A stretch of 64,000 nucleotides of DNA from Chloroflexota bacterium (GTDB lineage: Bacteria > Chloroflexota > Limnocylindria > P2-11E > CF-107): positions 54,215 to 118,214 of the forward strand of contig VBHP01000033.1 of the NCBI GenBank assembly GCA_005881435.1. The letters are read 5' to 3'. Numbering within the stretch: position 1 is the stretch's first letter; each line of letters begins with the position of its first letter. A program made the translations under genes and the position numbers. Below are positions 1 through 64,000 of the stretch, piece by piece. The notes below the pieces were generated by a model. It was not told the DNA's origin. It ran no database searches and was given only the letters and a program-made list of their open reading frames with translations.

Positions 1-480
1 ATCGAGGCGAAGCGCAGTGAGGATGAGGTCGTCCAAATCGATAGCCTCGGCGTCGCGCAGCGCGCCGTCGTAGCAACGCGCCAGCGGATCATCGAGCGAG
101 TCGAGCCGTCCCTTGGCGCGCGAGATGCGATCGAGCTCGCCGCGCACGCTGGCAGCGTCCGCCGGCCGGGACAGCTGGTGCAGGCACTGCCGCACCAGCA
201 CGCGCGCTTCGGCGCGATCGACGACCCGGAACCGCCGCCCGCGCGCCCGCAGGCGCAAGAGCGCCCAGGCATGAAAGGTCAGCGCGTTGACCTTGCCGCC
301 GATACGGCGGCGGAGCTCGCCGGCGGCCTTGCGCGAGAAGGTCAGGACCAGGATCCGCTGCGGATCTGCACCCGCGGCCAGCATCCGCTCGACCCGCGCC
401 ACGATCGTCTTCGTCTTGCCGCTGCCGGCGCCGGCGACGACGAGCAGCGGCCCGGGCGCGGTCGCGGCGAGGTACTGCAT
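1..480 (-). CDS. UvrD/PcrA-like superfamily I DNA helicase, N-terminal part (gene continues beyond window start)
   Basis: Hand translation of minus strand from ATG at 480..478 gives MQYLAATAPGPLLVVAGAGSGKTKTIVARVERMLAAGADPQRILVLTFSRKAAGELRRRIGG. GSGKT Walker A plus 'LTFSRKAA' match UvrD motifs I/Ia. Not in ORF track because it has no in-window stop. Confidence 0.6.
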   Translation of the reverse strand, partial: MQYLAATAPGPLLVVAGAGSGKTKTIVARVERMLAAGADPQRILVLTFSRKAAGELRRRIGGKVNALTFHAWALLRLRARGRRFRVVDRAEARVLVRQCLHQLSRPADAASVRGELDRISRAKGRLDSLDDPLARCYDGALRDAEAIDLDDLILTALRLD

Positions 481-950
481 TTGGTTGAGCCCGTCCGGTC
501 CATCCATCCGATCGACCCTACAGCGCCTTCGCGAGCCGTACGACCAACGGGCGACCGCTTCCACCTTGAAGTCCGATCACCACGCCGCCGCATCCGGCGA
601 TATTCACTTCGAAATGAATTGCCTCATGGCGAACGAAATCATCAATACCTCCCCCTTGAGGTGGTCGCGCCGATACGCGACCACCTCAGCCCTCCCGCGA
701 GGGCTGGCGTGGGCATGAAGGGAAGAGAGATCGACGTGGAAACCACCCGTGACGCGATCCATCCGGTCGGGGCGATCCTCATCGTGGTCAAGATCGGCGA
801 CGAATACGGCGTGATCGTGTCCGAAGACGCGAGCGATCCCGAAGGCGCGACGCTGCTGTCGACCTTCGCGACGGAGGAGGACGCTCGTCGCAGCGCCTCG
901 TGGCTCGTGCTCCTCAGGCGCAGCTACCACTCCGCCCAGCCGGCGTTCCT

Positions 951-1643
951 CTAGTCGAGCCCCTCGGCGATCTTCTCGCGCGTCCTGCGCAGGAGCGCGT
1001 CGGGGTCGACCTTCATCGACTCCAGGATCCCCGCCGCGATGCCCTCGCCTTCGCGCACCACACCCAGAAGCAGGTGGCCGCTGCCCACCCCTTTGTGTCC
1101 GGATTCAGCAATAGCCAGCTCGATGACCTTCTTCGTACGCGGTGTCAGCGTGATCTCGGCTGCCGATGGGATCGAAGCGCCGCGACCGATGGTGAGCTCG
1201 ACGCCGACGCGAGCCTGCTCCAGCGTCACGCCCGCCTCCGCCAGCGCTCGGCCGCCGGCGCCCTCGCCATCCCGAATGATCCCGAGTAACACGTGCTCGG
1301 TGCCGATGTAGTTGTGTTGCATGCGGATCGCCTCATCCTGGGCCAGCGCGAGCACGCGCTTGCCGCGGTCGGCGAAGCGATCGAACGGAGCTGCGGTGAT
1401 GCCGGCCCTCGCGGTCGCGAGCGTCGCGTTGGGCGTGGCCCTTCCGCCGGAGCGCCAGCGACCCACCGGCGTCAGCCGCCCGTGCAGCAGCAGATCGACG
1501 GACGACGCGACGAAGAATGCGGCGAAGAACGCCAGCGCGACGGCGACGTTCGGCGCTCCCGCGATCGCCGTGAGAAGCAGGGCCGCTAACGCGCCGACAG
1601 CAGCGGCAAGCGCGGGACGCGAGAGCTCGACCAGCACCTTCAC
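951..1643 (-). CDS. Membrane-anchored Clp N-terminal (Clp_N/R) double-repeat domain protein
   Basis: C-terminal 150 aa carry two ClpA/ClpB N-domain repeats (NYIGTEHVLLGIIRD ... GHLLLGVVREGEGIAAGIL). Preceded by a hydrophobic helix (LAAAVGALAALLLTAIAGA...AFFAAFFVASSV). GTG start at 1643 overlaps TGA of upstream GT4 gene (GTGA). N-terminal 164 aa of track ORF 951..2135 are Arg-rich off-frame overlap and were discarded. Confidence 0.55.
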   Translation of the reverse strand: MKVLVELSRPALAAAVGALAALLLTAIAGAPNVAVALAFFAAFFVASSVDLLLHGRLTPVGRWRSGGRATPNATLATARAGITAAPFDRFADRGKRVLALAQDEAIRMQHNYIGTEHVLLGIIRDGEGAGGRALAEAGVTLEQARVGVELTIGRGASIPSAAEITLTPRTKKVIELAIAESGHKGVGSGHLLLGVVREGEGIAAGILESMKVDPDALLRRTREKIAEGLD

Positions 1644-2749
1644 CCGCCCTGCTGCCCGTCCTCCCCGTTGCGATACAACCCCGGTTCGAATTCTTGCGCT
1701 TTCGAGCTGCGCTGCGCCAACATGACGACGGCGACACCCAGTCCGATGAAGATCGCGGCGAACGCCAGCACCTGCGCCTGACCGCTCGCGACCAGCGCGA
1801 CGGCGCCGAGGACGGCGGTGATGACGTAGATCAGGAACACCGCCTGCGCATGCGACAGGCCCACGTCCAGCAGCCGATGGTGAAAGTGGCCGCGGTCCGG
1901 CGCGAACGGCGGACGCCGCTCGAACAGCCGCCGGATGATCACGTAGAAGGTGTCGATGATCGGCACCCCCAGGACCAGGAGGGCCGCGGCGATCTTCGCC
2001 GTGCCGAAGATCGACAGCGTCGCCAGCACCGTGCCGACGAACGTCACGCCCGTCGTGCCGAGGAAGAGCTTCGCCGGATGGACGTTGAAAACGAGGAAAC
2101 CGATGAGCGCGCCGGCGAGCGCGAACTCCATCCACGCCACGAACGGCTCGTTCACCGCGGGTGTCAGCGCGATGAAGCCGAGACAGACGGCGGCGATCGC
2201 CGACACGCCCGCGGCCAGACCGTCAAGGCCGTCGATGAAATTGAGTGCGTTGATCATGCCGACGATCCAGAGGAAGGTCACGGGTATGGAGAGAGCACCA
2301 AGCACGATGATGTGCCGCGGATCGACCGGGTTGTTGACAAACTCGATCCGTACTCCCGCCAGCACCACGATCGCCGCCACCAGTAGCTGACCGGCGAGTT
2401 GCCAGCGGGCGCGCAAGTCGACCAGGTCGTCGAAGAACCCCACCGCCACGCTGACCAGCGCGGCGAGGACGACCAGACGGAAGCGCGACGAGCGCACCTC
2501 CTCGGGAATGAGGACCGGTCCGCCGGAGAGGATGTCGATCGACCAGAAGACCGCGATGGCGAAACCGAAGGCGATGAAGATCGCCAGACCACCCGGACGC
2601 GGGATCGGACGCGGGTGCTTGCGTCTGCCGCCGGGCATATCCAGCAGTTGCAGCCGGTGTGACAGCCGGGCCACGAGGGGCGTCGCGGACATCGCGAAGA
2701 GCAGCGCCAGCACGAACGACCAGACATAGAGCGTGACCTGGCCGCTCAA
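1640..2749 (-). CDS. Glycosyltransferase family 4 (MraY/WecA/TagO family) undecaprenyl-phosphate sugar-1-phosphate transferase
   Basis: 369 aa polytopic membrane protein. Motifs DDLVDLRA, NALNFIDGLDGLAAG and VFLGTTGVTFVG are typical of WecA/TagO-type UDP-GlcNAc:undecaprenyl-P transferases. Confidence 0.85.
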   Translation of the reverse strand: MSGQVTLYVWSFVLALLFAMSATPLVARLSHRLQLLDMPGGRRKHPRPIPRPGGLAIFIAFGFAIAVFWSIDILSGGPVLIPEEVRSSRFRLVVLAALVSVAVGFFDDLVDLRARWQLAGQLLVAAIVVLAGVRIEFVNNPVDPRHIIVLGALSIPVTFLWIVGMINALNFIDGLDGLAAGVSAIAAVCLGFIALTPAVNEPFVAWMEFALAGALIGFLVFNVHPAKLFLGTTGVTFVGTVLATLSIFGTAKIAAALLVLGVPIIDTFYVIIRRLFERRPPFAPDRGHFHHRLLDVGLSHAQAVFLIYVITAVLGAVALVASGQAQVLAFAAIFIGLGVAVVMLAQRSSKAQEFEPGLYRNGEDGQQGG

Positions 2750-2764
2750 CGAATGTCTCTGACG

Positions 2765-3397
2765 TTATCCGGTGCCGAACTGGCGGTCGCCCGCGTCGCC
2801 GAGACCGGGAACGATGTAGCCGCGCTCGTTGAGTCGCTCGTCGAGCGCGCCGACGTGCATGTGCACATCCGGATGCGCCTTGGCCATGGCCTTCGCGCCC
2901 TCGGGCGCGGCGATGATGCCGACGTACTTGATCCGCTTCGCGCCCCAGCGCTCCAGGATGTCGACCGTCGCCGTGGCCGACCCGCCGGTCGCGAGCATCG
3001 GGTCCAGCACCAGGCACAGCTGGGCCGTCGCCGACGCCGGCAGCTTGTTGTAGTACTCGATCGGTCGCAGGGTGCGTTCGTCGCGGAACAACCCGATGTG
3101 CCAGACCTCCGCCTCAGGGATCAGCTCCAGTGCCGCGTCGACCATGCCGATGCCGGCGCGAAGCACAGGGATGAGTCCGACCTTCTGCGCCAGGCGCCAT
3201 CCGGTCGCCGGCGCCAGCGGCGTCTGCACTACGTCACGCCGCAGCTCGAGGTCGGCCGTTGCCTCGTAGAGCAAAAGCATCGCGATCTGGCGCACTAGCG
3301 CCCGAAAATCCGCCGGCGGCGTGGAGCGATCCCGCAGCCGCGTCAGCTTCTCGCGCAGCAACGGATGCGCGCTGACGTGCAGGTTCGGTATGTCCAC
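2765..3397 (-). CDS. upp: Uracil phosphoribosyltransferase
   Basis: 210 aa. Conserved UPRTase segments LIPVLRAGIGMVD, LVLDPMLATGGSA and YIVPGLGDAGDRQFGT. Confidence 0.9.
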   Translation of the reverse strand: MDIPNLHVSAHPLLREKLTRLRDRSTPPADFRALVRQIAMLLLYEATADLELRRDVVQTPLAPATGWRLAQKVGLIPVLRAGIGMVDAALELIPEAEVWHIGLFRDERTLRPIEYYNKLPASATAQLCLVLDPMLATGGSATATVDILERWGAKRIKYVGIIAAPEGAKAMAKAHPDVHMHVGALDERLNERGYIVPGLGDAGDRQFGTG

Positions 3398-3401
3398 CGC
3401 G

Positions 3402-4685
3402 TTATCGGGCGATGCCGGGTACCGGGAAACGCGAGGTCAGCGCCAGCACTTCGTCGGCGACCTGCTTCGCGATGGTGTCGTCGCCGAGGTGCGTCAGCAC
3501 CTTGCCGATGAGTCTTCCGATGTGCTCCATCTCGGCTTCGCGCATGCCGCGCGTCGTCACCGCCGGCGTCCCGATGCGCAGTCCGCTCGCGACCGTGGGC
3601 TTCTGCGGATCGTAGGGAATGGTGTTCTTGTTCACGGTGATCCCGACGCGGTCGAGCGCCTTCTCCGCGTCGCGGCCGGTGGTGTTGAGGGGACGCACGT
3701 CGACGAGCATGAGGTGGTTGTCGGTGCCGCCCGAGACCAGGCGCAGCTTTTCCTTGGCCAGCGTCGTGGACAGGACCTTCGCGTTCTTGACGATCTGCGA
3801 GGCGTACTCCTTGAACGATGGCTCCATGGCTTCCTTCAGCATCACCGCCTTGCCAGCGATGACGTGCATCAGCGGGCCGCCCTGGACGTTCGGGAACACC
3901 GCGGAATCGATCGGCTTCTGCAGCTCCGCGATCGAGAGGATCATCCCGCCGCGCGGTCCGCGGAGGGTTTTATGCGTCGTGGTCGTCACGATCTGCGAGT
4001 GCGGCACCGGCGAGGGATGCGCGCCGCCGGCGACAAGCCCGGCGAAGTGCGCCATGTCGACCATGAGCAGCGCTCCGGTCTCGTCGGCGATCTGTCGCAA
4101 GCGCGGGAAGTCAAAGGTGCGCGGGTACGCCGTCGCGCCGGCGACGATGAGCTTCGGCCGGTGCTCTTTCGCGAGCCGCTCGACCTCGTCGTAGTCGATG
4201 AGCTCAGTGTCCTGGCGGACACCGTACGAGACGAACTTGTAGAGCTTGCCGCTGAAGTTCACCGGCGAGCCGTGCGTCAGATGGCCACCCATATCCAGAC
4301 GCATTCCCAGAACGACGTCTCCGGGCTGCAGCACCGCCGCGTAGGCGGCCATGTTCGCCTGCGCGCCGGCGTGTGGCTGAACGTTCGCGTGCTGCGCGCC
4401 GAACAGCTGCTTGGCGCGCTCGATCGCCAGTGCCTCGGCTTGATCGACCCACTCGCAGCCGCCGTAGTACCGACGGCCGGGATAGCCCTCGGCGTACTTG
4501 TTGGTGAGGACGCTGCCGACGGTCTCCATGACCGCGGCGCTGGTGAAGTTCTCTGAGGCGATGAGCTCGATCTTCTCCAGCTGGCGCCGCTGCTCGCCCT
4601 GGATGATGCGATAGATCTCGGGGTCGGTCTCCCGCAGATCCCTCAAGGCGCCGCGCTCGGCGACGCGCTCTCGTATGTCGGTCAT
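3402..4685 (-). CDS. glyA: Serine hydroxymethyltransferase
   Basis: 427 aa from ATG at 4685 (MTDIRERV...). Motifs [24 protein letters not shown] (PLP-lysine) and VTTRG. Upstream 143 aa of the track ORF are Arg-rich non-coding read-through. Confidence 0.95.
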
Positions 4686-5131
4686 CCGACCCGCTCCTTT
4701 TCTAACGCCGCGATCTTCTCGCGGCGGCGTTCGTGCCGTCCGCCCTGGGGCTCGGCCGAGAGGTACGCGTCGACGATGGACTTCGCCAGCTCCGGTCCGA
4801 TGACGCGCTGACCGAGCGTAAGCACGTTCACGTCGACGTGCTCCACGCCGTCGCGCGCCGACCATTCCTCGCTCACGACCGCGGCGCGCCCGCCGGGGAT
4901 CTTGCACGCCGCCACGGCCGGGCCGATGCCACTGCCGCAGCAGAAGATGCCGCGCTCGAACTCGCCCCGCACTACCGCCCGCGTCAATGGGACGACGAAG
5001 TCGACGTAGTCGACGCTGGCTTCGGAATCCGTGCCGAAGTCGCGCAGTTGGTGACCTCGTTCGCGAAGGTATGCGAGCAGGATCTGCTTGAGCTGGAAGC
5101 CGGCATGATCGCAACCGATCGCGATCTTCAT
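4682..5131 (-). CDS. rpiB: Ribose-5-phosphate isomerase B
   Basis: 149 aa from ATG at 5131: [15 protein letters not shown]...[15 protein letters not shown], the RpiB/LacAB signature. ATGA overlap with glyA start. Confidence 0.9.
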
Positions 5132-5715
5132 GCCACCGCGGCCTCGAACAGCGCGTCGCGGGTGATCGCGCCCTCGCGCAGGATCACCAGCTGCTCGCCG
5201 GAGCAATCGACGACGGTGCTGGCGACGCCGCCGGGCGTCGGTCCGCCGTCGAGGACGAGCTCGATCCGACCATTCAGCTGCTCGAGGACCTCCTGAGCGG
5301 TGTGGCACTCGGCACCGCCGCTACGGTTCGCGCTCGTGACGGGAAGTCCGCCGCCACTGGCGGCCAGGATCTGTCGCGCCACGGCATGGTCCGGAACGCG
5401 GAACGCCAGCGTGCCGCGGCGCGGCGCGGTCAGGACGATCGTCAGCGGGCCGGGCCAGAAGCGCTCGGCGAGGCGCCGCGCGATCGGTGTGACGATCGCG
5501 CTGTTCTCGAGGTTCGCCGCATCGGCGAGCAGGACCGGAATCCGCTTCTCGGCCGGCCGATCTTTGGCCACGAAGAGCTTCTTGATGTGACCGTGCCCGG
5601 CGGCGAGCCCGTAGATGGTGTCGGTCGGAAAGGCCACGAGCTCTCCTCTGGCGAGCGCGGCGGCCGCCTCCGTGATCGCGCCGCTCTCCTCGGCGCGGAT
5701 CAGCCGCGTCTTCAC
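5128..5715 (-). CDS. tsaC: L-threonylcarbamoyladenylate synthase (YrdC/TsaC domain)
   Basis: 195 aa. YrdC-domain motifs [25 protein letters not shown] and PVTSANRSG. 4-nt overlap with rpiB. Confidence 0.85.
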
Positions 5716-5752
5716 AGCGGGATTCTAGGCCGCGTATGCTTCGTGCCCTTCA

Positions 5753-7366
5753 ATGAGGGGAGCCGGGAAGGCGCTGCTGGCCATTGCCGCACTGGTCGCG
5801 GTCGCCGCCGGTTCGCCAGCCGGCCGAGGGCCAAAGGTCATCGCGAACGTCAACATCGACCTCGACCACGGCCTGCTCTTTCCACAGAACAAGCAGAACG
5901 AGCCCTCGATCACGCGTGATCCGCTCACCGGCGCGCTGATCGCGGGGGCGAACGACGAAATCTCGCTCGACCTCTGTCGTGGCACGACGGCACCGCTCGC
6001 GAGCCCGTGCCCCTTCACACCGGGCCGGCCGATATCGGCCTTCTACCGCTCGACTGATGGCGGTGCGACGTGGACCGGCGGGTACCTTCCGGGATTCGAC
6101 ACCATCGGTCGCCGCTCCGGCGGCGACCCCAGCCTCGATGCCGGCCCGCGGCGCTGCGACAGCGGGATCTTCAGCTGGTCCTGCGGCGCCGTGGTGTACT
6201 ACGCCAGCCTCGCGGACCCGTATCCCGAGTTCGGTGGCGAGCAGATCGCGGTCTCGCGGAGCTACGACGACGGCGGGTCGTGGTCGAATCCGGTCGAGGC
6301 CACGTCGACGGATCGGAAGTCGGACTTCGACGACCATGAGTGGATCGCGGTGGACCGCGGTGCGACGAGCGCGCACTTCGGGCGGCTCTACCTGTTCTGG
6401 GCCGACTACTGCAACAACTGTCTCGGGAACGGACGGGTGAAGCTCTATCTCGCGCACTCCGACGATGAGGGCCGGCGATGGTCGCAGGCGGTTCAAGTCA
6501 GCGGCGCGGCGTTCAACCTGGTGCAGGGTCAAACCGAGACGGGTCAGGTTGCCGTCTCGTACGACGGCACGGTCGAGGCGTTCTGGACGCTGCATGCGGA
6601 TTCGAAGGGCAAATACCCGAGCACGCAGGTCGTCGTCGTGTCGAAGGACGGTGGCGATACCTTCAGCGCGCCGATCCGGATCGCGGACGTCGTGGACTAT
6701 CCGCTCATGGGAACGCCCTTCGATGCGGTCGATCTGTACAACCGCGTGCCCGGCATGAGTGCGCGCGTCGACTGCTACCCGCATCCGGCTTCCGATCCGA
6801 GCTCCACTCGCGTGTACGTGGTTTGGTGCGACTTCGCCGGCGGTGTGGGCGTCGTCAAAGGCGCGGTCTCCGCGGACGGCGTCAATTGGACGACGCTCGG
6901 AACGGTCGCCGCGGTCTCGGGACGGAATGCGTTCTTCCCGGCGATCGACGTGTCCTCAACCGGCCTCGTCGCGGTCGCCTTCGATGCGCTGACGACGCCG
7001 CCCGACAACGATCCCTGGCAGACGGGCACGCAGGTGTACGACAGCTATTACGTCGAGCTGAAGCCGGGCGCTTCGAGCTTCACCGCTCCCCTGCGCGTCA
7101 GTGCCGCGTCGTCGAATCCGGACGCCTCGTCGTACAACAACCTCATGGAGCAGTTCCTCGGCGACTACATCGACGTCGCGGCCGGTCCGGATAGCGCCTA
7201 CGTGATCTGGACGGACGCGCGCGACGCGGATCGGTGCGATGCCGTCGATGCGTATCGTGCCGCCGTCTACGCCGGATCGAAGACCGCGGTCGCGCCGAAC
7301 CCGGACAAGGTGTGCCCTGCGAGCTTCGGCAACACCGACAGCGTCGTCGGCATCGTCAGTTACTAG
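5753..7366 (+). CDS. Secreted BNR/Asp-box repeat protein (sialidase/glycosyl-hydrolase-like beta-propeller)
   Basis: 537 aa with N-terminal signal peptide (ALLAIAALVAVAAG). Repeated Asp-box S-x-D-x-G-x-T-W/F motifs: STDGGATW, SYDDGGSW, SKDGGDTF, SADGVNW. Confidence 0.7.
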   Translation: MRGAGKALLAIAALVAVAAGSPAGRGPKVIANVNIDLDHGLLFPQNKQNEPSITRDPLTGALIAGANDEISLDLCRGTTAPLASPCPFTPGRPISAFYRSTDGGATWTGGYLPGFDTIGRRSGGDPSLDAGPRRCDSGIFSWSCGAVVYYASLADPYPEFGGEQIAVSRSYDDGGSWSNPVEATSTDRKSDFDDHEWIAVDRGATSAHFGRLYLFWADYCNNCLGNGRVKLYLAHSDDEGRRWSQAVQVSGAAFNLVQGQTETGQVAVSYDGTVEAFWTLHADSKGKYPSTQVVVVSKDGGDTFSAPIRIADVVDYPLMGTPFDAVDLYNRVPGMSARVDCYPHPASDPSSTRVYVVWCDFAGGVGVVKGAVSADGVNWTTLGTVAAVSGRNAFFPAIDVSSTGLVAVAFDALTTPPDNDPWQTGTQVYDSYYVELKPGASSFTAPLRVSAASSNPDASSYNNLMEQFLGDYIDVAAGPDSAYVIWTDARDADRCDAVDAYRAAVYAGSKTAVAPNPDKVCPASFGNTDSVVGIVSY

Positions 7367-7455
7367 AGGGGTCCCGGGACTCTAGAGCAGCCTCTCATCC
7401 TCGGCGGAAGAGGATTTCGTCGCCAGGCTCGGACTCGGCACGGCGAACGTCCTCA

Positions 7456-7466
7456 AAGGGGAGGGG
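7456..7466 (+). promoter_or_regulatory. Shine-Dalgarno (AAGGGGAGGGG) for secreted ORF at 7469
   Basis: Purine-rich GGAGG-type motif a few nt upstream of ATG 7469. Confidence 0.5.
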
Positions 7467-7468
7467 CG

Positions 7469-7987
7469 ATGAGGAGATTCCTCACGATCGTCTTCAGCGC
7501 GGTGCTGCTGCTCGCGCTCGCGATGCCCGCGTCCGCGACCACATCGACAACGGATCACAGCAAGACACCGGTTAGCTTTCCCATTCCATTCGACTCCAAC
7601 GGCTGTCCGACTATGAATCCGGGACCTGGCGCCCAGCTCTATCTATTCACACTGACGCCGGCCGCCGAGGTGCTGCACCTCACGGTCAACGACGCCGGCG
7701 ATTACTGGCTGACTGAGACGGCGACCGGCGACGTCACGTTCGTTCCACTGGGGCCGTTCGGCGTGACCTGGTCGGGTCACGGGACGATCTGGGACAACTT
7801 CAATCAGAACGTGACCAACGGAAACATGTCGGCCATCCTCGAGGTCTCCGTCGCGTCGGCGAGCGGCGAAACGTTGAAGGTCAACGCGAACGGCCACGTA
7901 CAGTGGACCGGCGACACGCCCGGTTTCTTCGTACCGCCGACTCCAGACCAGATCACGAATCAATTCTTCGACGTTCGCTGCCACTAA
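7469..7987 (+). CDS. Hypothetical secreted protein (signal peptide, no recognised domain)
   Basis: 172 aa with strong signal peptide MRRFLTIVFSAVLLLALAMPASA and a good RBS. Thr/Asn/Gly-rich mature region, C-terminal Cys. Lower GC than flanks. Confidence 0.6.
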   Translation: MRRFLTIVFSAVLLLALAMPASATTSTTDHSKTPVSFPIPFDSNGCPTMNPGPGAQLYLFTLTPAAEVLHLTVNDAGDYWLTETATGDVTFVPLGPFGVTWSGHGTIWDNFNQNVTNGNMSAILEVSVASASGETLKVNANGHVQWTGDTPGFFVPPTPDQITNQFFDVRCH

Positions 7988-8057
7988 CGGCGCGACCTGG
8001 GCCGAGGGCCGGCAGCACGCCGGCTCTCGGCCACGTCATCTCGCGTTGCTTGAAACG

Positions 8058-8090
8058 AAAGGACCCCCGGTTTGTAGCCGAGGGTCCTCG
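8058..8090. terminator. Possible bidirectional hairpin between convergent secreted-protein genes
   Basis: AGGACCC ... 15-nt loop ... GGGTCCT inverted repeat in the 122-nt gap between 7469..7987(+) and 8110..8745(-). Loop is long; weak call. Confidence 0.25.
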
Positions 8091-8109
8091 CGAGGAACGC
8101 CAGAGAGAG

Positions 8110-8745
8110 TTACTTCGAGGCGCCCGACTGGCTGCGCGAGACGAAGAGCGTCTCGCCGTTCTCGAAGGGCGGCTGTGGCCTATCGAAGTCGACAGTGGTA
8201 GTCGGGTTCAAGAACACCTTCAGCTTGATGCCCTCTTCGTCGGTGTTCCCGGCAGGAGCATGAATCCGGCAGTTCACCCAGATTTCACCGTCGGCCTGCA
8301 CCTGTCCCATCGCCGGATTCGTCGTGGTCGCCACGACGTGAAGGCTCATGACGGCGACCCCTCCGCAAAAGTCCGCTGGGAAGGGGCCAGTGTCGCAGCC
8401 GAAGAACGTGAAACTCTTCAAGCTGGTCGCGGTCCACGTGCCGAACGCGACCACCTGACCGGTCGCATCGGTGTGCACGAACGTGCCTCCCCCGGTCGCG
8501 TTCATCGCCGCGGTATTCATCGTGCCGGTCCCGCTCACGCGGACGCTGTGTCCGATGAATGCGCCGCTGTCGGACGCCTTGGCGACGGCTCCGGTCTGGT
8601 TCGGGCCGGCCATGGTCTGGATGAACGCGTCCGAGACGTGCCAGTCGAATTTCGCCGAAGTGTTGACGCTGGCGGCTTGCACGCCGCCGCTCGCGAGGAG
8701 CGATAGTGCGAGCAATAGAGCGAAAATCGGTGCGAATCGTTTCAT
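8110..8745 (-). CDS. Hypothetical secreted protein
   Basis: 211 aa from ATG 8745 (MKRFAPIFALLLALSLLASGGVQAAS), with AGGGAGA RBS about 8 nt upstream. No known domain. Track ORF start at 8868 is unsupported. Confidence 0.6.
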   Translation of the reverse strand: MKRFAPIFALLLALSLLASGGVQAASVNTSAKFDWHVSDAFIQTMAGPNQTGAVAKASDSGAFIGHSVRVSGTGTMNTAAMNATGGGTFVHTDATGQVVAFGTWTATSLKSFTFFGCDTGPFPADFCGGVAVMSLHVVATTTNPAMGQVQADGEIWVNCRIHAPAGNTDEEGIKLKVFLNPTTTVDFDRPQPPFENGETLFVSRSQSGASK

Positions 8746-8763
8746 CGAAAGTGTCTCCCTCAT

Positions 8764-8778
8764 GTTGTTGTTGTTGTT
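8764..8778. repeat. (GTT)5 microsatellite
   Basis: gttgttgttgttgtt lies between the two minus-strand secreted-protein genes. If the upstream start were used it would encode Asn5. Confidence 0.7.
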
Positions 8779-8783
8779 GATCG

Positions 8784-9287
8784 CTACTGCGTGATCGAGA
8801 TATGTCCCGCTGTGAGTGCGCTCATTCCGGTGTCGATGCCGAACGCCGGGATCTGCAGCTGGTGCCACGCCCTCCCTGCGCCTCCGGACCCTTGCGACGA
8901 AATGTACGGAACGTTCGAGTGTGTCTCCGTGTGGATGCCGGATGCGGTCCTGCCGACGACGCGCACGGTCGCGGTGCCGCTGAAGCTCGAGCTGGATCCG
9001 GTGATCGTCAGCGTGCCGGCCGTCACCGACCCTTCCACCTGCATCTGCAAGATGGTCATCCCGCCGAATGGGAACCCGCCCGAACGGCCCGCCATAATGC
9101 AGAGGAAACTGCCGCCGGATCGCGTCGCATGCATCCCGAGTTGCGACGTGACGCCGAGTGGCCCGCCGACGACGCCTCCTCCGTTAACGCTCGGGCCCGC
9201 TGAAGCCAGCGCAGAAACTTGCGCCGCGAGAAGGATCGCCACTGTGGAAAATGTGATCAGTAACGTGCGCGCGGAGTTGTTCGCCAT
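8784..9287 (-). CDS. Hypothetical secreted Gly/Ser/Thr-rich protein
   Basis: 167 aa from ATG 9287 (MANNSARTLLITFSTVAILLAAQVSALA signal peptide). GGGGGAGG RBS 5-8 nt upstream. Confidence 0.55.
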   Translation of the reverse strand: MANNSARTLLITFSTVAILLAAQVSALASAGPSVNGGGVVGGPLGVTSQLGMHATRSGGSFLCIMAGRSGGFPFGGMTILQMQVEGSVTAGTLTITGSSSSFSGTATVRVVGRTASGIHTETHSNVPYISSQGSGGAGRAWHQLQIPAFGIDTGMSALTAGHISITQ

Positions 9288-9394
9288 ACCCACCTCCCCC
9301 TAGCGAGTACCTGTCGCGCAGCGGGTATAGCACCGACGTTCAGCGATCGAGGTGTCAATTTTTCGTAACGAGCGCCTTTCCGGCAGGCGGCAGT

Positions 9395-10297
9395 TCATCG
9401 CCGCGCCGCCACACGCATGGCGACGACGACACGAGGGCGGCCCGCGAGATCGGCGACGATGTCGGTCCGCACCCCTGGCGCGGCGCCGAGCTCGGCCGCG
9501 GCGCTCCGAGCCTGAGCGGGCCCGCACTCGAAAAGCGCGATGTCAGTCGGCGCGGGACGCGCGAGCAACTGGGCGATCGCCAGGCGGATGACCGCCAGCC
9601 CGTCGGCGCCGGCGTCCAGCGCCGCACGCGGTTCGAACTCGATGGAGGTGCCGCCTCCCGCATCGACCTCCGCGCTGGTCAGGTACGGAAGATTCGCCAC
9701 GACGGCGTCGAGCGTTTCGTGGATCGGCGCGAGGAGGTCGCCGGCGCGGAAGTCGATGCGCTCCCTGACCTCATGGCGTGATGCGTTCGCACGCGCCACC
9801 TCGAGAGCCGCGGTCGACGAATCCGTGGCGATGAGACGTGCGCGAGGCAGCGCGACCGCCAGCGCGATCGCGATCGCGCCGCTCCCGGTGCCGAGATCGC
9901 AGATCAGCGGCGAGTCGAGCGGGGCGAGACGGCGCACAGTCTCGTCCACCAGCAATTCGGTCTCGGGCCGCGGGATCAGCACGCGGGGATCGACCGCGAA
10001 CTCCAGCCCGTAGAACTCCTTCCAGCCGCGCAGGTACGCGACGGGCTCGCCGCGAGCGCGGCGCGCGATGAGTCCCTCGTATCCAGCGCGCTCGTCCGCG
10101 CTCAGCACGGGTTCGGGGTGCGCGTAGACGTCCTCCTTGCGGATGCCGAGCACGTACGCGAGCAGTAGATCGGCGTCGAGCACCGCGCTCTCGATGCCGG
10201 CCTCGCGGAGTCGCGCGATCGCCTCGCGACGCGCGTTGGCGCGGGTGTCAGGCGGCGAGGAGCCCACGGCGCTTGCCGACGCGCGCGAAAGCGGCAA
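9395..10297 (-). CDS. prmC: Release-factor glutamine N5-methyltransferase (HemK/PrmC family)
   Basis: 300 aa. HemK N-domain ([15 protein letters not shown]), SAM motif [17 protein letters not shown], and catalytic tetrapeptide present as NLPY rather than NPPY. 50-nt overlap with kbl suggests the true start is a little downstream. Confidence 0.75.
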
Positions 10298-11441
10298 TGG
10301 CGCGATCGACCTGTTCGACGGTGTGCGCGGCTGAGAGCTGCACCCGGATCCGCGCCTGACCTTTCGGCACGACCGGATAGCTGAAACCGATGACGTAGAT
10401 CCCTTCGCCGAGGAGGTCGCGCGCCATCTCGTTCGCGATTCGGGCGTCGCCGATCATGATCGGGACGATCGGGTGGTCTCCGGGCCTGATCTGGAATCCG
10501 GCCGTGCGCACACCTTCGCGGAACCGCTTGGCGTTCGCCATCAGCCTCTCGCGCAGCTCGCCGGTCTCGGCGAGCAGATCGAGCACCGCCAACGTGCCGG
10601 CGACGATGACCGGCGACACCGAATTCGAGAACAGATACGGCCGCGCGCGCTGCCGCAGGATCTCGATCAGGTCGCGCGGGCCCGCGGCGAAACCGCCGGA
10701 CGCGCCGCCGAGCGCCTTGCCCAGCGTCGACGTGATCAGATCGACGCGGCCCATCACGCCAGCGAATTCGTGCGTGCCGCGGCCACGCGCACCCATGAAG
10801 CCGGTGGCGTGCGAATCGTCCACCAGGACCATCGCCTCGTGGCGCTCGGCCAGCGCGCAGATCTCCGGCAGCTTGGCCACGTCGCCGTCCATGGAGAAGA
10901 CCCCGTCGGTGACGATGAGACGGAGCCGCTTCGCGCGCGTGGCCTCCAGGCAGCGACCGAGCTCGGCCATGTCCGCGTGCGCGAAGCGCTGACGTTCGGC
11001 CTTGCACAAGCGAACGCCATCGATGATCGAGGCGTGATTTAGCGCGTCGGAGATGACCGCGTCGTGTTCGCCGAGGAGCGCCTCGAACACGCCGCCGTTG
11101 GCGTCGAACGCGCTCGGGAACAGGACGCAGTCCTCCGTACCGACGAACTCCGCCAGGCGGCGTTCCAGTTCCCGATGCCGATCCTGCGTGCCGCAGATGA
11201 AACGCACGCTGGACATGCCGTAGCCGCGTTGTTCCAAGCCGCGACGGGCGGCCTCCAGCACACGCGCGTGGGCGGAGAGGCCGAGGTAATTGTTGGCGCA
11301 GAAGTTGAGCACGCGTTTGCCGTTGACGACGATCTCGGCTCCCTGCGGCGACTCGATCAGCCGCTCGTCCTTCCACGTCCCCGCCTCCCGGATCTCCGCC
11401 AGCGTCTTCGCGTAATGCTCCTGCGCCGTTCTGGTCAACAT
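10248..11441 (-). CDS. kbl: Glycine C-acetyltransferase (2-amino-3-ketobutyrate CoA ligase)
   Basis: 397 aa class-II aminotransferase. Motifs [16 protein letters not shown] and [13 protein letters not shown] (PLP-Lys). Confidence 0.9.
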
Positions 11442-11451
11442 CTCCGCCTCC

Positions 11452-12438
11452 TCACTCCGTCCAGTCCATGACCACCTTGCCGCACTGACCCGAGCGCACC
11501 ACCTCGAACGCCTGGGCGTAGTCGCGCGCCGCGAAGCGGTGCGTGATGACCGGCGTGATGTCGAGGCCGCTCTGAAGCATCGTCCCCATGCGGTACCAGG
11601 TCTCGAACATCTCCCGGCCGTAGATGCCCTTCAGCGTCAGACCGCGAAAGATCACCTGATCCCAATCGATCGGTATCTCGCGATCGGGGATCCCCAGCAG
11701 CGCCACGCGGCCGCCGTGGTTCATGAACGCGAGCATCGAGCGCAGCGCCTCCGGACTGCCGGACATCTCCAGCCCGATGTCGAAGCCCTCGAGCATCCCG
11801 AGCTCCTTCATGACCTGGTCGAGCGTCGTCGTGGTGAAATCCACCGCCAACGTGGCGCCCATGCGGCGCGCCAGTTGCAGGCGGTAATGGTTCTTGTCGG
11901 TGACCACGACGTATCGCGCGCCGACGAATCGCGACACGGCGGCCGCCATCACGCCGATCGGTCCCGCGCCGGTGATGAGCACATCCTCGCCGGCGAGCTC
12001 GAACGACAGCGCGCTGTGCACGGCGTTGCCGAGGGGATCGAGGCAGGAACCGATCTCATCCGGCATGCCGGGCGGTAGCACGTACGCGTTCGACGCGGGC
12101 ACGGAGATGAACTCCGCGAACGCACCCGGCCGCTGCACGCCGATCCCTTGCGTGTTCCGACACAGGTGCCGCCGGCCGGCGCGACAGTTGCGGCAGTGGC
12201 CGCAGGTCACGTGCCCTTCGACGGCGACGCGCTCGCCGCGCTCGTAACCGGCGACCTCACTCCCGATCTCGACGACCGTACCTTCGAACTCGTGGCCGAT
12301 CACGAGCGGGATCGTGATCGTGCGCTGCGCCCAGGCGTCCCAGTTCACGATGTGCAGGTCGGTGCCGCAGATCGAGGTGTAGTGCTCATCTTGCATCCAG
12401 ATGCCGGGTTCCGGCCGGCTCTTTACCAGCGCTTTCAT
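11452..12438 (-). CDS. tdh: L-threonine 3-dehydrogenase (Zn-dependent MDR family)
   Basis: 328 aa. GHEFEG, CGHCRNC structural-zinc motif and GAGPIG Rossmann. Adjacent to kbl (tdh-kbl pair). Confidence 0.9.
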
Positions 12439-12462
12439 GCTCGTTCACTATGGCCTGCTGTG

Positions 12463-13452
12463 CCGATCGACGCAGAGGCGCCCGTTCGTCTCGCCGATAT
12501 CGAACGCGCGCGCGCCGTCGTCCGGCGCTACCTCAACGTGCCGACGCCACTCGAACCGGCGCCCTTGCTGTCGCGCGAGCTCGGCTGCGAGGTCTGGCTG
12601 AAGCTCGAGACGTTGCACCCGACACGCGCGTACAAAGTGCGCGGCGCTCTGGCGAAGCTGTCGTCGCTGGAGCGCGAGCGGCTCACGCGTGGCGTCGTCG
12701 CGGCGTCGGCGGGCAACCACGGGCAGGCCGTGGCGTGGGCTGCATGGCGCCTCGGCACCAGCGCCGTGATCGTCATGCCCAAGACCGTCGACACCTCGAT
12801 CGTCGAACGCTGCCGCGCCTATGGCGCCGACGTCCGCCTCGCCGGCGACGTCTACGACGACACCCTCGCGCTCGCGCACGAAGTGGAGGAGCGCGACGGG
12901 CGCACGTTCGTACACCCGTACGGCGATCCGATCGTCATCGCCGGGCAGGCAACGATCGGGCTGGAGATCATGGAGCAGCTGCCCGCCGCCCAGGTCGTCG
13001 TTGCCGGCGTCGGGGGCGGCGGGCTGGTCTCAGGGCTCGCGACCGCGCTGAAGACGTCAGGCTGGCGCGGCAAGATCTACGGCGTCGAACCCGAGGGCGC
13101 GGACGCCGTCTCGCGCTCGATCGCGGCCGGGCACGTCATCAGCGTCGATCACCCGTTGTCGATCGCCGACAAGCTCGTGGCCAAGAGCACTCTGCCGATC
13201 ACGCTCGATATCTTCGGACGGTACGTCGACCAGGTGGTGCGAGTGAGCGAGAGGGCCATCGCCGACGCGATGTACGAATACCTGTCGCGACTGTCTCTGC
13301 TCGTCGAGGGCTCAGCCGCGGTCGGCCTCGCCGCATTGCGCGGCGGCCTCATCGATAACCGCGGCCGGCACGTCGTGCTCGTGGTGTCGGGCGCGAACGT
13401 GTCGGCGGAACTGATAGCGCAGATCGTCAGCGAGCGAAGGGCCAGGCGGTGA
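12463..13452 (+). CDS. PLP-dependent threonine/serine dehydratase (fold-type II)
   Basis: LKLETLHPTRAYKVRGA (PLP lysine), AASAGNHGQAVA and GVGGGG. GTG start at 12463 chosen as first in-frame start beyond the antisense tdh overlap; track ORF start 12148 lies inside tdh. Confidence 0.7.
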   Translation, partial: PIDAEAPVRLADIERARAVVRRYLNVPTPLEPAPLLSRELGCEVWLKLETLHPTRAYKVRGALAKLSSLERERLTRGVVAASAGNHGQAVAWAAWRLGTSAVIVMPKTVDTSIVERCRAYGADVRLAGDVYDDTLALAHEVEERDGRTFVHPYGDPIVIAGQATIGLEIMEQLPAAQVVVAGVGGGGLVSGLATALKTSGWRGKIYGVEPEGADAVSRSIAAGHVISVDHPLSIADKLVAKSTLPITLDIFGRYVDQVVRVSERAIADAMYEYLSRLSLLVEGSAAVGLAALRGGLIDNRGRHVVLVVSGANVSAELIAQIVSERRARR

Positions 13453-13856
13453 GTGCCTACGCCGAGCACGTCTCGGTGCGGACCACGAAGAAGGAGCAGG
13501 CACAGGACGTGACAGATCGCGTGCGTGCCGTGGTGCGAAAGAGCAAGGTACGGACGGGCCTCTGCACGGTGGCGGTGCTGCACACCACAGCCGGCGTGTA
13601 CGTCAACGAGAACGCCGACCCCGATGTCCTGACCGACGTGCTCAGCGCGTTGCGGCGCGCGGTGCCGGACGACGCCGGCTATCGACACGCGGAAGGAAAC
13701 GCGCCGGCGCACATCCGTACGGTGCTCACCGGCGCGTCCACGACCGTCCCGGTCGCCGACGGCGACCTGGCGCTCGGCACGTGGCAGGGCATCTTCCTCG
13801 CGGAATTCGACGGCCCGCGCGAGCGGAGAATGCTCGTCACTGTCATCGGCGACTGA
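13449..13856 (+). CDS. YjbQ/UPF0047 family protein (secondary thiamine-phosphate synthase-like)
   Basis: 135 aa. YjbQ signature GLCTVAVLHTTAGV...HIRTVLTGAS. GTGA overlap with upstream gene. Confidence 0.8.
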   Translation: MSAYAEHVSVRTTKKEQAQDVTDRVRAVVRKSKVRTGLCTVAVLHTTAGVYVNENADPDVLTDVLSALRRAVPDDAGYRHAEGNAPAHIRTVLTGASTTVPVADGDLALGTWQGIFLAEFDGPRERRMLVTVIGD

Positions 13857-13908
13857 CTCGGTATCCTGTACGTCTCTCACGCGTTCCTCACTGTGGGGAG
13901 GGGAGCTC

Positions 13909-15336
13909 ATGGCGACAGGAACGCTCGTTCGTTCCTCTGCACCGACCGAAGCCGACACCGCTCGCGTCCTGCGCACGGCCCTGTCTCGCGGCGGCGAGTG
14001 GGCCGAGGTCTTCTGGGAGCGACATCGCGTGGTGTCGCTCGTATTCGACGACGGCCGCCTCGAAGAAGCGACCTCGGGGACTGATCAGGGCGCGGGCATC
14101 CGCGTCCTTCTCGGCGAGCGCACCGTGTACGCCGACGGGAACGTCACCGACCTCGACGATCTCACGGCGCTCGCCGGCCGTGCCGCGGGCGCGGTCGGGC
14201 GCGCGGCCACGGCGGGGCCTGCCGACCTGCCGGAAATGACGCGAGTCGAGGTGCTTCCGCCGAGCGAGGTCCGGATCGATCCGCGCGAGGTGCCGATCGA
14301 GCAGAAGGTCCGCATCCTGGAGCTGGCCAACGCCGTCACGCGCGGTCACGACGAGCGGATCAGCCAGGTCACGGTCGTGTATCGCGAGTCGGTCCAGGAC
14401 GTCGTCATCGCCAACGCCGAGGGACGCTTCGCGACCGAGACCCGCGTCCGCTTGGTCTTCGCCGTGAACGCGGTGGCGAAAGCCGGAGCCCTCCAGCAGA
14501 CCGGGTATGAGGCCATCGGCGGCACCGTCGGGTTCGAGCAGATGAGCGAAGATGCTGTCGCCGAGACCGCGCGGACCGCGGCGCGCCGCGCGATCCTGAA
14601 CCTGGAGGCGGAGCCGGCGCCGGCCGGGACCTACATGGTCGTCGTCTCCAGCGAAGCCGGCGGCACCCTGATCCACGAGACCGTCGGACACGGTTTGGAG
14701 GCCGACTTCAACGACCGCGGGCTCTCGGTCTACGCCGGCAAGCTCGGTCAGAAGGTCGCGAGCGAGCTGATCACCGTCATCGACGACGGCAGCATGCCCG
14801 GCAAGCGCGGCACGAACGCGGTCGACGACGAGGGCACGCCGACGCGGCACAACGTGCTGATCGAGAACGGCATCCTGCGGCTGTACCTGACCGACCGCAA
14901 GCACGCCAAGAAGATGGGTCTGCCGCTGAGCGGCAACGCGCGGCGGCAGAGCTTCCGGCACCTGCCGATCCCACGGATGACGACGACGATGATCGCTCCC
15001 GGCAAGACCGATCCGCAGGAGATCATCCGCTCGGTCGAGAGCGGCGTCTTCGTTCGCAAGATGGGCGGCGGCCAGGTCGATCCGGTGAGCGGGCATTTCG
15101 CCTTCGAGATCAGCGAGGGCTACAAGCTGCGCGGCGGCAAGGTCGCCGAGGCCATCCGCGGCGCGACGCTCACGGGACACGCGCCGACGGTGATGAACTC
15201 GATCGACATGGTCGGCAGCGATCTCGGCTTCTCCATCGGCACCTGCGGCAAGGACGGACAGGGCGCGCCGGTGTCCGACGCGCAGCCCACGATCCGCATT
15301 CCCGAGATCGTCATCGGCGGCATCGTCAAGGAATGA
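13909..15336 (+). CDS. tldD: TldD family metalloprotease
   Basis: 475 aa with HExxxH (HETVGHG), the TldD/PmbA C-terminal beta-barrel region and a Gly-rich GGGQ motif. GGGGAGGGGAG RBS upstream. Confidence 0.9.
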   Translation: MATGTLVRSSAPTEADTARVLRTALSRGGEWAEVFWERHRVVSLVFDDGRLEEATSGTDQGAGIRVLLGERTVYADGNVTDLDDLTALAGRAAGAVGRAATAGPADLPEMTRVEVLPPSEVRIDPREVPIEQKVRILELANAVTRGHDERISQVTVVYRESVQDVVIANAEGRFATETRVRLVFAVNAVAKAGALQQTGYEAIGGTVGFEQMSEDAVAETARTAARRAILNLEAEPAPAGTYMVVVSSEAGGTLIHETVGHGLEADFNDRGLSVYAGKLGQKVASELITVIDDGSMPGKRGTNAVDDEGTPTRHNVLIENGILRLYLTDRKHAKKMGLPLSGNARRQSFRHLPIPRMTTTMIAPGKTDPQEIIRSVESGVFVRKMGGGQVDPVSGHFAFEISEGYKLRGGKVAEAIRGATLTGHAPTVMNSIDMVGSDLGFSIGTCGKDGQGAPVSDAQPTIRIPEIVIGGIVKE

Positions 15337-16688
15337 CCGAACGACTGGACAACGATGCCGTCGTCGAACGCGCCCTGGATGAAGTGCGCCGCCGAGACGG
15401 CCTCGAGGCCGAGGCGTATCTCCGCGATTCGCACGGCACCAGCATCGAAGTGATCGAGGGCAAGGTCGAAAGCGCCGAGGTCGAGACGGAGCGCGGCGTC
15501 GGGGTCCGCGTCCTCGATGCCGGTCGCGTCGGGTTCGCCTACACCAGCGACCTGTCGCCGGCCGGCATCGCCGAGTGTGTCGACCTCGCCGTGGCGAACG
15601 CGAGGGTCACCAGCCCGGACGAGTCCATCGCCTTCGCCGCGACGCCGATACCGCCGAACGGCGAGCTGCAGATTTTCGACTCGACGTACGAATCGCACGA
15701 CGTCGCGGAGAAGACCGAGCTGGCGCTGGCGATCGAGGCCGCCGCGCGGCGCGTCGATCCGCGCATCACCTCCTTCTACAAGACCTCCTACGGTGACGGC
15801 GCCGGCGTCACGGTCTTTGCGACCACGGCCGGCGGATACGGCACGTACCGCTCGACTTCGTTCGGCGCGGGCACCGCCTGCGTCGCGACCGAGGGCGAGG
15901 ACAAGCAGATCGGCGGGTTCGGGGATGGCGGCAGGACCTTCGACACGATCGACGCCGAGACCATCGGCGCGGAGGCCGCGCGACGCGCCTTGGAGAAGCT
16001 GCGCGCGCGAACCTTCAAGACGCAGCGCATCGACATCGTTCTCGAGCCGTACCGCGCGATGGAGCTCGTCGGCGCGATCTCGTCGCTCTTCTCCGCCGAG
16101 AACGTGCTCAAGGGCAAGAGCCTGCTCGCGGGAAAGATCGAGCAGCGAGTGGCCAGCGACGTCGTGACGCTGCGCGACGAGGGCCGCCGCATCGGTGGGC
16201 GCGCCACCGCGCCGTTCGACGGCGAGGGCGTCCCCACGCATGATCTCGTGCTGCTCGGCGGCGGGGTGCTGCGTGCGTACCTGCAGTCGATCAAGACCGC
16301 GAACCGCCTCGGCGCGAAGCCGACCGGCAACGCGCGCCGCGGTGGCTACGCCGGCACACCGCACGCCGGGATCTCGAACTTCTACCTCGAAGCCGGCCGA
16401 ACGCGCGCGACCGACCTCGTGCGCGGCGCGGATCGCGCTCTGGCCCTGACCTCGCTGCTGAACCTGCACACGATCGATCCGATCTCGGGCGAGTTCTCGC
16501 TCGGCGCGACGGCGACCTACCTCGAGAAGGGCGTCGCGCAATACCCGGTGAAGGGCATCACCGTCGCGGGCAATCTGATCGCGCTGCTGACCTCGATCGC
16601 CGCCGTGGGCGACGACCTGCGCTTCGGCTCCAGCGGTATCGGCAGCCCCTCGCTTTTGGTGCGAGACGTGTCGGTGGGCGGCGAGTAG
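15333..16688 (+). CDS. tldE: PmbA/TldE family protein (TldD partner)
   Basis: 451 aa TldD/PmbA-family homologue lacking HExxxH. ATGA overlap with tldD indicates a heterodimer operon. Confidence 0.85.
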   Translation: MTERLDNDAVVERALDEVRRRDGLEAEAYLRDSHGTSIEVIEGKVESAEVETERGVGVRVLDAGRVGFAYTSDLSPAGIAECVDLAVANARVTSPDESIAFAATPIPPNGELQIFDSTYESHDVAEKTELALAIEAAARRVDPRITSFYKTSYGDGAGVTVFATTAGGYGTYRSTSFGAGTACVATEGEDKQIGGFGDGGRTFDTIDAETIGAEAARRALEKLRARTFKTQRIDIVLEPYRAMELVGAISSLFSAENVLKGKSLLAGKIEQRVASDVVTLRDEGRRIGGRATAPFDGEGVPTHDLVLLGGGVLRAYLQSIKTANRLGAKPTGNARRGGYAGTPHAGISNFYLEAGRTRATDLVRGADRALALTSLLNLHTIDPISGEFSLGATATYLEKGVAQYPVKGITVAGNLIALLTSIAAVGDDLRFGSSGIGSPSLLVRDVSVGGE

Positions 16689-17624
16689 GTGGCGAGCTGG
16701 CGGGCGTTGCTGCGCGGCGATCCCCTGCCCTGGCTCCTCGAACGCCGCGACGCCCCGGTGCGCGCCGGCGCGCTCGAGCTTATCGAGGAGCGGTCGTCGC
16801 GCGATCCCGAGCTGCGTGAGGCGAAGGCGCGCGCGATGACGTCGCCGCCGATCTCCACGATCCTGAAGCGGCAGTACCCCGACGGCACGTGGGGCGAGGA
16901 CTGGTGGAAGCCGAAGTACACGGCCAGTCACTGGGAGATGCTTCTGCTCGTCGAGTACGGCGCGGATGGCGCGGATCCGCGGGTGCGGCGGGGAGCGCGG
17001 AAGATGCTCGACGCGATGGAGCCGAAGCGCGAGTCGCCGGGCTGGCTGGGCGATCACGGCGTGTCGTGCATCTTCGGGAGTCTGCTGCGCTACCTGTGCC
17101 ACGCCGGCTTCGGTGCGGACGAGCGCGTCGAATGGATCGTCGACCGGCTCGTGCGCGACTCCAAGGTCTTCGAGGCCGGCTGCTACATCAACGGCGATCT
17201 GCCGTGCGCCTGGGGCTACGCCCGGTTGCTGTGGGGCCTTGCCGCGCTGCCGGAGCAGTCGCGCACGCGTGAGGTCGAGCGCACTCTCCGCCGTGGCACC
17301 GAATGGCTGCTGTCGTACAAGCTGGAGCGCGGCGCCTACCCGACGGACTCAGATCCCAGCCACCTGTGGCGCTCGGCGAACTTCCCGCTCTTCTATCAGG
17401 CCGACGTCCTCTTCGTGCTGCGCGTGCTCGCGCAGCTCGACGCGCTCTCGGACACGCGCGCGGCGGGCGCGATCGCGTGGCTGCTGTCGCGGCAGGACGA
17501 GCGCGGTCGGTGGCATGGCCGCGCGCCCTATCTGGATCGCATGCCGTCGAAGATCGACGCCGACAAGTGGATCACACTGCAAGCGGCGCACGTGCTGAAG
17601 AGCGCGTTCCCCGAGGATGGCTAA
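16689..17624 (+). CDS. Alpha/alpha-toroid protein with prenyltransferase/squalene-oxidase repeats
   Basis: 311 aa. Two clear QW-type repeats (ILKRQYPDGTWGEDWW, LLSRQDERGRWHG) matching the PF00432-type consensus. Conserved Cys/His clusters: GDHGVSCIFG, YLCHAGFG, DLPCAWGYA. GTG start immediately after tldE stop. Confidence 0.55.
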   Translation: MASWRALLRGDPLPWLLERRDAPVRAGALELIEERSSRDPELREAKARAMTSPPISTILKRQYPDGTWGEDWWKPKYTASHWEMLLLVEYGADGADPRVRRGARKMLDAMEPKRESPGWLGDHGVSCIFGSLLRYLCHAGFGADERVEWIVDRLVRDSKVFEAGCYINGDLPCAWGYARLLWGLAALPEQSRTREVERTLRRGTEWLLSYKLERGAYPTDSDPSHLWRSANFPLFYQADVLFVLRVLAQLDALSDTRAAGAIAWLLSRQDERGRWHGRAPYLDRMPSKIDADKWITLQAAHVLKSAFPEDG

Positions 17625-18624
17625 GACCGCAGACCGCAATCTCTTGCGCAAGGTCCCGCCGCTCCGGTTCGGCGAGGGCGAGGACATCACGCTGTGCGGC
17701 GCGCTCGCCTCGGCGCTGCAGGCGACCCGTGGAGAGCGCGTCCAGGTATATGACGACGCGGCGGCGGGTTCAGGGATCGCGTTCCAGCTCCGCATCGACG
17801 ATCGCTGGGATCCGGACACGGTGTCACCCCACGCGCCGGACACGACCACGCGCGCCGCGGCCTCGGTTGGACTTCGTGCCGATGTGGTCGAGCCGCCGTT
17901 CGACGACGAGCTGCGCGAGCTCGTGTGGGAGCGGATCGTCGAGAGCGTCGAGGCAGACCTGCCGCCGCTGGCGCGCGGTCTGATGCAGCTGCCCGAGTTC
18001 GGCGTCATCACCGGCTATGACGTGCACGACAAGGTGCTGTTCGCGCGGACCTATGCCGACCACGGCGACGATCCGAGCCGCGTGCTGTTCGCAGACGCGT
18101 TCGCCGGAGAGCGGCCGGCGACGGCGGTGTTCCTCGATCGGGGTCCTCGTCTCGAAGATGTGGCGCTGGCGCGCGAGGCGGCCCGGCGCGCTGTCGAGGT
18201 GAGTGCGCCGGCAACGCGTGAGGTCGACGGCGTGAAGCTCTTTCAGGGCGAAGCCGCGTTCCGGGCCTGGATCGAAGCGCTCGCCGCAGACGTGCCTGGC
18301 CGCGAGGCGGCGCAGCGCGCCTTCGTCGATCACGCGCGTCGCGTGTTCCTGCACGGCGGGCGAAGAGCGGCGGCGCGGTTCCTGCGGCGCATTCGTCGGG
18401 CCTTTCCGGATCGCGTCGGGGCGGATCTCATTCGCGCCGCGGAGGCCTACGGATATGTTGCCGACGAGTGCGAGAAGATCGGCGTCCGCCCCTTCGACGC
18501 GTCGGTCGTCGCCCGGTTCATCGATCCCGGACAACGGCGGGGCTGGATGCATGCGCTCGAGCGCGCAGTGGAGCGCGAACGGGAGGCCGTCGTAGCCCTC
18601 ACGAGCGTCTCTCCCTCCCTCTAA
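17617..18624 (+). CDS. Conserved hypothetical protein (possible Cys-nucleophile hydrolase-like)
   Basis: 335 aa with no confidently recognisable domain. N-terminal GEDITLCGALASAL resembles the Cys motif of papain-like/C39/BtrH-N enzymes; this is inference only. 8-nt overlap with upstream gene. Confidence 0.45.
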   Translation: MAKTADRNLLRKVPPLRFGEGEDITLCGALASALQATRGERVQVYDDAAAGSGIAFQLRIDDRWDPDTVSPHAPDTTTRAAASVGLRADVVEPPFDDELRELVWERIVESVEADLPPLARGLMQLPEFGVITGYDVHDKVLFARTYADHGDDPSRVLFADAFAGERPATAVFLDRGPRLEDVALAREAARRAVEVSAPATREVDGVKLFQGEAAFRAWIEALAADVPGREAAQRAFVDHARRVFLHGGRRAAARFLRRIRRAFPDRVGADLIRAAEAYGYVADECEKIGVRPFDASVVARFIDPGQRRGWMHALERAVEREREAVVALTSVSPSL

Positions 18625-18656
18625 GTGGTGATTGACCGACCGGCGATACTCGACGG

Positions 18657-19121
18657 GTGCTCGAGGACAGCGGACCACAAGAGGACCTGCTCAAAGGGGC
18701 GCTCGCCGGCCTGATCGCTGCCGGCATCTCGGCGGCCGCGTGGGCCGCGATCGCGCTGGTGACCGATAGTCAGTTCGGCATCGTCGCGATCGCGATCGGT
18801 GCGTTCGTCGGCCTCGCCGTGCGCTGGGCCGGGCACGGCCGCTCGATCGCCGCCGGCATCGTCGGCGCGGCCTGCTCGCTGCTCGCGATCGCGGCCGGGA
18901 ACGTTCTCGCCGTCGCCGTCCTGGTCGCCCGCGAACTCGGCGTGCCGCTAACGGACGTCTTAGCGCTGATCGACTTCGACATCGTGTGGCAGGTCCTGAC
19001 CGAGGACTTCTCGTTCCTCGACGGCGTCTTCTACGCCTTCGCGCTGTACGAGGGCTTCCGCTTCGCCCTCGTCCCCGCGCCGAAGATCGCCGCCCCCGCG
19101 CCGCAAGCCCCGATCGCGTAA
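18657..19121 (+). CDS. Small integral membrane protein (3-4 TM)
   Basis: 154 aa with hydrophobic helices (LIAAGISAAAWAAIALV, IVAIAIGAFVGLAV, IVGAACSLLAIAAGNVLAVAVLV). GTG start. Last gene of the tldD-led operon. Confidence 0.5.
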   Translation: MLEDSGPQEDLLKGALAGLIAAGISAAAWAAIALVTDSQFGIVAIAIGAFVGLAVRWAGHGRSIAAGIVGAACSLLAIAAGNVLAVAVLVARELGVPLTDVLALIDFDIVWQVLTEDFSFLDGVFYAFALYEGFRFALVPAPKIAAPAPQAPIA

Positions 19122-19124
19122 GCC

Positions 19125-19949
19125 CTACAACGCCCGCCTCGGATCGAAGGCGTCCCGCAGGGCATCGCCGAGCACGTTGAACGATCCCGCCGCCAGCAGG
19201 ATCGCGACGCCGGGGAACAGCGAGAGCCACGGCTCGGTGCTGAAGAAGTTGCGCCCCTCGCTGATCATCACGCCCCACTCCGGCGTCGGTGGCTGCGCGC
19301 CGAAGCCGATGAACGAGAGTCCCGCGACGGCGATGATCGCCGCACCCATGTCGAAGCTCGCCTGCACCAGGATCGGCCCGAACGCGTTCGGCAGGAGATG
19401 GCGGACCAAGATGCGGCCACCACTCGCGCCGACGCTGCGCGCGGCCTCGACGAACTCACGCCTCCGCAACGACAGCAGCTGACCGCGGATCAGACGCGCG
19501 TACACCGGCCAGGTGACGACGGCGATCGCAAGGATCGCATTCACCAGCGTCGGCCCCAACGCGCCGGCGATCGCCATCGCGAGGATCAAGGACGGAAAGG
19601 CGAGGAACACGTCCGTCAGGCGCATCAGCGCTTCGTCGACGAGACCACCGCCGTACCCGGCGACCAGTCCGATAACCGTGCCCGACGCGCCCGCCAGCGC
19701 GACGACGAACACGCCGACAAGCAAGGAGAGGCGTGCGCCGTAGAGGATGCGGCTCGCCATATCCCTGCCGAGCTGATCCGTCCCGAGCCAGTACTCCAGC
19801 GACGGCGGCGTCAGGCGCGCCGCGAGGGCCTGCTCCAGCGGATCACGCGGGCTGAGCACCGGCGCGAGCACGGCGAGGACTACCAGGACGCCGAGCACGG
19901 CGAGCGCGATCAGCTCGAGGGGTCCGCGGAGCAATCGACGCCTAGCCAC
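19125..19949 (-). CDS. Peptide ABC transporter permease (OppC/DppC family)
   Basis: 274 aa. BPD_transp_1 EAA-like region RLTDVFLAFPSLILAMAIAGALG. Overlaps upstream permease by 8 nt. Confidence 0.85.
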   Translation of the reverse strand: MARRRLLRGPLELIALAVLGVLVVLAVLAPVLSPRDPLEQALAARLTPPSLEYWLGTDQLGRDMASRILYGARLSLLVGVFVVALAGASGTVIGLVAGYGGGLVDEALMRLTDVFLAFPSLILAMAIAGALGPTLVNAILAIAVVTWPVYARLIRGQLLSLRRREFVEAARSVGASGGRILVRHLLPNAFGPILVQASFDMGAAIIAVAGLSFIGFGAQPPTPEWGVMISEGRNFFSTEPWLSLFPGVAILLAAGSFNVLGDALRDAFDPRRAL

Positions 19950-20958
19950 CGCGCTGGATCCTCGGATCGAGCCAGAAGTAGGCGATATCGACCACGAGGT
20001 TCGCCAGCGGATACGCCACCGCCGCGAGCAGCGTCACGCCCATCACCGCCGGGAAGTCCAGGCTCACCGCGGACGCCGTGGCGTAGCGGCCGAGGCCGGG
20101 CCAGCTGAAGATCGTCTCGGTCAGCACCGCGCCCGAGAGGAGGCTGGCGAAGGTGAGCCCGAGGATCGTGACCGTCGGGATCAGCGCGTTGCGGAGCGCA
20201 TGACGCCAGACCACGACGCGCTCGCGGAGTCCCTTCGCGCGCGCCGTGCGGATGTAGTCCTGGCCCAGCGACTCGAGCATGCTCGCGCGCGTCATGCGCG
20301 CCACCAGCGCGGTCGAGAAATATCCCAGCGTGACTGCGGGCAGGATCAGGTGGCGCAGGCTGCTGCTGAGCGCGTCGAGATCGCCGGCCAGGATGCTGTC
20401 GACGACGTACAGCCCGGTGCGCGTGGGCGGGGGCGCGACGAATGCGTCGATGCGGCCGCCCCCCGGGAACCAGCCCAGCTGGAAGTAGCCGACCCCGATG
20501 ACGATGAGGCCGAGCCAGAAGATCGGCAGCGATCCGCCGGCGAGGATGACGACGCGTACGACCTGATCGGGGATGCCGCCGCGTCGCACCGCTGACCATA
20601 CGCCCGCGGGGAGCCCAAGCAGCAGCGCGATCAGCAGCGCCGATAGCGACAACTCGAGCGTGGCCGGAAAGAAATCGCGGAGGTCGTCAGCCACGGCCCG
20701 GCGGGTGCGGATGCTCGTGCCCAGATCGCCGTGGAGGATGCCTTCGACGTACAGAACGTACTGATCGACCAGCGGACGGTCCAGCCCGTACTGGTGACGG
20801 AACTCCACGATCTGCGCCGGGGTGGCGTGATCTCCGAGCGCGGCGACCGCGGGATCAGCTGGGACGACGTGGGAGATCGCGAAGGTGATGATCGAGACAC
20901 CGACCATCACCGCCGCGATCCCCACGACGCGCCGCGCGAGGTAGGTGACGAATCGCAT
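19942..20958 (-). CDS. Peptide ABC transporter permease (OppB/DppB family)
   Basis: 338 aa, six TM. Typical DppB N-terminus (MRFVTYLARRVVGIAAVMVGVSIITF) and EAA loop. Confidence 0.85.
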   Translation of the reverse strand: MRFVTYLARRVVGIAAVMVGVSIITFAISHVVPADPAVAALGDHATPAQIVEFRHQYGLDRPLVDQYVLYVEGILHGDLGTSIRTRRAVADDLRDFFPATLELSLSALLIALLLGLPAGVWSAVRRGGIPDQVVRVVILAGGSLPIFWLGLIVIGVGYFQLGWFPGGGRIDAFVAPPPTRTGLYVVDSILAGDLDALSSSLRHLILPAVTLGYFSTALVARMTRASMLESLGQDYIRTARAKGLRERVVVWRHALRNALIPTVTILGLTFASLLSGAVLTETIFSWPGLGRYATASAVSLDFPAVMGVTLLAAVAYPLANLVVDIAYFWLDPRIQRGG

Positions 20959-21020
20959 CGGCGACCCTACCGAACTTCACAGTGGACTGAGAAGACGGGA
21001 AGTTCGGTAGGGTCGAGCCT

Positions 21021-22640
21021 CTATTTACTGATCGCCCAGAAGTCCGCGTAGGCCATGGGATTCCAGGCGAAGCCCTTGACGTTGGAGCGAAGACCGAAGT
21101 TCTGGCTCGGCTGGTACAGCACCGCGTAAGGGCCGTTGTGCAGCACGTAGTCCGTGATCTCCTTGTACGCCGCGTTGCGCGCGGTCGGGTCGGTGATCAA
21201 CGCCGCCTTCTTGGCCTTGTCGGCGATGCTCGCGTCGTTCCAGCCGTTGCGGAAGGCGATGGACTTCGCCGCGTAGTCGGTGAACGGACCGGCGTTCGCG
21301 TCGGGGTCCGGGAAGTCCGGGCCCCAGAGGATCAGGACCAGCTGGCCGCGCTGCGCGCGATACGTCGTCAGCAGCTCGGCTTGCGTCGTCTGCTTGATCG
21401 TCACGGTCACGCCGATCTTGCCCCAGTCGGCCTGCAGCTTGGCGGCGACGTCCGACCACTGTGTGCCGCCCGGTGCGGGTCCGGTCGGAACGAGGAGCTC
21501 GAGGCTGAAGCCCTTGTCCTGGCCCGCTTCGGCGAGCAACGACTTGGCCTTGGTGATGTCCTGCTGGAACGGTGTGTCGGCGTTGTGCCCGGCGAGGCCG
21601 GCCGGCACGATTCCCTGGACCTTCTTGGCGTTGCCCTTCAAGAGGTCGTTGACGATCCCGTTGTAGTCGATGGCAGTGCGCATGGCCTCACGCACCTTGA
21701 CGTTCTCCAGCGGTTTTACCGTCGCGTTCATACCGACGTACACCAGCTGCAGGCTGTCCGCCTTGAGCGTGGTCACGCCTTGCTTCCCCTGCTCCGCCGC
21801 GATCTGCTGCGGGCTGAGATCGACCGCGACATCGGCATCGCCGCGCTCGAGCGCGAACTGCTGGTTCGTCGACTCGGGCACGTGCTTCACCAGGATCGAC
21901 GAGAGGACCGGCTTGGCGCTGGCGTTCGGGTTGGCTTTGAGCTGGACCTCGGTGGCCTTGGTCCAGTGGTCAATGATGTACGGACCGCTACCGGCGGAGT
22001 GCTCCAGGAGCCAGCCGGAGCCAAAGTCCCCGGCGGTCTCGTGCGTCTTCACTTCCTTCGAATCGACGATGCTGCCGATGGTGAAGGTGAGGATCGACAA
22101 CAGGCCCTGCGCGCTCGCGGTCTTGGGCAGCGTGATCACGACGCTGTTCGCCCCGTTCGCCGCGACGCTCTCCGGCTTCAGCTGTGCGATGTCGGTGAAC
22201 AGGAACGCCGGCGACTTGTTCAGCTTGATCGCGCGCTGGATCGAGTACACGACGTCGTCGGCGGTGACGGCATTGCCGCTCGCGAACTTCGCGCCGGAGC
22301 GAAGATCGAACGAGATCTGCCAGTTGCTACCGGCATCCTTGGTCTCCCACTTCGTGGCGAGACCGGGCTTGAGCGTGCTCAGGTCCGAGCCCTGGAACTG
22401 GACCAGGGTCTCGTAGGCGTTGTGCACGATCAGCGTGCCGCTGAACTCGTACACCACAGCCGGGTCGAGTGAGATGAGATCGCTGACGTCCTTGTAGATC
22501 ACCAGCGTGCCCGCCTGGCCTCCGCCGGACGCGGACGGCGAAGCCGAGCCGCTGGCGCCGGGCGTGCCGGTGGTCGTACAGGCCGCGGCCACCAACAGCG
22601 CTATCGCGAGCAGAATCGCGAGTGGATGCGACCTGGACAT
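21021..22640 (-). CDS. Peptide/nickel ABC transporter substrate-binding lipoprotein (SBP family 5)
   Basis: 539 aa from ATG 22640 (MSRSHPLAILLAIALLVAAAC, lipobox). GGGGGAGG RBS. Family-5 SBP fold (DppA/OppA-like). Track ORF start 23069 is rejected. Confidence 0.85.
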   Translation of the reverse strand: MSRSHPLAILLAIALLVAAACTTTGTPGASGSASPSASGGGQAGTLVIYKDVSDLISLDPAVVYEFSGTLIVHNAYETLVQFQGSDLSTLKPGLATKWETKDAGSNWQISFDLRSGAKFASGNAVTADDVVYSIQRAIKLNKSPAFLFTDIAQLKPESVAANGANSVVITLPKTASAQGLLSILTFTIGSIVDSKEVKTHETAGDFGSGWLLEHSAGSGPYIIDHWTKATEVQLKANPNASAKPVLSSILVKHVPESTNQQFALERGDADVAVDLSPQQIAAEQGKQGVTTLKADSLQLVYVGMNATVKPLENVKVREAMRTAIDYNGIVNDLLKGNAKKVQGIVPAGLAGHNADTPFQQDITKAKSLLAEAGQDKGFSLELLVPTGPAPGGTQWSDVAAKLQADWGKIGVTVTIKQTTQAELLTTYRAQRGQLVLILWGPDFPDPDANAGPFTDYAAKSIAFRNGWNDASIADKAKKAALITDPTARNAAYKEITDYVLHNGPYAVLYQPSQNFGLRSNVKGFAWNPMAYADFWAISK

Positions 22641-22755
22641 GGAAGCCTCCCCCATACGCTTTTCGTCAGGTGACACGAGGCTAGGTAGCGCCCCGGTCAC
22701 CGTCAACGACTGTGTGCAGCTTGCCGCACCTGCTCTCGGAACGGAAGATGGCACG

Positions 22756-23634
22756 GTGACTCTTCCCAGTACCGCGACCCGGCCGGTTTCGCTCACCGCC
22801 GAGGAGGCTGCGGTCATCACCGCCGAGATCCACCGCCGGCGCGCCGAGGCCGAGCGCTGGCTGCAGACGGACCCGACGTCGTACCTCGCGACGACCGAGC
22901 GGCATGATTTCGAGCGCCGCGTGGTGCTGACGGTAGGCAGCGGCTCAGCTGCCGACGTCCGCATCGACGATCCGGCGCTCCACGCCCAGCACCTGACCGT
23001 GACGGCGCTCGAGGACGGTTTCCGTATCGAAGCCGCCGCGCCGGCGGCCACGTTCAAGATCGGGGACACCGTGGTGCGACAGGGTGTCCTGAGCTCCGGC
23101 TTCGTCGAGCTTGGGCGGTATCGATTGCGGCTGTCGCATCAGGGCTTCCCCGCGATCGTGGTGCTGGACCGCGAGAAAGTCCGCCTCGCCGGGGTCGTGC
23201 GGCCGCGGTACTTCCCGGTCGATCTCTCCTATCGGTACGTGGTGCCGCTCACGGCCGCCGCGCGCGCCGAGCCGGTCGTGATCCTCTCGACGCGCGGTCA
23301 CCAACGACGTGCGCTTCGCGCCGGCTGGTTCGACCTCGAGATCGCGGGCACGTCCTGCCGCGTCGAGGCCGTGCGTCTCCTCGAGCCGGGCGTCGGCGAC
23401 AGCGCGTACGGGCTGTACTTCCGCGACCTGACCACCGAGCACGAGACCTATCCGGTCGGGCGCTATCTCGATCCCGAGGAGCTGCCGGATGGGACGTATC
23501 TGATCGACTTCAACCTCGCCTACAACCCGGCCTGCGCCTTCTCGCCGCACTACAACTGCCCAATACCGACGCGCGAGAACACCCTTCCGATCCAGATCCG
23601 CGCCGGCGAGATGACGCCCGAAGGAGCGCACTGA
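22756..23634 (+). CDS. DUF1684 domain protein
   Basis: C-terminal YNPACAFSPHYNCPIPTRENTLPIQIRAGE is the DUF1684 signature. Start uncertain: GTG 22756 or 22714, or ATG 22639 which would overlap the divergent SBP start codon. Confidence 0.6.
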   Translation: MTLPSTATRPVSLTAEEAAVITAEIHRRRAEAERWLQTDPTSYLATTERHDFERRVVLTVGSGSAADVRIDDPALHAQHLTVTALEDGFRIEAAAPAATFKIGDTVVRQGVLSSGFVELGRYRLRLSHQGFPAIVVLDREKVRLAGVVRPRYFPVDLSYRYVVPLTAAARAEPVVILSTRGHQRRALRAGWFDLEIAGTSCRVEAVRLLEPGVGDSAYGLYFRDLTTEHETYPVGRYLDPEELPDGTYLIDFNLAYNPACAFSPHYNCPIPTRENTLPIQIRAGEMTPEGAH

Positions 23635-23638
23635 CACG

Positions 23639-23914
23639 TTGCTGTCGGACGCCGAGATCGACGGCGCGCTGGCGACCCTACCCGGCTGGAAGCGCGAGGG
23701 CGATGCGATCATCAAGACCTTCCGACTACCGTCGTTCCGTGAGGCGATCGCGTTCGTGGACCGGCTGGCACCCGCGTGTGACGCGGCCGATCACCATCCC
23801 GACATCCTCATCCGCTACCGCCGCGTCACGCTGACCTACGCCACGCATTCAGAGGGCGGCATCACCGCGAAGGACATCGCTGGCGCGCGCGAAGCCGATC
23901 GACTCGCCAGCTAG
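23639..23914 (+). CDS. phhB: Pterin-4a-carbinolamine dehydratase (PCD/DCoH)
   Basis: 91 aa. PCD signature DHHPDILIRYRRVTLTYATHSEGGIT. TTG start. Confidence 0.8.
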   Translation: MLSDAEIDGALATLPGWKREGDAIIKTFRLPSFREAIAFVDRLAPACDAADHHPDILIRYRRVTLTYATHSEGGITAKDIAGAREADRLAS

Positions 23915-24609
23915 GCCTTGCGCGCGACGAACAGCGTCGCGCGCTGTTCGTCCAGGATCGGCGGCGCGAGTCGAGCGATGATCTCGCGGGCGCGCTCGAA
24001 GCGCTCGAGCATTTCGGCAGGATCGGGATCGCCGCGATGCAGGTACTGGCCGGCATAGTGGTCGAGTGCCGAGGCGTGATCGTCGAAGCGGAATCGCCGC
24101 GCGAAGCGCTCTGCCTCGACCGGCTCGAAGAAGCGCGACAGACGATCGGCGCCGTTCGCCTCGTCGAGCCGATCGTCCCTACGCCTGCCCTGACGTTGTC
24201 GCACCGCGTCGTCGACCTGTTGCAGCTGCGAATCGCTCGCACCGGCGAGCGTGAGCACCAGCAGCGTGCCGCCACGGCGCAGCACGCGGCGTAGTTCCAG
24301 CAGTGCCTCGTCAATGCGACCGGCGGCGTTGAGCATCCGCGACGCCAGCGCCGCCTCGAACGCGCCGTCCGCGAAGGGAAGCGCGTGAACGTCGGCGCAG
24401 GCCACCAGCGCAGAGCGAAGACGCGCGAAGCGGAGCCGCGCGCGATCGACGTCCACGCCGTACCAGCCGTCGCGCAGAAAGCGGCCCTCGCCGCAGCCGG
24501 CGTCGAGCACGCGGCCGCGCGCCAGCTCGGCGATGCGCCGGTCGGCCCACTCCAGCGCCTCGTCGCGAACGTCGCGCGCTTCCGCCACGAGCGGCTCGTC
24601 GTCTCGCAT
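23911..24609 (-). CDS. Class I SAM-dependent methyltransferase
   Basis: 232 aa. Motif I VLDAGCGEGRF and post-I ALPFADGAFEAALAS...LRRGGTLLV (Methyltransf_11-like). Confidence 0.7.
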   Translation of the reverse strand: MRDDEPLVAEARDVRDEALEWADRRIAELARGRVLDAGCGEGRFLRDGWYGVDVDRARLRFARLRSALVACADVHALPFADGAFEAALASRMLNAAGRIDEALLELRRVLRRGGTLLVLTLAGASDSQLQQVDDAVRQRQGRRRDDRLDEANGADRLSRFFEPVEAERFARRFRFDDHASALDHYAGQYLHRGDPDPAEMLERFERAREIIARLAPPILDEQRATLFVARKA

Positions 24610-24631
24610 CGCCGACTAGCATGACCGTCCC

Positions 24632-25426
24632 ATGGACCTCGGACTCCGCGGTAAATCCGTCCTCGTAGCCGCCGCGAGCAAAGGCCTCGGTCGCGCGGTG
24701 GCCGCGGAATTCGCCAGCGAGGGCTCCCGGGTGACGTTGTGCTCGCGGGATCGCGCCGTCAGCGAACGCGTTGCCGCCGAGCTCGCGAAGGAGAGCGGCG
24801 CCGACGTCATCGGCATCGGCGCGGACGTGGCGACGGCGGACGGATGCCGCACCTTCGTCGCCAAAGCAGTGGAGCGCTTCGGCGCCGTCGACGCGCTCGT
24901 GTGCAACGCCGGCGGCCCGACGCCGGGCAAGTTCGATGAGCTGGACGACGCCGCGTGGCAGCGCGCGGTCGAGCTGACCCTGTTCTCCGCGGTCCGTTTG
25001 ACGCGTGAGGCGCTGCCGCACCTCCGGCGCTCGAAGGGCAGCATCGTGTATCTAACCAGCAGCACGGTGCGCCAGCCGAGCCAGTACCTGAACCTGATTC
25101 TCTCGAGCGCGATCCGCACCGGCGTGACCGGACTGGCGAAAACGCTTGCGGCCGACGTCGGTCGTGATGGCGTGCGCGTCAATACGGTGCAGCCGGGACG
25201 TATCGAGACCGACCGCATCCGTCAGATCGACGAGGACGGCGCAAAACGGCGCGGCGTTTCGCCGGACGTGATCCGCGACGAGTTCCTCAAGATCATTCCG
25301 CTCGGACGCTACGGGCGGCCCGAGGAATTCGCCGCCGTGGTCGCGTTCCTGGCCAGCCCGCGCGCCTCGTACGTGAACGGCGCGTCCGTACAGGTCGATG
25401 GCGGCATGGTGCTGAGCCTGCTGTAA
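24632..25426 (+). CDS. SDR family oxidoreductase
   Basis: 264 aa. LVAAASKGLGRA (TGxxxGxG-like), NAG, and Y/K-type catalytic region. Classical short-chain dehydrogenase layout. Confidence 0.85.
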   Translation: MDLGLRGKSVLVAAASKGLGRAVAAEFASEGSRVTLCSRDRAVSERVAAELAKESGADVIGIGADVATADGCRTFVAKAVERFGAVDALVCNAGGPTPGKFDELDDAAWQRAVELTLFSAVRLTREALPHLRRSKGSIVYLTSSTVRQPSQYLNLILSSAIRTGVTGLAKTLAADVGRDGVRVNTVQPGRIETDRIRQIDEDGAKRRGVSPDVIRDEFLKIIPLGRYGRPEEFAAVVAFLASPRASYVNGASVQVDGGMVLSLL

Positions 25427-25439
25427 GCGCTCCGGGCGA

Positions 25440-25733
25440 TCACAGAAATCGCGCGCGCGCCGGCGGCCAGTAGCGGAAGACCACGCGTCCGAGCAGCGCC
25501 TGGCGTGGGATCCAGCCGGCGTCATGCCCCTCGACATCACCGCAGAGCTCCAGCGCATCCGCTCGCACGGCGCGCACGCGCTTCACGAGCCAGCGCCTGC
25601 CATCGCGCGGATCTCGCGCCACGACGACGTCGCCGCGTCGAGGCGCGACCAAATCGGTGTAGATCAAAAACTCGCCGTCGCGGAGCGCCGGCAACATGCT
25701 GTGCCCCGCGACGGCGACGCGGCCGATGATCAT
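25440..25733 (-). CDS. sodX: Ni-SOD maturation protease SodX (S26 signal-peptidase-like)
   Basis: 97 aa. S26 catalytic-Ser box GHSMLPAL (compare GDSMxPTL). Immediately downstream of sodN. Confidence 0.75.
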   Translation of the reverse strand: MIIGRVAVAGHSMLPALRDGEFLIYTDLVAPRRGDVVVARDPRDGRRWLVKRVRAVRADALELCGDVEGHDAGWIPRQALLGRVVFRYWPPARARFL

Positions 25734-25740
25734 CAGCGAG

Positions 25741-26190
25741 CTAGGCGGCGACGGCCTTCTTCACGCGCGTCTGCTCGGGCCCGCCGAGCTGCTTCCAGAT
25801 GTCGCCGATCTTGTCGATGAGGTCGATGAGCTTCTTGGCCTCGGCGATATCGGTGCTCTGCTTCACCTTCGATCCCTGTTTGGAGGCCTGCCACACCAGC
25901 TCGTGCAGGTTCGGGTATTTCTGCGTGTGCTCGGGCTTGAAGTAGTCGTGCCACAGCACGTCGATGTGATGCTTCGCCAGCTCCGCGCGCTGCTCTTTGA
26001 CGATGATGCAGCGTTCCTTGAAGACCTCGTCGCTCGAGGCGTGGTACTTCTCCAGGATCTTGTAACAGGATTCCGCCTCGATACGCGCCTGATCCGGATC
26101 GTAGACGCCGCACGGGATGTCGCAGTGCGCATGCGCGATCCGCGACGGCTTGAGCAAACGACGAATGGATTGCATGCTCCCCTCCTGCAT
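25741..26190 (-). CDS. sodN: Nickel superoxide dismutase precursor
   Basis: 149 aa. Ni-hook HCDIPCGVYDP follows a roughly 20-aa propeptide (...RIAHA|HCD). Four-helix-bundle length typical of NiSOD. Locally lower GC. Confidence 0.9.
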   Translation of the reverse strand: MQEGSMQSIRRLLKPSRIAHAHCDIPCGVYDPDQARIEAESCYKILEKYHASSDEVFKERCIIVKEQRAELAKHHIDVLWHDYFKPEHTQKYPNLHELVWQASKQGSKVKQSTDIAEAKKLIDLIDKIGDIWKQLGGPEQTRVKKAVAA

Positions 26191-26200
26191 ATCGATGTCG

Positions 26201-26578
26201 TTAGAAGGAGCGTAGCAGTCGTTCCACTTCCGCCCTGAGCCGTGCGCCTTCGGCCGGCTTCGCCAGATAGCCGTCGCATCCAGCCATCCGCGCGACCTGT
26301 TCGTCCTCCGGCATCGCGTGTCCGCTCAACACCAGGATCGGGATGCGACGGAGCTTGACGTCGTCCTTCATCCGACGCACCAGATCGAGTCCGCTCATTC
26401 CCGGCAGGCTGACGTCGGTGATGACAAGGTCGGTACCGTCGTGGGCGATCGCATTCAGCGCCTCTTCTGCGCTCCGTGCCGACGCCGTCTCGTAACCGGT
26501 GGGCTCGAGCATCGCGCCGACGAGCTCGAGATGGCGCGCGTCGTCGTCGACCAGCAGCAGCCGGACCTCGCCACTCAT
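26201..26578 (-). CDS. Single-domain response regulator (CheY-like receiver)
   Basis: 125 aa from ATG 26578: MSGEVRLLLVDDD...DLVITDVSLPGMSGLDL...KPAEG. Only the C-terminal part of track ORF 26201..27106 is coding. Confidence 0.75.
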   Translation of the reverse strand: MSGEVRLLLVDDDARHLELVGAMLEPTGYETASARSAEEALNAIAHDGTDLVITDVSLPGMSGLDLVRRMKDDVKLRRIPILVLSGHAMPEDEQVARMAGCDGYLAKPAEGARLRAEVERLLRSF

Positions 26579-26594
26579 GACTGGGCCGCGCGGT

Positions 26595-27604
26595 TCAGGC
26601 CGCCGCGTCGGCGTATTGCGCTGACGCGATCTGATCGATGGTGCCGCGCTCCAGCAGACCGGTGAAGAGCTCGACGTACGCCGCGTCCCACTGCGAGCCG
26701 GCGCCGGCGGTGAGACGACGGTGGGCCTCCTCGCGCGAAAGGCCGATGCGATACGAGCGATCCGACACCATCGCGTCCCAGGCGTCGGCGACAGCGACGA
26801 TCCGCGCGCCGATGGGAATCGCGTTGCCGCGAAGGTGATCAGGGTACCCGTTGCCGTCGAACCGCTCGTGATGATTGCGAATGATCGGAAGGAAATGCGA
26901 GACGCTGCGCAACGACGAGCAGATACGCTCGCCCTCCGCGGAGTGCACGCGCATGACGGCGAACTCCGCCTCGGTGAGCGCACCGGGCTTGAGCAGAATG
27001 GCGTCCGGAACAGCCAGCTTGCCGATGTCGTGAAGGACGCCGCCCATGTACAGGATCGCGAGATCATCGCCCGCAAGACCGTACTGCTCACCGATCTCCC
27101 GGGCATAACGACCGACGCGCTCGGCGTGGTGAATGGTGTAGCGGTCGCGTACCTCGACCGCCCTCGCGATCGCCCGCAGCACGGTCTCGGTCGCGTCGAG
27201 CCTCTTGTTGAGCTCTCGATCCTGTAGCAGCACCTTGGCGCGCACCAGCAGCTCTTTCGCGTCGAAGGGCTTTGTCAGGAAGTCGTCCGCACCGGCCTCG
27301 AGCCCACGGAGACGCGTCGTTCGATCCTGCAGCGCCGTCAGGATGACGATGGGGATGAGACGGCGGAGCGGATGCGACTTGATGCGAGCGCACACCTCGA
27401 GACCCCCGAGGCGCGGCATGTCCACGTCGAGCAGGACGAGGTCGGGCTCCTCGGCGTCGATCTGCTCGAGCGCGTCGATGCCGTCGACCGCCTGGCGCAC
27501 GTCATAGCCGAGCTCGAAGAGATGTCCTTCGAGCAGCTCACGGTTCGCGCGAACGTCGTCGACGACGAGCACGATCGGTTTGCGCGTCGGGGTGAGGATC
27601 GCGG

Positions 27605-27608
<4 letters not shown>
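26595..27608 (-). CDS. Response regulator with HD-GYP phosphodiesterase output domain
   Basis: 337 aa. Receiver domain (VLVVDDVRANRELL...DLVLLDVDMP) plus HD-GYP domain (HHAERVGRYA...LHDIGK...HHERFDGNGYP). Confidence 0.8.
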
Positions 27609-29803
<2,195 letters not shown>

Positions 29804-30166
29804 CTACACGCTCGGTCGCGCGAACCTGCGTGCGGTCTCTCGCAGCTGGTTCGGAGAGATCGGCTTGGTGAGATAGGCGTCGAAACCAGCCTTGGTGCCG
29901 CGCGAGATCTGCTCCGGCATGGCCGCGGATGTGAGCGCCACGATCGGCGAGGTCAACCCCGCCGCGCGCAGCTCCCGGCACACCGCCTCACCGCTCATGG
30001 AGGGCAGCTGGATGTCGAGAATGATCAGGTCGAAGGCCTCGCGAAGAGCGCGATCCCGTCCGGCGATGCCGTCCACCTCGACCTCGACGACGTGACCGGC
30101 GGTCTCCAGCGCGCCGATGAAGTACTCGACGTTCGCGGGGTTGTCATCAACCACGAGCACCCGCAT
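29804..30166 (-). CDS. Single-domain response regulator
   Basis: About 121 aa from ATG 30166 (MRVLVVDDNPANVEY...LIILDIQLPSMSG...KP). Stop abuts the hybrid histidine-kinase start. Confidence 0.7.
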   Translation of the reverse strand: MRVLVVDDNPANVEYFIGALETAGHVVEVEVDGIAGRDRALREAFDLIILDIQLPSMSGEAVCRELRAAGLTSPIVALTSAAMPEQISRGTKAGFDAYLTKPISPNQLRETARRFARPSV

Positions 30167-30347
30167 GTGTTGTGCACCATGTTCAATGGACATAAGCGCG
30201 GCAGGCTCACCCGGAGGAGGGTGTCTTTGGTGCACAGTGCGACTTGACTGAAATGGCGACGCTGTATACGAAAGTTCACATGAGCCATGTTTTAGACGTC
30301 ACGCGTACACTTCTGACCGTGATCCGCCCGGATCACGCCGGGGGAAG

Positions 30348-30938
30348 ATGACGACGAAGTCCACCGCGCTGACACCGCGCCAGGAGCAAGTGATGGCGCT
30401 CCTCAGCGAGGGTTTGAGCAACCGGGACATCGGCGTGCGTCTTGGGATCTCCGAGCAAGCCGTGAAGGCCGTCGTGTCGCGATTGCTCGCGCGCTTCCAC
30501 GTCCGAAATCGCGCCAGCCTGGTCCGTGCCGCTATCGGCGAGGCGCACGCAGCCGACCGCGGCGACGGATCTGGCGATATCCGCGGATTGTCCGATGCCG
30601 GGATCGTCGTCTTCGATGTCGAAGGGCGCGTGCTGTTCATGAACGATCGCGGCTCGGCGCTGGCCGGAACCTTTGACGAACGGCGTTCGCTGCCGGAGCA
30701 AATGGCCTACTACACTGTTCGCGATCCCGAGACCCGCCGCCCGCTCGAGCCAGCGGAGACGCCGGTCGGTCGCGCGCTCTCCGGCGAGACCGTCTCCGAC
30801 GGCTGTTTCTTGATCCGTTTGCCCGGGAGTGAGAGCGATACGCTGCTGCGGACGAGCACGACGCCGCTTCGCGACAGTCAGGGCCACGTCACCGGCGTGA
30901 TCGCGCTCTTCTGGCACGAGCCGGCGCGGTCCTCCTAG
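30348..30938 (+). CDS. LuxR-family regulator with N-terminal HTH and C-terminal PAS-like sensor
   Basis: 196 aa. N-terminal LTPRQEQVMALLSEGLSNRDIGVRLGISEQAVKAVVSRL (LuxR/GerE HTH), then a PAS-like segment (IVVFDVEGRVLFMN...). Domain order is inverted relative to usual LuxR regulators. Confidence 0.65.
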   Translation: MTTKSTALTPRQEQVMALLSEGLSNRDIGVRLGISEQAVKAVVSRLLARFHVRNRASLVRAAIGEAHAADRGDGSGDIRGLSDAGIVVFDVEGRVLFMNDRGSALAGTFDERRSLPEQMAYYTVRDPETRRPLEPAETPVGRALSGETVSDGCFLIRLPGSESDTLLRTSTTPLRDSQGHVTGVIALFWHEPARSS

Positions 30939-30948
30939 ACTCGCAGCT

Positions 30949-32301
30949 GTGATCGTCCGCGAGCGACTCCGCCCGGACGTCTTCCGTCTACCCGTGGAGA
31001 AGATCCGCTCCGGTTACAAGAGCGATATCTACTTCAACCGCACGAAATATGTGCTCGAACGCGACGGCCTGCACCGGCGCGCGACAATGCAGGTCTTCCA
31101 GAAGAACGACGGCGTCACGGTCGTCGGCACCGACCACACCCTCGCGATCCTGCACGTCGGGACGGGTCACTACCGCGATCGCGTCGCGGCGCAGCGGCTC
31201 TTCGAGCGCTATCTCGAGAACGAACGCGCGCTCTATCGCGTCTGGTCGGCGCTTCCCGGCGTCGAGTGGGATGAGTACGAGGCCGTGGCGCGACGGATCT
31301 TCGACACCAGCCGCGCGCTATCCGAGCTGTGGACGCCGGCCTGGCAGGAGCTCGAGGTGCGCTCCCTTTTCGACGGCGAGAGCGCCGGCGCGCGCGAAAC
31401 GGTGATGCACATCGACGGCGACTACGCCGAGTACGCACATCTGGAGACGCTGTACCTCGGCGCGCTCACCGACGGCAGCAAGATTGCATCGAACACGCGG
31501 ACGGTCGTCGAAGCGGCGAACGGCAAGCCGGTGATCATGTTCGGCGCACGCCATCAGTCCCATGAAGCGCAGGCCGGCGCGGGCTACGCCGCGCACGTCG
31601 GCGGCGCCATCGGGGTGTCCACCGACGAGCAGGGTGAGTGGTGGGGCTCCACCGGGCTGGGCACCATCCCGCACGCGCTCATCGCGATCTACGGCGGCGA
31701 CACGGTGCTGGCGACGCTGAAGTTCGACGAGCACATCAACCGTTCGGAGGAGCCGCTGGCGCATCTGACGGCGAAGGAGAATCCCGAAGGCCACATCAAC
31801 GTCACCGCGCTCGTGGACTTCCAAAATGACGTGGTCGGCACGTCGCTGCAGGTCGCCAAGGCTCTAGGCCAGAAGCTGTGGGGCGTGCGCGTCGACACGA
31901 GCGAGGACCTGCTCGATGCCTCTGTGCTGGAGGAGATCCGGCGCGAACGCGGCCTGGCGCGTGGCGAGCTGCGCGGCGTGACGCCGCGTCTGGTCGAGAT
32001 CCTGCGGGCCGCACTCGACCGGAACGGCTATCCGCACGTGAAGATCGTGGCCTCCGGCGGCTTCGACGCGGCCAAGATCCGGCGGTTCGAAGCGGCGGGG
32101 GTGCCGGTCGACGTCTACGGCGTGGGCGCCGAGCTGCTGCATGCCGGCGGGGCGGCATACGACTACACCGCCGACATCGTGCGCGTTGAGGGTCGTCCGC
32201 TGGCGAAAGTCGGACGCGCCTACGCGGAAAACCCGCGCCTCGGCATCGTCGACTGGCAGGCGCTCACCGGCACGACGCGTGCAGCCAAGGGCAAACGGTG
32301 A
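30949..32301 (+). CDS. Nicotinate phosphoribosyltransferase family protein (type II PRTase)
   Basis: 450 aa. NAPRTase/QAPRTase-family segments (SDIYFNRTKYVL, GARHQSHEA, VRVDTSEDL, VASGGFD). Exact substrate not assignable by eye. Confidence 0.7.
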   Translation: MIVRERLRPDVFRLPVEKIRSGYKSDIYFNRTKYVLERDGLHRRATMQVFQKNDGVTVVGTDHTLAILHVGTGHYRDRVAAQRLFERYLENERALYRVWSALPGVEWDEYEAVARRIFDTSRALSELWTPAWQELEVRSLFDGESAGARETVMHIDGDYAEYAHLETLYLGALTDGSKIASNTRTVVEAANGKPVIMFGARHQSHEAQAGAGYAAHVGGAIGVSTDEQGEWWGSTGLGTIPHALIAIYGGDTVLATLKFDEHINRSEEPLAHLTAKENPEGHINVTALVDFQNDVVGTSLQVAKALGQKLWGVRVDTSEDLLDASVLEEIRRERGLARGELRGVTPRLVEILRAALDRNGYPHVKIVASGGFDAAKIRRFEAAGVPVDVYGVGAELLHAGGAAYDYTADIVRVEGRPLAKVGRAYAENPRLGIVDWQALTGTTRAAKGKR

Positions 32302-33164
32302 TCCGGCGATTCGCCCTCGGCATCCTTGAATCGCAGAACGGCTGGACCGATCCGCTTGGCGGGTTCATCCAGGAGAAGATCCTGCAGCCGGTCTTCAAGC
32401 CGGTGCACTTCCTGAAGGATTTTCTGAACGGCACCTGGCTCGGACATTCCCTGCACGCGCTCCTGACCGACGTCCCCATCGGCGCGTTCACCGCAGCGGT
32501 GGTGCTCGACATCCTCAACGTGCGCGCCGGCGCGGACGTCGCCATCGCCCTCGGCATCCTCGGCATGCTCGGCGCCGCTCTCGCCGGCTGGGCCGACTAC
32601 ACCGACGCCAACGGGAAGGTCCGCAACTACGGCACGCTGCATCAGCTCCTCATGCTCGTCGCGCTGGTGCTCTACATCGTCTCGCTCGGCATGCGTCTCG
32701 GCTCCGGCACGCTCGATCGCACGCTCCCGATCACGCTCTCGGTCGTCGGGTATCTGATCATCGCCGTCTCGGCCTACATCGGCGGCGAGATGGTCTACGG
32801 CCTCGGCAACATGGTCGACCGCCACGCCTTCCGCGCCGCTGGCGCGAAGTGGGCCGCGCTTGACGTCGCGTCGATCGATCCGGACAAGCCGACGAAGGCG
32901 AAGGCCGGCGCGCAGACGCTGGTGGTGGTGCGGAAAGGCGAGCGGCTGTTCGCGCTGCACGACACCTGCGCCCATCAGGGCTGCTCGCTGTCCGAAGGCA
33001 AACTGGTGTCGGGCAACATCATCGAGTGTCCCTGTCACGCCTCTCGCTACGAGCTCGCGACGGGTTACGTGGTCCAGGGTCCCTCGACGTTCGATCAGCC
33101 GCGCTTCGAGATCCGGGAGAGCCAGGGCAAGCTCGAAGCACGCCGGGCCGGGCAGCCCGAGTAA
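32298..33164 (+). CDS. DUF2231 membrane domain fused to Rieske [2Fe-2S] domain
   Basis: 288 aa. N-terminal 4-TM region, C-terminal Rieske boxes CAHQGCSLSEG and CPCHASRY. GTGA overlap with upstream gene. Confidence 0.75.
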   Translation: MIRRFALGILESQNGWTDPLGGFIQEKILQPVFKPVHFLKDFLNGTWLGHSLHALLTDVPIGAFTAAVVLDILNVRAGADVAIALGILGMLGAALAGWADYTDANGKVRNYGTLHQLLMLVALVLYIVSLGMRLGSGTLDRTLPITLSVVGYLIIAVSAYIGGEMVYGLGNMVDRHAFRAAGAKWAALDVASIDPDKPTKAKAGAQTLVVVRKGERLFALHDTCAHQGCSLSEGKLVSGNIIECPCHASRYELATGYVVQGPSTFDQPRFEIRESQGKLEARRAGQPE

Positions 33165-33167
33165 GAC

Positions 33168-34076
33168 TCAGAGCTTGGCGCGGACCACGGCGCGCGCGCT
33201 GAGCCGCGGCCGTCGCATCGTCGCGGTCATCACCGCGTAGCGGACTCCGCGGAACGTGGTCGCCCCCGCGTACGTTCCGTCGGGCGCGAGCACCACGATG
33301 TTCAGTCGCGTGACGTGCCGGCCCTCGAGCCCGTTGGCGCGGGCGATCGCGGTGCGCGCAGCGTCCGCGGGCGTCGCGCCGCCGGCGAGGAGGTCGACCG
33401 CCGTCCGTGCCGTCCCGGCGCGAATGGCAAGCTCGCCGAAGCCGGTGCAGGCCGCGGCGCCGTAACGCGAGTCGCAGTAGTTGCCCGCGCCGATGATCGG
33501 CGAGTCCCCCACCCGACCCGGATACTTGTACGCCCACCCCGACGTCGACACCGCGGAGGCGACGTCGCCGCGACGATCCAACGCCAACACGTTCACGGTG
33601 CCGCGCTCCGCGCCGATGGTGCGCCACACCGTGCGCGCCAGTGACCGCTTCCGCGAGATCGACTCCGGCGTCTCACCGAACGCGCGCAGACGCTTGCGCC
33701 ATAGCTCGCGAGCCGCGGGCGTGAGCAATTCGCGCTCCTCACAGCCGCACTCGCGTGCGAAACGCGCGGCGCCGTCGCCCGCCATGAGCACGTGTGGCAG
33801 TCGCTGCATCACCAGCCGGGCGACGTCGATCGGATAGCGGTAGCCCGTGAGGGCGCAGACGGCCCCGGCGTGACGAGACCGGCCGTCCATGAGCGAGGCG
33901 TCGAGCTCGACCTCGCCGAGCACGTTCGGCAATCCGCCGGTGCCGACGCTGTGGTCGCTGAGGTTGTCTTCGACGATCTTCGTCGCGGCGACGACCGCGT
34001 CCAAGGCGCTGCCGCCACGGCGCAGTACGCGCATCCCGGTCGGCAGACCGACCGCGCCGTTTCCGGACGCGACCAT
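33168..34076 (-). CDS. Isoaspartyl peptidase / L-asparaginase (Ntn-hydrolase, Asparaginase_2)
   Basis: 302 aa from ATG 34076 (MVASGNG...). Autoproteolytic GTVNVLALD and TSGWAYKYPGRVGDSPIIGAGNY motifs. Confidence 0.8.
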   Translation of the reverse strand: MVASGNGAVGLPTGMRVLRRGGSALDAVVAATKIVEDNLSDHSVGTGGLPNVLGEVELDASLMDGRSRHAGAVCALTGYRYPIDVARLVMQRLPHVLMAGDGAARFARECGCEERELLTPAARELWRKRLRAFGETPESISRKRSLARTVWRTIGAERGTVNVLALDRRGDVASAVSTSGWAYKYPGRVGDSPIIGAGNYCDSRYGAAACTGFGELAIRAGTARTAVDLLAGGATPADAARTAIARANGLEGRHVTRLNIVVLAPDGTYAGATTFRGVRYAVMTATMRRPRLSARAVVRAKL

Positions 34077-34158
34077 GACCGGCGGCACGCGCGGCAGGCT
34101 AACGCCTCGTCCGACGCGCCGCAGAGGGCGTAGCCTTTGGCGCCAAGAGACGCGAGTC

Positions 34159-34665
34159 GTGGCCCATCCGGTCGTCGAACAACTGCGGTTCACGCGAAGC
34201 GAATGGCTTCGCGGACTGAACGGCGTCTCCGGCGAGGACGCCTCGCGTCACTGCGGCCAGATGAATTCGATTGGTTGGATCGTTGGCCATCTCACCTGGC
34301 AAGAGCAGCGTTATCTGCTGCACCGTCCGCAAGGGATCATGCTGCGTCCGGAGATCCAGCGAGAGTTCGCTTACGGCGCGCCGATGAGCACGCCGGCGCT
34401 CGCGGACATGCTCGGCGCCTGGCACCAGATCACGGTTGCCGCCGATCCGTTCCTGGACACGCTCACGACCGACGCTCTGCTGAAAGATCTGCCACTCGAC
34501 GGCCACCACAGCGGTCAGACTCAGGGTTCGGCGATACGGCGTCTGACGTACCACTACTGGTTCCACATCGGCGAGATCCAGGCGATCCGTCAGATCCTCG
34601 GACAGAAGGAGCTTCCCGAGTACGTCGGGAGCATCGAGGCCGAGGCGCCGTACCGGCCGGAGTAA
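34159..34665 (+). CDS. DinB/DUF664-superfamily (DinB_2-like) protein
   Basis: About 168 aa. HLTWQEQ and HYWFHIGEIQAIRQ His-rich helical-bundle motifs. Start is approximate: local coordinate/frame bookkeeping is inconsistent by 1 nt in this region. Confidence 0.55.
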   Translation: MAHPVVEQLRFTRSEWLRGLNGVSGEDASRHCGQMNSIGWIVGHLTWQEQRYLLHRPQGIMLRPEIQREFAYGAPMSTPALADMLGAWHQITVAADPFLDTLTTDALLKDLPLDGHHSGQTQGSAIRRLTYHYWFHIGEIQAIRQILGQKELPEYVGSIEAEAPYRPE

Positions 34666-34668
34666 CGA

Positions 34669-35586
34669 TTACCGGCCGGTGAGGCCGCGGACCAGACGGA
34701 AGCCGATGCCCGTCGTCCCGGCATACGGCCCGTGGCGCCGGGCGCAGCGCACCGTGTCCGCGCCGAGCGCGAACGACCCGCCTCGCGTCACTCGGGTCTC
34801 GTGCGCATAGTCAGCGGGAGCCGCGGTCGAGCCGTCGTACAAGCGGAACCACGAGTTCGTCCACTCCTCGACGTTCCCCACCAGATCGAAGAAGCCGAGA
34901 CCGACGGCGCCGAACGCGCCGATCGGTGTGGTGTCGCCGACGTTCGCCTCGCGGGTGTTCGCCCGCGCCGGATCGAAGTCATTGCCCCAGGGAAACTCGC
35001 GATCGTCGCCGGCACGCGCCGCCTTCTCCCACTCGCGCTCGTCGGGTAAGCGATAGATGCGGCCGGTACGGACCGTAAGCCAGCGGCAGTACGCCACCGC
35101 ATCGCCCCAGGCGATGTCCCGCACCGGGTGGTTGCGATATCGCGCCTGCGGCTCGGCGCCGCTCCACCACGATGGCGCGGCGTGTCCGGCGTCGGCGACG
35201 AAGCGCGCGTACTCCTGATTGGTGACCGGGTACTTCGCCAGCGCGAAGACCTGCACGTGTGCGTGGTGGCGAGGCGTTTCCTTGATGAACCAAGGGCGCT
35301 CAGTGCCGGGGTACCGACCGAGGAGCTCGTCGACAGACTCTGGTGCGGTGCCGACCGTAGCCGGACCGGGCGGCAGCGTGATCACCAGCGGTTCGTCGGC
35401 GATGCGTGGGTCTCCGATGAGCGAGAGGGCCAGGCCGGCGCGGCGCCGTTCTTCGAGTGGCTTCCCGGGATCTTCGACGGCGCGTGCGAGATCGGTCCGT
35501 TCGGTCTCGAGCGCGCGCGCATCGAGCGCCCGCGCCGCCGCGACGATCTCGGCTTCGTCTCCCGAAAGCAGCACCGAGGACTTCAT
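34669..35586 (-). CDS. Formylglycine-generating enzyme (FGE/SUMF1) family protein
   Basis: 305 aa from ATG 35586. FGE-sulfatase domain motifs HPVRDIAWGDAVAYCRWL, EREWEKAARAGDDREFPWGN and RVTRGGSF. Confidence 0.75.
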   Translation of the reverse strand: MKSSVLLSGDEAEIVAAARALDARALETERTDLARAVEDPGKPLEERRRAGLALSLIGDPRIADEPLVITLPPGPATVGTAPESVDELLGRYPGTERPWFIKETPRHHAHVQVFALAKYPVTNQEYARFVADAGHAAPSWWSGAEPQARYRNHPVRDIAWGDAVAYCRWLTVRTGRIYRLPDEREWEKAARAGDDREFPWGNDFDPARANTREANVGDTTPIGAFGAVGLGFFDLVGNVEEWTNSWFRLYDGSTAAPADYAHETRVTRGGSFALGADTVRCARRHGPYAGTTGIGFRLVRGLTGR

Positions 35587-35623
35587 GCTTCGAGTATCAC
35601 CGAAGCATGCAGAATTCGGGACC

Positions 35624-36457
35624 GTGGAGCGCGCGCTCAAGATCGGCGACGTCGAGATCCTCGCCCTCCGCGATTGCGTGTTGCCGCTTCGACTCGACTT
35701 TCAGTTCCCCGAAGCGCACGCCGACGACTTCGCGCCGTTCCGCGAACGGTATCCCGGGATGCTCAGCGAGGATCGATGGCTGGCGCCGGTGCGTGCGTTC
35801 CTTATCCGCACGCCCCGCGAGACGGTGCTGTTCGATAGCGGGCTCGGCGCCCTCGGGTCGGTCGCGTCGGTCTTCAACGTCCGCGGGTCGCTGCCGGACG
35901 AGCTCAGACGCGAGGGCTCCCCGCCCGAAGCGATCGAGACCGTGGTCCTCTCGCATTTGCACCTCGACCACGCCGGCGGCGTCATGCGCGCGAGAGGTGC
36001 CGGTGCCGAGCCGACGTTCCCTCGCGCGCGCCATCTCCTCCATCCCGCCGATCTGGAACTGGCGCGCCAGTGGGGGAAGCAGTACTCGGAGACAGTGCTC
36101 GAGGTCGAAGCCCGCGGCCTCCTCGACGCCGCCGCCGCCGACGGCCTTCAGCTGGGTCGCGCGCTATCGCTGCTGCACACGCCGGGTCATACGCCGGGTT
36201 CGATGAGCGTGCTGGTGCTGTCGCGCGGCGAGGGCGCGCTGCTGAGCGCTGACGCGATCCCGAATCCGATGCTGGCGACCGAACCGCAGTGGCGGTTCGG
36301 CAGCGACAGCGACCCGGCGCAGGCGTCGGCGACACGGATCGCGCTCATGGACCGCATCGAGTCGGAGGGCTTGGTGTCGGTGCCGACGCATATGCCCGAG
36401 CCGTTCGGCGGATTCGTTCGCGTCGGCGGCAAGCGGTATTGGCGGGGGCGAACTTAG
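35624..36457 (+). CDS. MBL-fold metallo-hydrolase
   Basis: HLHLDHAGG metal-binding motif plus downstream HTPGHTPG. GTG 35624 preferred; ATG 35585 would overlap the divergent FGE start codon. Confidence 0.7.
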   Translation: MERALKIGDVEILALRDCVLPLRLDFQFPEAHADDFAPFRERYPGMLSEDRWLAPVRAFLIRTPRETVLFDSGLGALGSVASVFNVRGSLPDELRREGSPPEAIETVVLSHLHLDHAGGVMRARGAGAEPTFPRARHLLHPADLELARQWGKQYSETVLEVEARGLLDAAAADGLQLGRALSLLHTPGHTPGSMSVLVLSRGEGALLSADAIPNPMLATEPQWRFGSDSDPAQASATRIALMDRIESEGLVSVPTHMPEPFGGFVRVGGKRYWRGRT

Positions 36458-38340
36458 CGCATTCGCTCCGCGGTGCGGCGCGCCAGCGCCATGACCGTCA
36501 GCATCGGATTGACGCCGGAGGCGCTGGGAAAGGCGCTGGCATCGGTGACGTAGAGCCCGCGCAGGCCCCACACCTGGCCGTCCGGGTCCGCGACCGCGTC
36601 GCGCGGCGAGCCGCCGATACGGCAGGTCGACATCTGGTGCGCGCTGAACAGCGTCACGCGATTCGGGATCGCGCCGCGGCGGCCGATCGCGGCGTGGAAT
36701 GTGTCGAAGTCCTCGTCGGCTCCCAGCTCGAGCGGCGGCGTGTGCAGCGTCGCGATTCGGCGCGCGCCCGCCGCGCGATGGAGCTCCGCGCAGCGCTGCA
36801 TCGCGATCGTCAGGAGCCGACGCTCCAGCGGTCCGCACTCGTAATGCGTGCGCGCCTCGCCGGCGGCATCCACGGTCACGCGCCCCTCTTCGCGATCGCG
36901 GACGATGGCGATGACGGCGGCGAGGTGCCGGAACCGGGCCGCACGTTCGAGGTGATCGGCGCTGCCCCACCACGGCGTCGAAGCCGCGAGGATGCCCGGG
37001 TAGGCGGCGGGTATCTCCAGGCGGAAGCCGTAGCCGGCCTCGAGGTCGGCGAATTCCTCGGACAGCACCGACTGCGGCACGCCGGACCAATGACCGCCAA
37101 GGTCCTCTGGATAATCGCCGTTCGTCACCGCGACCGGGTGGAGGTGCAGATGCCGTCCCGCCTGTGCCGGGGCGATCCCGGAGCGCAGCAGCAGCGCCGG
37201 TGAGAGGATCGCGCCTCCGGCGAGCGCCACGAGCGGCGCGCGAATGCGCAGCTGCCCGCCGCCGGCGACGCGCGCGACAACGGCGGCGGCGCGCCCGCTC
37301 TGGACCTCGATGCGCCGCGCCTCGGTCTCGGGCACGATCTCGGCGCCGGCCGCACAGGCGTCGACGAGATAGGTCCGCAGCGTCGATTGCTTCGCGCCGC
37401 GACGGCAGCCCAGGGTGCAGGCGCCGCAGTCGCCGCAGCCCTTGACGTTGCGGCGGATCGTCGCGCACGACCACCCCAGCCGGCGCAGACCGCGCTCGAG
37501 CATCAGGTTGGGACCGTTGCGCTCGCTCTCGTCGGCGTCGACGTCGAGGCGGGACTCGACCGCGTCGTAGTGACGATCGAGATCGTCGACGCCGGCGGCG
37601 CGCCACTCGTCTCGCACCCCCGGCGGCAGGCGCAGCGAGGTGTTCCAGTTGACCACGGTCCCACCGCCGACGGCGGAGCCCGCCAGGACCGCGATTGCAC
37701 GATCCTCGGTCGAGGCGATGCCGCGATCGAGGAACAGCGACGCGTAGGCCGGAAGCTCCCTCGCGTCGAACTGCATCTCGGTCCGCAGCATCCCGCGCTC
37801 GAGGACGACGACATGTCTTCCCGCCGCGGCCAATGCCGCCGCGACGACTGCGCCGCCGGCGCCGGACCCGACGACGCAGGCGTCGGCGTCGATGGTCTCG
37901 CCGTCGCGCGGCGTCGTGATGCGAAGCGCTGCCGCGGGCGCGGGAGTGTCGAGCGTCTGCCGCGCGTATCCCGCCCGTTCGGCGTACGGCGAGCCGTCGA
38001 GCCCGTACGTGTAGAGCAGGCTCAGGCGCTTGAGGACCTGAAACGCTTTTCGCTTCAAGGGGATCGGGCTGCCGGCCCAGCGCTTGAGGTAGTCCTCACG
38101 CTCGGCCTGGCCGAGTGCGGAGAATCGGACCGCGCGACCGATCAGCCCGAGGTTCGCCACCGGCGACTCGATCGTGTCCAGGAACTGGTCGAGTTCGGCG
38201 ACGAGCGCCGGACGCTCCAGCGCCTCGACCTCCGACCGAAGCAGTCGATGCGTGCCGAGCGCGCTCGCTGACGGTAGCGCCGCGTCCCCCGCGACGAAGG
38301 TGTCGCACACCGCCGCGAGCGCGCGTTCGCGATCCGCCAT
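36454..38340 (-). CDS. GMC-family FAD-dependent oxidoreductase (alcohol-oxidase-like)
   Basis: 628 aa from ATG 38340. FAD motif ACVVGSGAGGAVVAAALAAAGRHVVVLERG and GMC C-terminal catalytic region (...HQMSTCRIG...GLRGLYVTDASAFPSASGVNP). About 130-aa N-terminal extension as in long-chain alcohol oxidases. Confidence 0.8.
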   Translation of the reverse strand: MADRERALAAVCDTFVAGDAALPSASALGTHRLLRSEVEALERPALVAELDQFLDTIESPVANLGLIGRAVRFSALGQAEREDYLKRWAGSPIPLKRKAFQVLKRLSLLYTYGLDGSPYAERAGYARQTLDTPAPAAALRITTPRDGETIDADACVVGSGAGGAVVAAALAAAGRHVVVLERGMLRTEMQFDARELPAYASLFLDRGIASTEDRAIAVLAGSAVGGGTVVNWNTSLRLPPGVRDEWRAAGVDDLDRHYDAVESRLDVDADESERNGPNLMLERGLRRLGWSCATIRRNVKGCGDCGACTLGCRRGAKQSTLRTYLVDACAAGAEIVPETEARRIEVQSGRAAAVVARVAGGGQLRIRAPLVALAGGAILSPALLLRSGIAPAQAGRHLHLHPVAVTNGDYPEDLGGHWSGVPQSVLSEEFADLEAGYGFRLEIPAAYPGILAASTPWWGSADHLERAARFRHLAAVIAIVRDREEGRVTVDAAGEARTHYECGPLERRLLTIAMQRCAELHRAAGARRIATLHTPPLELGADEDFDTFHAAIGRRGAIPNRVTLFSAHQMSTCRIGGSPRDAVADPDGQVWGLRGLYVTDASAFPSASGVNPMLTVMALARRTAERMR

Positions 38341-38365
38341 CGCGTAATCATCGCGCGCCGCCGAT

Positions 38366-39481
38366 TCAGCGCAGCCTGCGCGCGTGGCGCGCCAGGGCCC
38401 GGTTCCGATGCTTGAGCTGCGCGGTGGCGCGCGCGTCCTGCTTTGCCTCCAGATGCTCCAGCTCGCGCAGCAAGCGGCGGAAGCTCGCCAGGCGCGAGGC
38501 ATCGAGGTCGCCGCGCTCGACCGCGCCGAGAACGGCGCATCCGGGCTCCACGGAATGCCGACAGTCTCGGAAACGGCAGTGCGCCGAGAGCCTGTCGACG
38601 TCGGCGAACGCACCGGCGAGCCCATCCTCCGCGTCCCACAGCTGGAGCTCGCGCAAGCCCGGCGTATCGATGATCAGTCCGCCGCCATCGAGACGGATGA
38701 GCTCGCGGCGCATCGTGGTGTGACGTCCCACGCCGTCCCGGCGAGTCTCACGTGTCGCCAGACGTTCGGTGCCGAGCAGGGTGTTTATGAGCGTCGACTT
38801 ACCGACGCCGGACGAGCCGAGCAGCGCCGCGGTCTTGCCCGGTGCGAGATATGGCTCGAGTTCGTCGAGACCTTCTCCGGTGAACGAGCTGCTGACGACG
38901 ACATGGACCCCGAGCCGCGCGAGCCCGAGCGCGCGTTGGCGCGCGTCGTCGCGCAGATCGGCCTTGGTCAGAAGCACCACCGGTTGCGCTCCGCTTTCGT
39001 GCGCCAGCGCCAGAAAGCGTTCGAGGCGGCGAACGTTGGCAGCATCATCGACGGCGATCTCGGCCGCGAGTGCGGAGACGACGAAGACCGTGTCCATGTT
39101 CGCGGCGAGGACCTGCTCCTCTGTGGTGAGCCAGGGCGCCTTTCGAGCGAATTCGGTCCGGCGCGGCAACACCGCGCGGATGGTGGCCCGCCCTTCGTCG
39201 AGACGAACGCTCGCCGCGACCCAGTCGCCTGTCGCGGGCAATCGTCCCGACACGCGTGCCTCGAAGCCGAGCTTCCCTGGATCGCGACGCACGTAGTCGC
39301 CCTGCAAACGGCCCGCGAGCTCCGCGGATAGCTCACCGCCGGCGGAATAGAGCATGTACGCACCGCGGTGCTGCACGGCCACCCGGGCGGGCTCCAGGCC
39401 TGCCGCTTCGTGCGGCCGGAAATGTTCTTCAAAGAAGGGGTGCCAGCCGAGCGCGAATAGCTCGGACCGATTCGCCGACAT
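38366..39481 (-). CDS. rsgA: Ribosome small-subunit-dependent GTPase A
   Basis: 371 aa. Circularly permuted GTPase (LTKADL before GSSGVGKSTLIN) and C-terminal Zn finger CRFRDCRHSVEPGCAV. Confidence 0.85.
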   Translation of the reverse strand: MSANRSELFALGWHPFFEEHFRPHEAAGLEPARVAVQHRGAYMLYSAGGELSAELAGRLQGDYVRRDPGKLGFEARVSGRLPATGDWVAASVRLDEGRATIRAVLPRRTEFARKAPWLTTEEQVLAANMDTVFVVSALAAEIAVDDAANVRRLERFLALAHESGAQPVVLLTKADLRDDARQRALGLARLGVHVVVSSSFTGEGLDELEPYLAPGKTAALLGSSGVGKSTLINTLLGTERLATRETRRDGVGRHTTMRRELIRLDGGGLIIDTPGLRELQLWDAEDGLAGAFADVDRLSAHCRFRDCRHSVEPGCAVLGAVERGDLDASRLASFRRLLRELEHLEAKQDARATAQLKHRNRALARHARRLR

Positions 39482-39696
39482 GTGATCTCCTCGAGCCGAT
39501 TAATGGGACGCGGGCCGCGGCAGGCCAGGCTCAGGAGACCGCTTCGCGAAAGACGCTCGGCAGCCGCTAGAGCCGGATGGCCCTCTGTGCGGTGGGGAAT
39601 CCTCGTCGATCTGTCATTGCGCACCTCCGCTTGCCGAACTGCGAGCGGTATAGCACGGATGCGCACCCCGTTCGAGTGTCGATCCGCGAGCAGCGA

Positions 39697-41400
39697 CTAG
39701 TGCGTCTGCCGCTTCGCCTTGTCCTCGTCCGCGAGCTGACGCCGCAGGATCTTGCCGATGAGCGATTTCGGCAGCTCGCTGCGGAACTCGACCACGTGCG
39801 GGACCTTGTAGCCGGTGAGTTGTCCGCGGCAGTGCGCGATGAGCTCCTCGGCCGTCGCGGTCTGGCCCGGCTTCAACACCACGAAGGCCTTCACGACTTC
39901 GCCTCGCTGGGCGTCCGGAGTGCCGATGGCCGCAGCCTCCATCACAGCCGGGTGCGAGTACAGAACCTCCTCGACCTCGCGCGGATACACGTTGAATCCG
40001 GAGACGATGATCATCTCCTTCTTCCGCTCCACGATGGTGAAGTAGCCGTCCTCGTCCATCGTGGCCACGTCGCCGGTGACGAGCCAGCCGTCGCGCAACG
40101 TGAGGTCGGTCTCGTCAGGACGCTGCCAGTAGCCGTCCATGAGGTTCGGCCCGCGGACGAGCAGCTCCCCGCGCTCGCCCATCCCGACCTCGCGCGTACC
40201 GGTCTCGAGGTCCACGATCTTGGCGTCGACGTCCGGGAACGGGATCCCGACCGTGCCGATCTTGCAGAAACCGTTGATCGGATTCGCGTGTGTGACCGGG
40301 CCGGCCTCGGTGAGGCCGTAGCCCTCGACGATCTTTCCCCCGTGCGTGAGCTTCTCGAACGTCGTCGCGACCTCCAGCGGCAGCGGCGCCGACCCGGACA
40401 TGCACGCCCGGATCGAGCGAAGGTCGTACTTCTTCGTGAGCGGAGAGTTGTTCAACGCCACGTAGACACGCGGCGCTCCCGGAAAGTGCTGGGGCTTGTG
40501 CTTCTGGATCGCCTTCAGCATGTCTACGAGGTTGAATTGCGGGATGAGCACCATCGTGTACGCGCCGGCGATGGCCTGATTCATCAGCACGGTCAGGCCG
40601 TACGAATGGAAGAAGGGCATGAACGCGAGCGTGACCAGCCCCGGCTCGCTCCCAGGGAACCAAGCCTCACATTGCAGCGCGTTCGCGACGAGCGCGTGGT
40701 GCGACAGGATCGCGAACTTCGGTGTGCCGGTGGTGCCGCCGGTCGCGAGCAGGGCGGCGACGTCGGCGCTGGCCGTGGGCACGGCCGTGGGCTTCGGCGC
40801 CACCCGAAGCATGTCGGCGAACGCCGTGACCCGGTCGTCGCCGCTCGTGTCGGCGCGATGACCATCCTTCTTCTCACGCGCCAGCGTGAACAGCGTCCGC
40901 AGCATGGCCGGCATGTATTCCTTGATGTTCGTGATGACGACGTGACGGACCGTTGGCGTCTGCGCCGCAATGGCCTTCACCACGGGATACATCCGCGAGA
41001 GCACGACCGCGACGCTCGCGTCGGTGGCGTTGAACTGGTGCGCCATCTCCCGCGGCGTGTACAGCGGATTCGTCGGCACGACGATGGCACCGGCGCGCAG
41101 GGCGCCGTAGAAGGCGATGACGTACTGCGGCGAGTTCGGCAGCACCAGCGCGACGCGGTCGCCCTTCTTCACGCCGAGCGACTGCAGCCCCGCGGCGAAC
41201 CGATCCGCCAGATCGGAGAGCTCGCGGTACGTCAGCGTGGCGTTGAAGAAGATCGTCGCGGTGACGTCGGGATGTTCGGCCGCGGATCTGTCGAGGAACG
41301 TCTGGAGCGCGAGGTCGGGATAGGTGAGCGTATGCGGCACGCCTTGGTCGTAGAACTTGAGCCACGGACGCTTGGTCTGCGGAGCGCTCGTGACCGCCAT
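39697..41400 (-). CDS. Long-chain fatty-acid-CoA ligase (AMP-binding, FadD-like)
   Basis: 567 aa from ATG 41400. AMP-binding motif TGGTTGTPKFA, plus YGLTE and the C-terminal GWLVTGD...KILRR region. Confidence 0.85.
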   Translation of the reverse strand: MAVTSAPQTKRPWLKFYDQGVPHTLTYPDLALQTFLDRSAAEHPDVTATIFFNATLTYRELSDLADRFAAGLQSLGVKKGDRVALVLPNSPQYVIAFYGALRAGAIVVPTNPLYTPREMAHQFNATDASVAVVLSRMYPVVKAIAAQTPTVRHVVITNIKEYMPAMLRTLFTLAREKKDGHRADTSGDDRVTAFADMLRVAPKPTAVPTASADVAALLATGGTTGTPKFAILSHHALVANALQCEAWFPGSEPGLVTLAFMPFFHSYGLTVLMNQAIAGAYTMVLIPQFNLVDMLKAIQKHKPQHFPGAPRVYVALNNSPLTKKYDLRSIRACMSGSAPLPLEVATTFEKLTHGGKIVEGYGLTEAGPVTHANPINGFCKIGTVGIPFPDVDAKIVDLETGTREVGMGERGELLVRGPNLMDGYWQRPDETDLTLRDGWLVTGDVATMDEDGYFTIVERKKEMIIVSGFNVYPREVEEVLYSHPAVMEAAAIGTPDAQRGEVVKAFVVLKPGQTATAEELIAHCRGQLTGYKVPHVVEFRSELPKSLIGKILRRQLADEDKAKRQTH

Positions 41401-41475
41401 GCTTCGTTCCTCCTGCTCTTTCCCCCGCTCCACTCCAACGATACGGCGTGCGCAAAGCGGGCAGAATCGCCCGGT

Positions 41476-42208
41476 GGCGCGAATTCTCGGCGTCTTCGCA
41501 CATCCCGATGACGAGTCCTTCAGCTTCGCCGGGACAGCGATGAAGCTCCTGGAGCGCGGTCACGAAGCCGGTCTGGTGACGCTCACGCGCGGTGACAAGG
41601 GACGCTGGTACGGAAAGCGTCCGCTGTACTCGTGGGATTCGCGGGCACTGGCGCGCGAACGCGCGAAGGAATGGCGCGGCGCCGTCGCGACGATCGGTCT
41701 CGGGCGCGCCTGGCTGCTGCGCTGGCCGGATCAGGGCGTGTCCGGCGCTCCGGTCGATCGCATCACCATGCAGCTGACCCGCATCTACCGGGAGTTCCGG
41801 CCCGATGCGGTCATCACCTTCGGACCTGAGGGCGCGGGCAGCGAGCATGACGATCACGCCGGAACCTCGCGCCACGCCACACGCGCGTTCCGCTGGGCCG
41901 CTGATCCCTCGATCCGCACGCCTGGACACCGCTCGCACCATTCACGCTGGCTGCTCTACACCACGGCGCCCGAGGCCGGCCGCGTCATGCGCGGGCGTCG
42001 ACCGGCGGGCTACCTCACGCCAACGCATGCGGTCGACGTCTCGCCATACCTGGCGCGCAAGGCCGCCGTGTTCGAGCAGCACCGTACCCAGTTCAAGGAC
42101 CGCCCCTTCTTCCAGTGGCTACTTCGCGCCCGCGGCGGCAAGGAATACTTCCATCTGGCCATCGACACGCAGCGCCCACCGGCCCGGGAGCTCACCTTCC
42201 TGCGATGA
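41476..42208 (+). CDS. PIG-L family deacetylase (LmbE-like)
   Basis: GVFAHPDDES signature and downstream His/Asp metal site (EHDDH). Start approximate (GTG about 41476). Confidence 0.7.
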
Positions 42209-42984
42209 ATCCGCTCGTGACGCTGCCCCTCGTCCTGTTCGTCGTGCTTCTCGAGCTCGCGATCGGGGGCGTCATCGCGATGGTCCTGCTCGAACGCAGC
42301 ACCGACACGCCGCTCGGCTTCCTGCGTCTCGCGGCCGTCGTCGACATCGCGGCCGCGGCGTTCGCCGCGCTGATCGCGTCCGCGCTCCCGCCCGAGGCCG
42401 AGATCGCCGCACGTCTGTCGTACGCCGTGGCGGCGCTGTTGGCTCTGACGTTCGTCGCCACGCTCGCGCCGTGGCGGCGTGTGCGCCAGGCCGTCGAAGG
42501 CGTCACGGCTCTGGCCGGCATTGCCCTTCTCGTTGCGGCGTCGACGGCGCGGCCCGGTGGCGCTCCGAGCCAATACGACGTGCTCGCGCTCGCGGCGCTG
42601 CCGCTTGGCGCGCTCGCGCTGGGCGGCGTCGACGCGGCAATGCTCTTAGGGCACTGGTATCTGGTCACGCCAAAGCTCTCGCCGCGCCCGCTCCAGACCG
42701 CCGCGCTGATGTTCGTCGCCGCCTTGCTGCTGCAGGCCGTGCTGCTCGTACTCGCGTATTCGCGCGGCTTCGTCGCGATCGCCTGGGACACCAACGCCGC
42801 GGCGACCGCGCTGCGGATCTTCGTCGGCATCGCCGCGCCGCTGCCGATCGCGTTCGCGGCCTGGTGGACGGCTCGACTGAACACGCAGTCGTCCACCGGC
42901 CTGCTGTACGTCGCGCTGGGCATGGTCCTCGCTGGCGAGATCATGGCGCGGATGCTGTTCTACGTCGCCGGCGTGCCGATCTGA
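42205..42984 (+). CDS. Polytopic integral membrane protein (about 8 TM)
   Basis: 260 aa from ATG 42205 (MNPLVTLPLVLFVVLLELAIGGV...). ATGA overlap with PIG-L stop. Confidence 0.55.
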   Translation: MNPLVTLPLVLFVVLLELAIGGVIAMVLLERSTDTPLGFLRLAAVVDIAAAAFAALIASALPPEAEIAARLSYAVAALLALTFVATLAPWRRVRQAVEGVTALAGIALLVAASTARPGGAPSQYDVLALAALPLGALALGGVDAAMLLGHWYLVTPKLSPRPLQTAALMFVAALLLQAVLLVLAYSRGFVAIAWDTNAAATALRIFVGIAAPLPIAFAAWWTARLNTQSSTGLLYVALGMVLAGEIMARMLFYVAGVPI

Positions 42985-43158
42985 GGGCTGGCACGCACAC
43001 TGCACCACCGCGATCCACGATGTGGCGGCGGAAAGTCTTCCTCGGAGTCCAGCCGATCGCACATGAGGGCGGCTTCGAGCTCAGGATCCCGGTACGTGGC
43101 TATCAGGTCCGTCTCGAGCGCGTGAACGTGGTCTACGACGAGGTCCGCGCGCCGCAGG

Positions 43159-43935
43159 TCAAACCGAGCGCTCCTCGTCCGAAGCACTCCCGCCGCGCCT
43201 GAGGCGCGCCCCGACGCGTCGTAGCAGATCGCGCACAGCGTCGACGAGGGGGTCGCCTTGCCGCTCGCGGACCGCATCGGTTCGATCCGGATCCTCGACC
43301 GCGACGCGCTCGCGCCACAGGACATCCTCGAAGGTGCGGCGCTCTAGCACTGAGATGCGCTTCACCCGCAGCTTCTCCTTGAGGAACAGCTGCTTCGACA
43401 CGACCACCCGCTCCTCGTAAATTGGCACGACGAGCTCGCCATTCTCGTACCACGGCGCGACTTTCGCCGCGACGGCTTCGTTGACCGGTACGTGCTCGAG
43501 CTCGATCTCTTCCCGCTCACCCTCGACCTCGACGCTCGCCGGTACCTCCTCCATCTCGGTACGAACGACGATCGTTCCGAGATCGCGGGGCTCCACGCGC
43601 GCGACGAGGTCCTCGCGGTGCAGCGCGACCGGCGGTGCCGGCTCGGACCGTGCCGCCTCGGCCTCGATGCGCTGCGTGGGCGAGCGCTCTGGCGCGGCGC
43701 CCGGCGTGAAGCGTTTGGCGTCTTCGATCGTGGTCCGCAGCCAGATCGTGCCGTCGTCGTCGACCTCGTGTACCAGACCGAGCGGCACGATGATGACCCG
43801 CGACGAGGCCTCCTCGCGTACCCGCAGGTGCAGCGGCGCGCCGTTATCGTCGCGTTCGACGCGCTGGATCGTGCCGAGCGGCCCGTCGCGGCATTCGACG
43901 CGCGAGCCGCCATGGATGTCGGTCACGCGGTTCAT
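43159..43935 (-). CDS. PRC-barrel plus DUF2382 (YsnF/AvaK-like) stress-response protein
   Basis: 258 aa from ATG 43935. N-terminal PRC-barrel-like segment, Glu-rich linker, and C-terminal EERVVVSKQLFLKEKLRVKRISVLERRTFEDVLWRERVAVE matching the DUF2382 repeat. Confidence 0.6.
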   Translation of the reverse strand: MNRVTDIHGGSRVECRDGPLGTIQRVERDDNGAPLHLRVREEASSRVIIVPLGLVHEVDDDGTIWLRTTIEDAKRFTPGAAPERSPTQRIEAEAARSEPAPPVALHREDLVARVEPRDLGTIVVRTEMEEVPASVEVEGEREEIELEHVPVNEAVAAKVAPWYENGELVVPIYEERVVVSKQLFLKEKLRVKRISVLERRTFEDVLWRERVAVEDPDRTDAVRERQGDPLVDAVRDLLRRVGARLRRGGSASDEERSV

Positions 43936-43956
43936 GGCGCGAGCAGATGCGGCAAC

Positions 43957-44565
43957 ATGTGTGCCATGCCACCGCTCGGCCCGATAGTGCTCGAGGGCAC
44001 GCACGTACGGCTCGAGCCGCTACTTCCTGAGCATGCGCATGGACTCCACGCCGCGACGGAGAGTGACGACATCTGGACGTGGCTGTCGTACGACCTGCGC
44101 GATCCGGAGCGTCTCGAGCGCTGGATGCGCGACGCGTTCGAGGCACGCGACCGCAGTGAAGAGGTGCCGTTCGTGGTGCTGCTGCGCGCGACCGGCGAGG
44201 TCATCGGGAGCACGCGATACATGGACATCCGGCAAAGGTTCAGAGGTGTCGAGATCGGATGGACGTGGTACCGACGCGATACGTGGGGCGGCCCAGTGAA
44301 TCCGGAATGCAAGTACCTGCTGCTCCGTCATGCCTTTGACGACTGGGGCGCGATTCGCGTGTGCCTGAAGACGGACGTCAAGAACGTCCACTCGCAGCAC
44401 GCGATCAAGAAGCTTGGCGCGAAGTACGAGGGCACCCTGCGCAACCACACCATCCGTCGCGACGGCACCTTCCGCGACAGCGTGTATTTCTCGATCATCG
44501 ACACCGAGTGGCCGGCGGTGAAGCGGGGCCTGGAGGACCGCCTCGCCCGGGCAGTGACGCGCTAG
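43957..44565 (+). CDS. GNAT family N-acetyltransferase (RimJ/RimL-like)
   Basis: About 202 aa. Acetyltransf_3-like core (IGSTRYMDI...EIGWTWYRRDTWGG...NVHSQHAIKKLGAKYEG). Confidence 0.7.
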   Translation: MCAMPPLGPIVLEGTHVRLEPLLPEHAHGLHAATESDDIWTWLSYDLRDPERLERWMRDAFEARDRSEEVPFVVLLRATGEVIGSTRYMDIRQRFRGVEIGWTWYRRDTWGGPVNPECKYLLLRHAFDDWGAIRVCLKTDVKNVHSQHAIKKLGAKYEGTLRNHTIRRDGTFRDSVYFSIIDTEWPAVKRGLEDRLARAVTR

Positions 44566-45038
44566 CCCGCGAGACCCAGTTGCCCGATTGCTCCCGGCAC
44601 CTGCCGGGCGATCTCGGCGGCGTCGAAGTACACCCGTTCGCCGACGAACTTGCCCTCACGCACCGGAAAGAAGATCACGACCTTGAAGCGGATGGGCTTG
44701 CCCGAAGGCGGAAAACCAAACAGCGTCCCGGACATCGTCCCGTAGACCTCGGACTGTTCGACGATGCAATCGTCGGCGTCGATGCGATTGAGCAGGTCCA
44801 GCTTCACGTCGGGGATACCTTCCCAGAGGCCGCGGTAGAAGTTCCGCACTTCCTTCTTGCCGGTGAACACCAGCCCGCTCGGCACCACCTCGTAGACGCA
44901 CTCGTCGTGCAGCGTCCCGATCAAACGCTCGAGCTCGCGACGGTTCTCCGCTACGGCGTGCTCGAGCCAGAGCTTGTGATTCGCGCGTGCCGCCTCGCTT
45001 GACGCGGTCGACGTGAACGGACTCGTTTTCGGCATCAT
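44562..45038 (-). CDS. SnoaL-like/NTF2-like (ester-cyclase family) protein
   Basis: 158 aa. Alpha+beta cone fold signature (ECVYEVVPSG...FRFKVVIFFPVREGKFVGERVYFD). Confidence 0.6.
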   Translation of the reverse strand: MMPKTSPFTSTASSEAARANHKLWLEHAVAENRRELERLIGTLHDECVYEVVPSGLVFTGKKEVRNFYRGLWEGIPDVKLDLLNRIDADDCIVEQSEVYGTMSGTLFGFPPSGKPIRFKVVIFFPVREGKFVGERVYFDAAEIARQVPGAIGQLGLAG

Positions 45039-45186
45039 CGCGACGAGAGTCTAGGGCGCTGCGTGTCGTTGGAGCCCGGGACCCGTGCCGCGCGCGCGAC
45101 GCGTCCGTACCGTCGAACACCTCGACGGGATAAACCCTCCACCGCTCGAAGAGGGCCGCGCCACGTGCGCGACCCTCTTCACTTTG

Positions 45187-47025
45187 TTATTGCTTCGGTG
45201 GAGCCGGAGGCTGGGCAGCGGCCGCCTGGGCTACGGCCGGGATCGCCGTGTGCTGCTCTTCGCCCAGTTGCTCGAACGGTCGCGACAGCACCAGCGGCCT
45301 GCGCTCGAACGTCTTCGCCCCATCCGGGTGCGACAGCTCCGCGTAGCGGAAGACGTCGTCGAGCTCGCTGCCGATGAGCTCCTCGCGCTCGAGCAGCGCG
45401 TTCGCCACGGCGTGCACGACGAAGTCCTTGTCGCGCACGAGCCGCTTCGTCTCCTCGAACAGCTGCCGTAGGAGCTCGTCGGCGGTTTTCAACACCGGCA
45501 TCGGCACACCGCCCATCGGGCTGTTTGGGATCGCGAGCAGCGTCGGGCCCATGCCGAGGTTCGAGATGTACGTCATCGCGAGCGACGTCGCGGTCTGCAG
45601 GTCGCTGTGCGCACCGGCCATCTTCGTGTCCAGGAACAGCTCCTCGACCGCACGCGAGCCGAGCGCGACCATGATCGAACCCTCGATCTCGCGGGCATGC
45701 GTCGCATAACGCTCTTCTTTGTTCTCACGCATGACCACACCGAGCGCGTCACCCATGCGGATGATCGAGGCCTTTTGGATGCGCTGTTCGGTCATGATGT
45801 AGTGCGCGACGACGGCGTGCCCGGCCTCGTGGTACGCGATGGCGCGGCGCTCGTCGGGACGCATCTTGCGGATCGGCTGCTTCAAGCCGAGCTCGCGCGA
45901 ATCACGGGCGTGGAGCCAATCCTTGTAGGTGAGAGCGTCGCGGCCCTGGTCGTGGGCGATGATGAGCGCCTCGTTGATGATCGTTTTGATCATGACCGGG
46001 GTCCAACCGACGGAGTCCTGGACCATCAGGTCCATCGGCATCTCCGGATCGTGCGCCTTCTGCGACAGGTAGTGCTCGATGATGTCGCGGCGACCCTCGC
46101 CGTCAGGCGGATAGACGTTGATGCGGCGGTCGAGCCGTCCCGGGCGCACCAGTGCGGGGTCGAGGACGTCGGGCCGGTTGGTCGCGCCGATGACGAAGAC
46201 CACCGGCTTCGGGGCGATCGTGCCGCGCACCACGCCGAGCCAGCGGAGCATCTTCTGGCTCATCCGGTCCTCGACGTGCTGACCGAGCGAGTCCATCTGG
46301 TTGAGGATCGTGTTCAGCGCGAAGCCGCCCATACCGAACATGCCGCCCATGACGCCGGCCTGCTGCTGTCCGCCGGGCATGCCACCCCGCGACATACCGA
46401 TGGAGTCGAGCTCGTCCATGAACAGGATGCAGGCGCCGCGCCCGGACGGCCCGGAGAACTTGCGACCGAGCTTTCGCGCCTTGCCGAATAGCGACATGAC
46501 GATGAGCGCATCCACGCCCATCCACATCGAGCGCAAGGACGACGCATCGACGTAGATGAAGGGGATCCCCGCTTCGGCGGCGATGACACCCGCAAGGAAG
46601 GTCTTCCCCGTGCCCGGGAGGCCCGACAACAGCATGCCCTTCGGCATCTCGCCGCCGAGCTGCTCGAAGTGCTGCGCGCCCTTGAGGATGTTGACGGTCG
46701 ACTTCGCGTGGTCCAGGAGGTCGGGCTGCCCGCGGTAGCTCTCGAAAGACAGGCCGATCTGCGGATCGTCGGGCGTCACGGTATAGGTGCGCGGCCGCGA
46801 CAGGAACCACATCAGCACGCCGAACTGCGCGATCAGGGCGAACGCCGAGAACAGCAGCCCGATGACCAGCGAGGGCAGCGCCCCGATGATGTCGACGATG
46901 CCGGCGAGGAAGTCGCGCACGCTTCCGGCGAAGAAGATCCACAGCGAGATGACGCCGAACAGGACCACCAGCCGGAACCGGTTGTGCCAGATGACGTACG
47001 CGAACGTCTCGAGGAATCTAGCCAT
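45187..47025 (-). CDS. FtsH-family AAA+ zinc metalloprotease, atypical
   Basis: 612 aa. Two N-terminal TM helices with no periplasmic domain between them. Walker A GLPGTGKT, Walker B ILFMDELD, Gly/Met-rich insertion (GGMPGGQQQAGVMGGMFGMGG), SRH (GATNRPDVLDPALVRPGRLDR) and M41 zinc site HEAGHAVVAH. Confidence 0.8.
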   Translation of the reverse strand: MARFLETFAYVIWHNRFRLVVLFGVISLWIFFAGSVRDFLAGIVDIIGALPSLVIGLLFSAFALIAQFGVLMWFLSRPRTYTVTPDDPQIGLSFESYRGQPDLLDHAKSTVNILKGAQHFEQLGGEMPKGMLLSGLPGTGKTFLAGVIAAEAGIPFIYVDASSLRSMWMGVDALIVMSLFGKARKLGRKFSGPSGRGACILFMDELDSIGMSRGGMPGGQQQAGVMGGMFGMGGFALNTILNQMDSLGQHVEDRMSQKMLRWLGVVRGTIAPKPVVFVIGATNRPDVLDPALVRPGRLDRRINVYPPDGEGRRDIIEHYLSQKAHDPEMPMDLMVQDSVGWTPVMIKTIINEALIIAHDQGRDALTYKDWLHARDSRELGLKQPIRKMRPDERRAIAYHEAGHAVVAHYIMTEQRIQKASIIRMGDALGVVMRENKEERYATHAREIEGSIMVALGSRAVEELFLDTKMAGAHSDLQTATSLAMTYISNLGMGPTLLAIPNSPMGGVPMPVLKTADELLRQLFEETKRLVRDKDFVVHAVANALLEREELIGSELDDVFRYAELSHPDGAKTFERRPLVLSRPFEQLGEEQHTAIPAVAQAAAAQPPAPPKQ

Positions 47026-47411
47026 CAGTTCACGCCTACCACTTCACCATGCTGTACCGAGAGCACGAAGCCACGGATGATCTTATTCCCCTGCTGGTCA
47101 CGACCCCTCACCACATAGGCGGACAGCGTCATGCCGTTGCGATCCGCTGCGCCCAGCCACTTGACGTCGGAGACGGAGATGATCGGATCGAGCGAGGAGT
47201 GCAGCTTGTTCAGCAGATCCTGATTCGAGACCAGGCGGGAGAGCGCCCGCGCGTCGTCCGTCCGAATCGCGGTCGCGACGTCGGCGGAGCTCTGCGGCTC
47301 GGCTGCGGGCGGCAGCGAGGCGTACGGGTTCTGCGCCGGCGCCGCTGAAGTCAGCCACTGCGTCCCGGCACCGATGATGATCCCGGCGGCGAAGAGGAAC
47401 AGCGTCGCCAT
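47025..47411 (-). CDS. Small signal-anchored hypothetical protein (paralogue 1)
   Basis: About 128 aa from ATG 47411 (MATLFLFAAGIIIGAGTQW, N-terminal TM). C-terminal region similar to the next gene. Stop overlaps the ftsH-like start. Confidence 0.5.
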   Translation of the reverse strand: MATLFLFAAGIIIGAGTQWLTSAAPAQNPYASLPPAAEPQSSADVATAIRTDDARALSRLVSNQDLLNKLHSSLDPIISVSDVKWLGAADRNGMTLSAYVVRGRDQQGNKIIRGFVLSVQHGEVVGVN

Positions 47412-47421
47412 GGCCCGCGGG

Positions 47422-47820
47422 CTATTCAACCAGGACGACCTTGCCGTTCATCAGCGTCAGCGCGAACGGCCAGAACACAGTGTCGGCGCCGACGCGCATC
47501 TCGACGGCGTAGACGTCGACCTGAAGCTTCCCCTCGGTGGCTCCGCCAAGGAAGGTTAGCGAGAGCGGATCGACCTGCGCCTGCTGCATGGCGCTCTGGA
47601 CCCGGACCGCGCGCTGCGCGACGTCGCGGCTGGCGGAGACCCCGGAGAGTGCCTCGGGATCCTGTTTCAGCGAAGCAAGCATGTAGGCGCGAGCCTGCGG
47701 TGACTCCGAACCGCTGCCGGAGACCCCGGCGTTCCACAGCGGCGCCGTCACAGCCGCCAGGACATACCCCACCAGCGCGCCGGCGACGACGATCGTCAGG
47801 ACGTCGCGAATCGCCCGCAT
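47422..47820 (-). CDS. Small signal-anchored hypothetical protein (paralogue 2)
   Basis: 132 aa. N-terminal TM (VLTIVVAGALVGYVLAAV) and C-terminal beta-rich region resembling the adjacent gene. Confidence 0.5.
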   Translation of the reverse strand: MRAIRDVLTIVVAGALVGYVLAAVTAPLWNAGVSGSGSESPQARAYMLASLKQDPEALSGVSASRDVAQRAVRVQSAMQQAQVDPLSLTFLGGATEGKLQVDVYAVEMRVGADTVFWPFALTLMNGKVVLVE

Positions 47821-47881
47821 AGAGAGAGGCTACCAGCCGTGGAGCGCCCCCAAGCATGAATTCGGTCTAAACTCGCCGGCC

Positions 47882-48436
47882 GTGAAGCGGCTGGCGGCGC
47901 TCGTCGCGGCCCTCCTGATCACCGCCTGCGGCTACAGCGTCGCCCAGACGGGTTCCCCCTCCGATCCGTACTTCGACGCTCCGACGGCGATCAAGGCCGG
48001 GGCCGGTCTCCTCGATAGCAAAGGCAGCCCGGTGGGATTCGCCAGCTTCAGCGATACCCGTCTCGGCGTGCTCGTCGACCTCAAGGTCGTCGGTCTACCG
48101 AAGGGTGCGCACGGCGTGCACATCCACGCCGTCGGGAAATGCGATCGGCCGGATTTCGCGACCGCCGGCGCGCACTTCAACCCGAGCAACGCGCAGCACG
48201 GGCTGCACAACCTTAAGGGTCCGCACGCCGGAGATCTGCCGAACCTCGTCGTCGGTGACGACGGCAGCGGCAGCCTGCGCTACGTCGATCCGCTGATCTC
48301 GCTCGAGTCCGGAGCGTCGAACTCGATCCTCGGGCTGTCGCTGGTGGTGCACGCGAACGTGGACGACGAAGTGACCGACCCCAGCGGGAACAGCGGGGGC
48401 CGCATTGCCTGCGGTCTGATCGCCAAGCCGACGTAG
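47882..48436 (+). CDS. sodC: Copper/zinc superoxide dismutase lipoprotein
   Basis: 184 aa. Lipobox LITAC. Cu/Zn-SOD signatures HGVHIHAVGKC, GAHFNP, GDLPNL, HANVDD and GNSGGRIACGLI. Confidence 0.9.
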   Translation: MKRLAALVAALLITACGYSVAQTGSPSDPYFDAPTAIKAGAGLLDSKGSPVGFASFSDTRLGVLVDLKVVGLPKGAHGVHIHAVGKCDRPDFATAGAHFNPSNAQHGLHNLKGPHAGDLPNLVVGDDGSGSLRYVDPLISLESGASNSILGLSLVVHANVDDEVTDPSGNSGGRIACGLIAKPT

Positions 48437-49183
48437 TTACCGCGCCAGTCCGAGGATCAGCAGGCCAGCGAGAAGCAGCGCCACGCCCGCGACCTGATTC
48501 GGGGCGATGCGCTCGCGCAGCACGGTGACGCCGAGGATGAACGGGATGAGCGGATACGCCGATGACGCCGTGGCGACGATCGAGGCGTACCCGAGCGTGG
48601 CGCCGTAGCCGTAGGCGAGGTTGCCGCCGGTATCGAGCACGCCGATGAGCACGATGGCGCCGAGCGCGACACGGGGCGCGAGCGCCGACGCGCCGCGTGC
48701 GGCGGCGAACGCGACGAGCAGGGCGGTCGTGCCGGCGCGCAGCAGCAGCACCATCGGCAACGTCCCGTAGGAGCGCGACACCGTCGCGAGGAGGAAGCCC
48801 AGGACGCCGAAGCCGACCATGGTCAGGAGCGCGAGGCGCACGCCGAGGCTCGGGCGTCCAAGGGTCTCGCGCACGACGCGGAGATCGGTCGAGGCCAGCG
48901 CGATCCCGGCGATGGTCGCGGCGATGCCGCCGAGCTGCGCTGTCGAGAGCCGTTCACCCAGAAGCGTGACGGCCAGCACCACCGTGACCGCCGCGTTCGC
49001 CGCGACGACGGGGCTGACGATCGCGATCGGGCCGAGGGCCAGCGCGCGATACAGGGCCGCGAGCATCACCGCGCCAAGCGCGCCCATGCCGAGGGCGATG
49101 GCGATCGACTCGAGCGTCAGCGGCGGCACCTGTCCGAGCGTCGCCGCGGCAAGCGCCACGAGTACGAACGAGCTCGCCTGCAT
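48437..49183 (-). CDS. EamA/DMT-family transporter
   Basis: 248 aa, about 8-10 TM helices with a duplicated EamA-like pattern. N-terminus may extend further. Confidence 0.7.
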   Translation of the reverse strand: MQASSFVLVALAAATLGQVPPLTLESIAIALGMGALGAVMLAALYRALALGPIAIVSPVVAANAAVTVVLAVTLLGERLSTAQLGGIAATIAGIALASTDLRVVRETLGRPSLGVRLALLTMVGFGVLGFLLATVSRSYGTLPMVLLLRAGTTALLVAFAAARGASALAPRVALGAIVLIGVLDTGGNLAYGYGATLGYASIVATASSAYPLIPFILGVTVLRERIAPNQVAGVALLLAGLLILGLAR

Positions 49184-49304
49184 GCCGAGGCTCGTGCGCA
49201 GCGTGCCGATCCGCCGCGTGCTGAGCGCGGCGAGATAATCGGCGACACCCCAGCCGACGGCGGCGACGAGACCGAGGAGCAGCGGGCTCAGCGGACGCGC
49301 GCGC

Positions 49305-49916
49305 TCAACGGCGCTCGATCGCGAGTCGCAGGCCGAGCGCGACGAGCACGATGCCGGTCAGGCGCTGCAGCGCCACACGGATCCGCACGCCGACGCGAGT
49401 TCGGCCCGCGCGCGCGACCACGACGCCATAGAGATCGAGCCACAGCACCAGCAGCGCTTCGTACACGGCGAGCATCAGCGCGAAGCGCACCGGCTCGTCG
49501 CCGGCGACGACGAATTGAGGCAGGACCGTGACGAAGAAGACCGCAGCCTTTGGATTCAGCAGGTTGCTCAGCAGTCCCTGGGTGAACGGGCCGCCACCTC
49601 GGAGGCGCGCCGTCTGGGGTGTCGTGGTCGCAGCGCGGAAGCTCCGAAGCCCGATATAGACAAGGTATGCGGCCCCGGCCAGCTTCAACGCGGTGAAGGC
49701 GACAAGCGAGGCCTCCAGCACGATCGCCACGCCGGCCACAGAGGCAATGGCCCATGCCGCGCTCCCGAGCGCGATGCCGAGCGTGGAGCGCGCCGCGCCC
49801 CGCGCGCCATAGATCAGGGCGTTGCGGATCGTCAGCGCCGTGTCGGGTCCCGGCGTGACGATGAACAGCGCGCCGATCGCCGCGAACGCGATGAAGCGCG
49901 CGTCGACGAGATCCAC
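49305..49916 (-). CDS. LysE/RhtB-family amino-acid exporter
   Basis: LysE signatures FIVTPGPD and NLLNPKAAVFFVTVLPQF. GTG start at 49916 inferred; the first about 47 aa of the track ORF are non-coding. Confidence 0.65.
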   Translation of the reverse strand: MDLVDARFIAFAAIGALFIVTPGPDTALTIRNALIYGARGAARSTLGIALGSAAWAIASVAGVAIVLEASLVAFTALKLAGAAYLVYIGLRSFRAATTTPQTARLRGGGPFTQGLLSNLLNPKAAVFFVTVLPQFVVAGDEPVRFALMLAVYEALLVLWLDLYGVVVARAGRTRVGVRIRVALQRLTGIVLVALGLRLAIERR

Positions 49917-49950
49917 AGCGCGAAGACGATAAGCGCCGTACCGTCGTCGC

Positions 49951-50874
49951 GTGCGTGCGCTGCGATTCGCCACCCAGGTCGGCGGCGCCGAGTCCGGCGA
50001 TGCCTGGATCGCGCGGGCACGACAACTCGAGACCGCGGGGTACGGGACGCTGTCCATGCCCGATCACGTCGTCGGCCGCTCCTTCGCACCGCTTGTCGCA
50101 CTGGGTGCCGCCGCCGCGGCGACGACGCGAATCCGACTCGGCACGCTGGTGCTGGACAACGACTTTCGCAACCCGCTGCTGGTGGCGCGCGAGGCCGCGA
50201 CGCTCGACGTCATCTCCAACGGACGGTTCGAGCTCGGCATCGGTGCGGGTTGGCTCGACCGCGACTACGCCAGCCTGGGGATCCCCTTCGACCGCGGGCG
50301 CGTGCGCGTGCGGCGCCTGGACGAAGCGCTCACCGTCATCCGTCGGCTGTTCACCGAAGCCGAAGTCACGCACGCCGGCGAGTTCTATCGGCTGGAGCGG
50401 GCGGTGTGCGGTCCCAAGCCGGTGCAGCGCCCGCATCCACCGCTCCTGGTCGCGGGAGGCGGCGATGAGATCCTTCGCGTCGCCGCTCGACACGCGCAGA
50501 TCGTCGCGATCGTCGCGTATCTCACCGGTCAGCGGCGAATGACGCCCGACGGCGTCTCGCTCGCGACGATGCGACGGCAGATCGCGCTCTTACGGGAGGC
50601 CGCGGGCGCACGATTCGATGAGATCGAGCTCTCGATGTTCCTCGACATCGACCTGACCACCGACCGCGACGCCAAGATCCGCGAGCTCGCCGAACGTGGC
50701 AACGCCGACCCGGCCGTCCTCAGTGCGTCGATGTACCGCGTCATCGGCACGCTCGAAGACGTTCGCGCCCACGTGCTGCGGCTGCGTGACGAGGTCGGGA
50801 TCACGTACTTCTGCCTCCGCGGTCCGGACGTCGATGCGCTGGCGCCGCTGGCGCAGGAGCTCGCCGGGCGGTAA
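49951..50874 (+). CDS. LLM-class (luciferase-like) F420-dependent oxidoreductase
   Basis: 307 aa. TIM-barrel LLM motifs (RFELGIGAGW, RLDEALTVIRRLF, QRPHPPLLVAGGGDEIL). GTG start. Confidence 0.8.
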   Translation: MRALRFATQVGGAESGDAWIARARQLETAGYGTLSMPDHVVGRSFAPLVALGAAAAATTRIRLGTLVLDNDFRNPLLVAREAATLDVISNGRFELGIGAGWLDRDYASLGIPFDRGRVRVRRLDEALTVIRRLFTEAEVTHAGEFYRLERAVCGPKPVQRPHPPLLVAGGGDEILRVAARHAQIVAIVAYLTGQRRMTPDGVSLATMRRQIALLREAAGARFDEIELSMFLDIDLTTDRDAKIRELAERGNADPAVLSASMYRVIGTLEDVRAHVLRLRDEVGITYFCLRGPDVDALAPLAQELAGR

Positions 50875-50878
50875 GTGC

Positions 50879-51256
50879 TCAGCGCCGGTAACAGATGAAC
50901 TCGAGCAGGCTGCCGTCCGGATCGCGGAAATACACGCTCGTGCCCTGACCCCGCGCGCCGCCGCGGGTCATCGGCCCGGCTTCGACAGCAACGCCGTGGC
51001 GCGTGAGATGCGTCACGGCGTCGTCGACCCGGCCCGGCCACTCGAAGCACAGGTCGCTGTTCCCGGGCGCCACGGGCACGCGCGCGACGAGTGCCGGCCG
51101 AACCCCAGGGCCGTGGACGTTGAGCTGCTGGTCGCCGATGCGGTACGCCGTCCGCCCGGCGTCTTCGACGACCTCGGCACCGACGACATCGCGATAGAAG
51201 GCGTTCGATCGTTCCCAGTCGGTGATGTGGATGACGACGTGGTCGAGACGCGGCAC
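50879..51256 (-). CDS. VOC-family (glyoxalase/bleomycin-resistance fold) protein
   Basis: About 126 aa. LDHVVIHITDWERSNAFYRDVVGAEVV ... VYFRDPDGSLLEF. Start placed at internal GTG. Confidence 0.6.
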   Translation of the reverse strand: MPRLDHVVIHITDWERSNAFYRDVVGAEVVEDAGRTAYRIGDQQLNVHGPGVRPALVARVPVAPGNSDLCFEWPGRVDDAVTHLTRHGVAVEAGPMTRGGARGQGTSVYFRDPDGSLLEFICYRR

Positions 51257-51258
51257 GA

Positions 51259-51822
51259 TCAGGCCTTCGGCTGCGAGCCGTCGTGCTGCCGCGCTTCCCA
51301 GTCCTCGCGCAGGATCTCGGAGAGGGCGGCGTCGTGCCACTGGCCGCCGGCAAAAATCTCGCGGCGCTGGATGCCGACCTCGCGATAGCCCACGTGCCGC
51401 TGCATGCGCACGCTGGCGATGTTGTCGGCGAACGCCGCGGACTTCAGCTTCTGCAGATTCAGCTCACGGAACGCATACGCGGTACGGAGCTCGGCCTGTT
51501 CGATCCCGATGCCCTTGCCCCAGTAGTCGCGCTCGCCGATGAGCGTTCCGCTCTCGCCGTGCTGATTCTTCCAATCGATGCTGCGAATGACGCTCGTGCC
51601 GATCGGCTTCCCGTCGATCTCGATCATCCAGAAGACGCTGCGTTCGTCGGCCGCGACCTTCTTCAGCCAGTCCTCTTCCTGCGGCTCGGAGCTGGCCTGC
51701 TGCAGGTACCCGAGCATGCGCGTCGTCTCGAAGTCCGCGAGCCAGCGAACGAGATGCGGGACGTCGTCGGGCACGGGCGGCCGAAGCACCACGCGGGCGC
51801 CGCGAAGGACAGGACCGTACAC
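51259..51822 (-). CDS. GNAT family N-acetyltransferase
   Basis: 187 aa. Acetyltransf_3-like segments (LRPPVPDDV, IGTSVI, YWGKGIGIEQAELRTAYAF). GTG start. Confidence 0.7.
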   Translation of the reverse strand: MYGPVLRGARVVLRPPVPDDVPHLVRWLADFETTRMLGYLQQASSEPQEEDWLKKVAADERSVFWMIEIDGKPIGTSVIRSIDWKNQHGESGTLIGERDYWGKGIGIEQAELRTAYAFRELNLQKLKSAAFADNIASVRMQRHVGYREVGIQRREIFAGGQWHDAALSEILREDWEARQHDGSQPKA

Positions 51823-51861
51823 CGGCGCACTGTACCGATCGGACCCTCTCGCCGTGAGGGC

Positions 51862-52500
51862 TCAGCTGCGCTTCGGACCGCTCGATGCCGAGGCCATGGC
51901 CTCGAAGCGCGACGAGATATTCAGCTTGGAATAGATCGAGTTGATGTGGTTCTTGACCGTCTTCTCCTCGATGCCGAGCTCCGCGCCGATCTCGCGATTC
52001 GTGCGCCCGCGCTGCACCAGCGTGAGGATCTCCAGCTCGCGTGGCGTGAGGCGGCTGGGATCGCTCGCCGCGCGCTTGGCCTCGGCGATGATCTCGGTCG
52101 CGAGCGACGGCGCGATGATCGCGCCGCCATCCGCCACCGTGCGCAGCGCTTGCGCCAGCTGATCCGCGCCGAACCGGCCGTGCACGAGGTAACCCTTCGC
52201 CCCCGCGGCGACGGCCTCGCGCACGTGTTCGGGCTCGTCGGACCAGGTCACGACGACTGTCCTCGCCTCCGGCACGCTCCGCGCGATCTCGCGCGTGGCC
52301 ATGATCCCGTCGCCATCGCGCATGCGGAGGTCCATCAGCACCACGTCCGGCCGGCGCTCCTGCGTCAGGGTCACGGCTTCCTTTCCGCTGGCCGCCTCGC
52401 CGACGACCTCGAAGCCGTCGAGCGCTTGCACGAAATTGCGCAGCCCGCCTCGCACGACGAACGAATCGTCGGCGATGAGAACGCGAAGGGGCTTTTCCAC
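51862..52500 (-). CDS. NarL/FixJ-family response regulator (REC plus LuxR HTH)
   Basis: 212 aa. Receiver domain (VLIADDSFVVRGGL...DVVLMDLRMRDGDG) and LuxR HTH (LTPRELEILTLVQRGRTNREIGAELGIEEKTVKNHI). Confidence 0.85.
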   Translation of the reverse strand: MEKPLRVLIADDSFVVRGGLRNFVQALDGFEVVGEAASGKEAVTLTQERRPDVVLMDLRMRDGDGIMATREIARSVPEARTVVVTWSDEPEHVREAVAAGAKGYLVHGRFGADQLAQALRTVADGGAIIAPSLATEIIAEAKRAASDPSRLTPRELEILTLVQRGRTNREIGAELGIEEKTVKNHINSIYSKLNISSRFEAMASASSGPKRS

Positions 52501-53904
52501 CTAGACCGACTCCTTCTGTAGCGGAACTTCCAGCACCACGCGGGTTCCGCCTTCTTTTCGCTGTTCGAATCGCAGGTCGCCGTCGAGGATCGCCGCGCGC
52601 TCGCGCATGCCGACGACGCCGAAGTGGCCGCGGTCGACGAGCTCGTCGAGCCGCAGCTCCCCGATGCCCCTCCCATCGTCCTCGACCACGAGCTGCATGT
52701 GGCCGTTGTTCACGGCGAGCCGGGCGGTGACGCGGTCCGCGTCGGCGTGGCGCTCGGCATTCGACAGCGCCTCGTCGAGGATGCGCAGGGTCTCGAACCG
52801 TGCGAGCGTATTGACGCGCTCGAGGTCACCGTCGAGCTGTATGCCCGCGGCGGGATGCTGTGAGGCGAGCCGCCGCAGCGACGCCTCGAAGGGCTCTCGC
52901 TCGCCGGCGGCGCGCATGTCACGCACGATCGCGCGCAGCTCTTCCGCCAGCGCGCGTGCCAGACGCTCCAAACGGTCCAGCTTCGCGCGCGTCCCCGGGT
53001 CCGCCTGCGCCGCGAGCGATGCCGCCTCCAGCGCGAGCACGCTCACGGACTTCGCGACGCTGTCATGGAGCTCCCGCGCGACGCGCTCTCGCTCGAGCCG
53101 ACCTGCGGCCTCCGCCTCCTCTCGGCGGATCCGTGCCTCCAGCTCGTTCGTCGCGAGCGCGAGGTCGCCGACCTCGTCCGCCGCGACGACCGGAACGGTC
53201 AGACTGCGATCACTGCCGAGCTCGCGCACGCGCTGCGTGACGACCTCGATCGCGCTCGCGGCATCGTCGCCGACGAGCCATCCGATGAGCGCGGCGAAGG
53301 CGATGAGCGCGATCGCGGTGACCAGGAAAGCCATGAGCAGCTGGTCGGGAGTGGCTTGAAAATCGACGATGAGCGAAAGCAACGTGCCCGCCGTGGCGAA
53401 GGCCGCGCCCGTTGTCGCGACCACAAAGCGCGTGCGCAGCGTGAGGTCGCGCGCGCCGATGGGCGGGCGCGTCCCCATCACGATCGGTCGCAGCAGGGAG
53501 CGCGACACGGCGAACGCGGCCAGGCTGGCCAGCGCGATGAGCGCGAGCTCGTAGAGTGCCGCGTCGAGGGTCAGCGCGAGCACACCGCGATCGACGGAGC
53601 CTCCGGCGAACACCTGCTGCAGAGCCGAGAGATGCGCGATGGTCACGATCGCGGCGCCGATCACCAGGCTGTAGCGGAACAGCGCCGACGGCAACACCCA
53701 CAGCGCCTCGATCGAACGACCCTTGCGGAACAGCAGCCACAGCCATGCCGCGGCGATGGGGACCCACACCGCGACTGGGGCCGGCGCGAACCGCGCAGCA
53801 CGCGGATCGGCTCCCAGCGCGGAGATCATGCCCGCGATGACGGCCAGCGCGACGAGCACCACCCCGAGCCGACGCGCTGCAGCCGCACGGGCGCTCTCCC
53901 TCAC
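52501..53904 (-). CDS. Sensor histidine kinase (HisKA_3/NarX-DesK type)
   Basis: 467 aa. N-terminal TM region, HAMP-like segment, H-box RELHDSVAKS (HisKA_3) and HATPase_c (DDGRGI...GMRERA). Adjacent to the NarL-type response regulator. Confidence 0.8.
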   Translation of the reverse strand: MRESARAAAARRLGVVLVALAVIAGMISALGADPRAARFAPAPVAVWVPIAAAWLWLLFRKGRSIEALWVLPSALFRYSLVIGAAIVTIAHLSALQQVFAGGSVDRGVLALTLDAALYELALIALASLAAFAVSRSLLRPIVMGTRPPIGARDLTLRTRFVVATTGAAFATAGTLLSLIVDFQATPDQLLMAFLVTAIALIAFAALIGWLVGDDAASAIEVVTQRVRELGSDRSLTVPVVAADEVGDLALATNELEARIRREEAEAAGRLERERVARELHDSVAKSVSVLALEAASLAAQADPGTRAKLDRLERLARALAEELRAIVRDMRAAGEREPFEASLRRLASQHPAAGIQLDGDLERVNTLARFETLRILDEALSNAERHADADRVTARLAVNNGHMQLVVEDDGRGIGELRLDELVDRGHFGVVGMRERAAILDGDLRFEQRKEGGTRVVLEVPLQKESV

Positions 53905-53996
53905 GCTTGGACGATACCCGCCGGACCGTAGGTCGCCGGTCCCAATCGCATTGCCGCTACCGCTGCGCGCGGCGTAACCTTCGTGGCGTTCAGTCG

Positions 53997-54008
53997 CGGA
54001 GGGAGAGG
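53997..54008 (+). promoter_or_regulatory. Shine-Dalgarno (GGAGGGAGAGG) for membrane protein at 54018
   Basis: Strong purine-rich motif about 8 nt upstream of ATG 54018. Confidence 0.5.
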
Positions 54009-54017
54009 AAATTGGGT

Positions 54018-55226
54018 ATGCAACCGGTCCTCGCGCGTGGTTTTCAGTACGGGCTTGGGATCTTCACACTGACCGCCTTGATCGGGCTGGCCAACGCGAC
54101 GAAGCTCTTCGGCCAGCTCGATCAGAACACGCTGCTCACGCACCTGCACTCCGGCACGCTGGGCTGGATCACGATGGGCGTGGTCACCGTCGCGGCGTGG
54201 CTCTTTGGCACGACCAGCCCGCGGCTGGCGGCGAGCCTGGGACTGACCGCTCTTGCCACCGCCGCCTACGTTCTGGCCTTCTGGTCGGGATACTTCCCGG
54301 CCCGCGCGGCCTTTGGAGCGATCGAGCTCGTCGTCATCGTCGCCTGGTGGTGGTGGGTCGCCTCACGGTCGCTGTCGGAGGGACTGGGAAAGATAAGCAA
54401 CCCGAAAGTGGCGATCCTTCTCGGCCTGACGACGCTGGTCATCGGATCGACGATCGGCGTCATCATCCAGATCCAGTTTGCGACCAACACGGTCACGCAG
54501 CAGACCGGCGACCTCATCGGCACGCACGCGTCGGCGCAGATCGGCGGCTATTTGATCCTCGTGGCGACGGGCATCGTGGAGTGGCTCTTGATCGGTGAGC
54601 GCCGGACCACGGGTGGCGTGGTGCAGTCCTCGCTGCTCTTCGTCGCCGGGCTCGCCCTCGCGGGCGGTTTCCTCGCCGGGATCCAACCACTCCTTCTCGT
54701 CGCGAACGTGGTGCAGATCGTCGCGACGATCGTGGTCGTGGTGCGCCTGGGCTCAGCGATGATGGCCACGAAGTGGGTCGCAGCGGGTGCGCGGCGTTTC
54801 GCGGCGATCGTTCCGCTCTACCTGGTCATCGGCGTCGCATTGGTCGTCGCGCTGGTGCAGCAGCTGGTGGCCTCCGGCGGCGACCAGAGCAAGATCAGCC
54901 AGGGGCTCCTGCATTCGGTGGATCACACGTTCTTCATCGGCGTGATGACCAACACGCTCTTTGCGGCGATCCTCCTGGCGACGAAGGACCGGCCGCAGGT
55001 GTGGCCGTGGGCCGACCACGTGGTGTTCTGGGGGCTCAACCTCGGCGTGCTCTCGTTCACCGCGGTCCTGGTGTTCGTCGGAACGAGCTCGGGCGCGTCG
55101 GCCTTCTCACACCCGGTGTCGTTCACCGCACCGATCATGGGACTCTCGGTCCTGCTCGGGATCGCGACGTTCCTCCAGCGGCTGCAGCCCCAGCGGCAAA
55201 CGATGCGCGCGGCGGCGCCGGCGTAA
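54018..55226 (+). CDS. Polytopic integral membrane protein of unknown function
   Basis: 402 aa from ATG 54018 (MQPVLARGFQYGLGIFTLTALIGL...), about 10-12 TM. Track start 53907 rejected in favour of the RBS-supported ATG. Confidence 0.55.
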   Translation: MQPVLARGFQYGLGIFTLTALIGLANATKLFGQLDQNTLLTHLHSGTLGWITMGVVTVAAWLFGTTSPRLAASLGLTALATAAYVLAFWSGYFPARAAFGAIELVVIVAWWWWVASRSLSEGLGKISNPKVAILLGLTTLVIGSTIGVIIQIQFATNTVTQQTGDLIGTHASAQIGGYLILVATGIVEWLLIGERRTTGGVVQSSLLFVAGLALAGGFLAGIQPLLLVANVVQIVATIVVVVRLGSAMMATKWVAAGARRFAAIVPLYLVIGVALVVALVQQLVASGGDQSKISQGLLHSVDHTFFIGVMTNTLFAAILLATKDRPQVWPWADHVVFWGLNLGVLSFTAVLVFVGTSSGASAFSHPVSFTAPIMGLSVLLGIATFLQRLQPQRQTMRAAAPA

Positions 55227-55302
55227 CGGCAACGGCGATCGGATCGCGCGGTTCCTCATTGGAACGCCGCGCGATCCGCGACCGCGGTGTTAGCCTCCGA
55301 CC

Positions 55303-55914
55303 GTGAAGGGACGCCTCGAGGCGTTCGCTGACGGCGTGTTCGCGATCGCGATCACATTGCTGGTGTTCGAGATCAAGATCCCACCGTCGGACGGCGCGCT
55401 GCTGCCGGGCCTGGCAGGGCAGTGGGCGTTCTTCGCCGCCTATGTCGCGAGCTTCTTCCAGATCGGTGTGTACTGGATGAGCCATCACATCACCTCCACG
55501 TACCTGCGGCGTGTCGACGGCAGGCTTCTGTTTGTCAACCTGCTGTTCCTCTTGACCATCGCCTTCATCCCCTTTCCCACCGAGCTCCTCGCCGATCGGC
55601 TCAGCAGCGGCGTCGAAGTGAACCTGGCGATGGCGCTGTACGGGTTGTGGATGCTGTTGACCGCCGTGACGGCCGCGGTGGTGCTCGTCGTGATCCTGCG
55701 TGACGACCTCATGGACAAGACCGCGTACCTGCGCGAGGCGCCGGCCGCGCTGACGCGGCGGTACTGGCTCGGTGGGGTCGTCTACGCGGTGGCGGTGATC
55801 GTCGCGTTGGTGGCGCCGCTCGTGGCGTTGCTCTTCTACGTCGTCGGACCGATCTACTACGGCATCGAGGCCGCGCGATGGCAGCCCACATCCCGTCGCG
55901 CCGAGGCTACTTGA
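55303..55914 (+). CDS. DUF1211 (TMEM175-like) membrane protein
   Basis: 203 aa. N-terminal RLEAFADGVFAIAITLLVFEI, the hallmark DUF1211/TMEM175 helix-1 motif. GTG start. Confidence 0.7.
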   Translation: MKGRLEAFADGVFAIAITLLVFEIKIPPSDGALLPGLAGQWAFFAAYVASFFQIGVYWMSHHITSTYLRRVDGRLLFVNLLFLLTIAFIPFPTELLADRLSSGVEVNLAMALYGLWMLLTAVTAAVVLVVILRDDLMDKTAYLREAPAALTRRYWLGGVVYAVAVIVALVAPLVALLFYVVGPIYYGIEAARWQPTSRRAEAT

Positions 55915-56851
55915 TCGAACCGGCGAGGAGGCCCTGCACGAAGTAGCGCTGCAGGCTGAAGAAGACGATCACCGGGACGACCATCACCAGGAACGCTCCG
56001 GCGGCCAACAGATGCCATTCGGTGCCGTACTGACTGAGCAGGTTCAGGACTGCGCGCGTCATCGGGTACTTGCTCGAGTCCTGCACGAAAACAAGGGCCA
56101 TGAGCAGATCGTTCCAGACCCACAGGAACTGGAAGATGCCATACGCGGCGATCGCCGGCACCGTGACCGGCAGGATCACGCTGCGGAAGATCTGGACGTC
56201 GGAAGCGCCATCGATGCGGGAGGCCTCGATCATCTCGCCGGGCAGGGTGATGAAGAAGTTGCGCAGCAGGAAGATCCCGAACGGCAGCGCGAACGCCGTG
56301 TGGGCCAGCCAGATCGCGACATAGCCGCGCGTCAGCTCCAGCTGCGGTACGAGCTCACGGAACAACGTCAGTACCGGGATGAACGCGACCTGCACCGGGA
56401 CCATGAGCAGGCCCACGATGATCAGAAAGATCGTGTCGCGGAACGGGAAGTTCATCCACGAAAAGGCGTAGGCGGCGAGGGAGCAGATCGCCAGCGGCAG
56501 CAGGGTCGAGGGGACCGCAATGAAGACGGTGTTCAGGAACGCCTCGAACATTCCCTGCGCCTGCAGTACCTGCTGGTAGTTCTCGGACGTCAGATGCAGT
56601 TGCGCGATGTCCCACCAACCGGTGGCCTGGATGTCGGAACGGGGGCGGAATGACGTGATCAGCAGGCCGACCGTCGGCACGAGCCAGATCAGCGCTACCA
56701 GCGCCAGTACGAAGTGGATCGCGGAGCGGTCAATGACCGAGACGATCCGGTTCGCGATGGTCGGCTCGCGCCGCACGGCGCGACGGACGACCACGCCGGT
56801 CGCACCCGGCCGCGCCACGGCAGGCGTGTTAGCGCGACGGTCTCGGCTCAC
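55907..56851 (-). CDS. Carbohydrate ABC transporter permease (MalG/UgpE-like)
   Basis: 314 aa. EAA loop region IEASRIDGASDVQIFRSVILP. GTGA overlap with upstream permease. Confidence 0.8.
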   Translation of the reverse strand: MSRDRRANTPAVARPGATGVVVRRAVRREPTIANRIVSVIDRSAIHFVLALVALIWLVPTVGLLITSFRPRSDIQATGWWDIAQLHLTSENYQQVLQAQGMFEAFLNTVFIAVPSTLLPLAICSLAAYAFSWMNFPFRDTIFLIIVGLLMVPVQVAFIPVLTLFRELVPQLELTRGYVAIWLAHTAFALPFGIFLLRNFFITLPGEMIEASRIDGASDVQIFRSVILPVTVPAIAAYGIFQFLWVWNDLLMALVFVQDSSKYPMTRAVLNLLSQYGTEWHLLAAGAFLVMVVPVIVFFSLQRYFVQGLLAGSIK

Positions 56852-57744
56852 CTGACCGCCTGGGTGCGGAAGCGCCGGACGTTGAAGATCATGATCGGGA
56901 GCAGCAGTACCAGCATCACCACCGCCACAGCCGACCCAAAACCGTACTGACCCGCCGAGAACGCCTGCTGGTACATGGTGAACGCGATAACCCGGCTTGA
57001 AGTGCCCGGGCCGCCTCCAGTCATCACGTAGATCAGATCAAAGAGCTTGATGACGTTGACGATGAGCGTCACCGCCAGGACCGACATCGGCAGGCTGACC
57101 ATCGGGATGGTGATGCGGAAGAAGACCTGCAGCTCGTTCGCGCCTTCGACCCGCGCGGCTTCGGTGATCTCCGCCGGGATGCTCTTCAGCGCCGCAGAGA
57201 GGATGACGGTGGCGAAGCCGACCGAGGCCCAGATCCCGACAGCGATGAGTGCGAAGTTGACGATGCCCTGATCGCCCAGCCACGAGATGGGTGACACGCC
57301 GAAGTTGGCCAGGATGGCGTTGAGTAGACCGATGTTCGCGTCGGGCGCGTAGACAAACTTCCAGATCACGGCGAGAGCGGTCGCGGAGATCGCCATCGGG
57401 AGGAAGACGACGGCCTTGATGACCGACTCATACCGCACGCGCGAGGCGATGACCGCGATGATGAGCCCGAGGAAGATGACGAAGCTCGTGTAGAAGATGA
57501 TCCAGACGACGTTGTTCCAGAGGGCGCCGGAAGGCGGGAACGTGGACAGGTTGATGAAGTCCTGGTCCGAGAACACGCGCACGTAGTTGTCCAGGCCGAC
57601 GAACTCTCCGAGCACGCCGTTGCGGCCGCGGTCGAAGCTGAGAAGGACCGTGTAGAGCGCCGGATAGACCAGAAAGAAGAGCAGCAGCAGGATCGCGGGC
57701 AGGAGGAACAGGAGCACCGTGCCCCATTTCGTTTTCTCGGCCAT
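56848..57744 (-). CDS. Carbohydrate ABC transporter permease (MalF/UgpA-like)
   Basis: 298 aa. EAA loop EAARVEGANELQVFFRITIP, six TM. Confidence 0.85.
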   Translation of the reverse strand: MAEKTKWGTVLLFLLPAILLLLFFLVYPALYTVLLSFDRGRNGVLGEFVGLDNYVRVFSDQDFINLSTFPPSGALWNNVVWIIFYTSFVIFLGLIIAVIASRVRYESVIKAVVFLPMAISATALAVIWKFVYAPDANIGLLNAILANFGVSPISWLGDQGIVNFALIAVGIWASVGFATVILSAALKSIPAEITEAARVEGANELQVFFRITIPMVSLPMSVLAVTLIVNVIKLFDLIYVMTGGGPGTSSRVIAFTMYQQAFSAGQYGFGSAVAVVMLVLLLPIMIFNVRRFRTQAVR

Positions 57745-57824
57745 CTCTTTCGCGGTCCCCCCTACGCGTTGAGCGGGAGGGCGTGTGGCGCCCTCCCGCT
57801 CTGCTGATCGAAACGGTCGCTAGA

Positions 57825-59138
57825 TCACTCCGCTTTCCACGCGGTTTGCACCGTGGTCTCGAATTTCGCCCAGTCGATCGTCTGGCCCTGGATCGCGTTC
57901 TGGAGCAGCGAGCCCAGGTCGACGCCCGAGGGCAGCAGGTCCGAGCCGTCGAAGCGAACAGCGGTCGCGTTCGCGACCTGGGCCGCCTCGCGCTTGGCGA
58001 GGTCGTTCGGATAGGCGCTCGCGGGAACGGCCTTGATGGGCGAGATGATCGCGCCCGTGGCTGCCCACACGCTGCCGGAGTCCGCCGTGGTCATGTAGTT
58101 GATGAATTCCTTGACCCCGGGCTTGGTGGTGAACGCGGCGATGACGTCGCCGCCGATGGTGACGCTCTTGTTGCCGTTGATGCTTGGGAAGTCGAACCAA
58201 TCGATCGTGTCGCCGACCTTCAGTGCAGTGTTCGTCGAACCCATGGCGAGGCCGCCGACGAACCCGCCTTCGTAGTAGATGACGGCCTGCGGGTTGGTGC
58301 TGAAGACCTGGCCGATGCCGTCGAGGAAGCCGCGGCCCAGGGCCGCCTTGATACCGCCGGCCACGAAGTCCTCTTTGATGGCCTGCTTCATCGTGTCGAC
58401 AGCCGCCTGCACGGAAGCATCCGTCCACGGCAGCTTGCCGCTGAAGAGCTGGTCGTACTTCTCAGGGCCGGCCTGGCGCACATAGATGCTCTCGAACCAA
58501 TCGGTGAGCGTCCACGAATCGCCGCCGGCGCCGCCGGCGCCGAGCCCCAGCGGTGCGGTGCCCTTGGCCTTGATGTCTGCGAGGAGCTTGGTGAAGCTGG
58601 CCCAGTCCGTGGCAGCCGAAACGTTCAGCGTCTTGAACTTGTCCGGTCTGTACCAGATGGTGCTCTTGCTGTTGAACTTCACCATGATCGCGTACTGCGT
58701 CCCGCCGACCTGCCCGATCTCGAGGATGCCGGGGGGATAGTTCGCCTTCAGGGCGTTGGCATCGATGCCCAGATCGGAGATCTTCTTGAGCGATCCCCCT
58801 TTCGCGAACTGACGCAGGAAGCCGATGCCCGGGATGATCGCGACATCCGGCGGGTTGCCGCCGGAAATGCGCGTCTGGAGCGTCGTCGAGTAGTTCGTCC
58901 GGACTGACTCGTATTTAGCGGTGACGCCAGTCTTCGTCTTGAACGCGTCCAGCACCTTTTGGAAGTTGTCCTGCTCGCTGCTGCCCCACAGCGACATGAC
59001 GTTGATCGTGGTGCCAGGCGCCACGGTCGTGCTGGCCCCTGGAGATGTGCTGCCGCCCGGCGCCGCGGTCGGTGAGCACGCAGCCACCAAGAGCGCAGCG
59101 ACAGCGACGAAAGCGAATATCCGCGCGGATCCCCTCAT
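57825..59138 (-). CDS. Carbohydrate ABC transporter substrate-binding lipoprotein (SBP family 1)
   Basis: 438 aa from ATG 59138 (MRGSARIFAFVAVAALLVAAC, lipobox). Family-1 sugar SBP fold. Confidence 0.8.
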   Translation of the reverse strand: MRGSARIFAFVAVAALLVAACSPTAAPGGSTSPGASTTVAPGTTINVMSLWGSSEQDNFQKVLDAFKTKTGVTAKYESVRTNYSTTLQTRISGGNPPDVAIIPGIGFLRQFAKGGSLKKISDLGIDANALKANYPPGILEIGQVGGTQYAIMVKFNSKSTIWYRPDKFKTLNVSAATDWASFTKLLADIKAKGTAPLGLGAGGAGGDSWTLTDWFESIYVRQAGPEKYDQLFSGKLPWTDASVQAAVDTMKQAIKEDFVAGGIKAALGRGFLDGIGQVFSTNPQAVIYYEGGFVGGLAMGSTNTALKVGDTIDWFDFPSINGNKSVTIGGDVIAAFTTKPGVKEFINYMTTADSGSVWAATGAIISPIKAVPASAYPNDLAKREAAQVANATAVRFDGSDLLPSGVDLGSLLQNAIQGQTIDWAKFETTVQTAWKAE

Positions 59139-59317
59139 GCGATACCTCCTCGGCCGGGAGATTAGCCCATACGTCCACCGCTCGCGCGCGAGCGGTGAAG
59201 GGCAAGGCCGTCTCCTGCGACCTCTTCTTGTACTCCATCGGGCGGCCCGTTTGTTCATCGACCCAGGCGCGGGACCCTACCGGCCGCTTCCGGGTCTGCG
59301 GCCCTAAGCTCTACGCG

Positions 59318-61744
59318 GTGCGGCTCTCGTATTCGCATGAAGAGCGGCGCGTCCTCGCGATCGTCATGCTGGCGTTCATCCCGTTCGCGCTTGTCGTCGC
59401 GACCGTGCTCCAACGACATACGGAGTCGGCCCGGGCCCAGATCACGGCCGACCGCCTGGCTCACGCCCGAGCCGCCGCGAACCTGGCCGACAACTACATC
59501 GGTGGGAACACCACGACCCTGACCGCGTTGTCGCAACTGGCGGCGGTCCAGTCGGCGACTGTCGCGACGGCGAACGACATCCTCGGGCCGGTGTTGAAGA
59601 ACGACCCCAACTGGCTGGCGCTGGCACTCACAGGCGCGGACGGCCTGAACATCACCAGTTTCTCCGCGCCGCCTCGCACCGTGAGCATCGCCGACCGCGA
59701 CTACTTCCAGCAGGCGCTGCAGACGGGCGCGCCCGCCGTCGGCTCGGTGGTGATCGCGCGCGGCACGCTGGCGCAGAAGACAGTGGTGATCGCGGTACCG
59801 ATCCGTTTCAGCGACGGCACCCGGGGCGTCGTCTCCGGCGCGCTTTCACTGACCCGCGCCGAGCAGCTGATCCGCGGCGCAGTCCCGACGGGGTTGGAGC
59901 TCCGCATCGTCGACCGCCGCGGGCAAGAGTTCATCGGGCCCAAGGCCACCAACGACGCGGTGCCAGTGGTGGCCGACGATCCCGACGTGCATCTGGCCAT
60001 GACCGGTGGATCTGGAGCGACGGTGCTACGGCGGGGCGGCACCGATGTGCTCGTGGCGTACGCCGGCGCGGCTCTTCCGGGGTGGTCCATCCTGGTCAAC
60101 GAGCCCGCGGCGGCTGCCTTTGCCGTGCCGGAGCGCGACACCTACGGCGCCGTCGTGTTGACGATCGCCGGGCTCGCGGCCGCGCTCGCGATCGCCTGGT
60201 ATTTCGGACGGCGCCTGGGCCGGACCTACACCGCGCTGGATCGCGCGCGGTCGCAGGCCGAGACCGAGCGGGGACGATTGCGCGAGGCGTTAACAAACTC
60301 GCCGGCGCGCGTCGGTCTCCTGCTCGGACCCGATCTCGTCTTCGCCGTCGTCAGCCCGGAGACGCTTGCGCCGCTCGGGCTGCGGGAATCCGACGTCGTC
60401 GGCAAGCCGTACCACGAGGTCGACCCCAGTCCCGAGCGCCGTGCCGCGCTCGAGCAGGTCTACCGCACCGGGGAGCCACGCCGGGCGACCGAGGCGCACA
60501 CGGTCGTGACGTTGCCGAACGGCTCGACGCAGGAGGCGTACTACAACACCGCGATCCTGCCGCTTCGCGACGCCGACGGTCGGATCGACGGCGTCGTCTA
60601 TCACGCGGTCGACGTGACCGATCTGGTGCGCGCCCGACACCGCGTCGAGGAGCTCGTCGACGCGATCGGCGCCGAGCGCGACGACCTGCAGCAGGTGATC
60701 AACGCGCTGCCGGAGGGTGTGGTGGTCGTGCGCCCGAACGGCGCGACCATGCGCAACAGCGCGGCGGACGCGATCCTCGGCCATTCGATCGCCGCGGAGT
60801 TCAGGCCGGATCGCAACCGCACGGCCGAACCGAGACGGCTGGACGGCACCCCGTACCGCCCGGACGAGACACCACTCATCCGTGCGCTGCAGCGAGGAGA
60901 GCTCGTGCACGGGGAGCAGCTCGTGATCAAGAACTCGAGCACGCAGACCGAGATCCCCGTGCTCGTCAGCGCCGCGCCGGTGCGGCGCGAAGGGGAGATC
61001 GTGGCCGCGGTGTCGGTGTTCCAGGACATCAGCTCCCTCAAGGCCATCGAGGCACAGCGCACCGAGTTCTTCAGCGTCGCCAGCCACGAGATCAAAACCC
61101 CGATCACCGCGATCCAGCTGCAACTCGAGCTGGCGCAGCGGCTGCACCGCGACGGTCATCACGACCGAGTCGGCGAAATGGTGAGCCGTGCACTGGTTCG
61201 GACGCGCGACCTCGCGGAGCTGGTGAATGATCTGCTCGCGGTCTCGCGCATCGACGCGGGTCGCTTCCCGCTCGAGTCCGCGGAGCTCGATCTGGGCGAG
61301 CTGGCGCGTAGCGTGGCGGAGGATTTCCCAACTGACGAGTCGCACCCGCTAAACATCACGACGCCGACGGCGCCCGCAATCGTGCACGCGGACCGGCGGC
61401 GCGTGACCGAGATGCTCGAAAATCTCCTGGCGAACGCCGTCAAGTACAGCCCCGACGGCGGCGCCATCGACGTCGACGTGCGGCTGGAGAACGGGCACGC
61501 GGCGTTGCGCGTTCGCGACAGAGGCATCGGGGTCCCGCCCGAGGAGCGCCCATACATCTTCCAGCGCTTCTTCCGTACTTCGCGCGCGAAAGCATTTGGC
61601 GGCGTTGGGCTCGGCCTCTACATCAGCCGTGAGATCGCCGAGCGGCACGGGGGTTCGCTGCAGATCGAGAGCACCAGCGAGAGCGGGAGCACGTTCGTGG
61701 CCGAGCTCCCGCTCGTCGCGTCAGCCGCCGAGACGGCGTCGTAG
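59318..61744 (+). CDS. Sensor histidine kinase with extracytoplasmic Cache-like domain and PAS domains
   Basis: About 808 aa. TM1 (LAIVMLAFIPFALVVATVL), periplasmic Cache-like region, TM2 (AVVLTIAGLAAALAIAWYF), PAS-like segments, H-box SHEIKTP and HATPase (DRGIGV...GGVGLGL). Start GTG 59318 or ATG 59366. Confidence 0.8.
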   Translation: MRLSYSHEERRVLAIVMLAFIPFALVVATVLQRHTESARAQITADRLAHARAAANLADNYIGGNTTTLTALSQLAAVQSATVATANDILGPVLKNDPNWLALALTGADGLNITSFSAPPRTVSIADRDYFQQALQTGAPAVGSVVIARGTLAQKTVVIAVPIRFSDGTRGVVSGALSLTRAEQLIRGAVPTGLELRIVDRRGQEFIGPKATNDAVPVVADDPDVHLAMTGGSGATVLRRGGTDVLVAYAGAALPGWSILVNEPAAAAFAVPERDTYGAVVLTIAGLAAALAIAWYFGRRLGRTYTALDRARSQAETERGRLREALTNSPARVGLLLGPDLVFAVVSPETLAPLGLRESDVVGKPYHEVDPSPERRAALEQVYRTGEPRRATEAHTVVTLPNGSTQEAYYNTAILPLRDADGRIDGVVYHAVDVTDLVRARHRVEELVDAIGAERDDLQQVINALPEGVVVVRPNGATMRNSAADAILGHSIAAEFRPDRNRTAEPRRLDGTPYRPDETPLIRALQRGELVHGEQLVIKNSSTQTEIPVLVSAAPVRREGEIVAAVSVFQDISSLKAIEAQRTEFFSVASHEIKTPITAIQLQLELAQRLHRDGHHDRVGEMVSRALVRTRDLAELVNDLLAVSRIDAGRFPLESAELDLGELARSVAEDFPTDESHPLNITTPTAPAIVHADRRRVTEMLENLLANAVKYSPDGGAIDVDVRLENGHAALRVRDRGIGVPPEERPYIFQRFFRTSRAKAFGGVGLGLYISREIAERHGGSLQIESTSESGSTFVAELPLVASAAETAS

Positions 61745-61753
61745 CCGCGGTCG

Positions 61754-62104
61754 CTACATCCCCTTCGACAGTCCGATGACGTTGCCTTCGGGGTCGGCGA
61801 GCATCGCCAGCGTCAGGTCCGGACGGACCTGCGTCGGCTTCATGATCGTTTTGCCCCCGAGCCGCTCGGCCCGGTCCAGGATCTTCTGCGGGTCGTCGGT
61901 GTCGACGTAGAAGGTCACGAACGAACGGCCGTCGCGAGCCTGGCCGATGCCGCCGCCGATGCCCGCGCCCGCGTGCGTATCGATCATGCCGTAGTCCATC
62001 GGGTTGTTCGTGTCGATGTGCCAGCCGAACAGCTCCTGGTAGAACTGCTGCTCCTTCTTGGAATCCTTGGCGTTGATCTCGACGTGGATGATCGCGTTCG
62101 CCAT
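61754..62104 (-). CDS. VOC-family (glyoxalase-like) protein
   Basis: 116 aa. HVEINAKD...FYQELFGW...DPEGNVIGL glyoxalase-fold pattern. Confidence 0.65.
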   Translation of the reverse strand: MANAIIHVEINAKDSKKEQQFYQELFGWHIDTNNPMDYGMIDTHAGAGIGGGIGQARDGRSFVTFYVDTDDPQKILDRAERLGGKTIMKPTQVRPDLTLAMLADPEGNVIGLSKGM

Positions 62105-62131
62105 GGTCTGACTCCCCCTTTTTCTACGCTG

Positions 62132-62542
62132 TTAGTCGCGTGCGACCTCGACGAGGCGAGACAGGAACTGCTCCCAGCCTTTGGCGTGGTCCTGGACTTC
62201 CGCCTCCGGAAGACCCGAATGCACCAGACGAAGGCGCGTCCCGCCGGCCACAGGCGCGAGGTCGACCTCGACCCGTGAAGTGCCAGGCGGGCAGGTACCG
62301 CTACCGACCCAGCCCCAGGTGAAGACAACGCGCTGATTGCGGCGCACCTCGACGAACTCGCCCCGCGCGATCTCCCCCTTGTCGAACTCGACCTCGAATA
62401 CGCCGCCTGGCCGCGGATCGAGGTTCGCGCGCTTGCCCTTCCACCGGACGTACTTGACCGGATCGGTGAAGTAACCGAACACGGTCTCCGGTCGCGCCGA
62501 AATGGTGACGACCTTTTCGATCGTCTTTTGCTCTACCGCCAT
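62132..62542 (-). CDS. SRPBCC-superfamily (AHSA1/Activator-of-Hsp90-ATPase-like) protein
   Basis: 136 aa. ISARPETVFGYFTDPVKYVRW...VVFTW, typical AHSA1/polyketide-cyclase-like fold motif. Frequently paired with ArsR. Confidence 0.7.
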   Translation of the reverse strand: MAVEQKTIEKVVTISARPETVFGYFTDPVKYVRWKGKRANLDPRPGGVFEVEFDKGEIARGEFVEVRRNQRVVFTWGWVGSGTCPPGTSRVEVDLAPVAGGTRLRLVHSGLPEAEVQDHAKGWEQFLSRLVEVARD

Positions 62543-62880
62543 CGCCGTCTCCTTTTTCGCCGTTCTTCGCGTTCCGCCGCGCGCTTGAGTGAGCTCAAGC
62601 CGGCCTCCCAGAAGCCGTCGAGCCAGCGGCGCAGTTCGTCGATGCGCTCGGGCCTGGCGCGGTAGAAGCGGCGCGTGCCGTCACGACGTTCGCTCACCAG
62701 CCCAGCCTCCTTCAGCACACGCAGATGCTGCGAGATCGCTGGTCGCGTGACCTCGAACCGCCCGGCGATGTCGCCAGCCGACAGTTCGCGCTCGCCGACG
62801 AGGCGCAATATCTCGAGCCGCCGCGGCTCGGCCATCGCTTTGAGCAGGTCCGCTTCCACGATCAGTATTGAAGCACTCAC
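62533..62880 (-). CDS. ArsR/SmtB-family transcriptional regulator
   Basis: LKAMAEPRRLEILRLVGERELSAGDIAGRFEVTRPAISQHLRVLKEAGLV winged-HTH signature. True start may be M16 (62835). Confidence 0.75.
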   Translation of the reverse strand: MSASILIVEADLLKAMAEPRRLEILRLVGERELSAGDIAGRFEVTRPAISQHLRVLKEAGLVSERRDGTRRFYRARPERIDELRRWLDGFWEAGLSSLKRAAEREERRKRRRRWR

Positions 62881-62942
62881 TTACGTTAGCGTCAACTAAC
62901 GAAATCGTGCGGAAAAGCGTCACCCGCAAGAGGGAGGGGGCG

Positions 62943-63620
62943 GTGGCTTACTCTCCGGACGTGCTAGATATCGCCATCGTTCTGGCCGTGCTGGCCGGCA
63001 TCGTCGCCGGCTGGCGCCGCGGGTTCCTGGTGCCGGTGGTGGCGCAGATCGGTGTGCTTCTCGGCCTCACCTTCGTCTACGCGGGACCGCTTTCGGCGAA
63101 CGTTCCCTCTGGTCCGCTCGGCCTCGGCGCCGGCGCCGTGGCGGCGACCGCTGGCGGATACATCCTCGGCAGCGTCGGGGCGTTCGGCATCGGCTTGATG
63201 TATCGCTTCGCTCCGCTGCGGCGCATGGATCACGTTTTGGGGGTGCCGCTCGGCGCGGTCGCGGCCAGCGCCACCGTGTACCTCTCGCTCCTCGGCGCCG
63301 TGACCGTGGATGGCTGGCTCGGGCCGCTGCATGACAAGGGCACGCTGACGCAGCCCGACATCGCGCAGCTGCAGGCGGTCATCGCCGCGAACCCCGCGGC
63401 CGGCGCGGTCATGGACCCGTACGCGCTGGCAGCGCTGGCGAAAGCTGCTGCCACGGCGCCGATCACGATGGAGCAGCTGGCGAAGGTCAACGCGGCGCTG
63501 TCCTTCTATGAGACCAACGTGCGGCCGGCGCTGGTCCAAAGCCGAATCGGTCCGCTGGTGCTGTCCCTCGGCGCCGACCTGCCGATCATCGGCAGACACG
63601 TCGAATACCCGACGCCCTAA
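62943..63620 (+). CDS. CvpA-family (colicin V production protein-like) membrane protein
   Basis: About 225 aa from GTG 62943, preceded by GGGAGGGGG RBS. N-terminus LDIAIVLAVLAGIVAGWRRGF matches the CvpA N-terminal pattern; four TM. Confidence 0.6.
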   Translation: MAYSPDVLDIAIVLAVLAGIVAGWRRGFLVPVVAQIGVLLGLTFVYAGPLSANVPSGPLGLGAGAVAATAGGYILGSVGAFGIGLMYRFAPLRRMDHVLGVPLGAVAASATVYLSLLGAVTVDGWLGPLHDKGTLTQPDIAQLQAVIAANPAAGAVMDPYALAALAKAAATAPITMEQLAKVNAALSFYETNVRPALVQSRIGPLVLSLGADLPIIGRHVEYPTP

Positions 63621-63626
63621 CGGTCC

Positions 63627-64000
63627 CTAACCGGTCCCGTACCGCCGCGCCACGATGAACTGCACCGGCACGATCAGGAACCAGCTCGACTCGACCCATT
63701 GCGGGCTGACCACTGGGAGCAGCAGTAGCGAGCCGAGCATGATCGCCGGGACGGAGAAAGCGCGGATGACGGTGAGCCGCGCATAAGCCTCCGGTAGATC
63801 GCGAGCGACCAGACCTCGCCGCAGCGCGTACAGCCACGTCACCGGCCCGACCGCGCCGGCGGCGGAGAGGATCCCGGCGTACAGAACGACGATGCCGGGA
63901 CGATCGCCGAACTCGCCGATGAGCGCGGTGGGAAACGGCATGAACGCCACCAGACCGAGCAGCAGCAGATTCAACGCGATCAGCGTTTCGTCGACGCGCT
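63627..64000 (-). CDS. DUF1211 (TMEM175-like) membrane protein, C-terminal part (gene continues beyond window end)
   Basis: Reading frame is open to the window edge (...VDETLIALNLLLLGLVAFMPFPTALIGEF). LLFLL-V-F-PFPT motif as in the DUF1211 gene at 55303. Confidence 0.55.
   Translation of the reverse strand, partial: RVDETLIALNLLLLGLVAFMPFPTALIGEFGDRPGIVVLYAGILSAAGAVGPVTWLYALRRGLVARDLPEAYARLTVIRAFSVPAIMLGSLLLLPVVSPQWVESSWFLIVPVQFIVARRYGTG

Follow-up and report, generated by a model that had tools for sequence, protein, structure and literature searches.

In the window, by which we mean the whole stretch of 64,000 nucleotides that was analysed, a string of five genes found in a soil Chloroflexi genome starts with tldD and tldE and continues with the genes of a 311-aa toroid protein, a 335-aa protein (hyp335) and a 154-aa membrane protein (mem154). 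With moderate confidence, we interpret this string as a composite operon that is restricted to the class Limnocylindria (Chloroflexota), and not as a RiPP-type gene cluster. Within it, tldD-tldE-toroid and hyp335-uppP would each form a tightly coupled sub-unit, and the two would be held together by shared descent and co-transcription, with no single obligate pathway. The preliminary description of this DNA had considered the five-gene arrangement undescribed, and literature searches indeed turned up no description of it. In the ORF check, the five proposed reading frames were all present with the coordinates and overlaps listed here.

13449..13856, + strand: yjbQ (UPF0047), conserved upstream neighbour, listed as context; Pfam UPF0047 E 4e-44
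13909..15336, + strand: tldD, 475 aa, catalytic subunit of an M103 heterodimeric metalloprotease
14674..14691, + strand: zinc-binding motif HETVGH of TldD, residues 256-261, a regular-expression match that aligns with E. coli HEAVGH
15244..15246, + strand: Cys446 of TldD in GTCGKDGQ, aligning with GVCGKEGQ of E. coli TldD
15333..16688, + strand: tldE/pmbA, 451 aa, non-catalytic partner subunit, ATGA overlap with tldD
16689..17624, + strand: toroid gene, 311 aa, GTG start, cytoplasmic toroid with one (α/α)6 domain, family uncharacterised
16872..16892, + strand: toroid QW-type motif 1, Q62-W68, QYPDGTW; in close homologues, Q62 is invariant and W68 reaches at least 90%
17067..17069, + strand: toroid Cys127 (DHGVSC), near-invariant, N-terminus of helix 126-138
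17181..17183, + strand: toroid Cys165, near-invariant
17205..17207, + strand: toroid Cys173 (PCAWG), near-invariant, N-terminus of helix 174-185
17493..17513, + strand: toroid QW-type motif 2, Q269-W275, QDERGRW, invariant among close homologues
17617..18624, + strand: hyp335, 335 aa, modelled two-part fold of the AziU3/CcbD/CtaG (BtrH-like) type
17695..17697, + strand: hyp335 Cys27 ('LCGALASAL'), unconserved; C, G, A or P occur in this column
18657..19121, + strand: mem154, 154 aa, GTG start, small membrane protein

The junctions were read directly from the sequence. tldD and tldE share an ATGA overlap, the tldE stop codon TAG abuts the GTG of the toroid gene without a spacer, and the toroid gene and hyp335 overlap by 8 nt, ATGGCTAA, so that the ATGA and 8-nt overlaps link all four genes from tldD to hyp335 in the window. 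The 154-aa ORF follows hyp335 after 32 nt. yjbQ is found before tldD in nearly all related loci and probably forms, together with the PALP gene, a transcription unit separate from the tldD string.

The TldD/TldE pair

The earlier assignment of tldD and tldE as a translationally coupled pair is borne out by the ATGA junction and by profile and sequence matches: all three PmbA_TldD domains are present in TldD and in TldE (Pfam, E 1e-13 to 1e-67), and residues 17-472 of the window TldD align with E. coli TldD (5nj5_A, E 2.4e-97). The NCBIfam matches of TldD to TldD (E 1e-103, 347 bits, equivalog cut-off 513) and of TldE to PmbA (E 6e-53, 180 bits, equivalog cut-off 438) remain under the equivalog cut-offs, which is expected in so distant a phylum. 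Going by the E. coli structure, Cys446 of TldD is presumably the third metal ligand; a motif search of the window TldE gave no HExxxH. Judged from its sequence, the pair is a canonical M103 pair with a TldD of the peptidase type, which would act as the usual general peptidase on unfolded peptides. It resembles E. coli TldD/TldE (PmbA) in the three-domain architecture of both subunits, in the presence of HExxxH and the GxC cysteine in TldD alone, and in the adjacent, translationally coupled genes, but differs from it in being extended by two more coupled genes. About 60% of bacterial genomes encode TldD/E, for the most part away from biosynthetic clusters (PMC10885120).

The 311-aa toroid protein

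The 311-aa protein is a cytoplasmic single-domain (α/α)6 toroid from a large, uncharacterised family, and matches Pfam SQHop_cyclase_C with an E of 3.9e-6 and 26.6 bits (cut-off 26.1). Family conservation was defined by columns reaching at least 90% in 47 sequences of 24-63% identity. Both QW-type motifs noted earlier are present and conserved across the family, in which W68 as well as G273 and W275 reach at least 90%. Three Cys/His clusters had also been proposed, of which DHGVSC (C127) and PCAWG (C173) are near-invariant, whereas CHAGFG is unconserved even in close homologues, where the consensus is AGYG; the third near-invariant cysteine is instead C165, which the earlier account lacked. 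Helices 126-138 and 174-185 would be consecutive inner helices according to a periodicity of about 48 residues, and the conservation of the cysteines together with these helix positions suggests that the central cavity contains either a metal site, probably for zinc, or a thiol site; the toroid would accordingly be an enzyme or a binding protein in its own right. Among the closest known systems are class II terpene cyclases, protein prenyltransferase β subunits and LanC-type cyclases, all of them (α/α)6 toroid enzymes.

The 335-aa protein

A Pfam search with the 335-aa protein returned zero matches, but it is confidently modelled as an AziU3/CcbD/CtaG (BtrH-like) fold with a papain-like N-terminal domain and a helical C-terminal domain. 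In this model, Cys27 opens the first helix (25-33) and occupies the nucleophile position of papain-like enzymes, and the 'LCGALASAL' cysteine had earlier been compared with that of papain/C39-like proteins. However, many family members have G, A or P in its column, none of the Cys or His columns of the family alignment reaches 90%, and no conserved Cys-His-acid triad is found in the family; Cys27 is therefore not a family-wide catalytic residue. In CtaG, by comparison, the catalytic residues are Cys11-His128-Asp144 (PMC12865890), while CcbD has a Cys-His-Glu triad and binds its carrier protein through Arg residues of the C-terminal region (PMC12945683). The helical domain of hyp335 is Arg-rich, with conserved R242, R249, R250, R257, R260, R273, R300, R307 and R308, which suggests an acidic partner. 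The thioester ping-pong chemistry of CcbD/CtaG would be closed to hyp335, which is more likely a binding or scaffold protein or may carry out other chemistry.

CcbD/LmbD, CtaG, BtrH and AsbE are papain-like, carrier-protein-dependent transacylases that form amides, whereas hyp335 lacks a conserved Cys, His and acidic triad, and its identity to CcbD/CtaG-type enzymes is 8-16% with no match at the sequence level. Unlike in their systems, the annotated loci L001, L002 and L166-L168 have no carrier-protein or adenylation gene called beside the string; in L001/L002 the nearest PP-binding gene lies more than 5 kb downstream of the string. To AziU3, part of the AziU3/U2 aziridine synthase of the azinomycin pathway, hyp335 shows 13-16% identity, but neither an AziU2-like partner nor azinomycin-type pathway genes are present. 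The chemistry ascribed to AziU3/U2 is sulfate elimination.

Synteny within Limnocylindria

Synteny was examined in 80 metagenome loci selected by hyp335. Coincidental adjacency had been the expectation should the toroid and hyp335 genes never be syntenic with tldDE in related genomes, yet the order yjbQ-tldD-tldE-toroid-hyp335 recurs in Limnocylindria. The toroid gene lies upstream of hyp335 in 41 of 43 informative loci, tldE immediately upstream of the toroid gene in 31/33, and the tldD-tldE-toroid set is complete in 25 of 27. The median gaps are 3 nt between tldE and the toroid gene, 29 nt between the toroid gene and hyp335, and 24 nt between hyp335 and uppP. The first of these spacings is near-universally 0-3 nt (about 46 loci, 60-65% protein identity), and the gaps reach at most 97 nt at 46 tldE-toroid junctions and 110 nt at 74 hyp335-uppP junctions, too little for an inserted gene. 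Between the toroid gene and hyp335, PIN toxin-antitoxin pairs are located in 15 loci.

The link of hyp335 to uppP is, in most relatives, tighter than its link to the toroid gene, and uppP (bacA) follows hyp335 immediately in 63 of 63 loci. The toroid, which resembles terpenoid cyclases and prenyltransferases, and the Arg-rich hyp335 might act with the undecaprenyl-diphosphatase UppP on a lipid carrier or lipid-linked intermediate in an envelope or polyprenyl-phosphate role, with tldDE as a mere upstream neighbour, which we regard as very unlikely. The context downstream of hyp335 varies between uppP, a pterin-4a dehydratase gene, and mem154 with an Opp transporter.

A purely inherited adjacency, in which four functionally unrelated genes came to be co-transcribed through a historical accident in the ancestor of Limnocylindria, is rather improbable. 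It would fit the synteny of the whole neighbourhood, from SHMT to the acyl-CoA ligase/acyltransferase gene, between genomes at about 64% identity, and also the limitation of the linkage to one class and the independent losses described below. However, the block from yjbQ to hyp335 is intact while both flanks are rearranged between subclades, and tldD, tldE and the toroid gene are not split by a gene-sized insertion in any locus. The short tldE-toroid spacing and the survival of the block through flank rearrangement suggest selection for co-expression. Since all informative loci come from one class, inherited order and selection are statistically inseparable.

Losses, loci outside the class and the RiPP reading

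Either tldDE or the toroid gene can be lost separately by natural deletion with the rest intact. L141 has kept tldDE and hyp335-uppP with a degraded remnant of the toroid gene, and in L093 tldE abuts hyp335. In L110 and L152, tldDE is missing beside an intact toroid gene with all conserved residues, and a remnant of the tldE 3' end remains in L110. Genomes without tldDE beside the toroid gene may have a copy elsewhere. Beyond Limnocylindria, neither tldD nor tldE nor hyp335 lies within 8 kb of the toroid gene in 80 loci that encode relatives of the toroid at about 35% identity (other Chloroflexota classes, Actinomycetota and one Terriglobales), and these loci have no recurrent neighbour family; the nearest outgroup toroid member, P0160, is also unlinked to tldDE.

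The cluster logic of RiPP systems, to which the five genes had been likened, is unsupported, though conceivable. The earlier statement that no precursor-peptide ORF is visible holds, since no gap within the string exceeds 52 nt, which leaves no room for one. Pfam and NCBIfam profile searches found no recognition domain or class-defining RiPP enzyme, and there were no matches to RiPP or defence families. The independent losses and the unlinked toroid outside the class likewise argue against it.

Comparison with lincosamide clusters

The lincosamide clusters (lmb/ccb) contain CcbD/LmbD together with the PmbA_TldD-superfamily pairs LmbIH/CcbIH and LmbQ/CcbQ (PMC4351081). They resemble the string in combining a CcbD-fold protein and TldD/E-family proteins in one locus, and thus provide a precedent for a joint pathway, but they also encode an adenylation enzyme, carrier proteins, and sugar-pathway and mycothiol-related enzymes (PMC4351081), none of which is present here, and CcbD is catalytically active there (PMC12945683). 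In an amended form of the earlier idea, the string could be a dedicated processing module whose components, TldD/E, the three-cysteine toroid and the BtrH-fold protein, share a substrate, which could be a peptide or else a thiol- or amide-linked small molecule. Through a zinc-thiolate site like those of LanC and protein prenyltransferases, the toroid would modify or retain a substrate that contains Cys or is hydrophobic. hyp335 would deliver the substrate or serve as a scaffold, and trimming or deacylation would fall to TldD/E, as it does in the lincosamide pathway; N-deacetylases of the TldD/E type are mentioned in a review (PMC10885120). The near-universal tldE-toroid junction with its full sets within the class, the overlaps across the four window genes, the near-invariant toroid cysteines, the modelled hyp335 fold, the lincosamide precedent and the N-deacetylases of that review are in favour of such a module. 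We nevertheless consider it unlikely, given a string that encodes no precursor, carrier protein, adenylating enzyme or RiPP-defining enzyme, a hyp335 without a catalytic triad, a TldD sequence of canonical peptidase type, independently lost parts, toxin-antitoxin pairs that interrupt toroid-hyp335, and zero linkage outside the class.

The 154-aa membrane protein

The membrane protein had been counted as part of the system, but falls outside the conserved set of the composite operon and is a local addition confined to near relatives of the window. Only the window and one near relative, L086, have mem154 behind hyp335; L166-L168 and the remaining 79 hyp335 loci (L087-L165) lack it. A Pfam search gave zero matches; its hydrophobic stretches, with Kyte-Doolittle 19-residue means of up to 2.2, and its homologues, of which there are only eight, with identities of 59-99%, indicate that it is a real gene.

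Organisation of the tldD-tldE gene string

The genes around tldD and tldE best fit a class-restricted composite operon of two parts. The first part would be a canonical tldD-tldE pair to which the gene of a small toroid protein is tightly appended, and the second hyp335, the gene of a 335-aa protein, together with uppP in most relatives; the two parts would be co-linear by descent, and their co-transcription is probable. The following genes of the window are considered here:

13449-13856 (+): yjbQ (UPF0047)
13909-15336 (+): tldD
15333-16688 (+): tldE
16689-17624 (+): toroid, (α/α)6 protein of 311 aa
17617-18624 (+): hyp335, protein of 335 aa
18657-19121 (+): mem154, membrane protein of 154 aa
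19125-23069 (-): Opp/Dpp-type ABC transporter (two permeases and a family-5 solute-binding protein), converging on the operon
22507-23634 (+): DUF1684 protein, between the Opp transporter and a methyltransferase/SDR pair

All five ORFs proposed in the preliminary description, from tldD to mem154, were recovered with exactly the same boundaries in this window, which has a G+C content of about 68%. The translational coupling of tldD and tldE put forward there agrees with the ATGA overlap, which was read directly at the junction, as was the following junction, where the tldE stop codon TAG (16686-16688) is succeeded by the GTG start of the toroid gene without a spacer. The toroid and hyp335 ORFs share 8 nt (ATGGCTAA), and the intergenic gaps along the string amount to 52, 0, -8 and 32 nt, the last of which precedes the mem154 ORF. 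A soil MAG named 'Chloroflexi bacterium' encodes a protein with 100% identity to the toroid, whose close relatives carry the names Limnocylindria or Limnocylindrales, a class within Chloroflexota. The promoter scan yielded 0 promoter-like sites and the terminator scan a single one, inside tldD, which is uninformative as shuffled sequence gives more. Regulatory RNA families and tRNA were not found in the whole window. An anti-phage defence system was considered and rejected, as none of six proteins had a PADLOC match.

The TldD/TldE pair and the question of a RiPP cluster

TldD and TldE each comprise the first, second and third PmbA_TldD domains (Pfam, E 1e-13 to 1e-67). The NCBIfam matches to TldD (E 1e-103) and PmbA (E 6e-53) both score under the equivalog cut-offs, as is expected for a distant phylum. 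In the comparison with PDB sequences, TldD residues 17-472 align with E. coli TldD (5nj5_A, E 2.4e-97); HETVGH at residues 256-261 is aligned with HEAVGH of the E. coli enzyme, and the segment GTCGKDGQ, which holds a single cysteine, with GVCGKEGQ of 5nj5_A. We take this GxC cysteine to be the third metal ligand. A motif search found no HExxxH in TldE. Judged from sequence, the pair is a canonical catalytic TldD with a non-catalytic TldE; the two genes are adjacent and overlap, and their products would form the predicted heterodimer protease. TldD/E occur in about 60% of bacterial genomes, are usually encoded outside biosynthetic clusters and are thought to have other cellular roles, while their native substrates are largely unknown except for a few RiPP and toxin-antitoxin cases (reviewed in PMC10885120).

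A RiPP-type cluster logic, which had been suggested for the string, did not hold up. No precursor-peptide gene was found in or beside it: since the intergenic gaps do not exceed 52 nt, there is no room for a precursor ORF within the string, and its flanks in the window are yjbQ and an Opp permease, in agreement with the earlier remark that no such ORF is visible. RiPP-defining enzymes and recognition domains such as YcaO, radical SAM, LanB/C/M and RRE were absent as well (Pfam and NCBIfam, E ≤0.1), and the only RiPP-named match, ApyS, was discarded as noise (E 0.074; 12 bits, cut-off 400). A RiPP precursor may be encoded elsewhere.

Conservation of the gene string within Limnocylindria

Three loci with toroid homologues of 63-64% identity (L001-L003) share the gene order PALP-yjbQ-tldD-tldE-toroid-hyp-uppP(bacA)-SDR, and the surrounding synteny extends over more than 15 kb. 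When metagenomes were scanned with the hyp335 alignment, 80 loci emerged (L086-L165), which were searched by tblastn with the window proteins. The toroid gene lies upstream of hyp335 in 41 of the 43 loci with at least 2 kb of upstream sequence and is itself directly preceded by tldE in 31/33; tldD, tldE and the toroid gene are complete in 25 of the 27 loci that extend 5 kb or more upstream, so that the toroid gene is syntenic with tldDE within the class and the gene neighbourhood is conserved in relatives. Directly downstream of hyp335, uppP was found in 63/63 loci. The median gaps are 3 nt between tldE and the toroid gene, 29 nt between the toroid gene and hyp335, and 24 nt between hyp335 and uppP, and no gene-sized gap occurs at the first or the last of these junctions (largest 97 and 110 nt). 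The toroid/hyp335 junction holds a PIN toxin-antitoxin pair, a PIN-domain toxin gene preceded by the gene of a partner of about 74 aa, in 15 loci of L086-L165 (e.g. L095, 6753-7169) and appears to be a recurrent toxin-antitoxin insertion site in many Limnocylindria lineages. Such a pair is also present at this junction in L002 (8983-9626) and L003 (8678-9321). In one relative, L166, yjbQ and tldD are separated by a BTAD-domain gene and an ORF of 79 aa (3361-4126).

Natural deletions were found in five of the loci. In L093 and L141, tldE is directly followed by hyp335, and the gap of 170 nt in L141 (7830-8001) encodes a degraded toroid remnant (…LIRDSKR…INEATTILKHSFPD, then stop). In L110 and L152, yjbQ is directly followed by an intact toroid gene with all conserved residues, and in L110 part of the 3' end of tldE is left as a remnant at 1455-1595 (…VIAELSVGGV, then stop). 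L092 retains hyp335-uppP-SDR with none of the other string genes within 8 kb upstream. The remnants in L141 and L110 document recent, independent deletions, and from the separate deletions in the five loci it follows that string genes can be lost singly.

The gene set is thus kept within one class while its parts are lost separately, and outside this class it is absent. The family motif P[SN]KW[VI]TLRA was used to scan species-representative genomes and gave 80 loci, from every class of Chloroflexota, from Actinomycetota and from a single genome of Terriglobales; these loci sample a paralogous toroid subfamily. None of tldD, tldE, hyp335, mem154 and yjbQ lies within 8 kb of these loci, and clustering of the neighbouring ORFs revealed no recurrent partner, the largest non-toroid cluster covering 11 loci. 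P0160, the nearest outgroup toroid (40% identity), shows no linkage to tldDE. As paralogs, the 80 unlinked loci reveal that the family as a whole, here named the Cys3 toroid family, has no fixed tie to TldD/E, but they are no evidence for independence of the orthologue in Limnocylindria. Tandem toroid paralogs are frequent, with duplicates or triplicates in L020, L024, L025, L039, L060, L070 and L075 (Anaerolineae and further Chloroflexota); this points to an expansion of the family by paralogy. In L027, a contig of an uncultured actinomycete, inverted toroid paralogs at 1899-2906 (-) and 7998-9005 (+) are embedded in mirror-image sets of the same gene clusters, as if several kb had been duplicated in inverted orientation.

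A functional coupling of TldD/E and the toroid, as opposed to mere co-linearity by descent, is favoured by the spacer-free junction, which is kept at about 60-65% identity, and by the persistence of the block although both flanks have been reshuffled. However, the deletions are independent, the linkage is absent beyond the class and insertions part the toroid gene from hyp335, all of which argues against an obligate coupling.

The Cys3 toroid family

The sole Pfam match of the toroid is SQHop_cyclase_C, with 26.6 bits against a gathering threshold of 26.1 bits (E 3.9e-6). In an exhaustive search of cluster representatives, the family comprised 875 clusters (50% identity) at E ≤1e-3 and 308 at E ≤1e-10, with members mostly of 300-350 aa. 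Scored in 47 members with 24-63% identity, the near-invariant residues are W15, L16, P22, R25, W68, W82, C127, C165, C173, W227, P233, D239, G273, W275, W294 and T296. The family signature consists of a length of 300-350 aa, an N-terminal WLLE...R, two QW motifs, C127/C165/C173 and a C-terminal KW(I/V)T, and the toroid shows all of these features. The two QW repeats noticed earlier are real and conserved in the alignments of homologues. Among the three Cys/His clusters described with them, DHGVSC and PCAWG hold conserved cysteines, whereas CHAGFG is not conserved; the third conserved cysteine is C165, which had been overlooked. C127 and C173 are located at the N-termini of the helices 126-138 and 174-185, respectively. 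From the periodicity of about 48 residues we infer that these are consecutive inner helices, and C127 and C173 would then meet at the central cavity.

The toroid has neither a signal peptide nor a hydrophobic segment. It shares the QW repeats with the squalene-hopene cyclase type but differs from it in that no DxDD general-acid motif was seen when the sequence was read by eye, and in its build as one 311-aa domain in place of the two-domain βγ architecture; the TIGR squalene cyclase models reach 11-19 bits against cut-offs of 323-851. A LANC_like profile match with a Cys-Cys-His zinc site was not found for the toroid. Domain fusions were dismissed as a clue to its role, as the GNAT, DeoC and HTH/TPR fusions are one-offs without a consistent hint. 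The only clean fusion among 150 listed cluster representatives is P0159, a protein of 455 aa with a GNAT acetyltransferase domain N-terminal to a full toroid domain.

hyp335, a triad-less papain-like protein

hyp335 has no match in Pfam or NCBIfam, and its profile found nothing among the PDB sequences at E ≤1 (one noise match, E 1.7); a word-indexed search returned 36 homologues. The modelled structure has a two-part fold with a papain-like N-domain and a helical C-domain. The papain/C39-like context that the preliminary description had recognised in LCGALASAL thus fits the fold, but the catalytic cysteine is not conserved. Cys27 lies at the start of the first helix, the place expected for the nucleophile, yet its column holds C, G, A or P in the family, and among 34 members neither a cysteine nor a histidine column attains 90% conservation; the family therefore generally cannot use thioester chemistry. 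A papain/C39-type cysteine protease was rejected for the same reasons, despite the matching fold. Conserved residues are S52, D65, D89, D96, E127, T145 and Y146 in the N-domain, which are acidic or polar, and the arginines R242, R249, R250, R257, R260, R273, R300, R307 and R308 of the C-terminal helices.

Among the reference enzymes, CtaG, BtrH and AsbE are papain-like ligases that depend on a carrier protein and combine a Cys-His-Asp triad with a helical C-domain (PMC12865890). CcbD has Cys-His-Glu and a ping-pong mechanism, and its C-terminal arginines bind its carrier protein (PMC12945683). In its model, hyp335 has the two-part fold in common with the BtrH/CcbD/CtaG transacylases, whereas no Cys-His-Asp/Glu triad is conserved in its family. 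Solely by likeness to CcbD, its conserved arginines may be read as a surface for an acidic partner. No PP-binding gene was called beside the string in L001, L002 and L166-L168; L086-L165 were screened by tblastn with ten specific query proteins, PP-binding genes not among them. A large gene whose product combines AMP-binding, PP-binding and acyltransferase domains (L001, 14596-16948; L002, 15012-16951) forms the right end of the main-clade syntenic block, more than 5 kb downstream of the string, and contains the sole carrier-protein domain near hyp335 in these two loci.

Possible role and significance of the gene string

Overall, the folds and the synteny within the class proposed in the preliminary description stand, whereas its catalytic cysteine, its unit of five genes and its RiPP logic do not. 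Its view that the arrangement is undescribed is shared here, as no published description was found in open-access papers and preprints. It is rather unlikely that TldD/E, the Cys3 (probably zinc) toroid and the triad-less hyp335 constitute a dedicated pathway for one substrate in Limnocylindria; this substrate would be a peptide or a thiol- or lipid-linked small molecule, encoded or made elsewhere. Lincosamide clusters hold CcbD together with TldD/E-superfamily pairs (PMC4351081) and offer the nearest precedent for the CcbD fold and TldD/E acting in one pathway, which keeps the hypothesis of a joint module alive. If true, the pathway would represent a new type of TldD/E-dependent modification system, whereas the locus would be an ordinary housekeeping operon if the coupling is merely historical.

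The locus is of interest chiefly for two protein families that are still uncharacterised, and as a possible entry point to what TldD/E natively does. Newly defined are a large family of small toroids with three near-invariant cysteines, often in tandem in Chloroflexota and Actinomycetota, and, within the CcbD/CtaG/AziU3 fold that was recognised only recently, a branch that lacks the triad; either could carry out new chemistry or act as pseudo-enzymes. A partner gene that follows tldE without a spacer throughout a class of abundant soil bacteria would, provided that the coupling is functional, be a rare genetic handle on TldD/E.

mem154 and the region downstream of hyp335

mem154 is hydrophobic, and its 8 homologues include four full-length ones; with 59-99% identity to these it can be regarded as a real gene. 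It adjoins hyp335 only in the window and in L086, an 87% identical relative; the remaining 79 hyp335 loci lack it, as do L166-L168, so that a unit of five genes is not supported. In the subclade of the window (L166-L168, hyp335 57-68% identical), tldD-tldE-toroid-hyp335 is followed by pterin-4a dehydratase, methyltransferase and SDR genes, without uppP, whereas in the window mem154, the convergent Opp-type ABC transporter and the DUF1684 gene separate hyp335 from the methyltransferase/SDR pair. Because the gene content differs between the window and its relatives, the downstream side of hyp335 is a variable spot; the left flank beyond PALP also varies between subclades. The placement of the Opp/Dpp transporter beside the peptidase operon is lineage-specific, since relative to the L166-type order only the window has it. 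At its N-terminus the DUF1684 protein weakly matches an FHA-like (Yop-YscD_cpl) domain, with a score below the threshold. P0310, a protein of 107 aa on a short contig, combines a fragment that matches PF01066 (CDP-alcohol phosphatidyltransferase) with the C-terminal half of mem154 (96% identity) and reflects either the breakpoint of a rearrangement or a chimeric assembly.

Follow-up and report, generated by a model that had tools for sequence, protein, structure and literature searches.

We propose that three minus-strand genes of a soil Chloroflexota genome, arranged in the order sA, sB and protease within the 64-kb stretch of DNA that was analysed (hereafter the window), specify a complex encoded by one operon, in which a competent protease of FtsH descent, deprived of its ectodomain, would receive an ectodomain in trans from the NTF2-like subunits encoded upstream, the partner having been duplicated in the Limnocylindria-like class. 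This reading is, in our judgement, modestly probable. FtsH, an AAA+ protease anchored in the membrane, is universal, and the control of substrate access to it by its outer-face domain and by HflK/C is under active study.

The three reading frames of the initial annotation are all found in the ORF list on the minus strand, with overlapping stop and start codons. sA (47422..47820) encodes a bitopic membrane protein of 132 aa, described here from its ORF, hydropathy, AlphaFold2 model and Foldseek matches; sB (47025..47429) encodes a 134-aa paralogue of sA of the same layout (ORF, BLASTP, hhalign, AlphaFold2 and Foldseek); the third gene (45187..47025) encodes an FtsH-like AAA+/M41 zinc metalloprotease of 612 aa, recognised by Pfam AAA and Peptidase_M41 and deposited in GenBank as TMD60487.1 under the name 'AAA family ATPase'. 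An overlap with the protease start codon had been reported for the partner genes: the stop of sB does meet that start, in a TGATG with one shared base at 47025, but the stop of sA touches sB only, 8 nt inside it. The start of sB is a TTG at 47429, 8 nt inside sA, and is supported by orthologues beginning (M/V)NEARA; some gene callers take the ATG at 47411 instead, which leads to a protein of 128 aa. The overlap of stop and start codons also occurs in most related loci. A promoter scan returned no promoter-like site, and a terminator scan returned two terminator-like sites, both within genes, where 1.2 are expected by chance. One operon with coupled translation would yield sA, sB and the 612-aa protein.

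The membrane part of the protease is an N-terminal hairpin (46801..46971, minus strand) in which hydropathy delimits TM1 (aa 19-36), a loop of 13 residues (aa 37-49) and TM2 (aa 50-75). The two N-terminal TM helices expected of an FtsH are present, and the ectodomain of ~70-90 residues that separates them in canonical FtsH is missing: the alignment with the canonical proteins of Myxococcales and Deinococcus opens a gap at this place, in agreement with the initial annotation, and Pfam finds no FtsH_ext in the protease, whose homologues carry PF00004 and PF01434 only. The flanking arginines R16, R18, R77 and R79 fit an N-in/C-in topology, which the sequence suggests. The hairpin is followed by a family-specific juxtamembrane linker, SRPRTYTVTPDDPQIGLSF (46744..46800, minus strand), which was picked as a family pattern and in which P78, R79, Y81, T82-D86, P88-I90 and L92-F94 are shared by all of 12 homologues.

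The catalytic part of the protein is conventional in its motifs. Pfam matches AAA (E 1e-27) and, with E 8e-28, Peptidase_M41, of whose 191 profile positions only 3-111 are covered, and every catalytic motif checked is present, so that the AAA+ module and the M41 zinc site attributed earlier to the 612-aa protein are confirmed. Walker A reads GLPGTGKT (aa 135-142) and Walker B ILFMDELD (aa 200-207); with its DELD, the pore-1 MWMG, the sensor-1 ATN and the arginines of RPGRLDR, the classical AAA+ module is complete and its core residues are invariant in homologues. The zinc site HEAGH (aa 399-403; 45817..45831, minus strand) is identified by its invariance and by its alignment with canonical motifs, and the presumed third zinc ligand is D475 in GAHSDLQTAT (45586-45615, minus strand), which aligns with the canonical motif. 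The HEXXH and acidic ligand of the M41 family are thereby found, H399, E400, A401, G402, H403, S474 and D475 being invariant in homologues. The idea of an FtsHi-type, inactive pseudo-protease was ruled out because all catalytic motifs are invariant. The protein would rather be a zinc protease that is embedded in the membrane, depends on ATP and is competent in catalysis, from an old FtsH-related clade whose own ectodomain has gone. The Ala/Pro-rich tail described earlier is real in the window protein; it is not conserved among homologues and was dropped as a functional feature.

Two loops of the AAA+ module are altered. The Gly/Met-rich insertion noticed after Walker B is indeed there, as the run GGMPGGQQQAGVMGGMFGMGG (aa 214-234; 46324..46386, minus strand), which replaces the canonical GGGHDEREQ in the alignment and is kept across the protease clade. 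Its assignment to the pore-2 loop follows from the AAA+ topology, in which the Walker B strand leads into what we take to be pore loop 2. Downstream of this run lies a second insertion, absent from the initial annotation. At the position of MDGF, the canonical inter-subunit signalling motif of FtsH, the alignment gives MDSL and then an insertion of 27 residues (aa 248-274) ahead of the sensor-1 strand (46204..46296, minus strand). Close homologues all have D245, S246 and L247, MDPP is found in more distant members of the clade, and the PDB alignment of the protease is interrupted between query residues 219 and 275. The features by which an FtsH is recognised, an (M)DGF directly before sensor-1 and an acidic pore-2 loop, are both replaced here, the pore-2 loop being uncharged and Gly/Met-rich. 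Such a loop, combined with a rebuilt MDGF region, would change the grip on the substrate and the coupling between subunits, a change that may suit hydrophobic membrane segments.

The distinction from canonical FtsH made in the initial annotation is upheld by profile scores and by phylogenetic placement. The protease scores 285.9 bits on TIGR01241, below the 600-bit equivalog cut-off, against 723 bits for the canonical FtsH control P0262, and nine of the ten matches tested among the best 150 cluster representatives score 200-320 bits, the tenth being canonical. In the PDB, Aquifex FtsH 6gcn matches best (226 bits), the identity to the canonical FtsH of six phyla is 30-33%, and the split between the family and these canonical proteins has 100% bootstrap. 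That canonical FtsH from six phyla cluster to the exclusion of this clade is what an old paralogue would show. Taken together, the missing ectodomain and the altered loops define a large clade. A literature search brought up nothing on an ectodomain-less FtsH, a Gly/Met-rich FtsH or NTF2-like partners.

In sA, a short basic N-terminus and a TM anchor (aa 7-29; 47734..47802, minus strand; Kyte-Doolittle peak 2.36, model helix aa 2-25) precede a predicted extracytoplasmic NTF2-like domain at aa ~41-131; in sB, hydropathy places the anchor at aa 7-26 (47352..47411, minus strand; model helix aa 4-24), and the C-terminus ...VVGVN is near-invariant in the family. We infer that both are N-in bitopic proteins. 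The AlphaFold2 models have a pLDDT of 78.7 for sA (75-91 in the domain) and of 79.2 for sB (86-93 in the domain), and the linker between the TM helix and the NTF2-like domain is of low confidence in both. The predicted fold is an alpha+beta cone built from three helices and four long strands, as in NTF2-like proteins. The shared architecture claimed for the two proteins of ~130 aa stands, with the N-terminal TM anchor, except that the C-terminus, which had been called beta-rich, is this alpha+beta domain. Foldseek against the PDB returns NTF2-like proteins for sA (best E 7e-4) and limonene epoxide hydrolase and SnoaL2 for sB (best E 1.9e-4). Almost all of the top 50 matches of both models are NTF2-like or related cone folds (limonene epoxide hydrolase, SnoaL2, ketosteroid-isomerase-like and cystatin-like proteins, de novo NTF2 designs), with E values from 2e-4 to 1e-2 and TM-scores of ~0.5, the query length in these scores counting the TM helix and the linker. 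No FtsH chain and no SPFH chain occurs among these 50 matches, on which ground a detached FtsH periplasmic domain and SPFH proteins were both rejected as identities for sA and sB; a role as SnoaL- or limonene-epoxide-hydrolase-type enzymes was rejected because no acidic or His residue is conserved. The near-invariant positions of the partners (A, G, G, Y, G, K) are mostly Gly and offer no functional clue.

The paralogy of sA and sB was borne out by alignment, as a distant one: BLASTP aligns them over their full length with 23% identity (E 2e-4), and hhalign aligns their family profiles over 118 columns (E 2.6e-6) with a probability of 88.7%, moderate like those of the other partner comparisons (82-89%). 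Pfam gives no match for sA or sB and NCBIfam gives only sub-threshold noise; in 95 sequences of the partner family the only recurring Pfam signal is a weak PBP match, seen in 12, and a single distant partner exceeds the cut-off of Pfam MecA_N, an NTF2-like family (24.5 vs 22 bits). Judged from the models, sA and sB are members of an undescribed NTF2-like family. The partner family is at present annotated as 'hypothetical' only.

The association of the partners with the protease is conserved. The same-strand order sA-sB-protease is found in 47 of 47 related loci, these being the genome loci with enough upstream DNA, and each has an orthologue of sA. Orthologues without the small partner genes, together with the absence of any other FtsH from the genome, had been named beforehand as an argument for a merely divergent housekeeping FtsH; since the trio is kept at all 47 loci, the part on the partner genes fails. 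The other neighbours in the window (SodC, SnoaL, EamA, DUF2382, GNAT) are kept in the closest relative only, and in 34 related loci the trio lies near secD-secF ... recJ, SecDF being upstream. In other Chloroflexota (L058 of the Chloroflexaceae, L059, L062 and the cultured Thermomicrobium roseum), proteases of 35-45% identity are preceded by a homologous partner, which in T. roseum forms with its protease the pair TRD_RS13165/13160, 13 bp apart. The profile of the sA family matches three of these distant partners (hhalign probability 82%, E 1e-5), and in three of three look-ups started from partner homologues the same strand carried an AAA+M41 gene downstream. All seven pairs from outside the Limnocylindria combine an acidic N-terminal motif in the protease ((D/E)ELDxKxD-like) with a basic amphipathic N-terminal helix in the partner, both of which are missing in the window trio. 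At the loci of two distant clade members, L060 and L061, the bitopic proteins encoded upstream carry other, non-homologous ectodomains, and an NTF2-like partner is therefore not found throughout the wider clade. One homologous partner, not two, stands ahead of the protease in Chloroflexaceae and T. roseum: the duplication is specific to the Limnocylindria-like class, where it would result in two paralogous partners made together with the protease, and one partner per protease is the older and wider state. The recurrence of this pairing points to an uncharacterised, partner-dependent branch of the universal quality-control protease. An alpha/beta-hydrolase gene adjoins the module both in Limnocylindria (379 aa) and in T. 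roseum (377 aa), but there is no homology between these two hydrolases.

A conserved linkage would fit a protease and its substrates equally well as a complex. sA and sB could be dedicated substrates or substrate-like inhibitors, comparable to YccA or to the anti-sigma factors of FtsH/site-2 proteases, and not stable subunits, their proteolysis relaying a signal that the NTF2-like domain would sense outside the cytoplasm. Binding of small ligands is common among NTF2-like cones, and the partners of other classes possess a basic cytoplasmic N-terminal tail of 25-70 residues that a cytoplasmic AAA ring could grasp. We nevertheless find this explanation rather unlikely, as the cytoplasmic tails have only ~6 residues in the window trio and in all Limnocylindria orthologues; E. 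coli FtsH reportedly needs ~20 residues to start degradation, a figure attributed to Chiba et al. 2000. Close coupling of translation, together with partner duplications that arose independently, is seen more typically in stoichiometric subunits, and no DNA-binding or sigma-related gene is conserved beside the module. The small proteins might also have a role unconnected with the protease, such as one in envelope biogenesis or in Sec-dependent export, and be merely co-transcribed with it, as the SecDF genes upstream in the 34 loci, the presence of ddl and murG beside two distant loci, and the resemblance of one partner to the NTF2-like N-domain of class B penicillin-binding proteins could suggest; this is very improbable, given that the neighbours vary between classes while the adjacency of partner and protease is constant, and that, in each gene context examined for a partner homologue, a protease of this clade follows downstream.

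The remaining alternative, in which the protease is the sole, fast-evolving housekeeping FtsH of the lineage and the genes upstream serve FtsH function in general as accessory factors, turns on the distribution of canonical ftsH. No second FtsH is found within the 64-kb window, where a tblastn search with the protease gives the self-match only; ~0.6 Mb of related loci contain no canonical ftsH and one protease copy per locus; a genome scan gives ~one protease locus per genome; and the neighbourhood secD-secF ... recJ of the 34 loci is of a housekeeping kind. We consider this alternative distinctly unlikely all the same, since the clade occurs in several classes of Chloroflexota and the canonical FtsH of six phyla group without it, and since the NCBI pipeline names its proteins 'AAA family ATPase', not FtsH. 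UniProt presumably lists a canonical FtsH both for T. roseum and for further cultured Chloroflexota. According to the review PMC9020784, FtsH is universal in prokaryotes. The T. roseum pair, moreover, sits on a second replicon of 918 kb. Two places of this replicon were matched in a tblastn search; it is not among the best 60 matches to the canonical FtsH queries (Myxococcales, Deinococcus), and 100 kb of it (320-420 kb) contain hpt and no ftsH.

The complex that we favour over these alternatives resembles several known systems in part. With canonical FtsH, the protease shares two N-terminal TM helices, a cytoplasmic AAA+ module with an aromatic pore-1 loop and arginine fingers, and an M41 domain with HEXXH and a downstream Asp, FtsH structures being its best PDB matches; it differs by its lack of an ectodomain, by the ~110 of 191 M41 profile positions matched, and by clade features, namely MDSL/MDPP with an insertion of 25-30 residues for MDGF and WTPVxIK for FSGADL. 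The FtsH-HflK/HflC system of E. coli, on which PMC12048511 is one source, likewise has two tandem paralogous N-in bitopic proteins with extracytoplasmic domains beside an FtsH-type protease. HflK and HflC are, however, SPFH/Band-7 proteins of ~330-420 aa, whereas sA and sB are NTF2-like proteins of ~130 aa that have a TM anchor and no Band_7 match in Pfam; hflKC is unlinked to ftsH, whereas the partner genes overlap the protease gene; and HflK/C of E. coli contact the periplasmic domain of FtsH, which the window protease does not possess. VirB8, the N-domain of class B PBPs (MecA_N) and the C-domain of Tim44 also have a TM anchor at the N-terminus and, outside the cytoplasm, an NTF2-like cone, but sA and sB match none of these sequence families, nor SnoaL or DUF4440. 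To our knowledge, none of the VirB8, MecA_N and Tim44 families pairs with an AAA protease, and a literature search for an NTF2-like scaffold family so paired found nothing. The mitochondrial i-AAA protease Yme1, of the FtsH family, combines an N-terminal design unlike the bacterial one with the separate membrane-anchored adaptors Mgr1/Mgr3, and Yme1 (6az0) is among the PDB sequence matches of the protease; unlike the window system, it has one TM helix, catalytic domains turned toward the intermembrane space and adaptors of an unrelated fold, and it retains canonical pore-2 and ISS features.

From these elements we infer the formation of a complex in which the N-in bitopic partners, encoded directly upstream, would bring the extracytoplasmic NTF2-like domain in trans and would join the protease through their TM helices as accessory subunits, with scaffolding, gating or substrate selection at the outer face of the membrane as likely roles. 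By analogy, this logic would resemble that of the FtsH periplasmic domain and of HflK/HflC for E. coli FtsH. A bolder version, which we put forward tentatively and with some doubt, is an obligate 'split FtsH': the NTF2-like subunits would form a ring or gate above the hexamer, the Gly/Met pore-2 loops and the rewired inter-subunit signalling would pull hydrophobic segments from the membrane, and the Limnocylindria module, directly after secDF, would serve the quality control of Sec export. If true, it would reveal a previously unrecognised class of FtsH-family holoenzyme, testable in the cultured and sequenced T. roseum.

The clade would represent a natural design in which the ectodomain has been deleted and an unrelated NTF2-like domain placed on a separate, co-translated protein, the pore-2 loop and the DGF signalling motif, both thought central to FtsH mechanics, being rebuilt as well. 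If the partners are true subunits, it would offer a compact natural experiment on the essential features of FtsH, on outsourced substrate gating and on Met-rich pore loops. A context linked to function is now given to the 'hypothetical' family, and T. roseum DSM 5159, with its proteins B9L525/B9L526, is a cultured organism suited to direct tests.

The window carries on its minus strand, head to tail, the three open reading frames reported in the initial annotation: sA (47422-47820, 132 aa), sB (47025-47429, 134 aa, TTG start) and the gene of an FtsH-like protease (45187-47025, 612 aa). The stop codon of sA lies 8 nt within sB, and the overlap claimed between sB and the protease gene takes the form of a TGATG junction, in which the final base of the sB TGA is the first of the protease ATG; the G+C content of the window is 64-73%. 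The 612-aa protein corresponds to GenBank TMD60487.1 ("MAG: AAA family ATPase [Chloroflexi bacterium]"), is found in identical copies on soil-metagenome contigs, and has its nearest named homologues in Candidatus Limnocylindria and other Chloroflexota MAGs. A neighbourhood scan with one genome per GTDB species yielded 51 loci, of which nearly all carry the label Limnocylindria or Chloroflexota. The order sA, sB, protease on one strand is conserved in all 47 loci with sufficient upstream DNA, with junctions that commonly overlap or nearly abut, at identities to the window of 62-68% for the protease, 35-47% for sB and 33-50% for sA. The locus L041 is a closer relative (75-81%), and the other window neighbours (SodC lipoprotein, SnoaL-like protein, EamA, DUF2382 and GNAT) are kept there only.

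The protease matches Pfam AAA (E 1e-27) and also Peptidase_M41 (E 8e-28), the M41 match being limited to positions 3-111 of a 191-position profile. Walker A (GLPGTGKT), Walker B (DELD), pore-1 (MWMG), sensor-1 (ATN), the arginine fingers (RPGRLDR) and the zinc site (HEAGH with D475 in GAHSDLQTAT) are invariant among homologues, and the presence and invariance of this set lead us to read the protein as a putatively active ATP-dependent zinc protease. Among solved structures, the closest is Aquifex FtsH (226 bits), with an alignment that is interrupted between query residues 219 and 275. Alignment with the canonical FtsH of Myxococcales and Deinococcus bears out the proposed loss of the periplasmic domain, TM1 (aa 19-36) and TM2 (aa 50-75) being separated by a loop of 13 residues where canonical FtsH has an ectodomain of about 70-90. 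The Gly/Met-rich stretch noted after Walker B is also present: GGMPGGQQQAGVMGGMFGMGG replaces the canonical GGGHDEREQ and is, by AAA+ topology, pore loop 2. Furthermore, MDGF becomes MDSL followed by a 27-residue insertion, FSGADL becomes WTPVMIK, and the juxtamembrane linker is a family-specific SRPRTYTVTPD. The Ala/Pro-rich tail at the C-terminus is confirmed too, although homologues do not conserve it. The lack of charge in the Gly/Met-rich pore-2 loop, together with the remodelled MDGF region, would imply a changed substrate grip and a changed subunit coupling; a preference of flexible methionine-rich loops for hydrophobic segments is speculation.

The initial annotation had considered this protease distinct from housekeeping FtsH, and two results agree with it. 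On TIGR01241, the NCBIfam equivalog model of canonical FtsH, it scores 286 bits against a cut-off of 600, the canonical control P0262 (Myxococcales) reaching 723 bits. In a neighbour-joining tree (28 sequences, 515 columns, 200 bootstraps), all 22 short-loop sequences are separated in 100% of replicates from six canonical FtsH of Myxococcota, Cyanobacteriota, Alphaproteobacteria, Deinococcota, Actinomycetota and Bacillota, to which the window protein is 30-33% identical. Such a split is to be expected of a paralogous clade of old origin, or of one that evolves very fast, and not of lineage-specific drift of the housekeeping gene. Among the best 150 matches of a search covering 1.84 billion cluster representatives, most aligned from near their own N-terminus, as does the query, and those whose sequences were read share the short N-terminal design. 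Nine of ten scored on TIGR01241 gave only 200-320 bits, the tenth being P0262, near the bottom of the 150. Named members of the clade belong to Limnocylindrales, Chloroflexaceae, Oscillochloridaceae and Thermomicrobium roseum DSM 5159, whose gene is located on a 918-kb second replicon. A more distant short-loop FtsH-like subfamily without the Gly/Met run is represented by P0219, P0234 and P0309, the last at locus L071 on a 4.69-Mb contig, where the gene is located between lexA and nrdR, downstream of an 83-aa ORF of no known family; possibly it is a relative with an SOS link, from another phylum.

The small proteins match no Pfam family, and a search of NCBIfam gave noise only. Their paralogy, previously deduced from their resemblance, is established by BLASTP (23% identity, full-length and collinear, E 2e-4) and by hhalign of the profiles of 46 and 48 orthologues (118 columns, probability 88.7%, E 2.6e-6). 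Each has one hydrophobic helix after a short basic N-terminus and, because of the positive-inside rule, its domain would face outward. AlphaFold2 models based on a 95-sequence alignment (mean pLDDT 78.7 for sA and 79.2 for sB) consist of a TM helix, a low-confidence linker and a domain (pLDDT 75-93) of three helices and four long antiparallel strands. Their Foldseek matches in the PDB are almost exclusively NTF2-like and related cone folds, such as limonene epoxide hydrolase, SnoaL2, ketosteroid-isomerase-like proteins and de novo NTF2 designs, with best E-values of 1.9e-4 and 7.3e-4 and TM-scores of about 0.5 for a query length that includes anchor and linker; the top 50 include neither an FtsH periplasmic domain nor an SPFH protein. 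In the partner family, the residues that hardly vary are Ala, Gly, Gly, Tyr, Gly and Lys, a set that speaks against an enzyme role. Weak matches to Pfam PBP (phosphatidylethanolamine-binding protein; best E 1.2e-5) occur in 12 of the 95 aligned sequences, Chloroflexales homologues of about 210 aa, and conflict with the predicted fold. At L033:2088-2942, a MAG contig carries an in-frame sA-sB fusion missing the final 17 or so sA residues (the last two strands); it is either a misassembly or a natural fusion that has degenerated, and we excluded it from the evidence.

In other classes, proteases 35-45% identical again have upstream a bitopic protein with a homologous C-terminal domain: 213 aa at L058 (Chloroflexaceae), 173 aa at L059, a 206-208-aa single-domain gene plus a 314-360-aa two-domain gene at L062 and L064, a partner at L065 and L067, and in T. 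roseum the 206-aa TRD_RS13165, which ends 13 bp before TRD_RS13160. Against three distant partners, the sA profile gives an hhalign probability of 82% (E 1e-5) and the sB profile 39.5% (E 3e-4); the partner with two domains at L062 scores 24.5 bits on Pfam MecA_N ("NTF2-like N-terminal transpeptidase domain"), above the cut-off of 22. A profile search of 5.8 billion proteins retrieved 104 family members, all "hypothetical" and, where named, all from Chloroflexota; starting from partner homologues, an AAA+M41 gene lay downstream in three of three look-ups. In the case of the distant clade members L060 and L061, the upstream bitopic proteins carry unrelated ectodomains, which suggests a more general rule whereby a bitopic protein precedes the ectodomain-less protease, this place being filled in Chloroflexota by the NTF2-like partner. 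Each of the seven non-Limnocylindria pairs (L058, L059, L062, L064, L065, L067 and L069) combines an acidic cytoplasmic N-terminal (D/E)ELDxKxD-like motif on the protease (e.g. DDLDRELDKKLDK, NELDHKIDDTL, RDELEQQIDD) with a basic amphipathic cytoplasmic N-terminal helix on the partner (e.g. VIGRVFGRLILRLVRLVMRRRR, RRRRSRVLFWPLIALAQVVRVVLRK). The window trio lacks both, its partner tails being about 6 residues. This joint presence and joint loss would fit physical contact, without proving it.

We lean towards a protease complex in which NTF2-like bitopic subunits, translated together with the protease, would provide the extracytoplasmic part in trans; since the partner gene is duplicated in the window's class, two paralogous partners would be produced there. 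That sA and sB are instead substrates or signal-transducing targets of the protease seems unlikely to us: the long basic partner tails found elsewhere strengthen this reading, and the 6-residue tails of the window partners weaken it. The idea of a dedicated protease with adaptor- or substrate-like partners is upheld in part, and its scope widens from one genome to a phylum-wide uncharacterised module, in which the FtsH-family protease is of a known kind and the trans-acting partner family is novel.

It appears quite improbable that these organisms have no housekeeping FtsH other than the clade protease. No canonical ftsH was found in the 64-kb window or the related loci, and a second AAA-like match occurs on the T. 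roseum second replicon. The clade structure and the location of the T. roseum gene on that replicon speak against this explanation. UniProt presumably holds canonical FtsH entries for T. roseum and other cultured Chloroflexota. A review describes FtsH as universal in prokaryotes (PMC9020784). A co-location devoid of functional meaning is very improbable indeed. Our literature search found no description of the ectodomain-less clade or its partners; the module is testable in a cultured organism, T. roseum.

The T. roseum "plasmid" NC_011961.1 carries trpS, hpt, thiI, a sigma factor and cytochrome oxidase, and thus behaves as a second chromosome; its hpt (L076:48419-49420, i.e. 368419-369420) is annotated as 334 aa, about twice the usual length. 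In 34 Limnocylindria loci (among L007-L057), sA follows directly on secD-secF in the same orientation, with a 379-aa gene of no clear family (a weak dienelactone-hydrolase match in one orthologue) between secF and sA in 23 of them, and recJ is downstream in 29 loci (examples: L043:2799-5068; L010:3043-5105 and 9199-10920). This context, lost from the window's own lineage, could reflect a link to Sec export quality control or plain synteny. Typical trios at 64-81% identity occur on contigs labelled Candidatus Dormiibacterota (L041, DASQXO010000180.1) and Candidatus Bathyarchaeia (L057, DASPWX010000147.1), probably binning errors in the source MAGs. The first gene downstream of the protease (44562-45038, minus strand, gap 148 bp), shared with L041 only, encodes a soluble SnoaL-like NTF2-superfamily protein (Pfam SnoaL, E 7e-20), whose fold class, that of sA and sB, is probably a coincidence. 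Divergent from sA and 61 bp apart, a Cu/Zn superoxide dismutase gene (47882-48436, plus strand) encodes a lipoprotein-type signal (LITAC). Since Met-rich motifs can bind Cu(I), a metal link to the Gly/Met-rich loop is conceivable, if unsupported; a heavy-metal-associated-domain gene lies close to the T. roseum locus.
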